Positions 1 through 64,000 are shown, counted from the first letter of the stretch. The stretch is 64,000 nucleotides of DNA from Nageia nagi (GCA_050084985.1 JBITNC010000001.1:63488001-63552000); one strand, 5' to 3'. Notes: generated by a model not told the origin, from the sequence alone. Translations and numbers: made by a program.

Positions 1-949
1 TAAATATTTCAATTTTCTATCTACCTGAAAGCATCCACCATGTAATTGTGTAAGGCTCTTAGAGTTGGTTCCAAGTGCTTCATCTTATCACTAACGCACA
101 CTATTAATTTTTTGTAGGTGGAAATATATAACCATCAACCAACAGATGGAGAACTAACTTATTATTTCTACAAGGGGTGGGACAAGTTACAATGTTATAT
201 GGATAAAGGAGGAAGTAATTACTACTTTTTTTAGACATAAATTACTATGCATATGATTTAATCATTCTTATGTTTACTAACATTCTTTTTAGATTATTTA
301 TAGGCATTAATAGGAGATATTTTTGGTGATGATGGAGCCCATGATGATGCTACTGCTCATGGTACCCTTGACATTGGTATTAATGTTGTTACTCATCAAC
401 ATGATGATGATGTTCTTAGTGATTATCAAAATGATGACCTTAGATTTCCTAATGGTGAGCTCGAGGTTGATTGAGGATATGGATACTTTGATGAACTTAT
501 GATGACATTTTTATACCATGATAGTGATTTATGATATTATGGTATGGATATGATGTATATATTTTAATATGACTTATGATATTTTGATGATGATAATTAT
601 GTGGATGTGTTCAAAATTTAGTACTTTAAATATGTTGCATGTGATTTCAATGGTGTGTTTAGAATGTATGTTTTATTTAATAGGAGTGAATGCATTGCAT
701 TCAAAATATGTGTATTGCACATGTTAGAATGAGTTGTATGGGAGCAAGAACAATGGGCAATAGATTGATTACATTCATGTTTACAATCTTACCACTACTT
801 GAATATTATCTTTTGTTGCTCAAGGTTTCACAATCATACAATCTGAACAATAATTGCATGATATCCACAAATGTATACATTGAAAGGGTTCATAAATTAT
901 TTGACAATATTTGATAAGATTATTTATCATCAACCTTCACATCAGGCAT

Positions 950-1781
950 CATAGTTAACCTTATTACCTTCATCTTAATTAATAATTTCTATAATTTTTC
1001 ATATATCTCATGTGTTTGTGGGTGTGATCTGTCTCCTACTATAAAAAAATGCACCCTTTTATCAACTTCAATCTGACTAAATATATGTATCTCCTTGATT
1101 CCTCTATCTTTCATCAATTTCCTTACACTTTGAATAACATCCAACCCATGCACTTTAGAATGTATAATGATCAATCCTAGGAATAATGCAACAAGATTCA
1201 CTCATGCTAATAAAGTATGTATAGCCCTCATACACCAAACCTGCATGGTTGCATACAAGTAGAACACATATAAAGATTATGCTGTTAGGGTTGGTTATCA
1301 AGTGCTTCATCGGACCAAAGAGTTTAAGGGCATCCTATTTGTAAGCATGAACTACATATCCTATAATTATTGTAGTCCATGAAATTGTGTTTGCAACATG
1401 TATCTTATCAAACAATTCTAAATCCTTATCTATTCTTCCATATTTTGCATACATGTCTATTAGGATACTCATAACCATAATATCTAATAAAAAACCATAG
1501 TTATGTTCACTTGATAAGATGATGTCAAAAATCAACAACAATATCCATTGCAACAACCTTGGACATAAACTTAGTTGCAGTATGGCAGTCATCACATACT
1601 TGAAGGTTCTTCATAACTCTAATAATATTCCTAAGGGGAGTCTTTAACAACCTGGACACATCATTTCAAACATGTAGAATGTTGTTGTAGAGAGTTTTGG
1701 TGATGTAAAGTAATGCAATATCTAAAGACTAACTTTAATTAATATCCTTACACTTTGAACATTATCCAACCTACCCACTTC
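950..1781 (-). pseudogene. Fragments of a PLS-E-DYW class PPR gene (downstream part of a scrambled pseudogene)
   Basis: Minus-strand peptides: EVGRLDNVQSVR (1781-1745, E2 motif), RVMKNLQVCDDCHTATKFMSKVVAMDIVV (1620-1535, DYW CxxCH motif), ILIDMYAKYGRIDKDLELFDKIHVANTISWTTIIIGY (S/P2 motifs), VRKLMKDRGIKE..SQIEVDKRVHFFIVGDRSHPQTHEIYEKL (E2/E+). Stops, deletions and non-canonical motif order. Confidence 0.85.
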
Positions 1782-2281
1782 TGAAGGGATTGCAATATAA
1801 CATAAATAATCCTATACTACCAAGATCTCATGAAAGTTGAATCTCACATCTAAATAAATTAAATAAGATAATCTCACAAAGATAACTCAATATATAAAGT
1901 GGTTCCTCCAACTAGGAGTACATCCACTAATAAGATCTTCTTTCATTCATAAAAATGAACCTCTTACAATTATCATAACTCATCTCCTAAACACTATCCT
2001 ATAGCATAACTTTACTTCTCAAATTGGTGTGTAATCACAGAGGGAGCCTTCTATTTATAGCCCAAAATTCCTCTTTGGATCACCCTTTTATCCAATGTAC
2101 AAAGGCATGACATGCACTCCCTTTTACCCAAGGGGCATGCTCATGACATGGAGTGTAGGATAAGTTACATTATCATATTCACTTAAATACTTAAGGTATC
2201 TAATGGTAACTTTAAGCATTAGTGAATTTACAAAGAGAATTATTACAAAACCTTTACAATAATGCATTATACATTCCAACA
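1782..2281 (-). repeat. 3' LTR of outer copia element
   Basis: TG...CA ends; about 93% identical by eye to 15277-15778; PPT adjacent. Confidence 0.93.
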
Positions 2282-3029
2282 CTCCCCCTTAATGCAATAT
2301 TGGGATAAAGCAAATAAGAGAGAAGAAAGAAAGAGAGTAAGAGAGTTCTCCTCCAAATAGATACAATAGGAGATGAGAAGGTTTTACATATTTATGAAGT
2401 AAGAAAGATCTAATTTGAGACTCACTAATTTACCATTTTAACAAATGTTTACAGTACAATCATTAACCATAACCGATTTTAATGTACTTAAAGCAGTCAT
2501 CCAACTGGAAGTCATGATGAGTCTCCATGAGCCTGCATACTTAAAGTAAGTAACTTGCAATCTTAAGAGAACATATAAGTCATAAGAAACTCAAACAACA
2601 AGATTAATTATATGCAACATAATCATATCAACAAGGATATATGTATCAAATAATGCCATCATAAACTGATCAATGGTGCACTATAAGTCATCATGAAGAT
2701 GCTAAGCCAAAAACTCATAGTCACATGTTGTATACAAAATATGTGTTGATTATCATTACCAAATAGAGCAAAATAAAATGCACATATGAGTTCCTCACAT
2801 ATGGATAACTAAACAATTCCAAAAGACACAAATGAGTTCCACACACATGGATAACTAAATAGTGCTAGATTGGCCAATCTTTTGCTCAAAAAATTGCACA
2901 AGTTCCTCACGTAGAGCAAACTTACCATGAATGTGTACAATAAAAATAACACTATAGAACATAAAATCCTCTTAGAGGTGAATTTATCATCATAAACATG
3001 AATTCAACATAAAAATTCAAACTTCACTC

Positions 3030-6000
3030 CCCTTGAGGGCAACCTCACCAACTTGATAGCATCCCTAAGCTTACAAAACTGAGCTTCAAAAAGGGGCTTG
3101 CTGAACAAGTTAGCAGAGGTCAAGGTGGACAATACTCTAGGTGTATGATGCCATCATGAACCTTCTCCATGATAAAATGGGCCTATATTTCTTCATGTTT
3201 TATTTTTTAATGGAACATAAGATTCTTAGCCAAAAAAATAACTAATTGATTATCTAGAAAAATTAGAGATGAGCCAACTTATTCATACCTAATTTCTTCT
3301 AGAAGATACCTTAGCCAAATAGCTTCCTTGGTTGCAATAGACATTACACAATATTCAGCTTCTATGGTGGAAAGTGAAATAGTAGGCTACTTCTTACAAG
3401 CCCAAGAGATAGCACCTGAACCAATGCTAAAAACATATGCAGAGGTTGACTTCCTATCATCTCTATCTCCCTCATAGTTAGAATCTAAGAACCCTAAGAG
3501 GACAAACAAGGGCAACTTGGAATACTTGAGAGTAAGATCCTTCATCCTTGTAATATACCTCAAAGATTTACTTAATAGCATTTAAGTGCTCAACATATGG
3601 TTTCTACATGAATCGTGCCATCAAATTCACTGCAAAGGCAATATCTGGCTTGGAAATAGTCAAATACAGAAAACTACCAATTAATTGCCTATAAGTTGTA
3701 GCATCAGCCAACTAAGAGTTGGAGCTAAGAGAAATAATGATTCTATGAGAGATTGGGATTGAAACATGTTGACACTCCTCCATTCCAAACTTTTGCAAGA
3801 TGTCTAATATATACTTGGATTGATTGAGATAGGTACAATCCTTGTATTGATACACTTGAATTCCAAGGTAGTAGTGTAAGAGACCAAGATCAATCATTTC
3901 AAACATTGTCTTAAGTTTGGATATGCACTCTTAAATGATTTCATCATTATTCTTAGTAATCAAAATATCATCCACATAAAGAAGAATCAAGACCACAACT
4001 TTTTCTTGATTGAGCACATAAAAATCAGAGTCAAAAAAGCACTTGAAGAATCCAATGTTTGTAAAGTATCCTAAAATCTTCTTGTACCAAGCTCTTGGTG
4101 CTTACTTAAGTCCATACAATTAATTCTTTAGCTTGCACACAAAAGACTCTTTACCTTCTATAATAAACCCTTCTAGTTGATTCATGAAGATTTTCCACAT
4201 CCAAGCCACCATTAAGAAAAGCACTCTTAACATCAAGTTGAAAAACTTCCCATCTTTGAGCTGCTAAAAGAGAAAGAATTATCTCATAGAAGGCATCTTT
4301 GCTGTGGGAGCAAAGGTTTTCTCATAATCTACACTATATTTTTGAGTAAAAACTTTAGTTACTAACCTTGCTTTGAATTTCTCAATATCCCCAACTGAAT
4401 TGTACTTGACCTTGTAGATCCACTTATTGCTAATCATATTTTTCTCATTGGGATAAGGAACGAAGTTCCAAGTTTTATTTTTCATAAGCACCTTATACTC
4501 CAATTTCATGACTTTCATCCAACACTTGTGCTTAGAAGCTTATTTGAAAGATGAGGACTCATTCTTGTTATCAATATTAGCAAATAAGGATTTATTCAAG
4601 GTCATGCTTGTTATTACCTTTTATGTTGGAGAATTTGGCTCTTGAGATGACTTGTCTACATCAATATCTAACTAGCTAGGTGCAACTGATGAGTCATTTG
4701 AATCATCAACATCCTCATTAGAAGTAGATTCTTTAGGAAGTTCATTGAACTTTACATCCCTATAGATGAACACTCCTTTATACGATGGAGAGTAAAGCCT
4801 TTAGCCTCTATGCTGATTGTCATAACCCATAAAGATGTATTTTTTAGCTCTTTTGTCTAACTTTTCCTTTTTCTTAGAAATAATGTAAGAGAATGCTTCA
4901 TGAATGTTAGGTTTTCTTCTTGATCAAGCCTCAAAAGGAGTTTTACCATGAACAAATTTTATGGGACACCTATTCAAGGTGTAAATAGCAATGGTCACTT
5001 CTTAATCCCATAAGAAACTAAGAAGATTACCCAACATGCATCTACCCATCTTCATTATTATCCTATTTTTCCTTTCAGTAACATCATTTTACTGAGGAGT
5101 GTATGGAATTGTAAACTACCTCTTAATTCCATACTTAGCATAATAGACATTGAACTCATTGCTATTATATTCTCCCCCATTATCTGATCTCAACATCTTG
5201 ATTTTAAGGCTATTTTGATTTTCAACTAACGCCTTAAAATTCTTGAAAATCTTAAAGGTTTGATCCTTGTGCTTAAGAAGATAGCCAAATGTCATTCTAC
5301 TAAAATCATCGATGAAGGTCAAGATGTAAGATGCTCCTCCAAGCGACTTAGTCTGAAATGGATCCATCAAATCTGAATGCATAAGTTGAAGAGGTTGAGA
5401 TGATCTTGTTGCCTTATCTTTTTCTAACCTTTATCTATTCATCTTACATAAGATGCACTTCTCACGTAGACCAATTAAAAGTAAAATTGAAGGCAAACCT
5501 TCCACAAGTTCTTGGTCTTTCATGACTTGAATACTCTTGTAGTTATGGTACCCTAAATGTTGATGGAAAAGATTGCCTTTAGAACACACATTCATAACAA
5601 GACACATCTTTGTTAGAACTTGATCCACAATGAAAAAATCATCTTTCACTGAACCTTTAACCAATGTGGTAAGTCCTTTCTTAATGCACCAAGATTATGA
5701 GTTGAACTCGAATGAGAACCCTTTTCTTGTAGCTTGGATCACTTAGAGAAGATTCATCTTAAGCTTAAGAACATAGAGCATATTATCTAGAACCTTTCTA
5801 TGAATCAACACACTCCCAATGCCTTGGACTTCAAGGATAGACTTATCACCTATCATAACTGCATCTTTCTTATACTTGTGAAAGTTCTCAAAGTTATCTT
5901 TTTGAAAGCATAAATGATTAGTGCAACCAAAATCAACAATCCAATCAGATGAAAAAGTATGAGTCATGGAGTAGAGCACAACAACAACTCTAGCTTTTAA

Positions 6001-6936
6001 ATTCTTCTTCCTTTGAAGTTCTTTACATTGCTTTTATACTTTTCCTTTATTTTCTTTTCATAGCAATCAATTTCTTTATGACCATAGATGCCACAAAATT
6101 TATAATTCCCATTAGACTTTGCCTTAGGATTTGGTTTTCTTGCCTTACCTTTTCCATCTCTATGCTTGAAGAAGATGTTGTTTTCGTGATTATCATTGTT
6201 GTCATGGTTGCCATTGTTGCCATTATTGTTGCCTTTTTTTCAAACCTTTTAGAGGAAGAAGGATAAGATTTCTTATGATGATTGACCTTCTTCTTGAAAG
6301 GAATTTTGGTTGCTCTTAGAGAAACATTATTATCCTTTGTAGAAGAAATCAACATCTTTTTGTTAAGAGTTTCCTCATACTTTAAAAGGAGCCTAGAAAG
6401 ATTCTCAAGGGAGAAGACTTCTTCTTCATCATCAAGCCTAGTCTCAATTATTGGCATAAAGTTACCAAAATTTGAAGAAAGGCTTTAGAGAATGATAAAG
6501 ACCATGAACTCATCATTGATCCAATTACACCCACAAGTAAAAAGTTGGATACTAAGGTCAATGATTTTATTCAAGTAGATGGAAACACTTTCATCTTTCC
6601 CTTGACAAGATTGAAGCAACTTTTGGAGGATAGTAAACCTTCTAGAAAACTTAGATCTAAGATAAATCTTCTTAAACTTATCCCAAGCTTCCTTTGTTGA
6701 GGTTGAGCTTGAAATCATAAGGATCACATCATTTGAAATCATACAAAAAATCATAGAGGTTGCTAACTCATTTTTCATGTTGTATGCCTCAAGTGTCTTC
6801 TCATCTGTAGGAGCAACAAAGTCTTTATTTACTATTTGCAAAGCTTCCTTACTTGCAATTCAACTCTCATCAAAGGTTCCCAAATCTCAAATTTGGAACC
6901 GTCAAAAATGTGTTCGAGTAAAAAGGTGTCTCCCAT
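3030..6936 (-). pseudogene. Degenerate copia gag-pol of the outer element
   Basis: gag FDGSKFEIW, protease WIVDFGCTNH, integrase HSDL..DDFSR..SDNGGEY, RT KWIYKVK..KARLV and LYVDDI, RNase H DS..DRDDRKSTS; many stops and frameshifts. Confidence 0.92.
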
Positions 6937-8581
6937 TTGCTACATAAGAATGTGAATAAATAATAAGTATGTGGTTCAAAAAATAACATTACATGTTAAG
7001 TTTTAATCCAAGTAAATAATACATGTTAAAATTAACAAGGACATACTTGATTTGTTCCATAAAAGCAAATGTTTACAACTCAAATATACATCCCATGTAC
7101 CCAAATACCAAGAATCGTAGATGTAAAGTGACAATGTTGAGGCTTGTTTTCTTCTCTAAAATTAGGCCTTCACCTATATGCCCATAAGTTGGAGCGCAGG
7201 TACGACCAATCCTCAATCAGTTTGCCTTCGGTAATATTATACTCTCACAAGGAGAAGTACCTACTATTTTCCAAGGTTATGACATATATTGGATCGACCA
7301 AATTATTAATCTTGATTAGGTTTCAAATTATCCTCTTAAGTTACCAGGATAATCCCTAAATGGACATGTGGACATGTGGTATCACTACACACATGCCTGT
7401 CCACCTATTGGAGTTATATCTAGACCAATAGAGGACTTAAGGGCATTAATAAGCATAAACTTTTCACCATTTGGATCGTTAGACTTAAAGGCTCTAGTCT
7501 ACTGGTCTTCACCTCATGGCTCCCCAAAGAAGTCATCTTGCAAAATGTACATGCAGATGTGTTCATTTTAGGGGGTTGCTCATTTCAATGTTTGTGATTT
7601 TTGCATAAGTAAATAAAGCAAAAAATGCAAAACATGAAGTAAAAAAAATTAAAAATGAAACATCATTCATTCATAGCTTGGAACCTAAGAGACCAATAGA
7701 TTTTGTTTACTAACCCCTAAAGGACATATTTACATAGGTCCATAATTTGCATACGTTGACTTTGCATAAGAAAGGATAAATACTCAAGCATAAACATGCC
7801 TTGTTTCCATAATTTGCACAAGTCCATTTCATTCTTGTATAAGGAAGTAAAATGCATTATAACTTAAAATTTAAATAATAAACATGCATTATTCCTATAG
7901 ACAAAAATTATTCCATCTTTAAGCAAACATTTAAGAGGCATAAATATGCATTATTTCCTCAATTTGCATTTATCTATCACTTTACAAAATACTTAGCATG
8001 CATTATTTAAAAAATAAGAAGCATTCATCATATCCTATTTGCATTTAAAAAGGTAGATAGACATGCAATATCTAGATAAAATTTAAGTAAAAATTTATAC
8101 AATTTTCCCCGTCTTTTACTTAAAAATTTATCCCCTAAAGATAACATACTAGTTTTACCTTAGAAATTTAACTAAGAAAAAATAATACTTTTAACTAAGT
8201 AATTTTCATGTTAAAATTTATCTTCTAAGTTTTAAAAGATAAAGAAATACACTTAATATATATTTAAAAAAAGAATGATGACAAGCATTAATTTTGAAGG
8301 TAGAGTTTACTCCCAAGTATGATATAAAAAGGAACCTTTTTGATCAAGCATTAATTTGGAACTAGAGTTTTCTTCAAGTTACTTAAATAGATCATCATTT
8401 ATTTACCATAATTATTGCAAGAATTAAATGTAAATTAAAACTTGCACAAAACATTGAGAAATCGAAGTCATAAATTTTTTGTAATAAACAAGAAAGGGAT
8501 AGGTGCAAGAATGGCTATAGGGGAACCACAATGGAAGGAGAGAGAGTAGAGAGGTTTAGGAGAGCAACTAGGTGAAAGGAG

Positions 8582-9179
8582 TGAAGACAGTTTGTCAATC
8601 TCTGAATATAGATTCTAAAAACATTTACATATAGTTTTCCAACGTATGCCATTGAAGCAGTATGGATATCCATCAAGTAGTAATTATTGTGGATGTGAAT
8701 GCCTAATATTCATGTATGTAAAAATGAGGAATACACAAGGATCAGAATTATGATGTGTATAGATTCGTGGACTGTAGCAATGCATTGAAGACTTGAAATC
8801 ATTCCGATGTAATGACAAACTCTACATCCTTTACCAGCATTCCTTTTTGCATATCCACTGTGTGAACTAGTGAAGAAGGTATGAAGATCCAACAAAGCGT
8901 AGTTGGAATCGTTACACAGCGGATATTGTGGTAATTGAAGAATTATCAATGATAGGCGGAGATGGCACAAAGAACTATTGATGCAGATACCATTACATGG
9001 ATGGCAATAATCTAAGGATAATACACTTTCTAAAAAGGCTCATGAGACTTTTGAGTAGATGCAATTGTTTAGTGTAAAGTTAGACTCTACAATCTTTGCC
9101 AGTATTCTTCCAGCGAGCGTTGCTATGGGAGCTTGAGAGCAAGGTGTGGACGTCCGTTACAGTAGCTGAGTTGTCTACA
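8582..9179 (-). repeat. 3' LTR of inner copia element (PPR-derived sequence on + strand)
   Basis: TGAAG...CTACA; about 33 substitutions versus the 5' LTR by eye; + strand translates to PPR-like peptides (KAHETFE*MQLFSVKLDSTIFASILPASVAMGA*EQGVDV). Confidence 0.95.
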
Positions 9180-9189
9180 TTCTCCCCCT

Positions 9190-12100
9190 TGATGCAAAGA
9201 GGACTCACCATGGAGTCTCTGAGCATCACATACTGAGCTTTGACAACACCTTTTGTGAAAATATCAGCCAAGTTGATCTTGGTGTTGCAATAGTGAAGCT
9301 CAATTTGTTCCTTCTCCACCATGTCATGAATGAAGTGGTACTTGAGTTAGAAGTGCTTTGACCTATTGTGGTGGATGGGATTGTGTGCCAACTGAATGGC
9401 ACTTTGATTGTTACAGTAAAGAATTGTTGGTCCATGTTGTTTCTCACTAATTTCATCAAGTAGTTTCCTTAGCCATAAGGCTTGTGCACTAGCTGTGGTG
9501 AGGGCCATATACTCAGCCTCACAAGAAGAGAGAGCAACTGTAGATTGCTTCTTAGAACTCCATGTTATCATTCCTGAACTAAGTGAGAAACATTGCCCAG
9601 AAGTGGACTTCCTATCATCCAAATTACTACCCCAATCACTGTCACTAAAACCAACAAGCTTAAACTTTTCAACAGGAGAGTAGTGAAGACCATAACCGAT
9701 GGTACCTTTGACATACCTCAAAATGCATTTTACAGCCTTCAAATGCAAAATAGAAGGATCATTCATGTATCTAGATACCAAAGAGATAGCAAATTGTATA
9801 TGAGACCTAGTGTTGCAAAGGAACATAAGGCTGCCAACTATGCTTCTAAATTCTGTCACACTTGCTTTTGGAGCACCATCATCCTTACAAAGCAACTCAC
9901 CATGAGCTACAGGATTGTGAATAGTAGTACAATTCATTATACCATACTTGGAAAGCATGTCCCTTGCATATTTACTTTGACAAACAAAAATCTCTTCTTG
10001 ACATTGGTGGACCTCCATGCCAAGAAAGTACCTCATAAGGCCCAAATCCTTCATTTCAAACTCATTCATCAAATCAATCTTAAATTTGTTGTTCAAGATG
10101 GGATCACTTCCCATATATATCAAATCATCAACATAAAGAGAAACAAGCAAAATCTGATTACCTTCTCTCTTGATGTAGAGTGTTGGCTCATTCTTGCTCC
10201 TCATGAGTCCAAAATTCTGAAAGTATCCATCTATGCGAGTGTACCAAGCTCTTGGAGCTTGCTTAAGACCATACAAGGCCTTCTTGAGTTTGTACACATG
10301 ATGTTCTTTGCCTTGCACTTGAAAACCTTGAGGCTGATGTACAAAAACCTCTTCATCCAAGTAACCATTCAAGAATGCACTCTTCACATCCATGTGGTAA
10401 ACACTCCAATGGTTTTGGGCAGCCATTGAAAGGAGCAACCTTACTGTTTCTTGCCTTGCAACCGGTGCAAAAGTCTCTTCAAAGTCTACACCATGTTTTT
10501 ATGTGAAGCCTTTAGCAACCAATCTCGCTTTGTGTCTCTCTATGGTACCATCACTGTTGTACTTGGTCTTGTAGACCCACTTGGAGCCCACACACCTCTT
10601 TCCTTTGGGCAACTCACAAAGTTCCCAAGTGTCATTTTTGTTTATGGAGTGAAGCTCCTCTTGCATAGCCTTCACCCACACATTTTTGGTGCAAGCTTCC
10701 TCATAACAAGATGGATCAAAAACAGAAATATTAGTATTTTGGGCTGCACATAAAGCATAGTTCACCATCTCACCCTTTGGATCCTCATCAAGTTCCATAT
10801 TGCTAAATTGCTTACCATTTCATGAAATTGACTTCTTGTTAATCTTTGCTGGAAATTTTGATCTAAAACTTGAGAAGGAGGATGGTTTTGAAAGTGTCTT
10901 TTACCTCTCTTGGTCTTCATCACTTATTGGATCACACTTGGAGAGCCACCACTTGAAGGTGAGCTTGGAGTGGATTTTGAGCTTTGAGATGGACTTGATG
11001 GAGGACTTGGAGGCATCACTTGGAGGTTTGGAAGAGAATTTGATCTCTTGGGCTACACATTCTTTGTTTGTGAAGTATCTTCATGGCTGGTCACTCCTCC
11101 TCAAATGTTTGCAATGCATTTTTGCTATTGTCCATACACTTTCTCCTCCTCAAAAATGACATCCCGGGAGACAAGTGTTTTCTTGGTTTTGGGGTTGTAA
11201 AGCCTATATGCTTTACTCTCATCACTGTATCCAATGAACACACATGGTTCACTCTTTGCATCCAACTTTTTTCTATGCTCCTTTGGCACATGAGCATATG
11301 CCAAACACCCAAAAACTCTGAAATGCTGGACAGTAGGCTTCTTATCATACCAAGCCTCATAGGGGGTCTTACCTTCAACGACACTAGTGGAACACCTATT
11401 CAAGATGTAGTTTGTTGTCTTTACCGCTTCAACCCAATACATGTAATGCAATTTTTTGGATTGCATCAAACATCTTGCCATCTCCATGAGAGTTCTATTC
11501 TTCCTCTCTGCCACACCATTTTGTTGAGGAGTATAGGCTATAGTAAATTGTCTTTTGATGCCATTTTGCTTGCAAAACTCAAAAAAATCAGTAGAAGAAT
11601 ACTCTCCTCCTCTATCACTCCTCACACATTTAATCTTATGTTCACATTCATTCTCAACCATCTCTTTGAATTCTTTAAAAAACTCAAATGCTTCATCTTT
11701 ATGCTTCAAAAAATAGACCCAACACATTCTACTAAAATCATCAATGAAGGTGAGAAAATAAGAACTCATACCAAGACTTTTGTTTTGCATTGGTCCACAT
11801 AAATCAGTATGAACCAACTGTAGTGGGAATGAGGCCCTCCATGCTTTCCCATGATCAAATTTCTGCCTTGTTTGCTTGCCCAACAAACAACCTTCACAAA
11901 CTAATTTTGGATTTTCAACAAGAGGTAAACCATGAACTAGCTCATGAGATAGTTTCAAACTACTGAAATTTACATGTCCAAATCTAAGATGCCATAACCA
12001 AGACTCATCTTTAACAGCCACATTTGTAAGAATATTATCCCCCTTTTCTCCAAGTTTCAATGGGAATAAACGATTTGGAGACATTTTAACAGTAGAAACT

Positions 12101-13368
12101 AACTTATGCCCATGGTTCTTATCAAAAATTTCACACTTACCCTCATCAAAGACTAGCTTGTAGTTATTTTCCAACATTTGCCCAATACTCAACAAACTAT
12201 GAGCCATATCCGGAGTGTGATACACATTGTGCATCTTCTTCATCCCATGCTTGGTAGGCACCTCAAGCATGCCTTTGCTAGCCACCTCAATTGCAGAATT
12301 ATTGCCAAGCTTGATACTTGACTTGTAGGAATGGTCCATGGATGAAAGTAGCTCCCCCTTACCGGTCATATGGTTTGAACATCCAGAGTCCAACAACCAA
12401 GTCTCCTCTTATTTTGCTTCAACCATATGGGCTGTCTCCTCCATGGAAAGAAAGAGAGTTTCACCATACTCTTCTTCCTCTCCATAATTTACCACTTTTC
12501 CATCACCATTTGCAGCTTGTTTTACTCTACACTCCCTTGCATAATGCCCATACTTGTTGCAGTAGTAACATTGAGCATTCCTCTTGTCACCATTGCTTTT
12601 ACCTCTTCCTCTTGTGTTGGAATAGCCTCCTCTTCCTCTACCTCTACCTCTCCCTCTTTGCTGGCCTCTACCTCTGCCTCTACCTTGTCCATTTGAGCTA
12701 GAATCACCTTCTTTTGCAGCAAAGGCTTTCTCCTCTTTACTGGATTGGACTGGTTCATCATCAACCATTTCTTCATGAGATATAAGGCAACCAATGAGGG
12801 AATCTATCTCCATTTGAGAGAGTTCTTTTGTCTCTATCAATATCACAGCAATGTGATGCCACTTCTTGGTAAGAGATCTTAGAATTTTTTTGATTACAAT
12901 GGCCTTCTCCAAGGTCTCTCTAAGAGTTAGCATTTTGTTCACAATCTCTTTCACTCTAACACAATAATTTGAAGCTTTTTCACTCTCCTTCATTTTTAAA
13001 TTCTCAAATTCTATCCTTAGAGTCTACAATTTTACCTCCTTCACTTGATCACTCCCTTGGAATCCTACCTTCAACACAGCCCAAGCCTCTTTGGATATCT
13101 TGCAGCCTACAATTCTTGGAAAAATGCTCCTATCAAGAGCTGCTTGGAGATGAGACAGGGTAAGAGAGTTCTTGCTCCTACATTCCTTCATAGCTTTCTT
13201 ATCATCTGCTAAAAGAGAGCTCCAATCTGCTGGCTCTACATAGCCATCATCAACAACATCCCACAAATCTTTGCCAGTGAGCAAAGTTTGTATCTTGATG
13301 CTCCAATATCCATAGTCACTACCATCAAACTCTGGAATGGGAATGGATGAGCTTGTGTTGCTGGCCAT
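9190..13368 (-). pseudogene. Copia gag-pol polyprotein of the inner element, interrupted by a few stops/frameshifts
   Basis: FDGSDYGYWS gag start, RG-rich tract, zinc knuckle CYYCNKYGHYAREC, protease LDSGCSNHMTG, LWHLRFGH, integrase HTDLCGP/DDFSR/SDRGGEY/PQQNGVAERKNR, RT DVKSAFLNG and LYVDDL, RNase H SDSDWG..RKSTSG. Confidence 0.95.
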
Positions 13369-13475
13369 TATACCTGCAAACAAGAAACCAAAACACTACA
13401 AGCAACTTTTGTAATTGCTAGAAGCCACAGGCTTTCTCAAACCCAGCTTAGACCCCTCAATGCTCTGATACCAAG

Positions 13476-14073
13476 TGAAGATAGTTTGTCAATCTCTGAA
13501 TATAGATTCTAAAAACATTTACATATAGTTTTCCAACATATGCCATTGAAGCAGTATGGATATCCATCAAGTAGTAATTATTGTGGATGTGAATGCCTAA
13601 TATTCATGTATGTAAAAATGAGGAATACACAAGGATCACAATTATGATGTGTATAGATTCGTGGACTGTAGCGGTGTGTTGAAGACTTGAAATCATTCCG
13701 ATGTAATGACAAACTCTACGTCCTTTACTAGCATTCCTTTTTACGTATCCACTGCGTGAACTAGTGAAGAAGGTATGAAGATCCAGCAAAGCGTAGTTGG
13801 AATCGTTACACAGCGGATATTGTGGTAATTGAAGAACTATCAATGATAGGTGGAGATGGCACAAAGAACTATTGATGTAGATACCGTTACATGGATGACA
13901 ATAATCTAAGGATAATACATTTTATGAAAAGGCTCATGAGACTTTCGAGTAGATGTAATTGTTGAGTGTAAAGTCAGACACTGCAACCTTTGCCAGTATT
14001 CTTCCAGCGAGCGCTGCTATGGGAGCTTGAGAGCAAGGTGTGGATGTCCGTTATAGTAGCTGAGTTATCTATA
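13476..14073 (-). repeat. 5' LTR of inner copia element (PPR-derived sequence on + strand)
   Basis: Direct repeat of 8582-9179; terminal CA mutated to TA; PBS adjacent; + strand reads VKSDTATFASILPASAAMGA*EQGVDV. Confidence 0.95.
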
Positions 14074-15276
14074 GGGAGGAAGGAGCTATTGATGAGGATT
14101 AGGCAGAGGCATGAGGCCTTGGTGGAGAGTGAGGCGGCTAGGAGAGGTCATGACGGAGGTCATAGGGCATTTTAGCACCCCCTCCCCCTGTGTAAAGACC
14201 AAGGAGTAGATGGTGCTAACCATCATCTCCTTAAGATAGAAGCACTAATCATACCCCCCCAAATTTGAATTATTGCATACAAAAAAGAAACACAAGGAAA
14301 GGTTGAGTTGGAGTCAAGCCATGCAAAGAGGAGGGAAGCCATGATAAGAAGGGTACAAAAAAAATTTGAGAGTCACAAAAGAAAGAGGGAAGAGCTGATG
14401 ATTTCTCATGGCACTAGGCAGATGGTTGGGCCATGGGCAAGGATGGGTAGGAGAGTAGGAGCTAGACTACCCTCCCCCCCCCCCAATATTGTAATATATT
14501 ATAAAAAAGGAATATATAATATTGTATATATATAAAAGAAAACTACTCCCCATTGTACCATGTGGTCAAACAACCAAGAGATTTAAAGTATATACTATTT
14601 ACTATTTTTGAAAATAGTAAATAACCAAAAAAAAATTGGCCCCCCCTTACCCTTTTTTTGCATAAGTAAATAAAAGGTGTGTGTATGTGTGTGTGTATTG
14701 AAAAAAAATATTGCTCTTTTTCAAAAAATCAAACTTTGTAAAAAATAAACTTCATTTTTCTACAATATTTTATTTACAAAGTTATTGAGAAAATATATTA
14801 TTGACTATACATGAAGTGGAAAATATAATATGTTAACTTAAAAAAACATTGGTTGATAATATACATAAAAAGGTTAATAATGTATGACAATTATACATTA
14901 TTATATCGAATTGATTTCTTCAAACAAATGCAACTAACAAAAAATGTTAGTATATACAAATTACCTATTTTGCCTAATGTATTATTGCTTAATTACTAAT
15001 ATAAAATATTGTAATTAGAACAAAAAATGAGCAATAATATATTATGTTATTGAGGTAATATTTGCTAAGAATTGAAGTAACATAATCATACAAGAATGTT
15101 GGTATCAAAGTTAACAAAAAAAGGATAGGGAGTTATACCTCTAAGTCGTTTTACCTCAAGCAAGAAGAGTAAACCTCCAGAGATTATGAATAAGGACAAA
15201 GAACCTCCAAAAAGTTGAGGAGGATCTTCCACACCAAGGATGTGAAGAGGAGCTTCCAAGGAGCTCTGATACCAAA

Positions 15277-15778
15277 TGAAGGGATTGCAATATAACATAA
15301 GCAACCCTATACTACCAAGATCTTGTGAAAGCTCAATCTCACATCTAAATAACTTAAAGAAGACAATCTCAAAAAGATAAATCAAAATATAAAGTGGTTC
15401 CTCCAACTAGGAGTACATCCACTAATAAGATCTTACTTCATTCACAAATATGAACCTCTTACAATTCTCCTAACTCATCTCCTAAACACTATCCTATAGC
15501 ATAACTTTACTTCTCAAATTGGTGTGTAATCACAAAGAGGGAGCCTTTTATTTATAGCCCAAAATCCCTCTTTGGATCACCCTTTTATCCAATGTACAAA
15601 AGCATGACATGCACTCCCTTTTACCCAAGAGGCATGCTTATAACATGGAGTGTAGGACAAGTTACATTATCATATTCACTTGAATACTTAAGGTATCTAA
15701 TGATACCTTTAAGTATTAGTGAATTTACAAAGAGGATTATTACAAAACCTTTACATCAAGGCATTATACATTCCAACA
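15277..15778 (-). repeat. 5' LTR of outer copia element
   Basis: Direct repeat of 1782-2281; PBS adjacent. Confidence 0.93.
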
Positions 15779-16678
15779 AATTTACCATAAATATTTGAAA
15801 GAACACAAGATTAAGCATTTGTAGGCTCTAACAAAAGAAGGATCGTTGCCATAAATTTCGTTATTCCTAAATTTTTATGTGATCTACAAGCATCAAGCAA
15901 ACACATCCACACTTCCAATTCAGGTTTTATGGGCATCTTAATAATGAAGTTCAAAGCTTCCTCGAGATAGCCTACTCCTACTCGATTAACAAGGTAAACA
16001 ATGCATGTATAATGATTCATCCCAAGAGTAATACAGTAAGAGTCACCCATGCTATTAAATTATTTACAACTCTCATCTACCAAACTTGCATGGTTGCATG
16101 CAATTAGAACATATATAAAGGTTATGTTGTCAGGGTTAGTTACCAAGTGCTTCATTAGACCAAAGAGCTTAAGGGTATTGTTGTTGTAGCCATAAAATAT
16201 GCATGTATAATGATTCATCCATCAGACCTATATGGTTGCATGTAAGTAGAATACATACGAAGGTTATGATATTAGGAATAATACAGTAAGAGTCACTCAT
16301 GTTGTTAAACTATTTACAACCCTCATCTACCATACAACCCTCATCCACCATACTTGTATGTCTGCATGTAAATAGAACACATACAAAGGTTATGCTATTA
16401 AGTTTTAAGGTTGGTTACCAAGTGCTTCATCAAACCACAGAGATCAAAGGCATCCTTGTTGTAGCCATGAACTGCATATCCTTTAATCATTATAGTCCAT
16501 GAAGCTATGTTTGCAACATGCATCTTATCAAACAATTCTTGGGCCTTATCTATTCTTCCACATTTTGCATGCATGTATATCAGAGCATTCACAACCATAA
16601 CAGTTGATGAAAAACCATTTTCAACTACTCCTTGATGGATGCCTATACCTTTTTCTAGAGCTTCCATGGTGGCACATT
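15779..16678 (-). pseudogene. Fragments of a PLS-E class PPR gene (upstream part of the scrambled pseudogene)
   Basis: CATMEALEKGIGIHQGVVENGF (L), VVNALIYMHAKCGRIDKAQELFDKM (S), SWTIMIKGYAVHGY (P2), repeated ITFVCVL..C.H..(L/M)VDEG (L2), NHYTCIV...GYLEEALNFIIKMPIKP (S2), VWMCLLDACRSHKN (E1). Confidence 0.88.
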
Positions 16679-16799
16679 CATAACTATAATAAATAAATAA
16701 ATCATAAATAATATATAAATAATAATAAATAAATAATAAACTAAAATAAATCATATCTTTATTTAAAAAAAAAAAAATCAATGCTATACTAGATGTAAT

Positions 16800-17264
16800 G
16801 CAATCCTTTGAATTTGAGGTTGTACAAGATGTCACATCCAATAATATTGCACTTCAAATTGTCTATATAAGATGTTATTTTTGATGATTTTGTTGATGCA
16901 AAAAGATGCCATGGATGATGCTTTTTAAGATGCTAAATGCCTCTAAAAGTGATGTAAAAGGATGCCATACATGACACCATATTGGACTATATAATTGATA
17001 TAATAATCGATGCTAAATGATGCAATAGATAATGCTATAATAGATGCTAAGAATCTATATATTGGACATTAATATATATGTAAAGCATATGCTAAAATGG
17101 ACACTAAATGGTGTCCTTATTGATGTCAAAGGATGCTATCTGAATTTTTAGTGACAATGCCCGCTATAACATATTGATTAGCATCGTACTATGCTTAGGA
17201 AAAAAAATAAAAATAAAGGAAAATGACACTAGTTAGGATGTTATTCCCCTTTGTTGTAGTAGTG
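16800..17264. mobile_element. Probable CACTA (En/Spm) transposon terminus with subterminal repeats
   Basis: Ends in ttgttgtagtagtg (reverse complement CACTACTACAACAA), preceded by many GATGCTA/GATGCCA-type short repeats. No partner TIR seen in the window. Confidence 0.5.
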
Positions 17265-18011
17265 GTGAAGGCTACTATGATACACCCAATCAGTCTTATA
17301 GTGGCTAATCATCAACTAGAGATAGGAGAACTTTATTTTAAGTCATGAAAACTCATCTTTAGATTTTTCTAAGTTAACATTTTGATGTCTCCTTGGTTTC
17401 AAAATTACTTAGTTGTAAGAACACTCTAAAAAGGAGTAGAAAATTAGAATGTATGAGTTTATAAATGAATGTATAATTCTTTATATAATTCATTATAAGA
17501 AATAATGAATTTAGGAGAGATTGTTGTAGTGAGGATTCTTTGTATTTATAAGAGGAAGGTACATATATTTACCTATAGTTTATCTACTTTATGAAAGCTT
17601 GAACTAATGAATTCAAGGATTAGACATGCTCCATGGATGTAGCCTACATTGGGTGAACCACATTACATTATTGTCTTCTCTTTATTGTGTTGTTTTGTTT
17701 AAGTTTCTTATGTAATTGGTATGACCAAATTTTCTTATATTTTATTAAAAAATAATAGATCCTAATACTCGTTCCCCCAAAACTCCACACACTCCTTCAT
17801 GTACATCCTCTCATGCGCATGTAACTTTAGGAGGGTGCTACATTATCTCTAAGTAAGGCACCCTCCAAGCCTATAAATCTACCTTCACCCCCATAATAAA
17901 ATGGACAATAATATTAAAGTAAACTTATGCTATTAGTATTTTGGTATAAACCCTATTACCACTGTCATCACCAATCAAGGTATCTTTTTAATGCGTTGAT
18001 GATAAGAAGAG

Positions 18012-18600
18012 ATGCAAGTTAGGCCTTGTCACATATTAATTTGGTTATATGGGATTGGGTTGTACATAGTAATTTGGTTGGGGAGGTTCAATGTGGATAA
18101 TGCATACCTATTCACATTGTTGGAGAGGTGGGATGCAAACCAAGGGATATTTCATTTCTTAACAAAGGGAATGGCCATCATCTTAGAGGATATTTTCATG
18201 ATTTAAAGGATACCCATTGATGTGATAAAAGTGCAAGAAAAAAACTACTCCATGAAGAGGGTGGTGATGAGTGAGATATTTAGGGATGGGTGGGTTACAA
18301 TAGACACAATGATTAGTGGTATATTGTATGAGGACTATTATCTAAGTGATATCAACATAAGGAGTATGATATATTCCATGTTTTTATTTTATGTTATGTA
18401 TGGTTAGATTCCTTAGGTCTACACTTTTCACAGAACATAATTGGCATGATCATAGATAAGGTGGAGCATGAAGTCTTATGTGTTAGTGTAGATATACCAA
18501 GAGTTATATGCAATGGGCTGCACAAGATGGAGGAAGGTATTGAGTGTATCCCTCCTTGTGCATATTTAAGCATGGAAGTACATTATCATTAAGAGACCAT
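18012..18600 (+). pseudogene. Degenerate plant mobile domain (PMD / MAIN-like) from a transposon
   Basis: Peptide DNAYLFTLLERWDANQGIFHFLTKGMAIILEDI resembles the PMD signature D..LI.AL.ERW..ET.TFHLP.GEM.ITLEDV; broken by stops. Confidence 0.6.
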
Positions 18601-19659
18601 GTGAACTCCCATACGATATAAATGTGGTTGAGATTAAGATGATGTTGTATTATTTATGTTAGAGAACATTGAGATAAGGTCATGATAATTGAGCCCATGA
18701 GAGAAACTAAGACTCCTATATGAGGATATGGGAGGTTTCAATATTGAAAAAAATTATATGAAGGTTATGGAGAGGACTCATGTGGGAGGAGATGATAATG
18801 TTGTTAGTATATGTTATGAGGCTTAGGTGGGTAATTAGGTAAAGTCCTTAATAGGCTAAATTCTTCTAGTTTACTTGCATATCGCACTAATTTTGAATGA
18901 GGTAGGGTGTACCATATACACTAATTATTTACATGATGAGACACGAGGAGGGTAAATTACTCTCATGAGTGGATGCGAAGATGGATGAGGTGATCATAAT
19001 TCTTTATAAGGATAACATAAGAAAAATTATCAATTATGAGGAGGGATCGTGATCTAGGAGCCAAAATGCAACTTTGATTTAGAGGGAGAGAAGGAGGAAG
19101 GAGATTCTTTGAGGTAAGTATGATGGAGGTGAAAGGATGTTGGAGAACCATTAAGGTAAGTAGGAGAGATGGTGGAATAGGCCCATTAGAGGCAATATAG
19201 ATTGAGGATAGAGTGATTGATTTAGGTTTTAATGATATATTGGATATTAGCAAATTAGTATTAATAATCAAAGAACATGAGTCATAAATGGATCAAGCAT
19301 AATAATTAGAGGCAAAGTTGATGATTAAATGGGGTACGATATGATTTTTAGAAGGATCATATTCGTAAGTGGTTGCCATTTCATTATTGTAAGAGTATTT
19401 TAGGTTGTATCCATCAAGGTAAAGGGGTTGAGAAGGATTATGGGGGTGCCATGTGTAGGGAAACCAACACAAGTAGCAAAACCATTAACCTTGAGATTAC
19501 CATTTGTAAGAGGCCAATCATAAGGTTAGAGCACACTTGGAGGAACTTATCTCAAATGTAGGGAGAGTAAGTGACATTCTTCATGATGAAGATAGTGGAG
19601 GAAAGGATCCTAGGTATTACCCTAATGAGGTGACGTATGTCTATATTAGATTTTTGATA

Positions 19660-20112
19660 TTGAACTAGTTGCATGTGTAAATATGTCATACTAGTTGCAT
19701 GTGTATATGGGATTGTATGTGTTACAGAGTATTTAGTATCAAACTAGTTGCAAAGGATTTGAAATCGACTGCATGTGTAAATATGTCAAACTAGTTGCAT
19801 GAGTATATGGTGTCATACCAATTGCAAAGTATGTGGTATCAAACTAGTTGCATAGTGTATGTTGTTGAACCATTTGTAGAGTGTGTGGTGTCAAATCGGT
19901 TATAGAGTATGTGGTGTCGAATTAGTTGCAGAGTATTTGGTGTCAAATTGGTTGTAGAGTGTGTGGTGTTGAACTAATTACAAAGTATTTGATGTTGAAA
20001 TAATTGCAAATTTTGTAGTGCCAAATTGGTTGTAGAGTGCATGTTGAAAATTAGTTACAGAGTGTTTGGTATCAAAATAGTTGCATAAATGTGGCATTGA
20101 ATTGGTTGCAAA
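19660..20112. repeat. Degenerate 26-bp minisatellite (~15 copies)
   Basis: Consensus approx. GAGTATGTGGTGTCRAAYTRGTTGCA in tandem. Confidence 0.85.
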
Positions 20113-20735
20113 AAACTTTACTAAGAAAGGATTGCATATGGAATATTGATATACAAAAATACATGTATTTTTGGCTTGGGTGTTGCAACAATAGTAGGAG
20201 GAATAGCCCTCCTACACCTCCTTGCCACCCCCGTCGATATGGGTCAAAGTAAAAGAAAAATACATTGATGAACAAACTCCATAATGCAATAATTTTTATG
20301 CCTAATATTTTGCAACTTTTTGCCAATTTTTTACATCATTTTTTAAAATTTGTTTAAAATTCACCTACCAATTTATATAGCTTTTAAAATTCTTCCATCA
20401 TTTCTAATTAGGTTTCAAGTAGATTTGCTAAGATTTTATAGGTCAATTTTAGAGGAGGGATCTTAAAATTTACCATCACATATGTATAAATCTATGATGT
20501 AGCTCATGGGGGCATGATGGATAAGGTAATGTATAGATGTAAATGCATGAGACATTTGATTTACATGATTTTGACATAAGTATATATATAGAGATATGGA
20601 TGATTCCTTATTAGTTTATGTGTGTATAATATGCATGATGGATGTAAGAACTATGGATGTATAGATGCACACACAGATGATTGATGCACTTTTTGGATTT
20701 GAGTTTTTGTATTGATGTGTTATGGATTTATGTGT

Positions 20736-20768
<33 letters not shown>

Positions 20769-20782
20769 ACGTGTGTGTGTGT
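20736..20782. repeat. (TA)n and (TG)n microsatellite
   Basis: Visible dinucleotide runs. Confidence 0.85.
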
Positions 20783-22066
20783 ATTATGGATGAATGTTCA
20801 TTCATTTGTGCATATATGAATTACACATATGGATTGATATTTTTTACAAAATTTATTATATGTTTTACATTGAATCATGGGTATCATAATTTGGTTATGT
20901 GATGTTTTGACATTTGCAATAAAAATAACTTTATTTCACTTTGATTGCAATTGTGATAATATCAACATGTATCACAAACTTGTAAAGCTCCAAAGGTTAA
21001 ACCATGGTAAAATAATGGAACATAATGTGGATGGAATTACTTTTTAAACCTGAGAGTTAAGGATTATTCTTATTTCAAAAATCATGTATGAATCAATTTG
21101 CTGAAATAAGTCTAGAAGTTTTGCTAGTTTTAGGATGTTAACTTGGGCTAAGTGTTGGTAAAATCAAATAAACCATATTAAAGAGTAGGTTGCTTATGAT
21201 ACTATAGGGATCAAATGATAAAATCCACATATATTGAGTTTTCATGGAGTGATATGGTCCATGATGGGACCCATATGCAAGGAGCTTTTCATTTTTTTAT
21301 ACTTTTATTTGATTTTATTTGGTGAGGGAATCCTTCTTCCTTTTAAATGATGGAAGGAGGGGTATTTCTTTTTGGGAACTTTTTAAGATATCATACCCAT
21401 TTTATTTTTGCATTTTAGCCTTGTTAAGATCTATTTATAGGATAAAAGGTACTTTTAGCTTTTTTCTTTTTTATTCTTTTTCTTCTTGCTTCTTTTTTAT
21501 CCCTTGCACTTTCTTCCTTTTTCCCATTCTAATTTATTCATTTTTACCCCTCCATCCATCGTCCTCTTCTTTTTCTTCATTTACTCTTTTCTACAACCCT
21601 TAATTCATATTATTCTCATTATGATCTTTAATCCATGACCTTTACCAAGCAACTCATTGTCATTTTTCATCTTCATCTCTAACTCATTGAATGAGGGGGA
21701 AGATATTACCTAATAATGCTTGTCTTAAACATGAATAATATCAAACACCAAATCTTGAAATAATTATTTTATTTTTTTAAGGATCTTATATAAGAATATC
21801 ATTAACCCTCCTTTGTTGGGGTAAAAGCAAAAAGTATCCTATTAACTAATTCATTCTACTCCATATTAATTTATGGTAAATTGAGTCCATCAATCAAAAT
21901 AATCATTGTGACTCGAGGCTACATGCCCTTGATAATTTTATTTGATGAATAAATTAAATGTATAATAAACTCTATAGAATGAAAGTTTTAAAAAATCTTT
22001 CTTTTTCAAATTGGCTTATTGTGTATTATTCTTATTATAGGATAACCATAAATCTCTCCCTTAACA

Positions 22067-22497
22067 TGAAAGCTCACAATTACATCAAACAAACTCACAA
22101 AGCAATCTCACAACACAAGATGTAAGCGGTTCCTCCAACTAGGAGTACATCCACTAACTAGATCTTTACTTCAATCACAAATATAACTCTCTTACGATTC
22201 TCCTAATCTCAACTCCTACACTTCTATCCTATAGCATAACTTTACTCCACAATTGGTGTGTAATCACAAAGAGGGTGCCTTAATCCCTCTTTGAATCACC
22301 CTTTTATCCAATGTACAATAGCATGACATGCACATCCTTTTACCCAAGGGGCATGCTCATGACATGGAGTGTAGGACAAGTTACATTATCATATTCACTT
22401 AAATACTTAAGGTATCAAATGATACCCTTAAGTATTAGTGAACTTACATAGAAGATTTAATACAAACCTTTACAATAATGCATTATACATTCCAACA
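22067..22497 (-). mobile_element. Solo/truncated LTR related to the outer copia LTR family
   Basis: Aligns with 1830-2281 (ggttcctccaactaggagtacatccactaa ... cattatacattccaaca). No PPT/PBS beside it; left boundary and TSD not resolved. Confidence 0.85.
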
Positions 22498-24780
22498 CAA
22501 AATTACAATATTCTAATTTATCATCCACCATCAAACATCCTTAATCAAAGTCATGGTTAATAATCATAATCATCATGTCATTTATTTTAAATTGCATCTT
22601 ATGAAATGTAGTACATAAGTAAAATTTGTATAAACATATAAAACCTACATACTTTCCTAAATCATTAATAATTATAATTATTTTTAATAATCCCACCTTA
22701 GGCTAAACCCCTCACACACCTTAGCCTAACCCATGGTCTCCCATACGACTTTCCCTTAGGTTAGAATCTACTTAGAATTTGACCTCACACTACCTACCCA
22801 TGTAACACACTCGCCCATGCTTCTTAAATATTTATAAGAGGCTAATCCCCACTTAGCCTTGTAGTGTTAATGAGGGCTAACCATCATCCACTCCCCTAAA
22901 AGGTAACTTGTCCCCCAAAACCCCATGCACATCTTATCATGCACTGTACACCACCTTAGGAGGGTACCACATCAACTCTAAGTATGGTACCTTCAAAGCC
23001 TATAAATCAAATTCACCCCCACACTTAAATGGAAATAATGTTAAAGTAAACTTATGCTACAAAGATTATGTTAAACCTTGTTATCACTCTCATCTCTATT
23101 ATAATTAGCTTCATACTTATGATAGTCTATGTTGATTCCATGACTCCTATGTATGCTCTCATATTTTATTAATAGGATAATTTAGATTACTAACTCTCTT
23201 AAAAATTGATTAGAGCATCCATGAGATAACATTCGATAATGTTATCACATAAAATCTTAAGAAAGTCATCTAGGAGAAAATCATTCCCCTCGAGATAATT
23301 TGTAGAGATAATTTGATATGAAATGGATCATGTGAATTAAAACCAAATATAATTATAATGAGGATTTGGTGAATTATAATGCTTGGATGGTGTTAAAAGC
23401 ATTTCCTATTAGTTTTATGGAGTTTATTGTAGGTAAAATCTATCAAAATGATTCAATCATCTTTGTGAGGCTATAACTTTTTGTACATATATCCAATTGA
23501 GGTAAATGTTATACCATTTGATAGCTTTTGAAAAGATATTTCCATTAAGTATATGCATGCTTATATTTAGTGAAGATTTGGTTGTCATCTTTTGTATTAT
23601 AGTATATATTATATTTTATTGTAACTCTATGCAGTGAGTGCTAGCGCTAAATAAAAAGCCAATGCTAGGCAACTAAGGAATTATGATCTTAATTTTTAAA
23701 TTTAGCTTTTTGGGAGCCATATTATATCATATATATTTATTATTGACCAATTATTATTTATGTCTTAAGTACCAATGTTGGATTCAAAGTTGACGTTGGA
23801 TTTGACTTGGTTATGATATGACTACTACTCGATCTCTACTCGATCATGATCAACCATGACTTGATTGTGGTACATACATAGAAAAATCCAATGCTAGTGA
23901 TAGATAAGAAACATGCATTTTAAGGATAGATGAAGCATTAAAGGCATTTTTTTATATGGAAGATGAAGTTTAAAGATCATGGGGTGGTGGTGAGATTTGA
24001 ACCTAGGCCTCCATAGAGTGTACCCATTACTTCTCAAATCCCCCAACATGGGTGGGCTAAGGCATTTTGGATAATACTATTAAACCTTTTGATTTGAATA
24101 TTATATTTTTTTATAATCATACCCATTTTAAAAATAATGTTATTTTTTTAGTCTTGAATTTACACATACCTTTGTGAAGAGTGGAGGTGTATTAATACCA
24201 TTTGTAATCTCATAGTCATATAATGTACTAATTATGTGTGATTATAAATGTTACATGTTCTTGATATCACTCTTCTACTTTTGTGTACATAAATCTAAGC
24301 TTTTGTGAATCTTGAAATGTCTTTTATTATATGTAACCTATAAGATGACAACTAAAAATTTATCAACCTTTATATGGTGGGTGTCCATTGCCCTGCACAA
24401 ACTTGTAAATTCATTCAAAAAGAAGAAGTCTCCTTGATATCAATTAAACACACCAAATAACTAATAATATTCTAATGCCTTATATGGATGAATTCTATTA
24501 TGCATTACCAAATAGTAGATAAGAGTTGTAAAGCGAAAACTGTATCTAATAGTTTTTTTTAACCAAAATACCATGTGATTCCAAATGAAATGTCAAGCTT
24601 ACTTAAATATATTTTGATATGTAACAAGTGTAATAATAAAAAATACTTAAAACATTTTAATGAGATAAACAAACAATTTTTTTTTTCTTTTTAAATATGA
24701 ATGAAGGAGAACAAATTTATTATATTTTATTTTTTTAAAATGCTATAACAATTTTAAAATTATAGCTCTAGAAGAAAAGT

Positions 24781-25026
24781 AACATTCCACTATACAAGAT
24801 TAAAAATAGACGAATAAATATAATCTACTTAATCAATAATTAACAATCCTAAAAGAAAAAACATCACAATTAACAATTCTAAAAAAAAACATCACAATTA
24901 ACAATTCTAAAAAAAAACATTTCCACTGTACAAGATTAAAAATAGACAAATAAATATAATCTACTTAATCAATAATTAACAATTAAAAAAAAACATCACA
25001 ATTAACAATTCTAAAAAAAATCACAA
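24781..25026. repeat. AT-rich tandem duplication (~136 bp) with ~28-bp sub-repeats, upstream of ADSL
   Basis: ttccact(a/g)tacaagattaaaaataga at 24785 and 24921; repeated catcacaattaacaattctaaaa units. Confidence 0.85.
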
Positions 25027-25289
25027 AATTTATTAAATAATAAATAAAATAATCATTAACCAAAAAAAAACATTTAAATGATTTATATCACCCTACATCT
25101 GATTCATAAATGTAGATAAATAAATTAAAAACAAAAAAACATAAAACTAATATTAAAAAACAAAGAAAGTACGACCTAATTTTACTCCAGTAAATTCATG
25201 CATCCAGAGTACAAAAAAAAAAAATACAGAGGAAATACAATGTCGATGTATACACTTTTTACCTAAACCCCACCAGAGGTGAAGTCTTG

Positions 25290-25300
25290 TATAAACCCTA
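25290..25300 (+). promoter_or_regulatory. Candidate TATA box overlapping a telo-box-like AAACCCTA
   Basis: tataaacccta about 75 bp upstream of the proposed ATG; motif match only. Confidence 0.3.
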
Positions 25301-25369
25301 CCACCAAAATCCAATCCTAAATATATGCCCATTTAATTTAGGGGCACCACAAAGTTTTCATTGCAATTC

Positions 25370-25588
25370 ATGGCTTTTTCATTGCAATTCTTGCCCTGCA
25401 AGCCAGCCCACGCTCCTAATTTGGAAAGGCCTTTCATTGCTTTATATAACAAAAATTTATGTTGTGGAAACCCAGAACTTTCATTTGATTTATTGGGCTT
25501 AAAAACAATCAGGAGGAGGAATTTCCAAGAAGCAAGTTTAATGGTTTCTCATGCGACCTTATCAATCCCAGGCGGTTCTTCTTATAAG
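25370..25588 (+). CDS. purB: Adenylosuccinate lyase, putative exon 1 (organellar transit peptide)
   Basis: ATG GCT start, MAFSLQFLPCKPAH...SSYK, 219 nt, AAG|GTACAT donor in phase 0, matching the phase of exon 2. Assigned by position and composition, not by homology. Confidence 0.65.
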
Positions 25589-25870
25589 GTACATTTTAGT
25601 TTCATCCTTTGTTTTATTTCAATCAAATTCCAGTATATTTCTGAAAGCAAATGTTTGAAAAACCTCAACCAATTGTATGAGCAATGGTGTTTGGGCAAGG
25701 AACCCATTCTCTTTGCCCATGTGTGTATAATGATCAACTGTTGACGAGAATAAAGGAAGCCTCTAAATCTAACTGTTAATGATCTACTCAAATCTTGAAA
25801 TGTAAATGTTTTTGCTTAGAGTTTGGTCCACATTTAAGCAAACATGAATTTTCCTTGTTAACTTTGAATA

Positions 25871-25894
25871 AATAATAATAATAATAATAATAAT
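25871..25894. repeat. (AAT)n microsatellite
   Basis: About 8 AAT units. Confidence 0.85.
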
Positions 25895-28800
25895 ATTTGG
25901 TAATCATCATTGCTATTTACAATATCACTACGTTTCAACATCATTCATGATGTCATCAGAAGACAACAGCATCCATCACTGTAAGGTGGCGCTGGGATTT
26001 GGACCTTGATAGGTGTCCAAACACCCTAATGACCCAATCTGTCAGCCAAGGTCCCTGTGGCTTGTAAGAATATTATCAGAAATTGCATTTAGGAATCTGT
26101 TAAGGAGAGATAAATTCTATACTATACCTTCTTCTACTATAGTATGAAAATGTACGTGGTGACTAGATAACCATTTTCAGTAACTTCAGCGGTCATGGGG
26201 GGCTTTCTTTATTTGAAAAGCACAATATCCACAGTGCATGGAGGAAGAGCTCGAATCAGGTCTGCTGATTCCATTATCAAAATATATGGCAACTGCATTG
26301 AGGAATATCCACAAAATGAATAGAGGTGATAATATATGACTGCAACAAAGATGCTCCGATGTTTTGAACTCTATGAACACTATCATTCCATAAAAATATA
26401 TCTATTGAGATTAACCTGAAATATTCTACTTATAGGCATATAGTGATTTAAGAGAAACTCTATTGAGGCTGTTTGATCAACTGTTTCATGTCATGTGCAG
26501 AACATAAATGCTTTTGACTGTGAATCATCTTGCAGCATGCAAGCATATATTTAGTAGTAACTTTTAACTACTCTTGATCTCTGAACCTACAAAGGTTGTA
26601 TACATGGTAGTTCAAATTAAGAATTGCCAACTAGCCCTTTAATAATGCTCAAGGAATTCATGCAATTAACTTTTAATTTTAAATTCAATGTGTTGGTAAG
26701 AGATCCGTAAGGTCCTGCATGATTATAAATTTATATGATATACATTGGAAAAAATTCTCAATGAAAGTAAGGTAACAGCCTTACAGGTGAAAATTTTGAA
26801 CTTGCTTACAGGAAACAATGTCAAATAAGGAAAACTGCATTCCATTCAAGGAAATCAAACTTTCTCGTCATTTTTGTTTGATAATGAGAATTTTACTTTT
26901 ATCTCCCACATAAAATATAAGGATGTGAATTGATTCTGAATTCTATCCTTTAACATTTTCTTGGATATACAATAAGATACAATAAATATGACCTTAAAAA
27001 TAAGATAAAATTCAAAAAGAGTTTTCCTCTGCTTTGGGAAAGCTGTATTAAAGCCAATGATTTTTTTTACGAAATGGTGGTGTTGATATTTTTTGCGAAA
27101 TGGTGGTGCTCAAAGTCCATCACACAAGAAACTATTTGTACACATTTCCCAAATTTAATCACAGAAAAAAGAACAGTGTAAATTAAATACAAAAATTTCA
27201 TCCCACTAGTAACGCTCATATGTTATTAAGAATGTTTGTGAGAAATAGACAAAAGAGAGGGAGAACAGCAGCAAGGTCAATGCATTTTTTGTTCTTCATA
27301 TCCTTCATCACTTTGGTTGGGTAAACACTCCAAATGCCCAAAATGCTTTTTCTTTTTTTTTTAGCGTTTTACTTAATTGCCAAACATCCTCTTATTGCTT
27401 TAGCTCCTCCTTCAATGGTCTCATTAGGTCTTCCATCTTGGAGCCTCTCTCTGCAGGAAGCATCATTTGCCAAATTGTTGACAGCAAGCCTTATATTGTG
27501 TTGGCAAAGTTTTGTTTCTACCATGAATTCTACAAATAAAATCATTGGATCTTATAAAATCATTAGAGGTCATAAAATCATTAGACGAAATCAATAATGC
27601 ATCAATGCAATGATATCGACTTAAGATTGCTGATCCAGTATGCAGTGGAATGATTTCCAATGATTGCAAATAATGATCATATTCTCCTACATCTAACATC
27701 TATAAATACATCACAATATCATTCAGACTATACAACTTAGGCTAATATGGCATTGATCTAGATGGCAACATTGAGAAGATTTTCTTTGCATTAAGCCATA
27801 AATTGTAAATGCTTCATCCATTGTAAAGGTAAGTGTGTTGAAATTAGTGGCTACATAAATGATTAGAATTACATGACTTGAATGCTAGTTACATAGACAA
27901 TCTTGTTGTGAGAGCTTTTATTCAATGCTCTATGTGTCTACCTTGGTCGAGCATCTGTTGATTATTGAGCGAGCAACTTTGAGCAAAACCTGTGGCTGAA
28001 AGGTTATGGCACAAAACTTCAGTCGTGAGATCTGAAGAAAGTTGCAATCAAAACCTCGCTTGTGGATGGACCTTCTTAAAGGAAATCAACAATTGGAACA
28101 ATCGTGTGGATGATTTCATTTGTTGGTCTATGGTTAGAGTGAACAGGATCTAATATGCACACATTCTAATTCTTCATGTCATGGGTGGGTCAAAGGGAGA
28201 GTTAATTTGAACAGATCGATGGCTGGGAATTTGGTAAGGGAAATCTCAGACCTAGATCTTTAGATAACATGGAACCTTGACCATTTTAAGGGATAACACT
28301 TTCACTGTATTTATCTTATGATAGAGAATGACCTTCATTATACATCAGTCGCTGGTTATTTTGTGGTTAAGAAAGAAAAAATATATTAATGTCTGCGGGT
28401 GACCAAAAGCGATCAATGGGACTGTGAGGTACAAATGTATAAAGCAGCATGCAGGGCCCCTAGAGGTTCCTCACAAGAAACAAACTACGAGAGTGTTTTG
28501 AGCTTTATTGGAGAGGCAATTTCCATCCAAAATCTCAAACACTTGTTCAAGGTATCTCCTTGTCTCCTATGGGGATCCTAAGCTGCATTAGCACTCCCTT
28601 CCATACTTGTTTGGCAGTCCAAAACAATCATTACAGTAATGTTAGTATGCTTAGTGTCACGTAGCCTTTCACCATGAGATTGATCGAAATATTTTTGAAA
28701 AGCTATCTCTTTGTCTGCATTTAAAAGAGGCCTTCAAAGCAAAATGATAGTTGTGACTTGCGTAAGGTGAAACCAAAAAAAAATCATATTGCCAAAACCT

Positions 28801-29756
28801 TAGAATTCATGTTCTTCAGTTGAATTTAATTTCCCATTTTGTTTCTTGTTACCTTTCTGGTAACATAGGCAAGTATATATTAATCAAATTTCTTCAAAGG
28901 AAATACATAGTAAACCAGATTACAACTTGTAGTCAAGATTGTGCAATGCACACTTATTCTAGTAGGCGGTTCTTACTTTTACAACTCAAGCATACTAATG
29001 ATTGGACCCAATTTATCAGGTGTAAATTTCTAAGCTTAACTTGTAAGGCCTTGCACAAGAAGCTGTTATTTACATGATAAAATATCAACTACGTACACCT
29101 TTAGGGATTATATTGTTAAAATCCTTCATAGCAGCGTTTTTTCAACTATAATTTTAGTGGGAGCTTGCTTGTTTGCTCAGTCTGCTTATGCTTTCAATAC
29201 AAGAACATTGCTAAGTTTGCTTCGGGCCTTGTAATAAATAATTACATTCATTCTGAAGTTGTCCTTATAATAACTATGTAAACTTTATAGGCATATGATT
29301 GCATTCAACTATATTGTACATATGCTAATGAATACCTATGCCTCCTTGCACTTTAATTCTTTTTTGTTTTCTCAACATGTAAGACGCCCATGTGGAAGTT
29401 ATAATTATAAAGAGGTATTTTTGTTGTAATAAATAATATTTACACGGTGTCAAAAAAGTGGAGAGCTCTGCTTTGTGCTAGTCAAGTTACTTGGAAAGGG
29501 TTGCATTTGCATAATTCCAATTTTTTTTGTTTTGTGACTATAAAAGGATTTCCTCTGTCCTGGTTTGCATCTTTGTTATTGGCTAGTGGATGTTGTCCAC
29601 AGGCTTGTCTTGCTCTAATCTACACAAGTGACCATGGCCTCACAGAATGAATGCCAGACTATAAATGCTGTTCTTTTTTCTTTATCAAGATATTCTCTTC
29701 TGTATGCTGGAACTTTATATGTACATAGATGGTACAAATATCGAGTTTTGACTTAG

Positions 29757-30014
<258 letters not shown>

Positions 30015-31523
30015 TAAAATCAGTTAAGAGGTTCTGAGTTGTCTTTACATATAAAAAATGTATGCTATGTTCTAATGTTAACCTGTTGTTAGTAAAAGAA
30101 ATGCAACTAAAATTTAAAAAATTGAAATTACGACTAAAATGCCGTGATAAAATCTATTTTTAAAAATGTTTTAGACTATAACTTGAAACTTTCTAGATTA
30201 AGAATCCACTTTTTTTGGATAGCTATAAAAACAATACCAACATTTGTAAAGACAACTATTAATTCATGGTTGTTGTTACAGGCACACATAAAGAAACTTT
30301 TGTGAGAAGGTATGGATGCCAACTTTGTTTAGACTTTAGATGGACTGCCCAAGACTTGATTTACTTCAAGCTTGGTCAAAGGCTCAAAACCTGTTGGCAT
30401 GTAAATTTGAATTAATCAATAAAAGGTAAAGTACATTCCCACAAAGGGGTCTCTTATGCCTGTAAGTGTGTTGATGAGACTTTGACCTAAAGATTTGCTT
30501 TTTCCTGCATCTACTACCAATACTCTTTAACAAAAAACATTTTTTTTCAAAAGCTTACTGTACCTGCCATCAAATTCCTTTCGCTTCTTGTAAGGTCAAT
30601 TTATGGCAGGCAACTTACTTTTAATGATGACTGCATGATTTAGTTGTAATTGATTTACTGCTGAAGTTGACAGCATAGCAGAACCGATAGTTTCATAATT
30701 GATGACTAATTTTGTCAGTTATCCTTCATAATCACTACCTGAGTGCATAACTGCATAAAAATAATCGTATGACTACATAGAAACTAACAAAAAGAGTTTT
30801 TTCTTTCTTCAAGGTCATGAGATCGACCCTTATTGAATTGCTGCTCGCAAAGTAGTTGGATGTTAAAGTAACTTGTGGTGTCCTTTGAAGGAGGATTGCC
30901 TTCTAAATAATGTTTCTTCACAAGATTGCTTTTATCAACTTTACCTTCCCAGATTTCCAATATACTCTCTGGTATGATAATAACACATTTCATTATGTAG
31001 AGGTGGTAAATTGTTTGAAAGTTTTAACCTTTTTATTTTAGGTATGAAATATGAAGTCTTATGCATTTTTGACATCTATTTGACAGCTCAAGCATATTAG
31101 GTAATCAGTCCTACCCTTGGTAGGACTTTATAGGTACCATTGTATTTAAATGCAAGTTTCTCCACCTCTTTTCCCTCGAGGGCTTTTGTTAGTAAGGCAG
31201 AATCTTAAGAAGACCCAATCTTGCTCTTCAAATACTCATTCGCTATTGGTGTAGGCATGTTGTGACCAAGGCTTATTTTGACCAGCTGCTTGGACTAGCC
31301 CATAGAATCAGAGAGTTTTGTCCATGCTTTTGTAAATATATGTGGTGCTACTAGAGCCATAAAAGTATAAAAAGGTGTGGTTGTTGTAGAACTGTTTTAA
31401 TTGAAGTAAGGCACCCTCGGAATATGTCATCTGTGGGTTGAATGCTAGATACAAAGATGCAGTTCTTTCAAGTGAAGATCTCCAAACTCCTTGGATATTT
31501 TTTTTGTGAGAGAGGGGCTACCA

Positions 31524-31803
31524 AGATAAGCTACATGAATGAAGAACATTTTAAACTAATGATATTCAAAATTTGTTCTTCGAGTTGCAGGCTAGTGTTG
31601 AAGAAGACAATTTGAGATGTCTTTGTTGATGACTCGGCTTGATACTTTAGAGTAGATTTCCAGATAAGCTACAGGAAGGGAAGAACATTTTAAACTAATG
31701 ATATTCAAAATATTCTCCGAGTTGCAAGCAAGTGTTGAAGAAGTCAATTTGAGATGTCTTTGTTGATGGTTCGGCCTGATACGTTAGAGTAGATTTCAAG
31801 ATA
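31524..31803. repeat. Tandem duplication, 138-bp unit x2 (ADSL intron 2)
   Basis: agataagctaca...gaagaacattttaaactaatgatattcaaaa at 31524 and 31662. Confidence 0.9.
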
Positions 31804-32633
31804 TCTACTCAGGATCAAAATCAAGACTTCCCTTTGCCTAAGCAGTTGCCAATAGAGTTGTATCTACTGCAGCTGTAGATGAGATGAGGGTTGAATTATC
31901 TGTTAACTCTGAAGCCTTGCCAAAGTCCTACCTATCCCTTCAGGGAGGATGATGAAAAGGTAGGGGAAGATAGGTTCTCCCTGTCTGATCCCTCTAGAAG
32001 CTTGAAGCAGCATGGATGGAGTACCATTTACAATGCTGAGATTGAAATTGAAGAAAAGCAAGCTATAACCCATTCCTCCCAGTTGCTAGAGAAGCCAAAT
32101 TTTCTCATATTTCATCATAAAAAGTTTCAATCTACTGTGTCATATAATTTAGACATATCAACTTAAATAAATATTGATAAAAGTTCATAAACATATCGAC
32201 TATTTTCTATTGAATTTCTTGTATAAGTGATAAAAGTTCATGCAAACTTCAACCAAGTTGTATTGGCTATATGCTCATGGCATCAATATTTGCAAAACCA
32301 CAACATAAAACTCAGAGCGGAGCTCATAATTGTCAATGAAAAATAAATCTTTTGGCCCACAGCACATGCCAATTCAGCATAAGCACTAATTGTGGGTATT
32401 GATTGGATGAGTATGTGCAATTTTAGACATTCCCATGACATTGCTTCTTATACTCAAGGTTTGATGGTGATTCCCACCAAGGCAACAAGGGAGATCATTT
32501 GAACCACTGAGGGTTCTCGCCTCTCCTATTGGCCATAAACAACAATTGTAATAAGATCTATCATTTGAATGTTTGAAGTGGATCCGTCTATAGAGTGACT
32601 CCAAGGACTTACAAAGCCTCCATTTGTTGAATG

Positions 32634-35538
32634 TTTTTTTTTTGATTAGAGTGGAGGAATGGATTCTTGAAGAAAGGAATCCTACCCTTTTATATTAAAC
32701 CTGATAAAACTTGTAAGCTCATGAACGAAACAGGGCCTGCAACTGCCCACAAAAAGACCAAGGCCTGGCTATAGGCACCACGCTTATTCTCAAACAGAGA
32801 AAACTACAACATCTACTTCCCATTATTGGCCAATTTTTCATGGAAAGCATTCTTACCATCAACTCCTCCATTTGGATGGCGGATCACAACATACCCATAG
32901 CCATGCTGATGCGCTGATCTGAGCTGGTTTCCAGAGGTGTTTCAGGGGTTGGATACTCCTCTTCGGCCGCATCCACTATCAACCCGCGTTTGCTTCAGGG
33001 ACCTCTTTCTTTCTCACGGGAGACTCCTCTTCCTAGGGCTCAAAACCTCTAGAGGGTTCCTCTTTGGTGCTTTTTGCATCAGTCTCTGAAACTTCTAAAT
33101 AAACAACACCCTTTTTTGGCTCTTCCTATTACAATAGTGATGAGCATCCGCTTCCCTAGGCATCCATTCCATATCTTTGACTTTGATTTTCTTCTTCACC
33201 TTCGGGTTGACCGGTTTGGTTCCACATGCCTTTTCTCTTCCACAATCCTACAGATAGGAGAAAACCATACATTGTCTACTTTTCCTTTTTTTGAGCGACA
33301 TGTTTTAAAAGAATCAACGTCAGGCCCTGGTGATGATTCCTTACACCTCTTTTTTGGAAATCCTCTACCACCTTGTTGAGTTCCCCATATAAGAATTGCT
33401 GGGATGTTCATCTTAGCAACTTGAGATGGTTGAGGCAACCAAAATGGAAACTCCTCACCCAACTAATTGATGAGTTGAGTGAAATAACGCATGATGACAA
33501 GAGCCACCTTCGACCATGGTTGCGGCAAAGCCTTCTTAGCAACCCCATGTTTCTCTTTGGTTAATTCTAGCTCCCCTTGCAAAATTTGAGCTGTTCCAAT
33601 TACAGACTATGGTTGTCCTTAGAATGATCTCCCCTAGGACTTTGAAACTAGTAACTTCAGCCAACAAAGCTTGTTTGACCTCTATTTTAACCCCAAGGAC
33701 CTCAACATTGCCCCTTTTACATATTGTGACGAATTGCTTGCTACACCTTCATCAAATCACTCAAATTTCAAGAGGAACTAGAGGAAAGCTTCATTTTCCA
33801 GCACAAATGTGTCTGTGACATCCCCCTTGCACAATTGTAAACAATTCTGGAATCCAACGGATTCCCCTTTTTGTATTATATTTAATTATTTAATTGTGCT
33901 AACTTGGGATAGAAGACTTAATGGGTCATTGGACCCCATTGTGAGCCCAAGTGGGACATCTTCCTCCCAAGTGTAGATTAGGTGTTTTAATGTACTTGGA
34001 GATCCCAATACATGATTGTGGGAATCCCAAGGTCTGTTTAACACTTAATGGATGGATGAGCACTTAATGGCCCCAATGAGATTGGGAGCACTTGTACACA
34101 TGCACCATCCATGGGGAGACTTCTAGACCCCCACGTTGGCCCATGACACCCACGTTGCCGCCTTAGATGCCCACGCATGCCTCCTAGACCCACGCATGCA
34201 TTCTTGGACCCACTTGGAGCATAGGGGAGGCCCAAATACCCATGTTGGACTTGGAATGCTTCCTTGGTGCCAACGTTGGGGCTTGAGGGGATTGGGTGAT
34301 GACATTAAAGTGCAATCTAGATCCGGGAAAGCTATATTAGCCCTTTGAACCTGATTTTCTAGATATGTTGAATTATTGATTATTGCTTATACCATTCGCG
34401 GGATAGAAGTCTTAGCGCAACGCTAAGCAAGATTCCTAGGTGCAACGAGGATTAGCAGGTTGGGATCTTGTTAGTCTACAGCTTTGGTGTAGGACCCTAG
34501 TCCATCCGGTGGTATTCCGAGGTTTGAGCTTCTACCTTTAGTGGTTGCTAGGATTTGAGGAGGGCTCCTTTGGTGGAGAGGAATCAGGTTCTAAGGAAGC
34601 AAGACTGTTCCATTCATCATCTGTCCATCTAGCAGTGAGAAACACATGTTGTGCCCTAGTTGGCTCCTTAGAGGCCAATGTCCATCCTTGGGGGCTTGGT
34701 ATTGTATCTGAATCATTTCTATATCATTTATATAGCCGTTGGGCATTTGGATCTCATGTTATATTGTGTACTTGTCCATTATTGCAACGTTGTGGTATTA
34801 TTGTCCATCTATGCATGTTGTAGCCAGACGTTGGCATTGTGAGATTGTAATTGCTTGTATCTTGCACTCTAACCCTAATGTTGGCAAATTGAGGTGTTGA
34901 ATGCATGTTTATGCCCTTCTAGGCCATACATGGGTGTTGGCTTGAAGGAATTTGCTTGCTTGTTTGAGAAATTGCATTAGTGCTTTTACAATGTCTCCTC
35001 ACTACACTGAAGCTTTGTGGGCTCGAGACGAGCTTCCTTTGGAGCTTTTAACTGACATTTCACAGTAATTCCCAGAGCCAAATTTGTGCAAAAAAAAACT
35101 TGCAGAAAAGGAGCACCTTGTTAGTATATAAAACTTCCCGAATCAGTCCTCCAGTTCTCCACCACCTGTGAGGCGTGTGGAAAAACCATGCAATGCCATG
35201 ACGCTTTCTTGGGAGCGTGTGAGATCTTGGAGGAGTCCACGACCCTGCTTCATCCTCCCTCATACCGCCACCTCAACTATCCATGTAGAGCCAACATGCT
35301 GAAGTCTCCCCCCGCTGTCTACTAGACCAACCGAAAAGGCAGATGATGCCCCATGGGATCCACAAATCTTGGCTGCCGCAAGAGACATGTGATTTCAGTA
35401 AACTCAAAGTCAGTGCCAAAAGGACTTGAGATCTTTTAGCAAGCTGCCTAAGATTTATCAACTGCCAGCTAAGCCCTCTAAACCCATGAAGGACTAGCGA
35501 CACCACTTGCTCCGAATATCCTCGGATAGCCAGCCTGG
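32634..35538 (-). mobile_element. 5'-truncated LINE-type insertion in intron 2, split by a solo LTR
   Basis: Poly-T at 32634-32643; perfect 13-bp TSD catttgttgaatg at 32621-32633 and 35539-35551; RNase H-like remnant (W.PP...GGLIR) on the minus strand. Confidence 0.85.
33814..34990 (+). mobile_element. Solo LTR (1177 bp), related to the LTRs at 54950-56710 and 59775-60562
   Basis: TGTGACA...TTTTACA; TSD gtgtc/atgtc; shared blocks with the reverse complement of the 54950 LTR (gttgtgccctagttggctccttagaggccaa; aacttgggatagaa; cttcctcccaag). Confidence 0.85.
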
Positions 35539-36154
35539 CATTTGTTGAATGACTATTGAATAACTGATAGGTAATTAATTTACCTCTAGATTCCTGCATA
35601 ACTGATGAGAATAGGTCTTATTCCCAAAATTCAAATTTGAGTGGATAAATGGCACAAGAATTTGATATCTGTAAAGTCTTGCTGATGACTAACACCAAAG
35701 GTGGCTTTTTCCTTTAAGCATCGTGACATTCTATCGGATCTTCAAATTTCTAGATGGTGCCAATGGATCTTTCTATTTATTTGGTGTATATTAATAATTT
35801 AGATAGGGATGCTGAATGGCAAGTGATAAAATCACAAACATAAAATTATAAAATGGACAAGTACAAAAATTCTAGAAAAGTACTTGCTTGATAATGATTT
35901 GCCACTTTTAACTCTAACATTAGCAGTTGAAAATTATCAATGCAGAATTATGCTTGTAATCTCTTTAAAATGTAGAGCACTACACTTTTGAAAGAGGAAA
36001 GATAAACTCATTCAGCTCTGTTCAAAGCCAAAGCTATCGGCTTTTTGTGTTCAATGCTGTGGAGCTCAATAACTGACAGGTGAGAGGGAGGAAAAAAGTA
36101 TCGCATAAAAATTCATGAACAGAGGGTATAGAATTTATTAAAAGAAAAACGTAG

Positions 36155-36156
<2 letters not shown>

Positions 36157-36191
<35 letters not shown>
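36157..36191. repeat. (AT)n microsatellite
   Basis: About 17 AT units. Confidence 0.9.
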
Positions 36192-36194
<3 letters not shown>

Positions 36195-36699
36195 CAACAA
36201 CCTCTTGGTCTTCTTTTAGGAAATTGGAAGGCAGAGGGTATAACGTAGTGCAAGATTAACTGCATTGTTTTTTCCTTGAATAATAAAACAAGGTCATAAA
36301 AAATGATTTACATAAAGATAAAAGAATAAGCAATCGGAAATGCGCTACGGGTTTTGATTATAGTCAATTAGAGAGGAAGAAAGCTGGTTATGGCAGCATG
36401 AAATCATCACCTTTCTTTTACTTGTATTTATTAATAAATTGCATCTATCTAGTGACATCTAGAGTTGTGTCCATCAGGTTATATGGCAATAGAGCCCTTT
36501 TTCAATTCTATCTGGCTGTGTATATATTGGAATTGATGGTATTGATGGTATGAGATTTGTGTTTTCAGTAATATTCATTTCAATTAAGTTCACGTGATAC
36601 TTGTTCTCATGTGTTTACTCATTTTTGCAAATCTATATTTGTAAGAACTATTCAGGTTTAAATGATCGGCCATAAATGACTTTGCTTGTCCTTTGGCAG

Positions 36700-36915
36700 G
36701 TTCAGTGGTTGCTTAAATTATCTCAAATTCCTGAAATCACAGAAGTCGCCAATTTCAGCAATGAAGGCAGATCATATTTAGAAGACATTGCCAAGAATTT
36801 TAATGTTGAGGATGCTTGTGAAGTGAAAAGAGTGGAGAGTGTGACAAATCATGATGTGAAGGCAGTTGAGTATGTTTTGAAAAAGAAGTGCCAGGCCCAT
36901 TCAGAACTGTCTAAG
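36700..36915 (+). CDS. purB: Adenylosuccinate lyase exon 3
   Basis: ggcag|; VQWLLKLSQIPEITEV...VESVTNHDVKAVEY...ELSK; |gtcgat. Confidence 0.95.
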
Positions 36916-37593
36916 GTCGATCTCTTATGCTTTTGATATATTTGGCACTTTATGGATTTTTTGATATTGCTATGTATGTGTGTTTTCTTTCGTTTTTTAG
37001 GCTCATAATTTCACCTTAATTATCTATCAATCACATCATGAATTTATTATAGAGTACTTTGATAAATTTTTAGTTAGTTTGCCTTTTTAAGTTTTTAGCT
37101 TTTTTTTTTTTTCAAATGAGGGCATTTTGGCGTACTAAAAGGTTTGCTTTGATGAAGGATCACACTGTATAATCTATTTTTCTAGGTTATTTGGAATTAT
37201 GCATATACAGTATGCAAAGACTAAGTTTAGTGATAGGAATTGCTTGCTTCTCGTTTCGCAATATTATGTCGATGTTCTCTGTTTTCTTTCATCAGATTAG
37301 TTGTAATGTTTGCCAAGTGAAATTGTTTGTTGGATTTGTATACACATATTTGATAGTTGGATTTGCTCGTAATAGGCTAATCTATATAGAAAGTATTAGA
37401 TCAGGACAGGCATCAAATATGCATGTGGATAAATACATAACTTCTTGGTAGTTGAATTCATCATGGAGGGTGAAATCTATTACAAGGGAGACTGAAAAGA
37501 TCAATTAATTTAAGTTGTGAAGGCCCCATCATGTAGAACTTGTGATTGTAAATATAAATGGCCATTTGCCTTTTGCAGTCTGTTGCATTTTAA

Positions 37594-37860
<267 letters not shown>

Positions 37861-39501
37861 TGAATATCTTAATGGCAATAAATACATTCATGTTTGGGTA
37901 ACCTTTCGTTTCTTAATATTACCTGTATTTTAACAAAGTGAGAATTTCTGCTTCTAAATCACAAATTATGCCAAACACCTAGAATTTTCTCATGCAAAAT
38001 GTAAGTAGATTATTACATGTGGTCAGTGGAGTATCATGTGCGTTATAATTAACAACATTATGCATAGAGTATCAAACGTATTTTACCAGTAGTTGAGAAA
38101 CTTTTGGAATCAACTCTATGCAAGAAATTAAGGAATGGACGTTAGATCACATTATATAATCCATCATCAATTAAGGATTTGAGTGCAATATCCCTATATG
38201 TTAATAGTGATCAATCGTCAGGGATTCAGGATACATTTGAGAATTGGATTGTAAGATCCCTATAATATAATTAGTCAAGTGGGTCCCAACTTGAAAATAT
38301 TTAATTTAATTCAACGTTTAAATTTAATTTACGTGGAAATGACAATATCTGAAGAGTGTTTAGCATTGCAATATCATAATAAAATATTCAATATAAAAAT
38401 AGCATATTGAAAGAGGTTGTCAATGATTTGGTGCGGTTGCTGCAAGTGGAGTTAGTGAGCTAGAGGGAAGCACATATCTATTTCAGTCCTCTATTTTTCC
38501 TCCTAGAGTCAAACACTTTGATATTATTTTTTGAATGCTTTTTCTATAAGATTGTCAAATAAACTTGCATCCTAAGCATGCAAATGGTTTGCAATATTTT
38601 CTTTACTCTTCTGCAGGTGTCAACTTTCATCTTTTCAAGGTTCATACCTATTGAACTGATCAGGCTATATGTGAGAAAACACTTTGTAGAATTGTGATGT
38701 TCTAGATCAGTTGTCATCGACTTCTAAAACCCTCCTAAAGATTGTGTTTTTTTAAGTTTTGTTTTTTCATTAAATGCTCTACAGTGTGGTGTTTGTGAAG
38801 GAACAGCAGCATTGGATACTCATGTATCAAGAAAAATTATGATGGTCTCTTGGTAATTGCCGAAAAATATTGGGCATTTTTTCTTCGATAACTATTTTTG
38901 TTCTAAGCCTGGATGTTCTACCCCGGACCTGTTCTTCAACTTGCAGGGAAGAGCCTAGTTGGAATTTGCACTTTTCTAGGATTTGCTCAGTCTTGCTTTC
39001 TTATTCCAGGACACTTTCCCATGCCATTATCGACTGGGCTTATATTGACATTTCTTCATCAGTTTTTAAAGATAAAATACTAGAATTTCATAAGAATTGT
39101 TGCATTTTTATACCAACATGGTCCTCCTTGAAAAATTCTTTGCCTTTCATTTTCTTTCTCAGTTTCCAGTGTAAAATAGTCTCTTGGACATTGATCTCAT
39201 ACTAACCTTGTGTAAACCTGTTCCTACGAGCCCATTCATATATATCATCTAGGAATAACTGATATCCAAAAATGCACAGGTAATTCTTTTTAAGCGAGGT
39301 GGAACATATCTCCACTCTTGACAAGCTTCACGACATGACAACTAGATCTGCAGACCATTTCATTGGTCAACTTCTTCTTTCCTGATGCATAAATCATTTG
39401 ATTAAATAAAACTTGTGTTAAATCGACTTGAAGATTTAAAGATTCATAACCATTTTTCATTTTTCTGGTATTCAAGGCATAAAAAGGTTGGTGGGTTCCG
39501 G

Positions 39502-39791
39502 AATCATGCACTAAACTCATATTATATTTGTGATTGTGTTCAACTTGATGCAAGCAAATGGCTGAATAATCTTGATATTGACTAGCAAGAGAATTTCACT
39601 TGGGATAAACTTTTGGGACCTTTCCTTGGAAAATGGTTAATGATGCAATCATGCACTAAACTCATATTATATTTGTGATTGTGTTCAAGTTGATGCAAGC
39701 AAATGGCTGAATGATCCTGATATTGACTAGCAAGAGAATTTCATTTGGGATAAACTTGTGGGACCTTTCCTTGGAAAATAGTTACTGATGC
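39502..39791. repeat. Tandem duplication, 145-bp unit x2 (ADSL intron 4)
   Basis: aatcatgcactaaactcatattatatttgtg... at 39502 and 39647. Confidence 0.9.
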
Positions 39792-40372
39792 ATTCATCTA
39801 ACTTGTGGATATTTATTTGATATGAGATACATTAAGAAATCATGATCTTGAAATCCAAGAGCTCATTTTTTTAATGTAATTTTTGTTGCAAATTAGTAAT
39901 TTAAATATTGAAGTATGTTTTAATGTAGTTAATGTTTCAAATTGAGTTTTGGCATTTTAAAGTAAATAATGGTTTTAAATTAAGATTATTGATATAATGT
40001 TTGTTGCGATTGAGGATTTCATACATCATTTAAATTCTAAATGGTTGTGAAGACACTAATTTATATTGTACTTGAATAATATCTTTTCCCTTGATTTATT
40101 TAAAATATGGTTTATTCTATCGAAAAATGTTTTTACATTATAATATGGTACAGATAGTACATGAGCAAAGGATTGCATAATGATAGTGATCTGATTCCCA
40201 CATAGACTTTAGCTTAATGAGTAAACTTCGCTAATGGATTTCTTAACTGTTTGAGAAATGGTCTCATTGATTATAACAAATTCATTGGGTTCAATTGTTT
40301 GATTAATCATCCCATAAATTAGCATTTTCTTTTGGCTGGAAACAATAGGTGAATAGACATAATCTGATCTGA

Positions 40373-40753
<381 letters not shown>

Positions 40754-41959
40754 TAATTTCATACAAAATGCTTGCGACAGCAATGTACTTTTATGCTCGT
40801 CAATAGCCATTGCTGACTTTCAGTTATTTGAAATTCGTTCCAAGAATACTTCTGAAGTGTCATGGGTCTACCGAGTTTAAATAATTTATTTGCAAAGGGT
40901 AAGACTAGGATAGCTGAACCAGTCTTTATGAATGCATGTGTGTTCTTTATACTGCATAACATATTTTTTTGAAGGGTAAATTGAGAGTTTTTTTATACAG
41001 AAACCCAAATCCTGTATTTACATTGAGATTTTTGCCAAAAAACTGTAAGGTCACAGCAAACCTGCAGCAATACAAAAAGGAGCTGGTGCCATAAAAAATA
41101 AGTCAAACTATCAAGACCAGAATAGACCATCTATGCAAACTTTCTATCTTGTTTATTTTTTCAGCTGCATCTACATTTGACACATTTGAAGCATTCTTTT
41201 GCTTAGAGAGGGAATTTCACTCTCTAATGTTTTAAATCGAAATCTTCATTTGCAGCTTCTTGATATTGCATAATGTTCATGGGTGCAGCTTGATTGGATT
41301 TTTTTAAAAATTCATGGAATCAGAAAATAGTAGAGTATGTCACATTTCATTAAACACAACCTGCATTGTAATATGCAAGAATATAGACATTTAACTGTGC
41401 ATGTTTGCACAAGCTCCTATAATGATATTCAATGAGGGCTTCGTATATTGGCTTACTATCAAGTATATGAGTTGTTTCTTTAGTACAGCCAGTTTGTCAT
41501 ATATAAAATTCTTCATGTAATTATTATAATTTTTGACAATGTTCACCCAACTTGGCCAAAATACAAATACGGCTGACATCTATCAACAGATAATTGATTA
41601 CTGGATTAATGTATATAAGTAGAGAAAGGCTTCATGAATAGGCTTACTATGAATACATCTCTCTTTGCGTACAGGTGTAAGTAAAGCTCATATGTATTGC
41701 AACTGATGTTGTTGAAAGTTGATTGCATGGAAATCTAGAAAAGAAGATACCTATTACTAAAAAGATTGCTAGTGTGTGTTTGTGCCAAGAAGGATGGCCC
41801 CGGTAGGAAACTATTACTTATGTGATGACATGTACAAACACACACCCACTCCTCACCAATTAATTAGTAAAAGTACAAATGGATGCAATCAAAGAATGGA
41901 AATATAAATCATTTCATGATCTATTTCACAACTTGGCCACACTGTATAATACCATTTTG

Positions 41960-43002
41960 GAGAACGCCCCGGGCATGCAAGTATAATACTAGTAAAAATT
42001 CGTGGAATTTTCAGGTTTTTGAAATTTCATTGTTTAAAATTCATTATTACTATCAATTCAATCATGCATACAAAACTTGGACCTGAAATTAGAAATTGAG
42101 TATGAATCAGAATATCAAAATGAGCCATTATCAATGATCACAAAGACATAATGTCAGAAAGTCTGAATCAGTCTAGTACATAATGATAGATGTGAAATCA
42201 GTAATACTGAACTGAAATCAAAATCACTGTAGTAAAGCTGTAAAACTATTTACATAGACTAGATTTTGACATGAGTATGTGAAATATTAAAATGCCAAAA
42301 TCAAAACTATGGCTTTGTGGGCTCATGCACTACTGCTGGCATATCCTGCTCCTCTGTTGAACTATCTGATGAGTTGCCCTCATCATCCAATTGAAGAGCC
42401 TCTTTTGTTTGTACATTCCATAACTTGTTCTTCTTCCTTGGTTGCTCCAAGTTTTTCCTATTTTTTAGCTCAGTTGGCTACTGTCTTTCTCATCCTTAGT
42501 GCTGTCTTTATTCTTGGCTGCTGTCAAAGATTTTCTGGGTGAGTTCAAATGAAGTGTTTTGTAAGTTTGCATGCATTTATAATGTCATTTATAGGGTTTG
42601 GGGGGGTAGGGACATTGGTGGGAGCATCCCCTGTCTAATTTGTCATTTCACTTTTTAATTTTTTTAATGAATTTTTATTTTTATTTTTTCATGCTTGCTG
42701 GCTGCCCACAGCCTGGGGAATGCCTGGACATTCCTGAGAACTGTCAAGGAACGACCAATCGTTCCCGAGATCTGTCAAGGAATGGCTAGCCGTTCTCAAG
42801 AACTATCAAGGAATGGCCAGCCATTCCCGGGAACATTTAAGCATTCCCCGTGGCGTTCCCAATGGGCGCACCGGGAGCTAACGACTTCCCACCTCTCTAG
42901 GGCATTCCTAGGAATGTCTCGGCCATTCCCCAAAATCAAGGAATGCCAAAAATACGTTCCTTGAATGCCTCCTACAAGGGGAACACATTCCCGTGTAATC
43001 TT
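41960..43002. mobile_element. Possible DNA-transposon remnant (subterminal repeat cluster)
   Basis: GC-richer block 42700-43000 with many CGTTCCC/CATTCCC and GGGAAC/GGAATG motifs in both orientations. No TIR pair or TSD established. Confidence 0.4.
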
Positions 43003-43892
43003 GTTGTTTCCACAGACATGAAGTATTCATGTATGTGATTTGTCCTCTAAGTTTAATAGGAGAATCTTATGTTTGGATGAAATTAAGGTAAATATCTAAA
43101 TGATTCCATGATTATGTTTGTTTGTTGTTTCTCTTTTGAAATCATACAAACATTATTTCATTGAAGAAAAGTTTCATTTGCGTAAAATTATTAACGCTCC
43201 ATTTATTATGAAATACTACAAGAGCTTGTTTTTTTGCTTTAGCAACTACTTGTAAAGAGTCAACAGATTTTTAAGCCTATCCACATTGCATCAAAAATCT
43301 ATCTTTTGAGTTTGTGATTATTTGTTTTGAAAGGATTGATGAGCTTGACATGATTGACTATGCTAAAGTATGCATTAACTTGTACTTCATCTATTAGAAT
43401 AAAATCATCCTAATAGACATAATTTGGCATGCTGTTTGAAGTTTAACTTAGTATTCTTCAATACTATAAACTTGTTACTGTAAATTCCTAGAATCCTACC
43501 TGTTACTGTCGAGTTCTACTTTGATATTTATGAAAGTTAAATGGTATCAAAATTAAGTCCTTTCTGGTGTGGGGTTGTGAAGAATTTAACCACATGGCAT
43601 GCCTTAGCTCTCCACAGATTCATAAATTCTGTTTTCATATTAAAGTGAAAGGGGACATGTTTTTGTCTTGTCATGTCTGTTTGTTTCTGAGATGGATATA
43701 TAAATTTCTGTATGATTTTTCTGGTTTTGCATGGTTAGGTTGGAAAATTGCATGTGCATTATTTTTATAATCTTTCTTTCTGTGAAATTTATTTTCTTTC
43801 AAACTTCGGAATTTTCAATATGTTGGCTAATCCTATGGTTAATTTGATGTAGATATGTTACTAATTTGTACAATTTCCTGTTCTAATTTTAA

Positions 43893-44039
<147 letters not shown>

Positions 44040-44466
44040 TAAACTTGAATTTTGAATCCTTGCAAAGTGATTCCTCTTTTTTTGTGTAAAGTGCTTTTTT
44101 CTTTTTTGCTCAAGGTAAAAACAGGTTTGAAAGGGCCTATACCTAGTTCAGTATTACTTTCCTGGAAACCAGCAACCAACCTAGTGAAAGAAAAATTTAA
44201 AAACAAGCTGAGAAGACAGCTACAAAATGTTACATTCCTTGCTTCATAAAGCAACAAAATGATTCTTGAATCAGACTAACTTTTGCCTTTCCATTCTCAT
44301 TTAATTTGGACTCCTTTTCTCCATTTAAGTGTAAAGTGCATTTTCATTTTAATGTTCTTGTTAGTTTGAATATTTTATGCAAGTGTTGCTTGTTGCTTCT
44401 AAGTTACAACATGTTTATGTTAAAATCCCATTCTAAAGATTATCCATTCTTTCACAATTTTTGTAG

Positions 44467-44649
<183 letters not shown>

Positions 44650-44851
44650 TAAAGTTCTTGATATTGAAGTGCATATTTTGCCTTGCGAACGTGGGAAGTA
44701 TAATCTTATAATGCAAATGTACTGTTCATACGTGTTTTGATGAGGCTGTTCAGTTAAGCTGGCAAGTCAGATCTTAGAAGGAAGCTTCTGTTCATAATTG
44801 AGCTTTTGTAGTATGCATTATTAAACTTACTCTGCTTATTTTATTGTGTAG

Positions 44852-45070
<219 letters not shown>

Positions 45071-45792
45071 TAGTTCCTCATACCAATATAACCAACGATA
45101 TATAAACAGTGTCAGGAATGTGCCCATTTAGTGACCTGATACAAGTAGCCAAAGGCATATAAATTATATGTTAATTCGGACATCTCTCATTGTCAACCAC
45201 ATTATCTCATGTGCAATCTATGCAAGTTTTGAATATGTGGCTATTAGTTTTGACTTTTGAGTAATAAACTAGGAGACTCTCCCAGAAGGGTATTGAGATT
45301 GCAATAGACATTCAAGATGGGGATGGAAGGTTTTAATCACTTGAAGATGGCTTGATTCAAGATTTCTTGGCTGCTTTTAGAAGCAAGGATTGTAACATTT
45401 TGTAGTTGTCTTTTTTGCTTGTTTTAGATGTTTTTTCCTTTAGGCTAGTTGCTAGTTTCCAGGTACGTATTACTGTGCTAGGCTTCTTTTGCATTGTATA
45501 AGGATAGGGACCCTTTCAATCTCTGTTTTACTTTAAGCAAAAAAAACAAAGCACAAGGGCATGTTTGGGTTATATTGCCTAGCTTGCATATGCTTGTATG
45601 TGTTGTGACTTACACTGGGATCCATTGCAACTCATGTCCATGCAACACCATGTTTTGTCTTATGTCATCACGACTCCATCCAATTGGGTATCATGTCTAT
45701 CATCCCGTCACCTAATGTGTGCTAAATCGTCTAGTCCTAGTCATGTTAGAATGAAAGCCAAAATCCTTCAAAAAAATGGCTAAGTTTGGAAA

Positions 45793-45872
45793 TTCAAGTC
45801 GAGTCTAGGTGAACTAGGGGAACCCATTTCAAGTCGAGTCTAGGTGAACTAGGGGAACCCATTTCAAGTCGA
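45793..45872. repeat. 35-bp tandem repeat (2.3 copies) inside the solo LTR
   Basis: ttcaagtcgagtctaggtgaactaggggaacccat repeated. Confidence 0.9.
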
Positions 45873-45910
45873 AAACGAGTCAAGTGAGACTGGGCCACTT
45901 CCAGGCCTAG

Positions 45911-47300
45911 CGCATGCCTCAAAAAGACAAAATCTTGTCTTTTTGGGATATGTGCCAAGTTTTGGGAGGCGCTCGGATTGGAAAGAAAGGTGAATAAGGC
46001 AAGCCAGAGGCATCTTGAGCTTGGTGCATGCCTCAAAAAGACAAAATCTTGTCTTTTGGGAGGATGCGCTCAAGCTGGAAGGATGCCTGGACAAGTTTGA
46101 AGGTTGAAATAGTGGAGCATACCCACCCAGGAGGTTGGCAGATGCTTCAAAAAGACAAAATCTTGTCTTTTGGGAGCTTGCGCCAAGGGCAGAAGGGCAT
46201 CTAGTTTGAACAAAAGGCAAAATTTGGCTAAGGCATGGAGCCTTGAAGTCCGAATCCAGCTTCAACAGGACCAGAGGGGATGGTGCATGTTTTGAAAAGA
46301 CAAAATCTTGACTTCTGGGAGCATGCACTAGGCCTAGGGAGACAACAGGACAGGAAGAACGTGAAAATTTGACCAAGTCCTAAGAGCAAAAAGCCGAAAC
46401 GAAGTCAATCAGGCCATCAGCAACCTAGCGCATGCTCCAAAAAGACAAAATTTTCACTTTCTGGATCATGCATTGAAACTGAAGGAGCCGAAGAGTCGGG
46501 CGCATGTTTCAAAAAGACAAAATCTTGTCTTTTGAAATCATGCGCTCAGCCTAGGGAAGTTTGAGTTGAGTTCGTTGGACAAATTTGGCTAAGGCATGGA
46601 CTTCTCAAACCAACATCCAACTCAGGCATGACTCAGTAGAGTTGGGAGCACCGTTTCAAAGGACAAAATTTTGTCTTTTTGTAGCATGCTCCTAGCTCAG
46701 GACAGTTGGGAGCACCGTTTCAAAAGACAAAATCTTGGCTTTCTGTAGCATGCTCCTAGCTCAGGACAGTTGGGAGCACCATTTCCAAAGACAAAATCTT
46801 GTTTTTCTGTAGCATGCTCCTAACCCAGTAAGACACCATTCCAGGAAAATGTGAAAATATGGCCAAGTCCCACTTGCTAAGGCCCCAAGACAAGGCGAAC
46901 CCGGCAAGAGCAACCCAACGCATTCCCCAGAAAGACAAAATCTTTACTTGTTGGATTATGCACCCAAACTATCACGACTTGAGAATTGGGAGCACTGTTT
47001 CAAAAGACAAAATCTTGTCTTTTTGAAACATGCACCTGGTGTAGAAGGAGTTCTAGATGCACACAATGATGAAATTTGACAAGTTTGGGCCTTGGAAAAG
47101 ACAAATCCGAATGGTGCAAGGTCAAAGCAGGTGAGTTGAAGAGTCGAGATGACAAGCGTGCAAAGGGCACGAAGCTCCCAATTGGGTGCATGATTCAAAA
47201 AGACAAAATCTTGTCTTTTTCTGTCATATGCTCAAGTTGGGATGATGGACAAAATTGGAGCACCGTTTCAAAAGACAAAATCTTGATTTTCTCCAGCACG
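45911..47300. repeat. Interspaced palindromic repeat array (13 copies plus 1 partial) inside the solo LTR
   Basis: AAAAGACAA-AATC-TTGTCTTTT (9-bp inverted repeat, 4-nt loop), usually flanked by GCATG-like motifs and separated by 40-170 bp of variable sequence. Confidence 0.9.
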
Positions 47301-50300
47301 CTCCAAGTTCAAGGCATACACTCGAGATGGCTAGATTTCAAAGATAGTCCCGGGTCATCCCAATGATACACACAGGCTATTAGATTGTCCTTGCAGGTGC
47401 TCAAAAGGTGAATAGGTCAAGTCCAGTATTGCAGAGGCCAGGAAGATGCAAGATCCTAAGAGTACCAGAAGAGCATAGCGGCGTGTTGTTGCAGTCGCAA
47501 CAATTTTATTTTATTTATTGCAATTTTATTTTAAATTTGGATTCCAAAGACTTATCAAATTTTGTATAGCCTTGTGATGGATGGGGATTTGCTCCCATAA
47601 GTGTTGGAATAAATCTTGTAATGCCATGTGGCACTTTGTTATTGGACCATGTTTATTTTTCTTAGACCCCATAATTAAGGTTAGGGCAACACTGATGGTT
47701 GCTCTAAAACTATTTATACCCCATTTTGATTCATTTGTAAGGGGGGATTGACACTTTAACAATTTGAAAGAACTTTGCATGCAACACAAAATTTCTCTAG
47801 ATTTGTTAAATGTGGTGTGTGTATATGTAATTATGATGAAATGCTTCTCATGATGTAATGCCAAATTTGAATGAATGATTGACAGTGCTATCTAGTTTGT
47901 TCTATCATTGCTTGGTGTTGATTTTTAATCACTTGGTGCATCTTGTAAATTCCAACGGGGGTGGACAAGAGAATGCTTGGAGATTCTATGAAGTGGTTGA
48001 TTAGCATCTTGTTTGTGATATTTTTTCATTTGTAATCTTAGGTTTGGATACCTCAAGATGTCTTGTTGATGTCACTCACAGTAGGAACTTCACCTGGATC
48101 GTTGAATGTTACTTTTACCCCATTCTATTCCATCCTTGCCACAACTTCACGCTCCTTCCACTAGACCATTTGTGTTGTTAGCTAGTGGAATGGATTGAGG
48201 ATGTGTGGAACCTATGCCAAGACCCAGGAAGTCGACTTTTGAGGACCTTATCCCGAGCTCGTGAGCACGCATGCCTATAGTTACATCCCACTGCCCACAG
48301 TCTTTCCACCAATCTCCTTATTTTTCATTTTCTTTATTTTACACTTTTTTTTGCTATTTTCGCACCCCTATTTCCCTTTAGCATTTTCCATAAACAACTT
48401 TGCCGGGCTATAAAGACAATGCAAGTCCTTGAATCAGCTTTAAACATCTCAGCCGGTCCCTGAGTTATCCTCATCAAGTCGTGAAGCTAACCTTTGGGGT
48501 AACTAGTTCCCATAGCGGGAGGGAGTAATGTCCCTTCACCTGAGGTGTTGATATTTTTCTCACTACTCCAGGGTAGGAAAGAAAAACACCCCAACAGTAT
48601 GTTGATACAAGTGGTTGGAGATAGTAAAATATTACATAAAATACAATCTTGTAAAAGATTTACTAGGGGGGTAGTAGGGAGAAATTGAAGGGCTTTATAA
48701 TGAAAGAGTATATTTAGAACATGATAAATGAGGATGTTTTATTTCTTTCTCCTTATAATAGCTTTTCATATTCATTTAGTTTTTAGATTTTTGAATGAAA
48801 ACTGATTTGCAATAAATGTTTGGTTTATTTGGATCTAGTTAGTTATAGCTAAGTAACGACTTGTAAGACTTAGGTATATATATGTGAATATGTTATAAAA
48901 ACTAATCAAATAGCCACATTGGCTGTGTTTAGACTTCCAAATATGGAATCATTGTCCTCTCTATGTTAAACGATTGTATTTTTCTAGGTCCAAGTTCATT
49001 GGATTTGGTAACATTACGTTGCTGCACACCCATGCTAAATTAGAAAAATGAGCATTCTGTGTTTTTGATAAGTTCTTTTTATTCATAATGAATGGAAACT
49101 GGTCTGTTGTGTGAGACTAGGAGACATAAGAACTCTACTAGACAATGCCTTTTTGTTTGTTTGTTTTGACTAATGGATGTATGTAAAAGGTTCTTTAAAA
49201 AGCAAATGATGAAAAGAAACTTGAGCAAGTCTTTAGATGCAAATAAAAAATAAATTTAATGAAAATCTTTTAAAGGATTGTATGTGCAACATTTTGCAAA
49301 ACTGATGTGTTTGAACTTTGAACCATCAAAATTATGATCAAAAAGATGCCAAAATGCAATAGTAGTAAAAATTGTCAAAAAACTATCAAGGTGGGGTGGA
49401 GATCCCAGTCAAGTACTTGGGGAGCAAGGTGTCCTCAAATTTCAGCCAACATTGGAGACCAGTTAGTCTTCCTACTCCATATATTTATCATTTAAATACA
49501 GGTCTTCAATTTTGTCTTTGTAATCCAAAATTGACTCATTGTGTATTGTTGTCTTGTTATTAGGTGATAATTGTTTTATATTTTTGTTAAAAGAAAATAC
49601 AGTCCATTCTTGGAGAGCCAAATGTTGGGACTTAAAATTATTTTAGATCCTTAAGACAGGAATACTTGTACAAAGTGATGCAATACAGAACATCTTTTGA
49701 TGTCGAATGTTCATTCAGATAGAAAAGCCAACTTGGTAATCACATTCAAATGGTCTATGCAAACGAAAGTTTCACACTGAAGAATGTCTGAAGTTTGAAC
49801 ATAGGAGCTCCTTGATGTTCATTATTGCAAGGCATCACTTATTTCTGACTGCAACCAATTTGGTTTCTTGTGTATAGCTGAAACATAACAAAGACAAATG
49901 ACAGGGTCTTAATTTGATTTAGTAAGTACATCAATATCCTCCCGAGTTACCTTGATTTTCAATTACAAAATCTCTTACACATAAATAATCTCAATGGATC
50001 CTTGTATTGGTCGATATGGAAAAATCATGTCTCCTAAATTACACAATCAGTCATAAGTGACATGAGTAACATCAAGTGGACTCTGCTTTCCATTATTCAG
50101 ATCATGAATTACCTATATTGAACTTTGTAATAAGTCATTAGGAACATGAGTAATCTTATTTGGACCCCATAATCTTGATCCTTACCACAAACCTTAGTTG
50201 AGGGTTTTATAATTTAGATTATAACTACTTTTATGATAGAAACATCTCATCTCTGACTGCCTGTTTGCCTTTTCCCTCCCATCTGAAATTGGGGATTTGC

Positions 50301-50388
50301 TTTCAACAGCTTTTGTTGAGATTCACCACCATCTTACATGAGATGACTAGATGTGTATCTGTTTCAATGAAGTAGAGAACAATGAGCA

Positions 50389-52520
50389 CTTGTGTAGGAA
50401 ACATCTGGAACCGTTTCAAAGAGAGACCCTTGAAGGCAAGGTGGCTTGAGGGACCTTTGCCTGTGATTTTTTGAGACCAAAGGTGTGCTAAAGGTTGAAG
50501 AGAAAGGAGGTCTCGTGGAGAAAGATAGTGTGAGCAATGACTGTGGTTGGAGGAATGACAGTGTGAGTGTTGGCTCTTGGGGGAAAAAAACGGGATTGTC
50601 TGATTAGAAGGGACTAGTGGCCATGGTGAATGATGAAGGTGCATGGGAGGCGTTGTTGCTAGGGTGTTTCAGGGAGAACTCAACAATGACTTGTATGGAG
50701 CGGCATTGGGCTTGGCCGTGGTTGAAGGAACATGGAAGGATGCATCATACGATGAAGAGGGTGTTCTTGCGTGCTAGTTCAAATCATTGGCAAATTTTCT
50801 ATGGGATGTTGGTTCTAGATATGGGTTGAAATTGTCATTGGCTCCAGATTTGCATAGAAAAGGGCGAAGGTTATCATGTGTGATACCTTGAAGGTTGAAA
50901 ACTTTGGGAGGGATTGTGGGCGATTCTAGGAGAAGGAAGGCGAAGAGTTTTTGGGTGGATGAAAACCTCCCTAGTTGTGTTATGGGTTTGCCACAGACAA
51001 ATCTGAATACAGGTCTAAGGGTTTAAAAATTGAGACCTATTAGAAGGTTTGTACTCTAGAATCACTATCCTGCAAATTCTTTGGGGCTTTTAATGGTGAT
51101 TCAGAGCTCAAGACCAAAGTACAATAGTGAACCCATCTTAAGCTCAACATAGAGTGTTTGAGTGGCATGCTTGTAGGATGTTGGGCAACTAATGCATGTT
51201 CTATGCAGTTTGAGGGGACCTTGATGCAATGAGATACGCTGCTCAATGGTGTCGAGCAAGTTGTGAAGAACTAGAGGTGACGGTTGTAGCGGAATTGTTG
51301 GAGAGTTTTTAACCCTTGTTTCATTTTGGATAGGGATGATTAAAGATCCTAGTTTCAAAGATCTACATTGTGATTGGGGGGGTGGTTATTGTTGTATGGG
51401 GATGGAATCCGCACCTTTCCTCTAGAATCCTTTTGAGGGTTTCAGAACCAAATGAACGTCTGGTGCAGCAATGTGTGGAATTGTGCTATTGGTTTGAATA
51501 GTTGACTTTGGTGGTTGCAAATAGATGATTTCTTAGGGTGCTTCCCCGTTTCAATCAGTCACCAATGAGGAGACCCAAATCTATGAACAATGGGGTGAAG
51601 TGGTTTTTTGGCTCTAGATATGTGTAGAGAAGGAAGAGGGGTGTTGTTTTTGTTTGACACTTTGAAGGATGTAGACCTTGGAAGAGCCTGTGGATGACTC
51701 TAGGAGGAGGAAACATGTTTCATTGCCCTGTGAATCCTTTAGAAGCTGTGGATGATCTTTAGAGCTTAGAGCCAGAGTGCAGTAGAGAGATCAAATATAA
51801 CTCAACACAAGGTGTTGGAGTGGCATGCCTATAGATGTTGGGCAGCTACCATGATGTTTTTTGTTGTGTGAAGGGCCTTGGTGTAAAGAGATGCTCTATA
51901 TAAGGGCAACCAAGATGTTGTGAGGATGTGTCCTACATTGTGATTGGATGGTTGTAGTGGTCGTGGGGGTTTGGAAATTTTCAAGCACCTTGTTTTCCTT
52001 CTAGAAACCCTTTAAGGGTTTCAGTTTATTGACCTACACTACGATTGGGAGGGCAATTGTAGTGGATTGAGATATGGAATCTTGACTTTCCCTCATAAAC
52101 TCTTTTAGGGTTTCAAATTCAAATGGTGGGCTACTTGCAAGGTAGTCATTGATGGCAAATGTATTCGATGCATCTCCAATCTCATAAATTTTCTCATGAG
52201 GATTGTAGAGCTTATGGACCTATTGGGATTGTGGATCCCTGTTTTGTGATTCGGATGATCTTAGTATGAGGAAGAGATCTCCTTGAAACCTATCTCCAGA
52301 AAGTTTGGAATTTGTGGTTTTTAACTTTGTTTTGAGTAGTTTTAGTTTTGTTAGTTTCCTAAGAATAGTTTATTTTATGTTTTAGTTACTTTTGAGGTCT
52401 TGATTATTGTTTCTGTAGCCTTGTTTCATTTTGTGAGCTCATTGAAGATCCTCTTCAGGAAGGTGTAAAAGGTTTTGGGATTCTTTCAAAACCCTTGTTT
52501 CCACTATAATAATAAAAAAA
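50389..52520 (+). mobile_element. Non-LTR retroposed element (LINE 3' portion or non-autonomous derivative)
   Basis: 15-bp TSD agagaacaatgagca at 50374-50388 and 52521-52535; aataataaaaaaa tail; T-rich 3' UTR. Confidence 0.8.
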
Positions 52521-53046
52521 AGAGAACAATGAGCATTCAATCTTTAATGCTCTATTTGGTAGGAGATTTGGAGGAAAGACCAATGTTTGTATAAAGGCTT
52601 CAGACAATCACTTTTTATCTTTTAGGTCTCTAATCAATGGTAGTGTGTTCGCTTTCTTCAGCATCTTGTCACTTTAAGACATGCTTTAGGTATGGAAGGT
52701 GTTAAGCAACCTACCCTCTTGCTGACACTATAGCGCATACAAATGTAGATAAGTACGTGATAATTTTCTTCTTAATAAATTATGATTTATCACTAGGGCA
52801 CTTTTAACACTCTACCTCTCATTCTAGACAAAGCTACATTGATTTTCTTTAGTGTTTGAGGACTTTAGTCCTTGAGTGTATGCATCCATTACTAGTTTTC
52901 TCTTTTAATCATGGAGGATCATCTACTTGGGATTTCAAAAGTGTTTTGGAGAGCAACCCTTTAGCCTTTGCCTTGGGCATTACTTAACATGGCCCTCGTA
53001 TCCCTTGGCATGTGATGGACATCATTGAATCCTCAATTAATGCCAT

Positions 53047-53443
53047 TGTTATGACCCCCATATAACTGCATAATTAGCTTTAATATCATTGTAAGTCGGC
53101 TATAAGTCATATAGATTAGAACAATAGTCATATTTGTATATAAATAAGAGTATGGGTTAGACCCATAGACATCATATAGTCATTTATCTAATTTGGTATC
53201 TTCAAATTCTTTGGAGGTTGACCCCTAAAAGTGGCAGCAACTTTTTGGATCTCTTTTTGATTACACAATCCAATTTTTTGTGATTCATTGTTGCGGATTT
53301 GGCAATTTCCAATGGTGTTCCATTGTTAATTGAAAATACATTCATACTCACAAGAAAACGCTTGACCTAAAAAGGCCAGTAGATCAATGTTTGGAGTACT
53401 TGTGTTAGTCATTGGTACATGGATTTCAACATGGTATCGGACT
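53047..53443 (+). mobile_element. LTR plus PBS remnant
   Basis: TGTTATGACC...TTCAACA immediately followed by tggtatcgga (Met-tRNA PBS-like); no internal domain or second LTR found. Confidence 0.45.
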
Positions 53444-54949
53444 TGCTCAAGTCAACAGAAACTGAAGTGTTGATATAAAGCTTGTGTTAAAGATTACAAA
53501 CTATCTTATTAATTATATACTCTAAAATATCGGATCAAAATATATTGGCAATATTTTTAGTCACTTTTGAACACAATACTTCAATGACTCGTATCCTTAG
53601 ATGGGAAGTCAAGTGGAGACAGGTACACCAAGCATGTTGTGTATCCCCTTTTTGGATTCTTCTGCAACAATTTTTTTAATTCGGCCTATTCGCCGCAACA
53701 TGTGTGTAAATCACTATTTGATAAATGTAACAGCTAGGCAAAGAACTAGGGAGACGTCCCAAGGTTCTATCTTTGAGGCTCATACTTGATGAAAGCCCAT
53801 GTTCACGTAGGCAGGCACCACGTAACCCAATTCTACATGGGGCTTTTAGGTTTTCCTTATTAGCTTTGGTCTCATATGGCTATCACATTTGTTGATTTAA
53901 GACTTAATCACTACCATTAGCCTATGATGCAGCTACACTTCTAGACATTGTTCAACATAGAAGGCTTACCCTGACAATGGACTCACTAGTGTTGATTGTT
54001 ACAGGGAATGATGCTATGTTATTGAACTCTTTTAAGGAAAGTAGATTATTTTTGTCTATGCAGCTTATCCTTATAATTTTTTGATGGTTGTATTACTACG
54101 ATGTGTTCTTTTCCATTGTAGGAAATATGTTTGGAATCAATGCCCTATGGGTTTTATAGGTTGTCTGCAAAGTCCTTTTAATTCCAAAAATTTCCATGGC
54201 TCACCCATGGTATCCATGTTGAATGACATAAGTTAAAACAAATGTGAATGCACATCTTTGAGGTGTACTTCAATAAAAAGTCCTTTTTTCGAAGAATTAC
54301 TGCATACCTGTTTACAAAAGGCTTCATGGTAAACTTGGTTTTACTATGCATGATCAAAAGGTACATTGCCAACCATTTAAGTGTCAGGAAGACTTGATGC
54401 ACTTGTGCAAAAACAATTTGTAAATTTCAGACTGAATTGAGTAATTAAGGGGTATTACTTAATCCTATTAAGGTACATGTCAAGAAATTATCAAAAGAGC
54501 CTTGATCATTTTTTATTGAACCATAAGTAAGAATGTTACATCTTTACTAATCAATACTACCTTAAAGACATTAGAATGCTTCACTAATAAATTCTTTAGA
54601 GAGTTACAATCGCTCTCTTCAATGTTGCAGTGAATAAAAAATCGCCAATAAAATAAATGAGGAGCTTAATAGAAACAAGGTTGTGGTGAAGTTAATCAGT
54701 TGGAGTTAATTTGCCATGTCAGTAACAATTTGAAAACTTTGGTCACTGGTTTAAAACTCAGGGTGTGTTAGGTAATGCCATTGAATGTATTTCCATTACA
54801 AGGTTTGCAAGTACCTGGAGTCGCCATTACTTTCTCCATCACAAAAATTTGCACATCATCATCAGTTTGAATGAATGACACAAACCTTTTGTAAGGTCAT
54901 AAAGATTTGTATACATATTCAGAGATTTCAAGAGAGATAGACTTGTTTA

Positions 54950-56710
54950 TGTAAAAGCCTAAATGCAACTTGAGTGCAATTAAATAAAAAACACACAAGT
55001 ATACTCCAACGTTTGACCTAGGGCATCCAGACAAAGCTCAAACAATGCAATAATGCCAACGTCTGGCCAAGACTAGCTAATATCAATACACAACACCTCA
55101 CAATGCCGACGTATGGCTCATACAATCACATACATGCAAAGATAATCCAACGATGGGAATAGACAAGTATGCACAACACAAATATGAGATCCAATAGTCC
55201 ACAGCTTGTATTGAAGATGTAGAATGAATACATATACAATACCAGGCCCAAAGGGCTAAACGTTGGCCTCTAAGGAGCCAACTAGGGCACAACGAATGTC
55301 TCTACTATTAGATGGACGGAACATTGAACGGGACCTCACTCCCTCATAATTTGAATCCTCTCCACTAAAGGAGCCCTTCTCAAACCTTGGCGACCAATTG
55401 AATGGTAGAAGCGTGACCTTGGAATACAATCGGATGGGCTAGGGTGCTACACCGAAGTTGTAGATTAACAGGACCTCTTAGCCTGTCAACCCTCCAAGAT
55501 GTTGCACCTAGGGATGTGCTTGACGCTGCAACATGAAATGCAGTCCCAATTGCTTGAAAAATTGGATGAGAATAGAAGATAATCCAATAGCCCACGACTT
55601 GTATTGAAGATGTAGAATGAATACAGATACAATACCAGGCCCAAAGGGCTAAATGTTGGTCTCCAAGGAGCCAACTAGGGCACAACGAATGTCTCTATTG
55701 TTGGATGGTTGGAAGACTGAATGGGATAGCCGCTCTCCCTCAAAATCTGAATCCTCTCCACTGAAGCAGCCTTTGTCAAATCTTGGTGACCAATTGAATG
55801 GTAGAAGCATGACCTCGGAATACCATCGGATGGGCTAGGGTGCTACACCAAAGCCGTAGATTAACATGATCCTTCAACGTGTCAACCCTCCTAGATGGTC
55901 CACCTAAGGATGTGCTTGATGCTGTGCCAAGGCTGGTGTCCACTGGACAATATGAGCAATAATAATAATTATGTATGTCAGCAATGATGCTAACCTTCTT
56001 TATATATCAATTCCTAGATCTAGATCTCATCTAGAAATCATCACTCCAACCTTGTAGTCCAACTTAGCATCCTAGAGGCCATCAAATGCCCAAACGTGGG
56101 GTTAGATGTGTCCTAGGTATCATACATATGCCAACGTTGCCTAGGGATGCCAATAATTACAAGATCCAATGGCTAGATATGCAACACCTCGTTATTGGAG
56201 ACTAATATTGCATTTACAATTATTAATTGCCTTGGAATCATGTATAACAACTCATACAAGTAGCCCCCATAAAACATACTAAATCTATTTTTAATTACCA
56301 AGCTCACACCTAAATATACTCCTATAATTAATTCATATCCAAAGGAGTGGAATGTCACATTTCAAGAGGTGAATATGGAGATGTTTTTGGATTTCCATGA
56401 GTGGCCACGATATGGAAAAGTTGTCCAACTGGCAAACTTCAAGAGGCCATAACTCTTTCGTTTCCTGATGAAACCATGTCGTGTAACCTGTCAAAACATT
56501 TCCCACGAGATGCCTTATCCAAAGAACAAATCAAATCAACTCTCCAAGACTTGTGGCAAACTCTATCCTCAAATAATTCATCCTAATCTTGGGAGGAAGT
56601 TTTCCCGCTTTGGGGCTCACAATGTGGTTCCATAGGACTATTATATTCTATCCCAAGTTACTAGCAACAAATAGATACATAAATAGAATATGTACAAGAG
56701 GGTTTTTACA
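54950..56710 (-). repeat. 3' LTR with internal ~340-bp duplication
   Basis: Matches 59775-60562; the segment 55189-55530 is repeated at 55582-55925. Confidence 0.88.
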
Positions 56711-56791
56711 GAGCCCCCCCTCTCGAGATTGCTTAACAATATGATCCAAAAGAATAGAGTCCATCATGCTCAAGTGAAGAAATCATGTCAA

Positions 56792-59458
56792 CTATGCATC
56801 CAACAAACTTGGCCTCAAGAGTGTGCACAACAGCCCAACATTCATGTTAACATCTGAAATGTAAACAATCAACCTATGAGGGTATGAAACCTGCCGCATG
56901 TGCACAAAGTTACCAAACAGGTATGAAAAACCAGCAACTCCTCTACGTCCCGATGCTATCCATATTGAACACAAAATGGCATGTAAACTTGGAGTGGCAA
57001 TTCCTCCAAAAGGAGAAATTATGGATTGGAAACATGTATTCATGGTGCCCAACGTTGCTCTTCTCCAAAGAAGGCAGAATACCCTGCCATATGCAGTCAT
57101 CACAATAGTCCCATAATAACATAGGACAGACAGACTGAAGTCTCTTACAGTTGCAGTCCCAAAAGATTGGCAATGTGTGTCAAAACTGTCCAACAAATCA
57201 GTCCTCCATTCAGCTTTGAGACCTTTATCATATTCAGCAAAAATGCTGAGGAAAACAGTCCCATGATCATGCAAAATGGTCGCAAAGACAGTCTTCAAGA
57301 CAACAAGCTTCGTTTCCCTCAAACAGTCATGAAATGCAGTCCCAATTGCTTGAAAAATTGGATGAGAATGTAGGACAGGAGACCCCTCACATGTAGGATC
57401 AAACAAGGCCTTCTTGCCTTGGACGTTGGGGTCCCAAGTTCCATCCAATCTTGTGGAAATGATGCCTATTTAACAACAGTCATCAAATCATCATCAAATA
57501 ATACATCAGCAATGTGTGTAAAAGACAACAAATATTCCTTGATCATAGGCAGCCCTTATCAAGTGAAAAACATTCCTTATATCATCTTCAAATATCCTTC
57601 TTGCATCAATAATAAATTCAGCCTTTATTGAGTGTATATCAGTCCCAAAGTTATGAGCAAAGAGTACAACAGTCTCATTGTTTTCAGCAATTAATGCAGC
57701 CCATAGTGTTGCCAAATCAGTCTCAACTAACGTCACAACATTGTCTCAAAAGACAAGGATTCATCTTCAAAATTCAATGAACATGCAGTCCAAAAACTCC
57801 TAGCAAACACATATGCAACAGTCTTGTTTTCCTTGGAAATTTCAATACCTGCTGTTCTCAAAAGTGCTGTCCAAATAGCTAAGAATGTAGCCCGGTCAGT
57901 CATGAAGAATGCAGTCCAAAATGTTGACAACAATAGCAACATTTCAATCCTAACTGTCTCCAAAGGCAAGAATTTGGTCCTCAGAATTATTAAGCATCAA
58001 ATGACAACAATCTCACTGATTCAAAACACTATTAATTGGAAGGTTGGAATTGTCAAAGTCCTCACGAAAATCAGCGAGTGTAAAGCTCCAAATAGGGACG
58101 TTGGGGCAGATGTATAGTTGAACCATACGCATGAAATCTTGATCAAACCAGTCATTTCCCAAACCAACATTGGGGTTTTCAGGAACATAATGGCCACAAA
58201 AATCAATAAATGTACCTTCCTCCTTTTTGATGTTTTGGATGCAAACACACAAACAACCAAAGTGAGCTAAAACAAGTGAGGCCATTGCCCTATGTCATGT
58301 GCCAAGGATCCAAGGACCACCAAGTCTTTCATCATTGGCTGAAACTATTCTTTCTTTCTCCTGTATGGCTGATTTAAAAACCTTCATGCTTTCATTTTCA
58401 TTCCCCATGTTCACCTCCAATCTTCTTAATCTCCTATTGTGTGCTAACACACCCGGATCTCATGGAGCTAGAAGACTATTGCAATTCACATGAAGAATTG
58501 ATTCTTTCCATACATCACATTTTGAAACCAAAGGCATGAAACTAGTATGTGCATGTTCACAAACCGATTGAAAAGTTTTAACATTCACATCTACATCAAG
58601 ATTCTTGTTCTTCGCTACATTCTCAACAAACGGGGGTGATTGCATTTTGAAGGAAACATCTTGTAGTTCTACTTGACATACCTCATGTAGCGATACAATA
58701 ATTTCTGATTTTCCTTAATCATGTTTGAATAGCTCAATTTGTAATGGAATTACAATTGTTGGTTGTAATTCTTCTTCTTTGCATCCCTTGTTTTCTTCCA
58801 TGCTAGGCTTATGCTCTTCACCTTTCTCATTACTATCTCCGTAAACCAAATCTAAAACAACAATGGCTCTTTCCTGTTTCTTTCCAATATTATTACTTTC
58901 AACAACACCATGCAAAATTTCTGAATTACCGTCATAAAAATCAGAATTACTTTCGTACCTTTTTGGAGTGTCATTATGCAATTGATGCTCTATGTCTTGA
59001 ATCCAAAACTCCACATTCTTCAATGTCCTCACCTTCTTTTTCTGATCCAATGGAGTAAATGAGTCCTTGATGCTTCCAGATCTAGACGTTGGGGGCATGG
59101 TTGGCAATTCCCCTCCAACGTTGGATTTCCTCCCTTCTACCATTCTGTAACCCAAAAGATCTTGGTAAAGCTAGAAAGTGATATCTCTTCGGAATTCCTT
59201 GGTGGTTCCCTGGTAGATCTGGATTAAAACTTCGATCTTTGGTGGAGTCTTGTGTGGTGGAACAAATTTGGGCTCCCATGTTTGCCCTCTCTTCTTGCTC
59301 ATCTTCTTCTCATACCGTTCACCCAAAAACCACAAGAGCCTCTCCCTTTCTTCTGGAGGGATCTTGTTGTCTTCAAATTTATGGAGAAGCTGGTGGAAAA
59401 CTACCTTTCCGAATTCCGACTTTTTCACCTTGGCTGTGGCTGAATTTTCTCTTTCCAT
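56792..59458 (-). pseudogene. Broken ORF(s) of unknown function inside the non-autonomous LTR element
   Basis: Chain of minus-strand ORF pieces starting MERENS about 300 bp after the PBS; longest piece 218 aa; no domain recognised. Confidence 0.45.
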
Positions 59459-59774
59459 TGGTGCCGATTTCTGATTTCTTCATGCGGAATGCTTCAAAAA
59501 ACCCTAGCACAAAATCTGAATTCTTCATGTTAAATTCTCATAACTAGCTAGGAGAATAGATCAAGACTTTTATACCTGGAAACGACCTTCAGATTTGCAA
59601 ATATCATTTTTCTAAACCCTAGACATTAGTCTAGGAATTCAAATTTTCCCAAAAAATTGTCGTTTTGACCCCGAAATTGTCTTTTTAAATGCAAAACCTC
59701 CCTATCCACTGGTTCAATATGTTTCTAGCTAGATCTCACCGCACAAGCTGGCCAAATGTAAGCTTTGATACCAC

Positions 59775-60562
59775 TGTAAAAGCCTAAATGCAATTTGAGT
59801 GCAATTAAATAAAAAACACATAAGTATACTCCAACGTCTGACCTAGGGCATCCAAATAAAGCTCAAACAATGCCATAATGCCAACGCTTGGCCAAGACTA
59901 GCATATATGATACACAACACCTCACAATGTCAACGTATGGCTCATACAATCACATACATGCAAAGACATTCCAATGATGGGAATAGACAAGTATGCACAA
60001 CACAAATATGAGATTTAATAGCCCACGACTTGTATTGAAGATGTAGAATGAATACAGATATAATACTAGGCCCAAAGGGCTAAACGTTGGCCTCCAAGGA
60101 ACCAACTAGGGCACAACGAATGTCTCTATTGCTGGACGGATGGAACATTGAATGGAATAGCCTCACTCTCTCATAATCTAAATCCACCTCAAACCTTGGC
60201 GACCAATTGAATGGTAAAAGTGTGACCTTGGAATACCACCTGATGGGCTAGACTACCACACCAAAGCCGTAGATTAACACGATCCCTCAGCTTGCCAACC
60301 CTCCTAGATGCTGCACCTAGGGATGTGCTTGACACTACTGTACGTCTAGCAAGGATGCTAACCTTCTTTATATAACAATTCCTAGATTTGGATCTCACCT
60401 AGAAATCATCACTCCAAGCCCCTAGTCCAACGTTAGCCTCCTAGAGGCCCTCAAATGCCCAAACGTGGGATTAGATGTGTCCTAGGTATCATACATATGC
60501 CAACGCCGCCTAGGGATGCCAATAATTACAAGATCCAATGGCTAGATATGCAATGCCTCATT
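59775..60562 (-). repeat. 5' LTR (truncated) of the non-autonomous element
   Basis: Direct repeat of 54950-56190 without the duplication; homology stops abruptly at about 60562. Confidence 0.88.
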
Positions 60563-61499
60563 AAGATCTAGTCAGGGTTTGTGTTTGGGCTGATTTGTTG
60601 AAGAAGTGGACTACATCTCTTAGATCTGCCATTAGTGGCAAAGTTGGAGCAGCATTGCGAAGGGATTTTGCCATAGTTTCAAGGTTTATCATTGGATCTT
60701 AATTGTAGTTTTCAGTTAGGGTTTGTGTTACAGTTTTCGGAATTCAAAATTCAGGGTTTATGTGGAGTTTATTTTCAGATTTCAATGGGTTTTCAGTTCA
60801 GAAAGGTTTTCAGAGAAGTTTGCCCATTTTGGGAATTTCTTTGCAGAGTTTTTCAGAGCCAATTGTGCCCTAGAGAGGGACATGTAGCTTGGGAAAGCTT
60901 CTTTTGCAGATTTGAGCACCTTTTTGAGTACCCTTTTGGCTGAACTTTGAATTCACAGTTTCAGAAAATATAATAAAACTTGTGTTGTGGCTATCTTTGG
61001 GTTTTGTGGTATTTTCTTAAAATTATTTACAGATCTGATTTTGTAGAGCCAAAAATCCTGCCATCCTAAGGGTGAGTTGATGGTTCATCCCTACCAAACA
61101 AGAAGTAAGAGCAAAAAGGAGTTTACCCAGAAAAATAACACCTAGTCAAAGGAATATTCACAACCACCACCACAAATGGAACAAGCCAAGAACAAGAAAG
61201 AGGGGCAAAATAGTAGTCTCCAAGATGCTTTGGAAGCCTTATTGCAAACCCAAAATAACTTGTTGCAGACTCAAGATTCCATGAGGCAAACTCAAAAAAG
61301 TGCATTAGAGGCTATGCAAAAATCTCTCTAGTAAATTGTTGACCGACTTAAGGGCCCACAACAATAAGAAAATCAAAACCAACATCATGAGGCATATCAA
61401 CATGTTGAGGAAGAAAGTTCTGCTTAAGGGGGAGCTAGGAATATTCCCATTCCACACAATACAAGTGGAGATGCATCTAGGGCGTCCAAGATTTGGAAA

Positions 61500-64000
61500 C
61501 CTCCCACTCCCATTTTCGTTCAGTCCCAAGCTGTAGAAGAGGAATTAGAAACTCTTGATGCAGAATTAGCAGAACTTTGGGCATCATACGAAGCCATGCC
61601 TGAAGGGTTTAAGGCTGCTGTAGATTTTGACAAACACTTGGAGTTAAAAGGGCATAAATGGGGAAGAAAAGCTCAAGTGGGAGGAGGAGACTTGCAACAC
61701 AAATTGGGTAAATTATAACTCCCATTATTTGATGGTAGTGACAAGATTTCTGCAAGACCATGGTTGTAGAAATTACAATCATATTTTGCTCTCAAACCTA
61801 CAGTGACAGAAAAGGAGGCTGCTCAATATGCAGCCCTTCATCTTGAAGGGGTTGCACATAAATGGTGGCACCATGGATTGCTCACACAAGGTTATGGAAC
61901 CATTGAATCTTTTGATGTGTTTGCAAATAAGCTATTGGACCGATTTGAAAGACAAGTTGAAAATGAATATCTTAGTGAGTTGGCCACTATTAGACAAAAG
62001 GGTTCAATTGCTAGTTATGTAGAAGATTTCCAACAAATTTCAGTCATGGTCATTGATATAGCTGGAAATAGAATTATTCACTTCTTTGTGAAGGGTTTGA
62101 ATGAACCTTTAAGATGTTGGTTAAAGGCTTTCAAGCCTAAGAATCTAGATGAATCTGTTTCAACAGTGTTTGACCTTGAAAATTCCACACACAACAGTAA
62201 ACCCAAGTGGGGACAACCCTCTAAACTTGGACAACAATCCAAATTTGGGACTTCTAGGCCATCTTATACTGTTGGACAGCAAACAAATAAAGTGAACCAC
62301 CCAAAAACACAAATCAGCAAAGACCAAGGTTGGATGAAGCAACTAGGAAGGAGTTACAACAAAAAGGACTATGTTATTTTTGCAAAAACCAATGGAGGCC
62401 TGGTCATCAATGTTAGGGTAAAGGGCGAAATTATTTAGTGGAGTTTTATGTGCCAGATGATGATGAAAAGGAATGAAAAATAGAAAAATCGGATTCCGAA
62501 ATTGAATACGAAGATGCAGATTTTGCTGAATTGGAACATGGGAAACCCACTCCTAAAATAGATGAAGAAGAGGGAACCTTGGCATCTTAATTGGTGAGTC
62601 AAAATTTTTAACCATTAAGGTGCTAGGAAAATTAAATAATTATCTGCTGTAGTATTAATTGATGGAGGAGCCACTCATAATTTTATTGATGAGGGTTTTG
62701 TGTTTGAAAAAAATATTAAAACTGAAAAATTTTCTGGGTTTGGTGTCAAGAATGGAAATGGAAAGATTACTAGGTGTGATCAAATGGTTAGGCAGATAAA
62801 AGTCAGCTTTGGTGAATATTTGTTACTGGAAGATTTTTGTGTATCCTATGGGAGGTGCCCCTCAAGCCATCATGGGGGTGCAATGGTCGTACTCATTAGG
62901 AGGAATCTACACCAACTATCAAAAGTTGGAGATGCAATTTAGACATAATTGTAAGGTGGTCACCTTGAAAGGGTTGAAGGACCAACACTAAGCAAATTTC
63001 AGCCAATAGGTTGGAAAAGATACTCAAGAAGAGGGACATTGAATGGGGGGCCACATTGCACCTGCTTAAAGGTATGCCTACATCATCAAAAATTGAGGTA
63101 AAATTCCACCCTGATATACAATGCATTGTAGATAAACATAGGAAGGTTTTTGGTTAATTACCTTGGGGTCTTCCACCTGATAGAGGTTTTGAGCATGCTA
63201 TAGAATTGGAACCTGATGCTAAACTTGTTATAATCACACCATATAGGTACCCTAGAGCTTACAAAGATTAAATTGAAAAGAGTATTAAGGAGTTACTTGC
63301 CATGCGTCATATTAGGCCTAGCTCTAGCCCTTTTGCCTCTTCAGTTGTACTTGTTAAAAAAAAAGATGGGACATTACGTATGTGTATATATTATAGGGCC
63401 TTGAACAAAAAGACCATAAAAACATGTATCCAATTCCTAGAGTTGATGAGTTAATAGATGAGTTGCATGGGGCTACTTCTTTTCCAAGGTGGACTTAAGA
63501 TAAGGCTACCATCAGATTAAAGTAAGGAATGAAGATGTGCATAAGATTGCTTTTAGGTGTCATTTTGGGCACTTTGAATTTTTAGTCATGCCTTTTAGCC
63601 TTACTAATGCACATGCCACTTTTCAATCAGCTATGAACCATATTTTTAGAGATCACCTTAGAAAATTTATTTTAGTTTTCTTTAATGACATCTTGATTTA
63701 CAACAGAAATTGGAAAAATCATTTACAACATTGGGACACAGTTTTGACTGTTTTGGAGCAGCATAAATTCTTTGGAAAAATGTTTAAGTGTGAATTTGGA
63801 CTTACATAAATTTTGTATCTTGGGCACATAATTAGTGCGAATGGTGTGCATGTAAATGAGCAGAAAATTTCTGCTATGAAAAGTTGGCCTACACTCACCT
63901 CTTTGATTGAATTAAGAGGTTTTTTGGGCTTATGTAGTTATTATAGAATATTTATTAAAGAGTTTTCACAATTAGCAGTCCCGTTGATTGATTTGACAAA
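61500..64000 (+). mobile_element. Decayed Ty3/gypsy (chromovirus-like) gag-protease-RT, continuing past the window end
   Basis: gag LP.FDG / LHLEGVAHKWW / IRQKGSIASYVEDF, CYFCKNQWRPGHQC knuckle, protease [69 protein letters not shown]; many stops. Confidence 0.93.

Follow-up and report, generated by a model that had tools for sequence, protein, structure and literature searches.

The stretch of Nageia nagi DNA analysed here (GCA_050084985.1 JBITNC010000001.1:63488001-63552000; 64,000 nt, referred to as the window) contains two PPR pseudogenes, at 998-1685 and 15724-16964, and a Ty1/copia retrotransposon on the minus strand whose features are collected in Table 1. Direct repeat and alignment place the ends of the element and of its two LTRs where the original prediction had set them. 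The LTRs are 94.5% identical: 33 of the 598 positions differ, 29 by transition and 4 by transversion, and there are no indels. A transition leaves the right copy ending in TA rather than CA. The putative target-site duplications agree at four of five positions, and agreement at four or more would be expected by chance in about 1.6% of cases. Read along the minus strand, the Pfam domains follow the copia order of gag, integrase and RVT_2. Pfam found no separate protease domain beyond the Pol beta-barrel domain, and the coding region is now disrupted by stops and frameshifts. The primer-binding site (PBS), which presumably pairs with initiator tRNA-Met, carries a motif that recurs in two other copia elements, an outer copia and the metagenome contig L001 (Ga0115848_101558).

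Table 1. Features of the copia element and its LTRs, numbered from the first nucleotide of the window.
Feature	Position	Strand	Basis	Remarks
Ty1/copia element	8582-14073	-	Direct repeat, alignment, Pfam domains	
3' LTR	8582-9179	-	Direct repeat, alignment	598 nt, TG..CA; polypurine tract adjoins
5' LTR	13476-14073	-		598 nt; PPR tract at 13579-14057
Left target-site duplication	8577-8581		Read from sequence	AGGAG
Right target-site duplication	14074-14078		Read from sequence	GGGAG
Last 6 nt of LTR	8582-8587; also 13476-13481	-		TCTTCA on element strand; common to normal LTR
LTR segment, 97 nt	8588-8684			No significant likeness to PPR, no likeness to normal LTR
Decayed PLS-class PPR fragment	8685-9163	+		Antisense to element; 479 nt, 80% of LTR
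First 15 nt of LTR	9165-9179	-		TGTAGACAACTCAGC on element strand; identical to normal LTR start
Polypurine tract (PPT)	9180-9190	-	Read from sequence	AAGGGGGAGAA; also conserved in L001
Reverse transcriptase region (RVT_2)	9347-10798	-	Pfam PF07727, E 1e-53 and 1e-10	Two ORF pieces
Protease-side beta-barrel, GAG-pre-integrase, integrase core, SH3-like	11125-12396	-	Pfam PF22936, PF13976, PF00665, PF25597	
Gag (copia-type) with zinc knuckle	12409-13383	-	Pfam PF14223, PF13961, PF00098	Two ORF pieces
Primer-binding site	13462-13473	-	Read from sequence	TGGTATCAGAGC; 2 nt inside 5' LTR

The original prediction held that the LTRs are made of antisense PPR coding sequence. This reading stands for 8685-9163, about 80% of the LTR, where it rests on tblastn, profile and DNA comparisons, and it is not confirmed for 8582-8684. 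In tblastn searches with 150 PLS PPR proteins, the plus strand of the LTRs matched at 9017-9163 and 13911-14057 with 43.5-45.8 bits, well above both dinucleotide shuffles (mean 22 bits, maximum 30) and reversed sequence (about 20 bits). The in-frame search alone picks up only 9017-9163. When copies of a 101-column P1-L1-S1 profile are placed head to tail, frameshift-tolerant alignment runs unbroken over 8778-9154; it takes in 138 profile columns and includes 5 frameshifts, 2 deletions and 3 stops. The score is 88.3 in the 3' LTR and 84.5 in the 5' LTR, against 27.8±4.4 for shuffles and 26.8±3.7 (maximum 40.4) for 388 window-strands of real sequence drawn from the window as controls; 8801-9016 is significant when scored separately. 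A single uninterrupted stretch of Cryptomeria japonica PLS and PLS-DYW proteins is colinear with the tract (residues 694-823 of P0007, for example, align with 8803-9154 at 41% identity, with 3 frameshifts and 3 stops). The motif order of the tract is S1-P1 (partly deleted)-L1-S1-P1-L1 (start), and P1, L1 and S1 follow one another at the spacing of about 35-35-31 residues that marks the PLS class. Because it contains 3-4 stops, 3-5 frameshifts and several deletions and lacks the E and DYW parts, we regard it as a fragment of a pseudogene rather than a gene. As judged from sequence, then, 8685-9163 is a decayed PLS-class PPR fragment, and it passes protein-, profile- and DNA-level tests against shuffled, reversed, reverse-complement and real-sequence controls.

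Over 8584-8800, a frameshift-aware alignment to a single protein is not significant (41 versus 37.6±4.3), and the profile version is marginal, its score being reached by 6 of 300 shuffles. The segment 8685-8749, the S1 motif assigned to the first of the predicted PPR cycles, is rescued only by DNA comparison with the PPR pseudogenes of the window (51 versus 23.6±2.5, reached by none of 200 shuffles; blastn E 6e-5). The peptide pieces proposed for 8582-8684 (DSK-TFT..FPTYA / LKQ-MDIHQVVI) are indistinguishable from background: the score is reached by 53 of the 300 shuffles compared with the protein profile and by 19 of the 200 compared as DNA, and 8582-8690 is at background in every test. Pfam, run on the ten longest pieces between stops in the LTR, returned no match, because these pieces are too short.

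Contigs from four public runs identify the internal region as a member of a hugely abundant conifer Ty1/copia family. These contigs cover 9165-13481 at up to 97-98% identity, with a summed depth of 10^4-10^5 in three DNA runs, and break off sharply at 9165 and 13481 with other sequence beyond (loose ends at 9165 are found in X3 and X9). L001 belongs to the same family: its PBS and PPT are identical to those of the element, and its internal region is 91-96% identical over 2.2 kb. The normal LTR of the family, as represented in L001, is 528 nt long with 46% GC, compared with 598 nt and 37% GC for the PPR-derived LTR. No homology can be detected between the interiors of these two LTRs, whose local score of 19-21 is that of shuffles (20.8±2.4), and the normal LTR is at background with the PPR profile (27.3 and 25.9). 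By the 80-80-80 rule the internal region thus groups with L001 while the LTRs do not, having in common with it only the first 15 and last 6 nt; in the 5' LTR, the counterpart of the 15-nt start lies at 14059-14073 and is two transitions apart from it. Because only these terminal nucleotides are shared, the LTR interior must have been replaced and did not gradually diverge. Simple divergence from the family LTR is ruled out, since at each junction the identity of 97-98% is lost completely within 1-2 nt. Comparison with L001 therefore strengthens the view that the LTR was almost wholly replaced: in both LTRs everything between the 15-nt start and the 6-nt end is foreign, and at least 479 of the 577 replaced nt are PPR sequence.

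The chimera is older than the present integration. Both LTRs have identical frameshifts, deletions and stops in the PPR tract, which bears out the lesions they had been said to share, and the sequences flanking the element, into which the PPR-like tract does not continue, score at background for PPR. Together with the two family termini present in each LTR and the target-site duplication described above, these features agree with the proposal that capture preceded insertion.

The LTR is rare in comparison with the internal region. In the public runs the LTR interior has a depth of about 0-70 where internal depth is 10^4-10^5, although with coverage far below 1x in each run "rare" means not high-copy rather than single. 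A few low-depth contigs fall on the LTR interior; they read as PPR-family sequence, and some could be further LTR copies. The near-zero depth of the LTR interior in the four runs (<1x) leaves unsupported the proposal that the element repeatedly moved with its PPR LTR as a functioning family.

We suggest, with guarded confidence, that the chimera arose in one cycle of reverse transcription, by two template switches through an antisense PPR-pseudogene transcript, and that the result was a low-copy, probably promoterless insertion. Minus-strand synthesis would have started normally at the PBS and left the element RNA after just 6 nt of U5, perhaps where the 5' end of that RNA was broken. About 577 nt would then have been copied from a co-packaged or nearby RNA, antisense through a putative PPR pseudogene donor, before synthesis returned to the element RNA 15 nt from the U3 start and continued through the PPT and the internal region. 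The usual plus-strand priming at the PPT and second strand transfer would have doubled the chimeric block, placing it at both ends, and the cDNA could have integrated with a 5-bp target duplication because the tips recognised by integrase were kept. A switch 6 nt into U5 would be an unusual event, and we infer it purely from the position of the junction. With the family promoter and R-U5 lost, this copy could most likely no longer propagate, and it would have decayed in place since insertion, for about 10 million years.

We considered how else PPR-derived LTRs might have come to flank an interior of this family. If such LTRs had been propagating in a lower-copy copia lineage, as the original prediction envisaged, homologous template switching between co-packaged RNAs, close to the PPT/U3 start at one side and to the U5 end/PBS at the other, could have joined them to the abundant interior. 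We regard this as possible, if rather doubtful. Recombinants between elements are well documented (PMC13317346), both junctions coincide exactly with short conserved tracts around the PPT and PBS, and some low-depth contigs fall on the LTR interior; in addition, the U5 end of contig X13, from one run, matches the element at 18 of 30 positions beyond the common 6 nt, which hints at several LTR variants in the family and hence at a possible swap with a relative. Against this, both lineages would need an identical 15-nt U3 start, the origin of a PPR-made LTR is merely pushed one step back, and a second copy of the LTR is absent from the window, from L001 and, at appreciable depth, from the four runs (<1x). 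A stepwise history, in which a PPR fragment entered U3 of a parental 3' LTR, passed to both LTRs in the next cycle and was followed by later replacement of R and U5, would leave a working LTR with promoter and polyA signals drawn from antisense PPR sequence. U3 is known to tolerate insertions, and its content is copied to both LTRs; TATA-like strings are also present near 8621-8633 on the element strand. However, nothing in the PPR-derived LTR corresponds to the long R-U5-like 3' half of the normal LTR, so that this history would call for several independent replacements; no intermediates whose LTR is still partly normal were found, and the LTR type is rare. We consider this history unlikely.

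The presence of two PPR pseudogenes in the region raises the question of whether the repeats were produced at the DNA level, an LTR-less internal fragment having become flanked by a duplicated pseudogene segment through a long target duplication or segmental rearrangement rather than by reverse transcription. This is very improbable, since the 15-nt and 6-nt family termini bound each of the two repeats separately, the PPR-like tract does not extend into either flank, and a putative 5-bp target-site duplication (4/5 match) is present. The local pseudogenes, moreover, lie on the opposite strand from the LTR tract and are only about 75% similar to it over short stretches. A long target duplication inside a PPR pseudogene is ruled out by the same termini and by flanks that are not PPR-like. 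Chance or composition as the source of the PPR resemblance is more remote still, and for 8685-9163 it is refuted. It would account for the Pfam result on short stop-to-stop pieces and for the first 103 nt (8582-8684), which are at background, but not for a signal that is confined to one strand, stands at z of about 13-19 against dinucleotide shuffles, exceeds twice the maximum of the 388 real controls and is colinear with real PPR proteins. Similarity to PPR pseudogenes also extends to the DNA level, and PPR contigs of one public run overlap 13966-14007 at 88% identity or more.

A functional role for the PPR-derived LTR would require antisense PPR sequence to have acquired promoter and polyA signals and a small lineage to be propagating, with transcripts antisense to the most conserved PLS motifs either feeding small RNAs that act on PPR genes or being targeted through them. 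If this were true, silencing of the retrotransposon would be tied to the RNA-editing factor family. We hold this reading to be decidedly unlikely; the ideas of siRNA production, cleavage by PPR-directed small RNAs and host mimicry put forward in the original prediction find no specific support, the LTR and the two local PPR pseudogenes share no exact match of 12 nt or more, the element is without demonstrated function, and small-RNA cross-talk with PPR genes, if there is any, would be incidental. The genome is already rich in PPR pseudogenes, from which the same small-RNA effect would be expected. A scan of the LTR for bacterial-type promoters and terminators was dismissed as irrelevant to a plant element, and a scan of viral contigs for the chimeric junction gave no match, as expected.

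Reverse transcriptase can leave the element RNA, copy a cellular RNA and return, as in Ty1-mediated chimeric cDNAs and retroviral transduction, where the cellular part lies between intact LTRs; here, as proposed, the detour would replace the R-mediated first strand transfer, and the cellular part would become the LTR. Template switching is also an established route to chimeric LTR retrotransposons, including the BARE-2 LTR with WIS-2 sequence, Veju (Veju_L) and complex Triticeae insertions (PMC13317346). In these, as proposed here, a change of RNA during reverse transcription brings in new sequence, LTR included, and yields two identical LTRs, but the donor is another retrotransposon or unknown and the family still propagates, whereas in the present case the donor would be a PPR pseudogene of the host, replacement takes in nearly the whole LTR and propagation is undemonstrated. 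Capture of host gene fragments is likewise familiar, from maize Bs1, from 425 maize elements (PMC2774510), from rice and sorghum (PMC3726574) and from conifers, where it is reported to be very common, gymnosperm genomes holding about 400,000 such TE-held fragments each (PMC13477047; placement inside LTRs is not reported there). As in those cases, a host piece lies within the bounds of an LTR retrotransposon and is mobilised along with it. In contrast to them, where the fragment is in the internal region or its position is unreported, the fragment here is the LTR itself, all but 21 nt of the normal LTR having gone, and what was captured is a piece of a pseudogene, already dead and in antisense orientation. 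Gene-fragment capture by transposable elements is reported to be massive in conifers, and near-complete replacement of the LTR is an unusual variant of it.

As it stands, the element shows no regulatory link between transposons and PPR genes. Its significance lies instead in the fact that an element completed reverse transcription and integration with U3, R and U5 made almost entirely of unrelated host sequence, keeping only the 15 and 6 terminal nt. Should the single-cycle model hold, a detour through another RNA can take the place of the R-mediated first strand transfer, and the tips, PBS and PPT suffice for integration in a plant genome. The element also illustrates one concrete route by which host sequence enters an LTR, in conifers whose gene-capture surveys count fragments without resolving their position.

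The region is bounded by a direct repeat whose copies, placed by pairwise alignment at 8582-9179 (3' LTR) and 13476-14073 (5' LTR), bear out the limits given in the original prediction. The two LTRs align without indels over 598 positions, of which 33 differ, 29 by transition and 4 by transversion (K2P 0.058), and at 2.2e-9 per site per year, a substitution rate often applied to conifers, this divergence would correspond to about 13 million years. Pfam domains on the minus strand follow the Ty1/copia order, and with at least four breaks in its reading frame this copy is no longer coding-competent. Read from the sequence, the LTR ends in TG..CA, with the right copy ending in TA, and the pentamers flanking the element (AGGAG and GGGAG) agree at 4 of 5 positions.

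Internal features of the copia element and features of the outer copia that encloses it
Feature	Coordinates	Strand	Basis or remark
gag, copia-type, with zinc knuckle	13383-12409	-	Pfam
Pol beta-barrel, GAG-pre-integrase, integrase core and SH3-like domains	12396-11125	-	Pfam
RVT_2	10798-9347	-	Pfam
PBS, TGGTATCAGAGC	13473-13462	-	Read from sequence; 2 nt inside 5' LTR
PPT, AAGGGGGAGAA	9190-9180	-	Read from sequence; adjoins 3' LTR
Outer copia, LTRs	1782-2281 and 15277-15778	-	Third partial copy at 22252-22497
Outer copia, PBS	15274-15263
Outer copia, PPT	2290-2282

True PPR pseudogenes lie in the window at 998-1685 and 15724-16964, both on the minus strand, and a 147-residue ORF of the latter served as the query with which 150 PLS-class PPR proteins were gathered. 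Among these, the proteins nearest to the LTR are from Cryptomeria japonica; P0023, one PLS-class protein of this species, carries E, E+ and DYW domains after its PPR repeats. In tblastn searches with the 150 proteins, each LTR gave plus-strand matches of 43.5-45.8 bits (9017-9163 in one and 13911-14057 in the other), as compared with a mean of 22.2 bits (maximum 30) for 600 shuffle-strands, about 20 for the reversed LTRs and 23-27 for the minus strand. Because frameshifts break ordinary alignments, we wrote a frameshift-tolerant local alignment, in which the whole LTR scored 130-132 against ten PPR proteins (shuffles, 42-43±4.7) and 8801-9016 by itself scored 68-70 (background, 37±4). A P1-L1-S1 profile of 101 columns, built from the 150 proteins and then tiled, gave 88.3 and 84.5 for the two LTRs; shuffles gave 27.8±4.4, and 388 real 600-nt control window-strands from the same window gave 26.8±3.7, with a maximum of 40.4.

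The profile traceback is a single unbroken alignment over 8778-9154 and 138 profile columns, running in the order second half of P1, L1, S1, P1 and start of L1, and its lesions (5 frameshifts, 2 deletions and 3 stops) are identical in both LTRs. Real proteins run colinear with the tract over single stretches; in P0007, for instance, which is also a C. japonica PLS-class protein, residues 694-823 align with 8803-9154 with 41% identity across 117 codons. At the DNA level, an S1 motif at 8685-8749 resembles the PPR pseudogenes of the window, with a blastn E value of 6e-5 and a Smith-Waterman score of 51 (shuffles, 23.6±2.5; none of 200 reached 51). Outside the element, the flanks score at PPR background, and the tract is therefore confined to the LTRs. 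Judged by sequence similarity, the PPR-derived tract is 8685-9163, or 479 nt. Thus, the original observation that nearly the whole LTR is antisense PPR coding sequence is largely confirmed, for 80% of its length on the tblastn, profile and DNA tests, and is not borne out for the first 103 nt (8582-8684), where the PPR signal was at background in every test; the structural interpretation of the LTR as PPR-derived is supported and sharpened. An 86-codon ORF in the sense of the element (minus strand), antisense to the PPR tract, is kept in both LTRs (8710-8970 and 13604-13864) and probably arose as a side effect of codon composition in PPR sequence.

The internal region comes from a very abundant conifer copia family. 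Twenty public runs, from about ten organisms and two air metagenomes and including runs of just 30-500 million letters, contain a quarter to half of the words of the stretch, and contigs from four of them were placed on 8400-14300. Over the internal region (9165-13481) the summed depth in three DNA runs is 10^4-10^5, with contigs up to 97-98% identical; over the LTR interiors it is 0 to a few tens in the four runs, and contigs arriving at 9165 or 13481 run on into different sequence as loose ends. The residual depth, modest at 13916-14112 and small at 13719-13915, is best explained as PPR-family sequence, and contigs of one run, X13, match only 13966-14007, flanked by other PPR-coding sequence. 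These contigs, possibly RNA, have at least 88% identity there and continue on both sides into PPR-coding sequence such as ETFKQIQLSG and CATTGALQEG; the stretch from the end of P1 to the start of L1 is thus nearly unchanged at the DNA level across PPR genes.

A search with a 28-nt pattern spanning the PPT/LTR junction returned one metagenome contig, L001 (Ga0115848_101558), which bears an internally deleted member of the family, 91-96% identical to the element studied. Its 528-nt LTR (L001:6428-6955), the start of which recurs at the contig end, is the normal LTR of the family; its GC content is 46%, against 37% in the LTR studied, and it has no PPR likeness on either strand. The two LTRs share only their outermost nucleotides, 15 at the start and 6 at the end, their interiors giving local alignment scores of 19-21 where shuffles give 20.8±2.4. 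The L001 member (6428-9279) has lost most of its integrase as well as part of its RT, and its deletions correspond to three joints of another run, X3 (10788>12051, 10104>10576 and 9466>9806 in window coordinates). These joints have depths of 490-1360, so the deleted derivative is itself multi-copy and probably represents a non-autonomous subfamily.

We considered how such an LTR might have arisen. At both of its junctions an identity of about 97% is lost altogether within 1-2 nt, and the PPR tract stops at 9163 and the family-type terminus starts at 9165; this abrupt loss rules out gradual divergence of the family LTR and implies that the interior was replaced. Simple insertion into U3 is likewise ruled out, since nothing here corresponds to the long 3' half of the normal LTR. 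The two family termini and an identical set of PPR lesions occur in each LTR, so the chimeric LTR already formed one unit by the time cDNA synthesis ended. The simplest route, we infer, is one reverse-transcription cycle with a detour at the first strand transfer. Minus-strand DNA primed at the PBS would have quit its template after 6 nt of U5, copied about 577 nt from an RNA antisense to a decayed PPR pseudogene, and rejoined the element RNA 15 nt from the start of U3; the usual plus-strand steps would then put the chimeric block at both ends, and the kept tips would permit integration.

The leading alternative is an exchange of LTRs with a lineage of lower copy number in which this PPR-derived LTR was already present. 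The U5 end of one contig agrees with the LTR studied at 18 of 30 positions, and LTR variants therefore exist. A strand-transfer detour would leave a product without the promoter and R-U5 of the family, which fits the rarity of the LTR studied.

The LTRs of the outer copia are 500 nt long, share 92-93% identity and show a clear CTATAAATA box. The gag and RT remnants of this outer element (6485-6841, minus strand, and 4083-4181) are only about 73% similar to the RT of the enclosed element at the DNA level, so it belongs to a different family. Its flanks are paralogous PPR pseudogenes (998-1685 and 15779-16964), and its flanking pentamers differ (AAATT and GAAGT), so it may be a recombination product of two elements. 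Elsewhere, the window contains a 100-nt duplication followed by a tandem array at 19670-20060 (26-nt period, about nine or more units that are 62-76% similar), a 120-residue ORF at 40394-40756 (+) with a fumarate-lyase type Lyase_1 match (E 5e-7) that is probably a gene fragment, and a Ty3/gypsy-type gag ORF at 61803-62438 (+).

The functional interpretation offered with the original prediction, namely siRNA production, cleavage by PPR-directed small RNAs or host mimicry, is unsupported. The LTR has no exact match of at least 12 nt to the two local PPR pseudogenes. A stretch of about 40 nt is still at least 88% identical to PPR sequence of one run, and therefore the most conserved motif may, on sequence grounds, allow 21-24-mer cross-matching; the same would apply to the many ordinary PPR pseudogenes of the genome.

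Bs1 is an established example of gene-fragment capture by an LTR retrotransposon. Such capture is documented for 425 maize elements (PMC2774510) and in rice and sorghum (PMC3726574), is reported on a massive scale in conifers, with roughly 400,000 fragments in each genome (PMC13477047), and chimeric LTRs produced by template switching are already known, as in BARE-2 and Veju (PMC13317346). In the literature searched we found no description of a host-derived LTR from which the normal LTR is nearly gone, although this does not prove absence. Two points are unusual here: the host-derived sequence forms the LTR itself, and an element with only 21 nt of its normal LTR left has nevertheless integrated.
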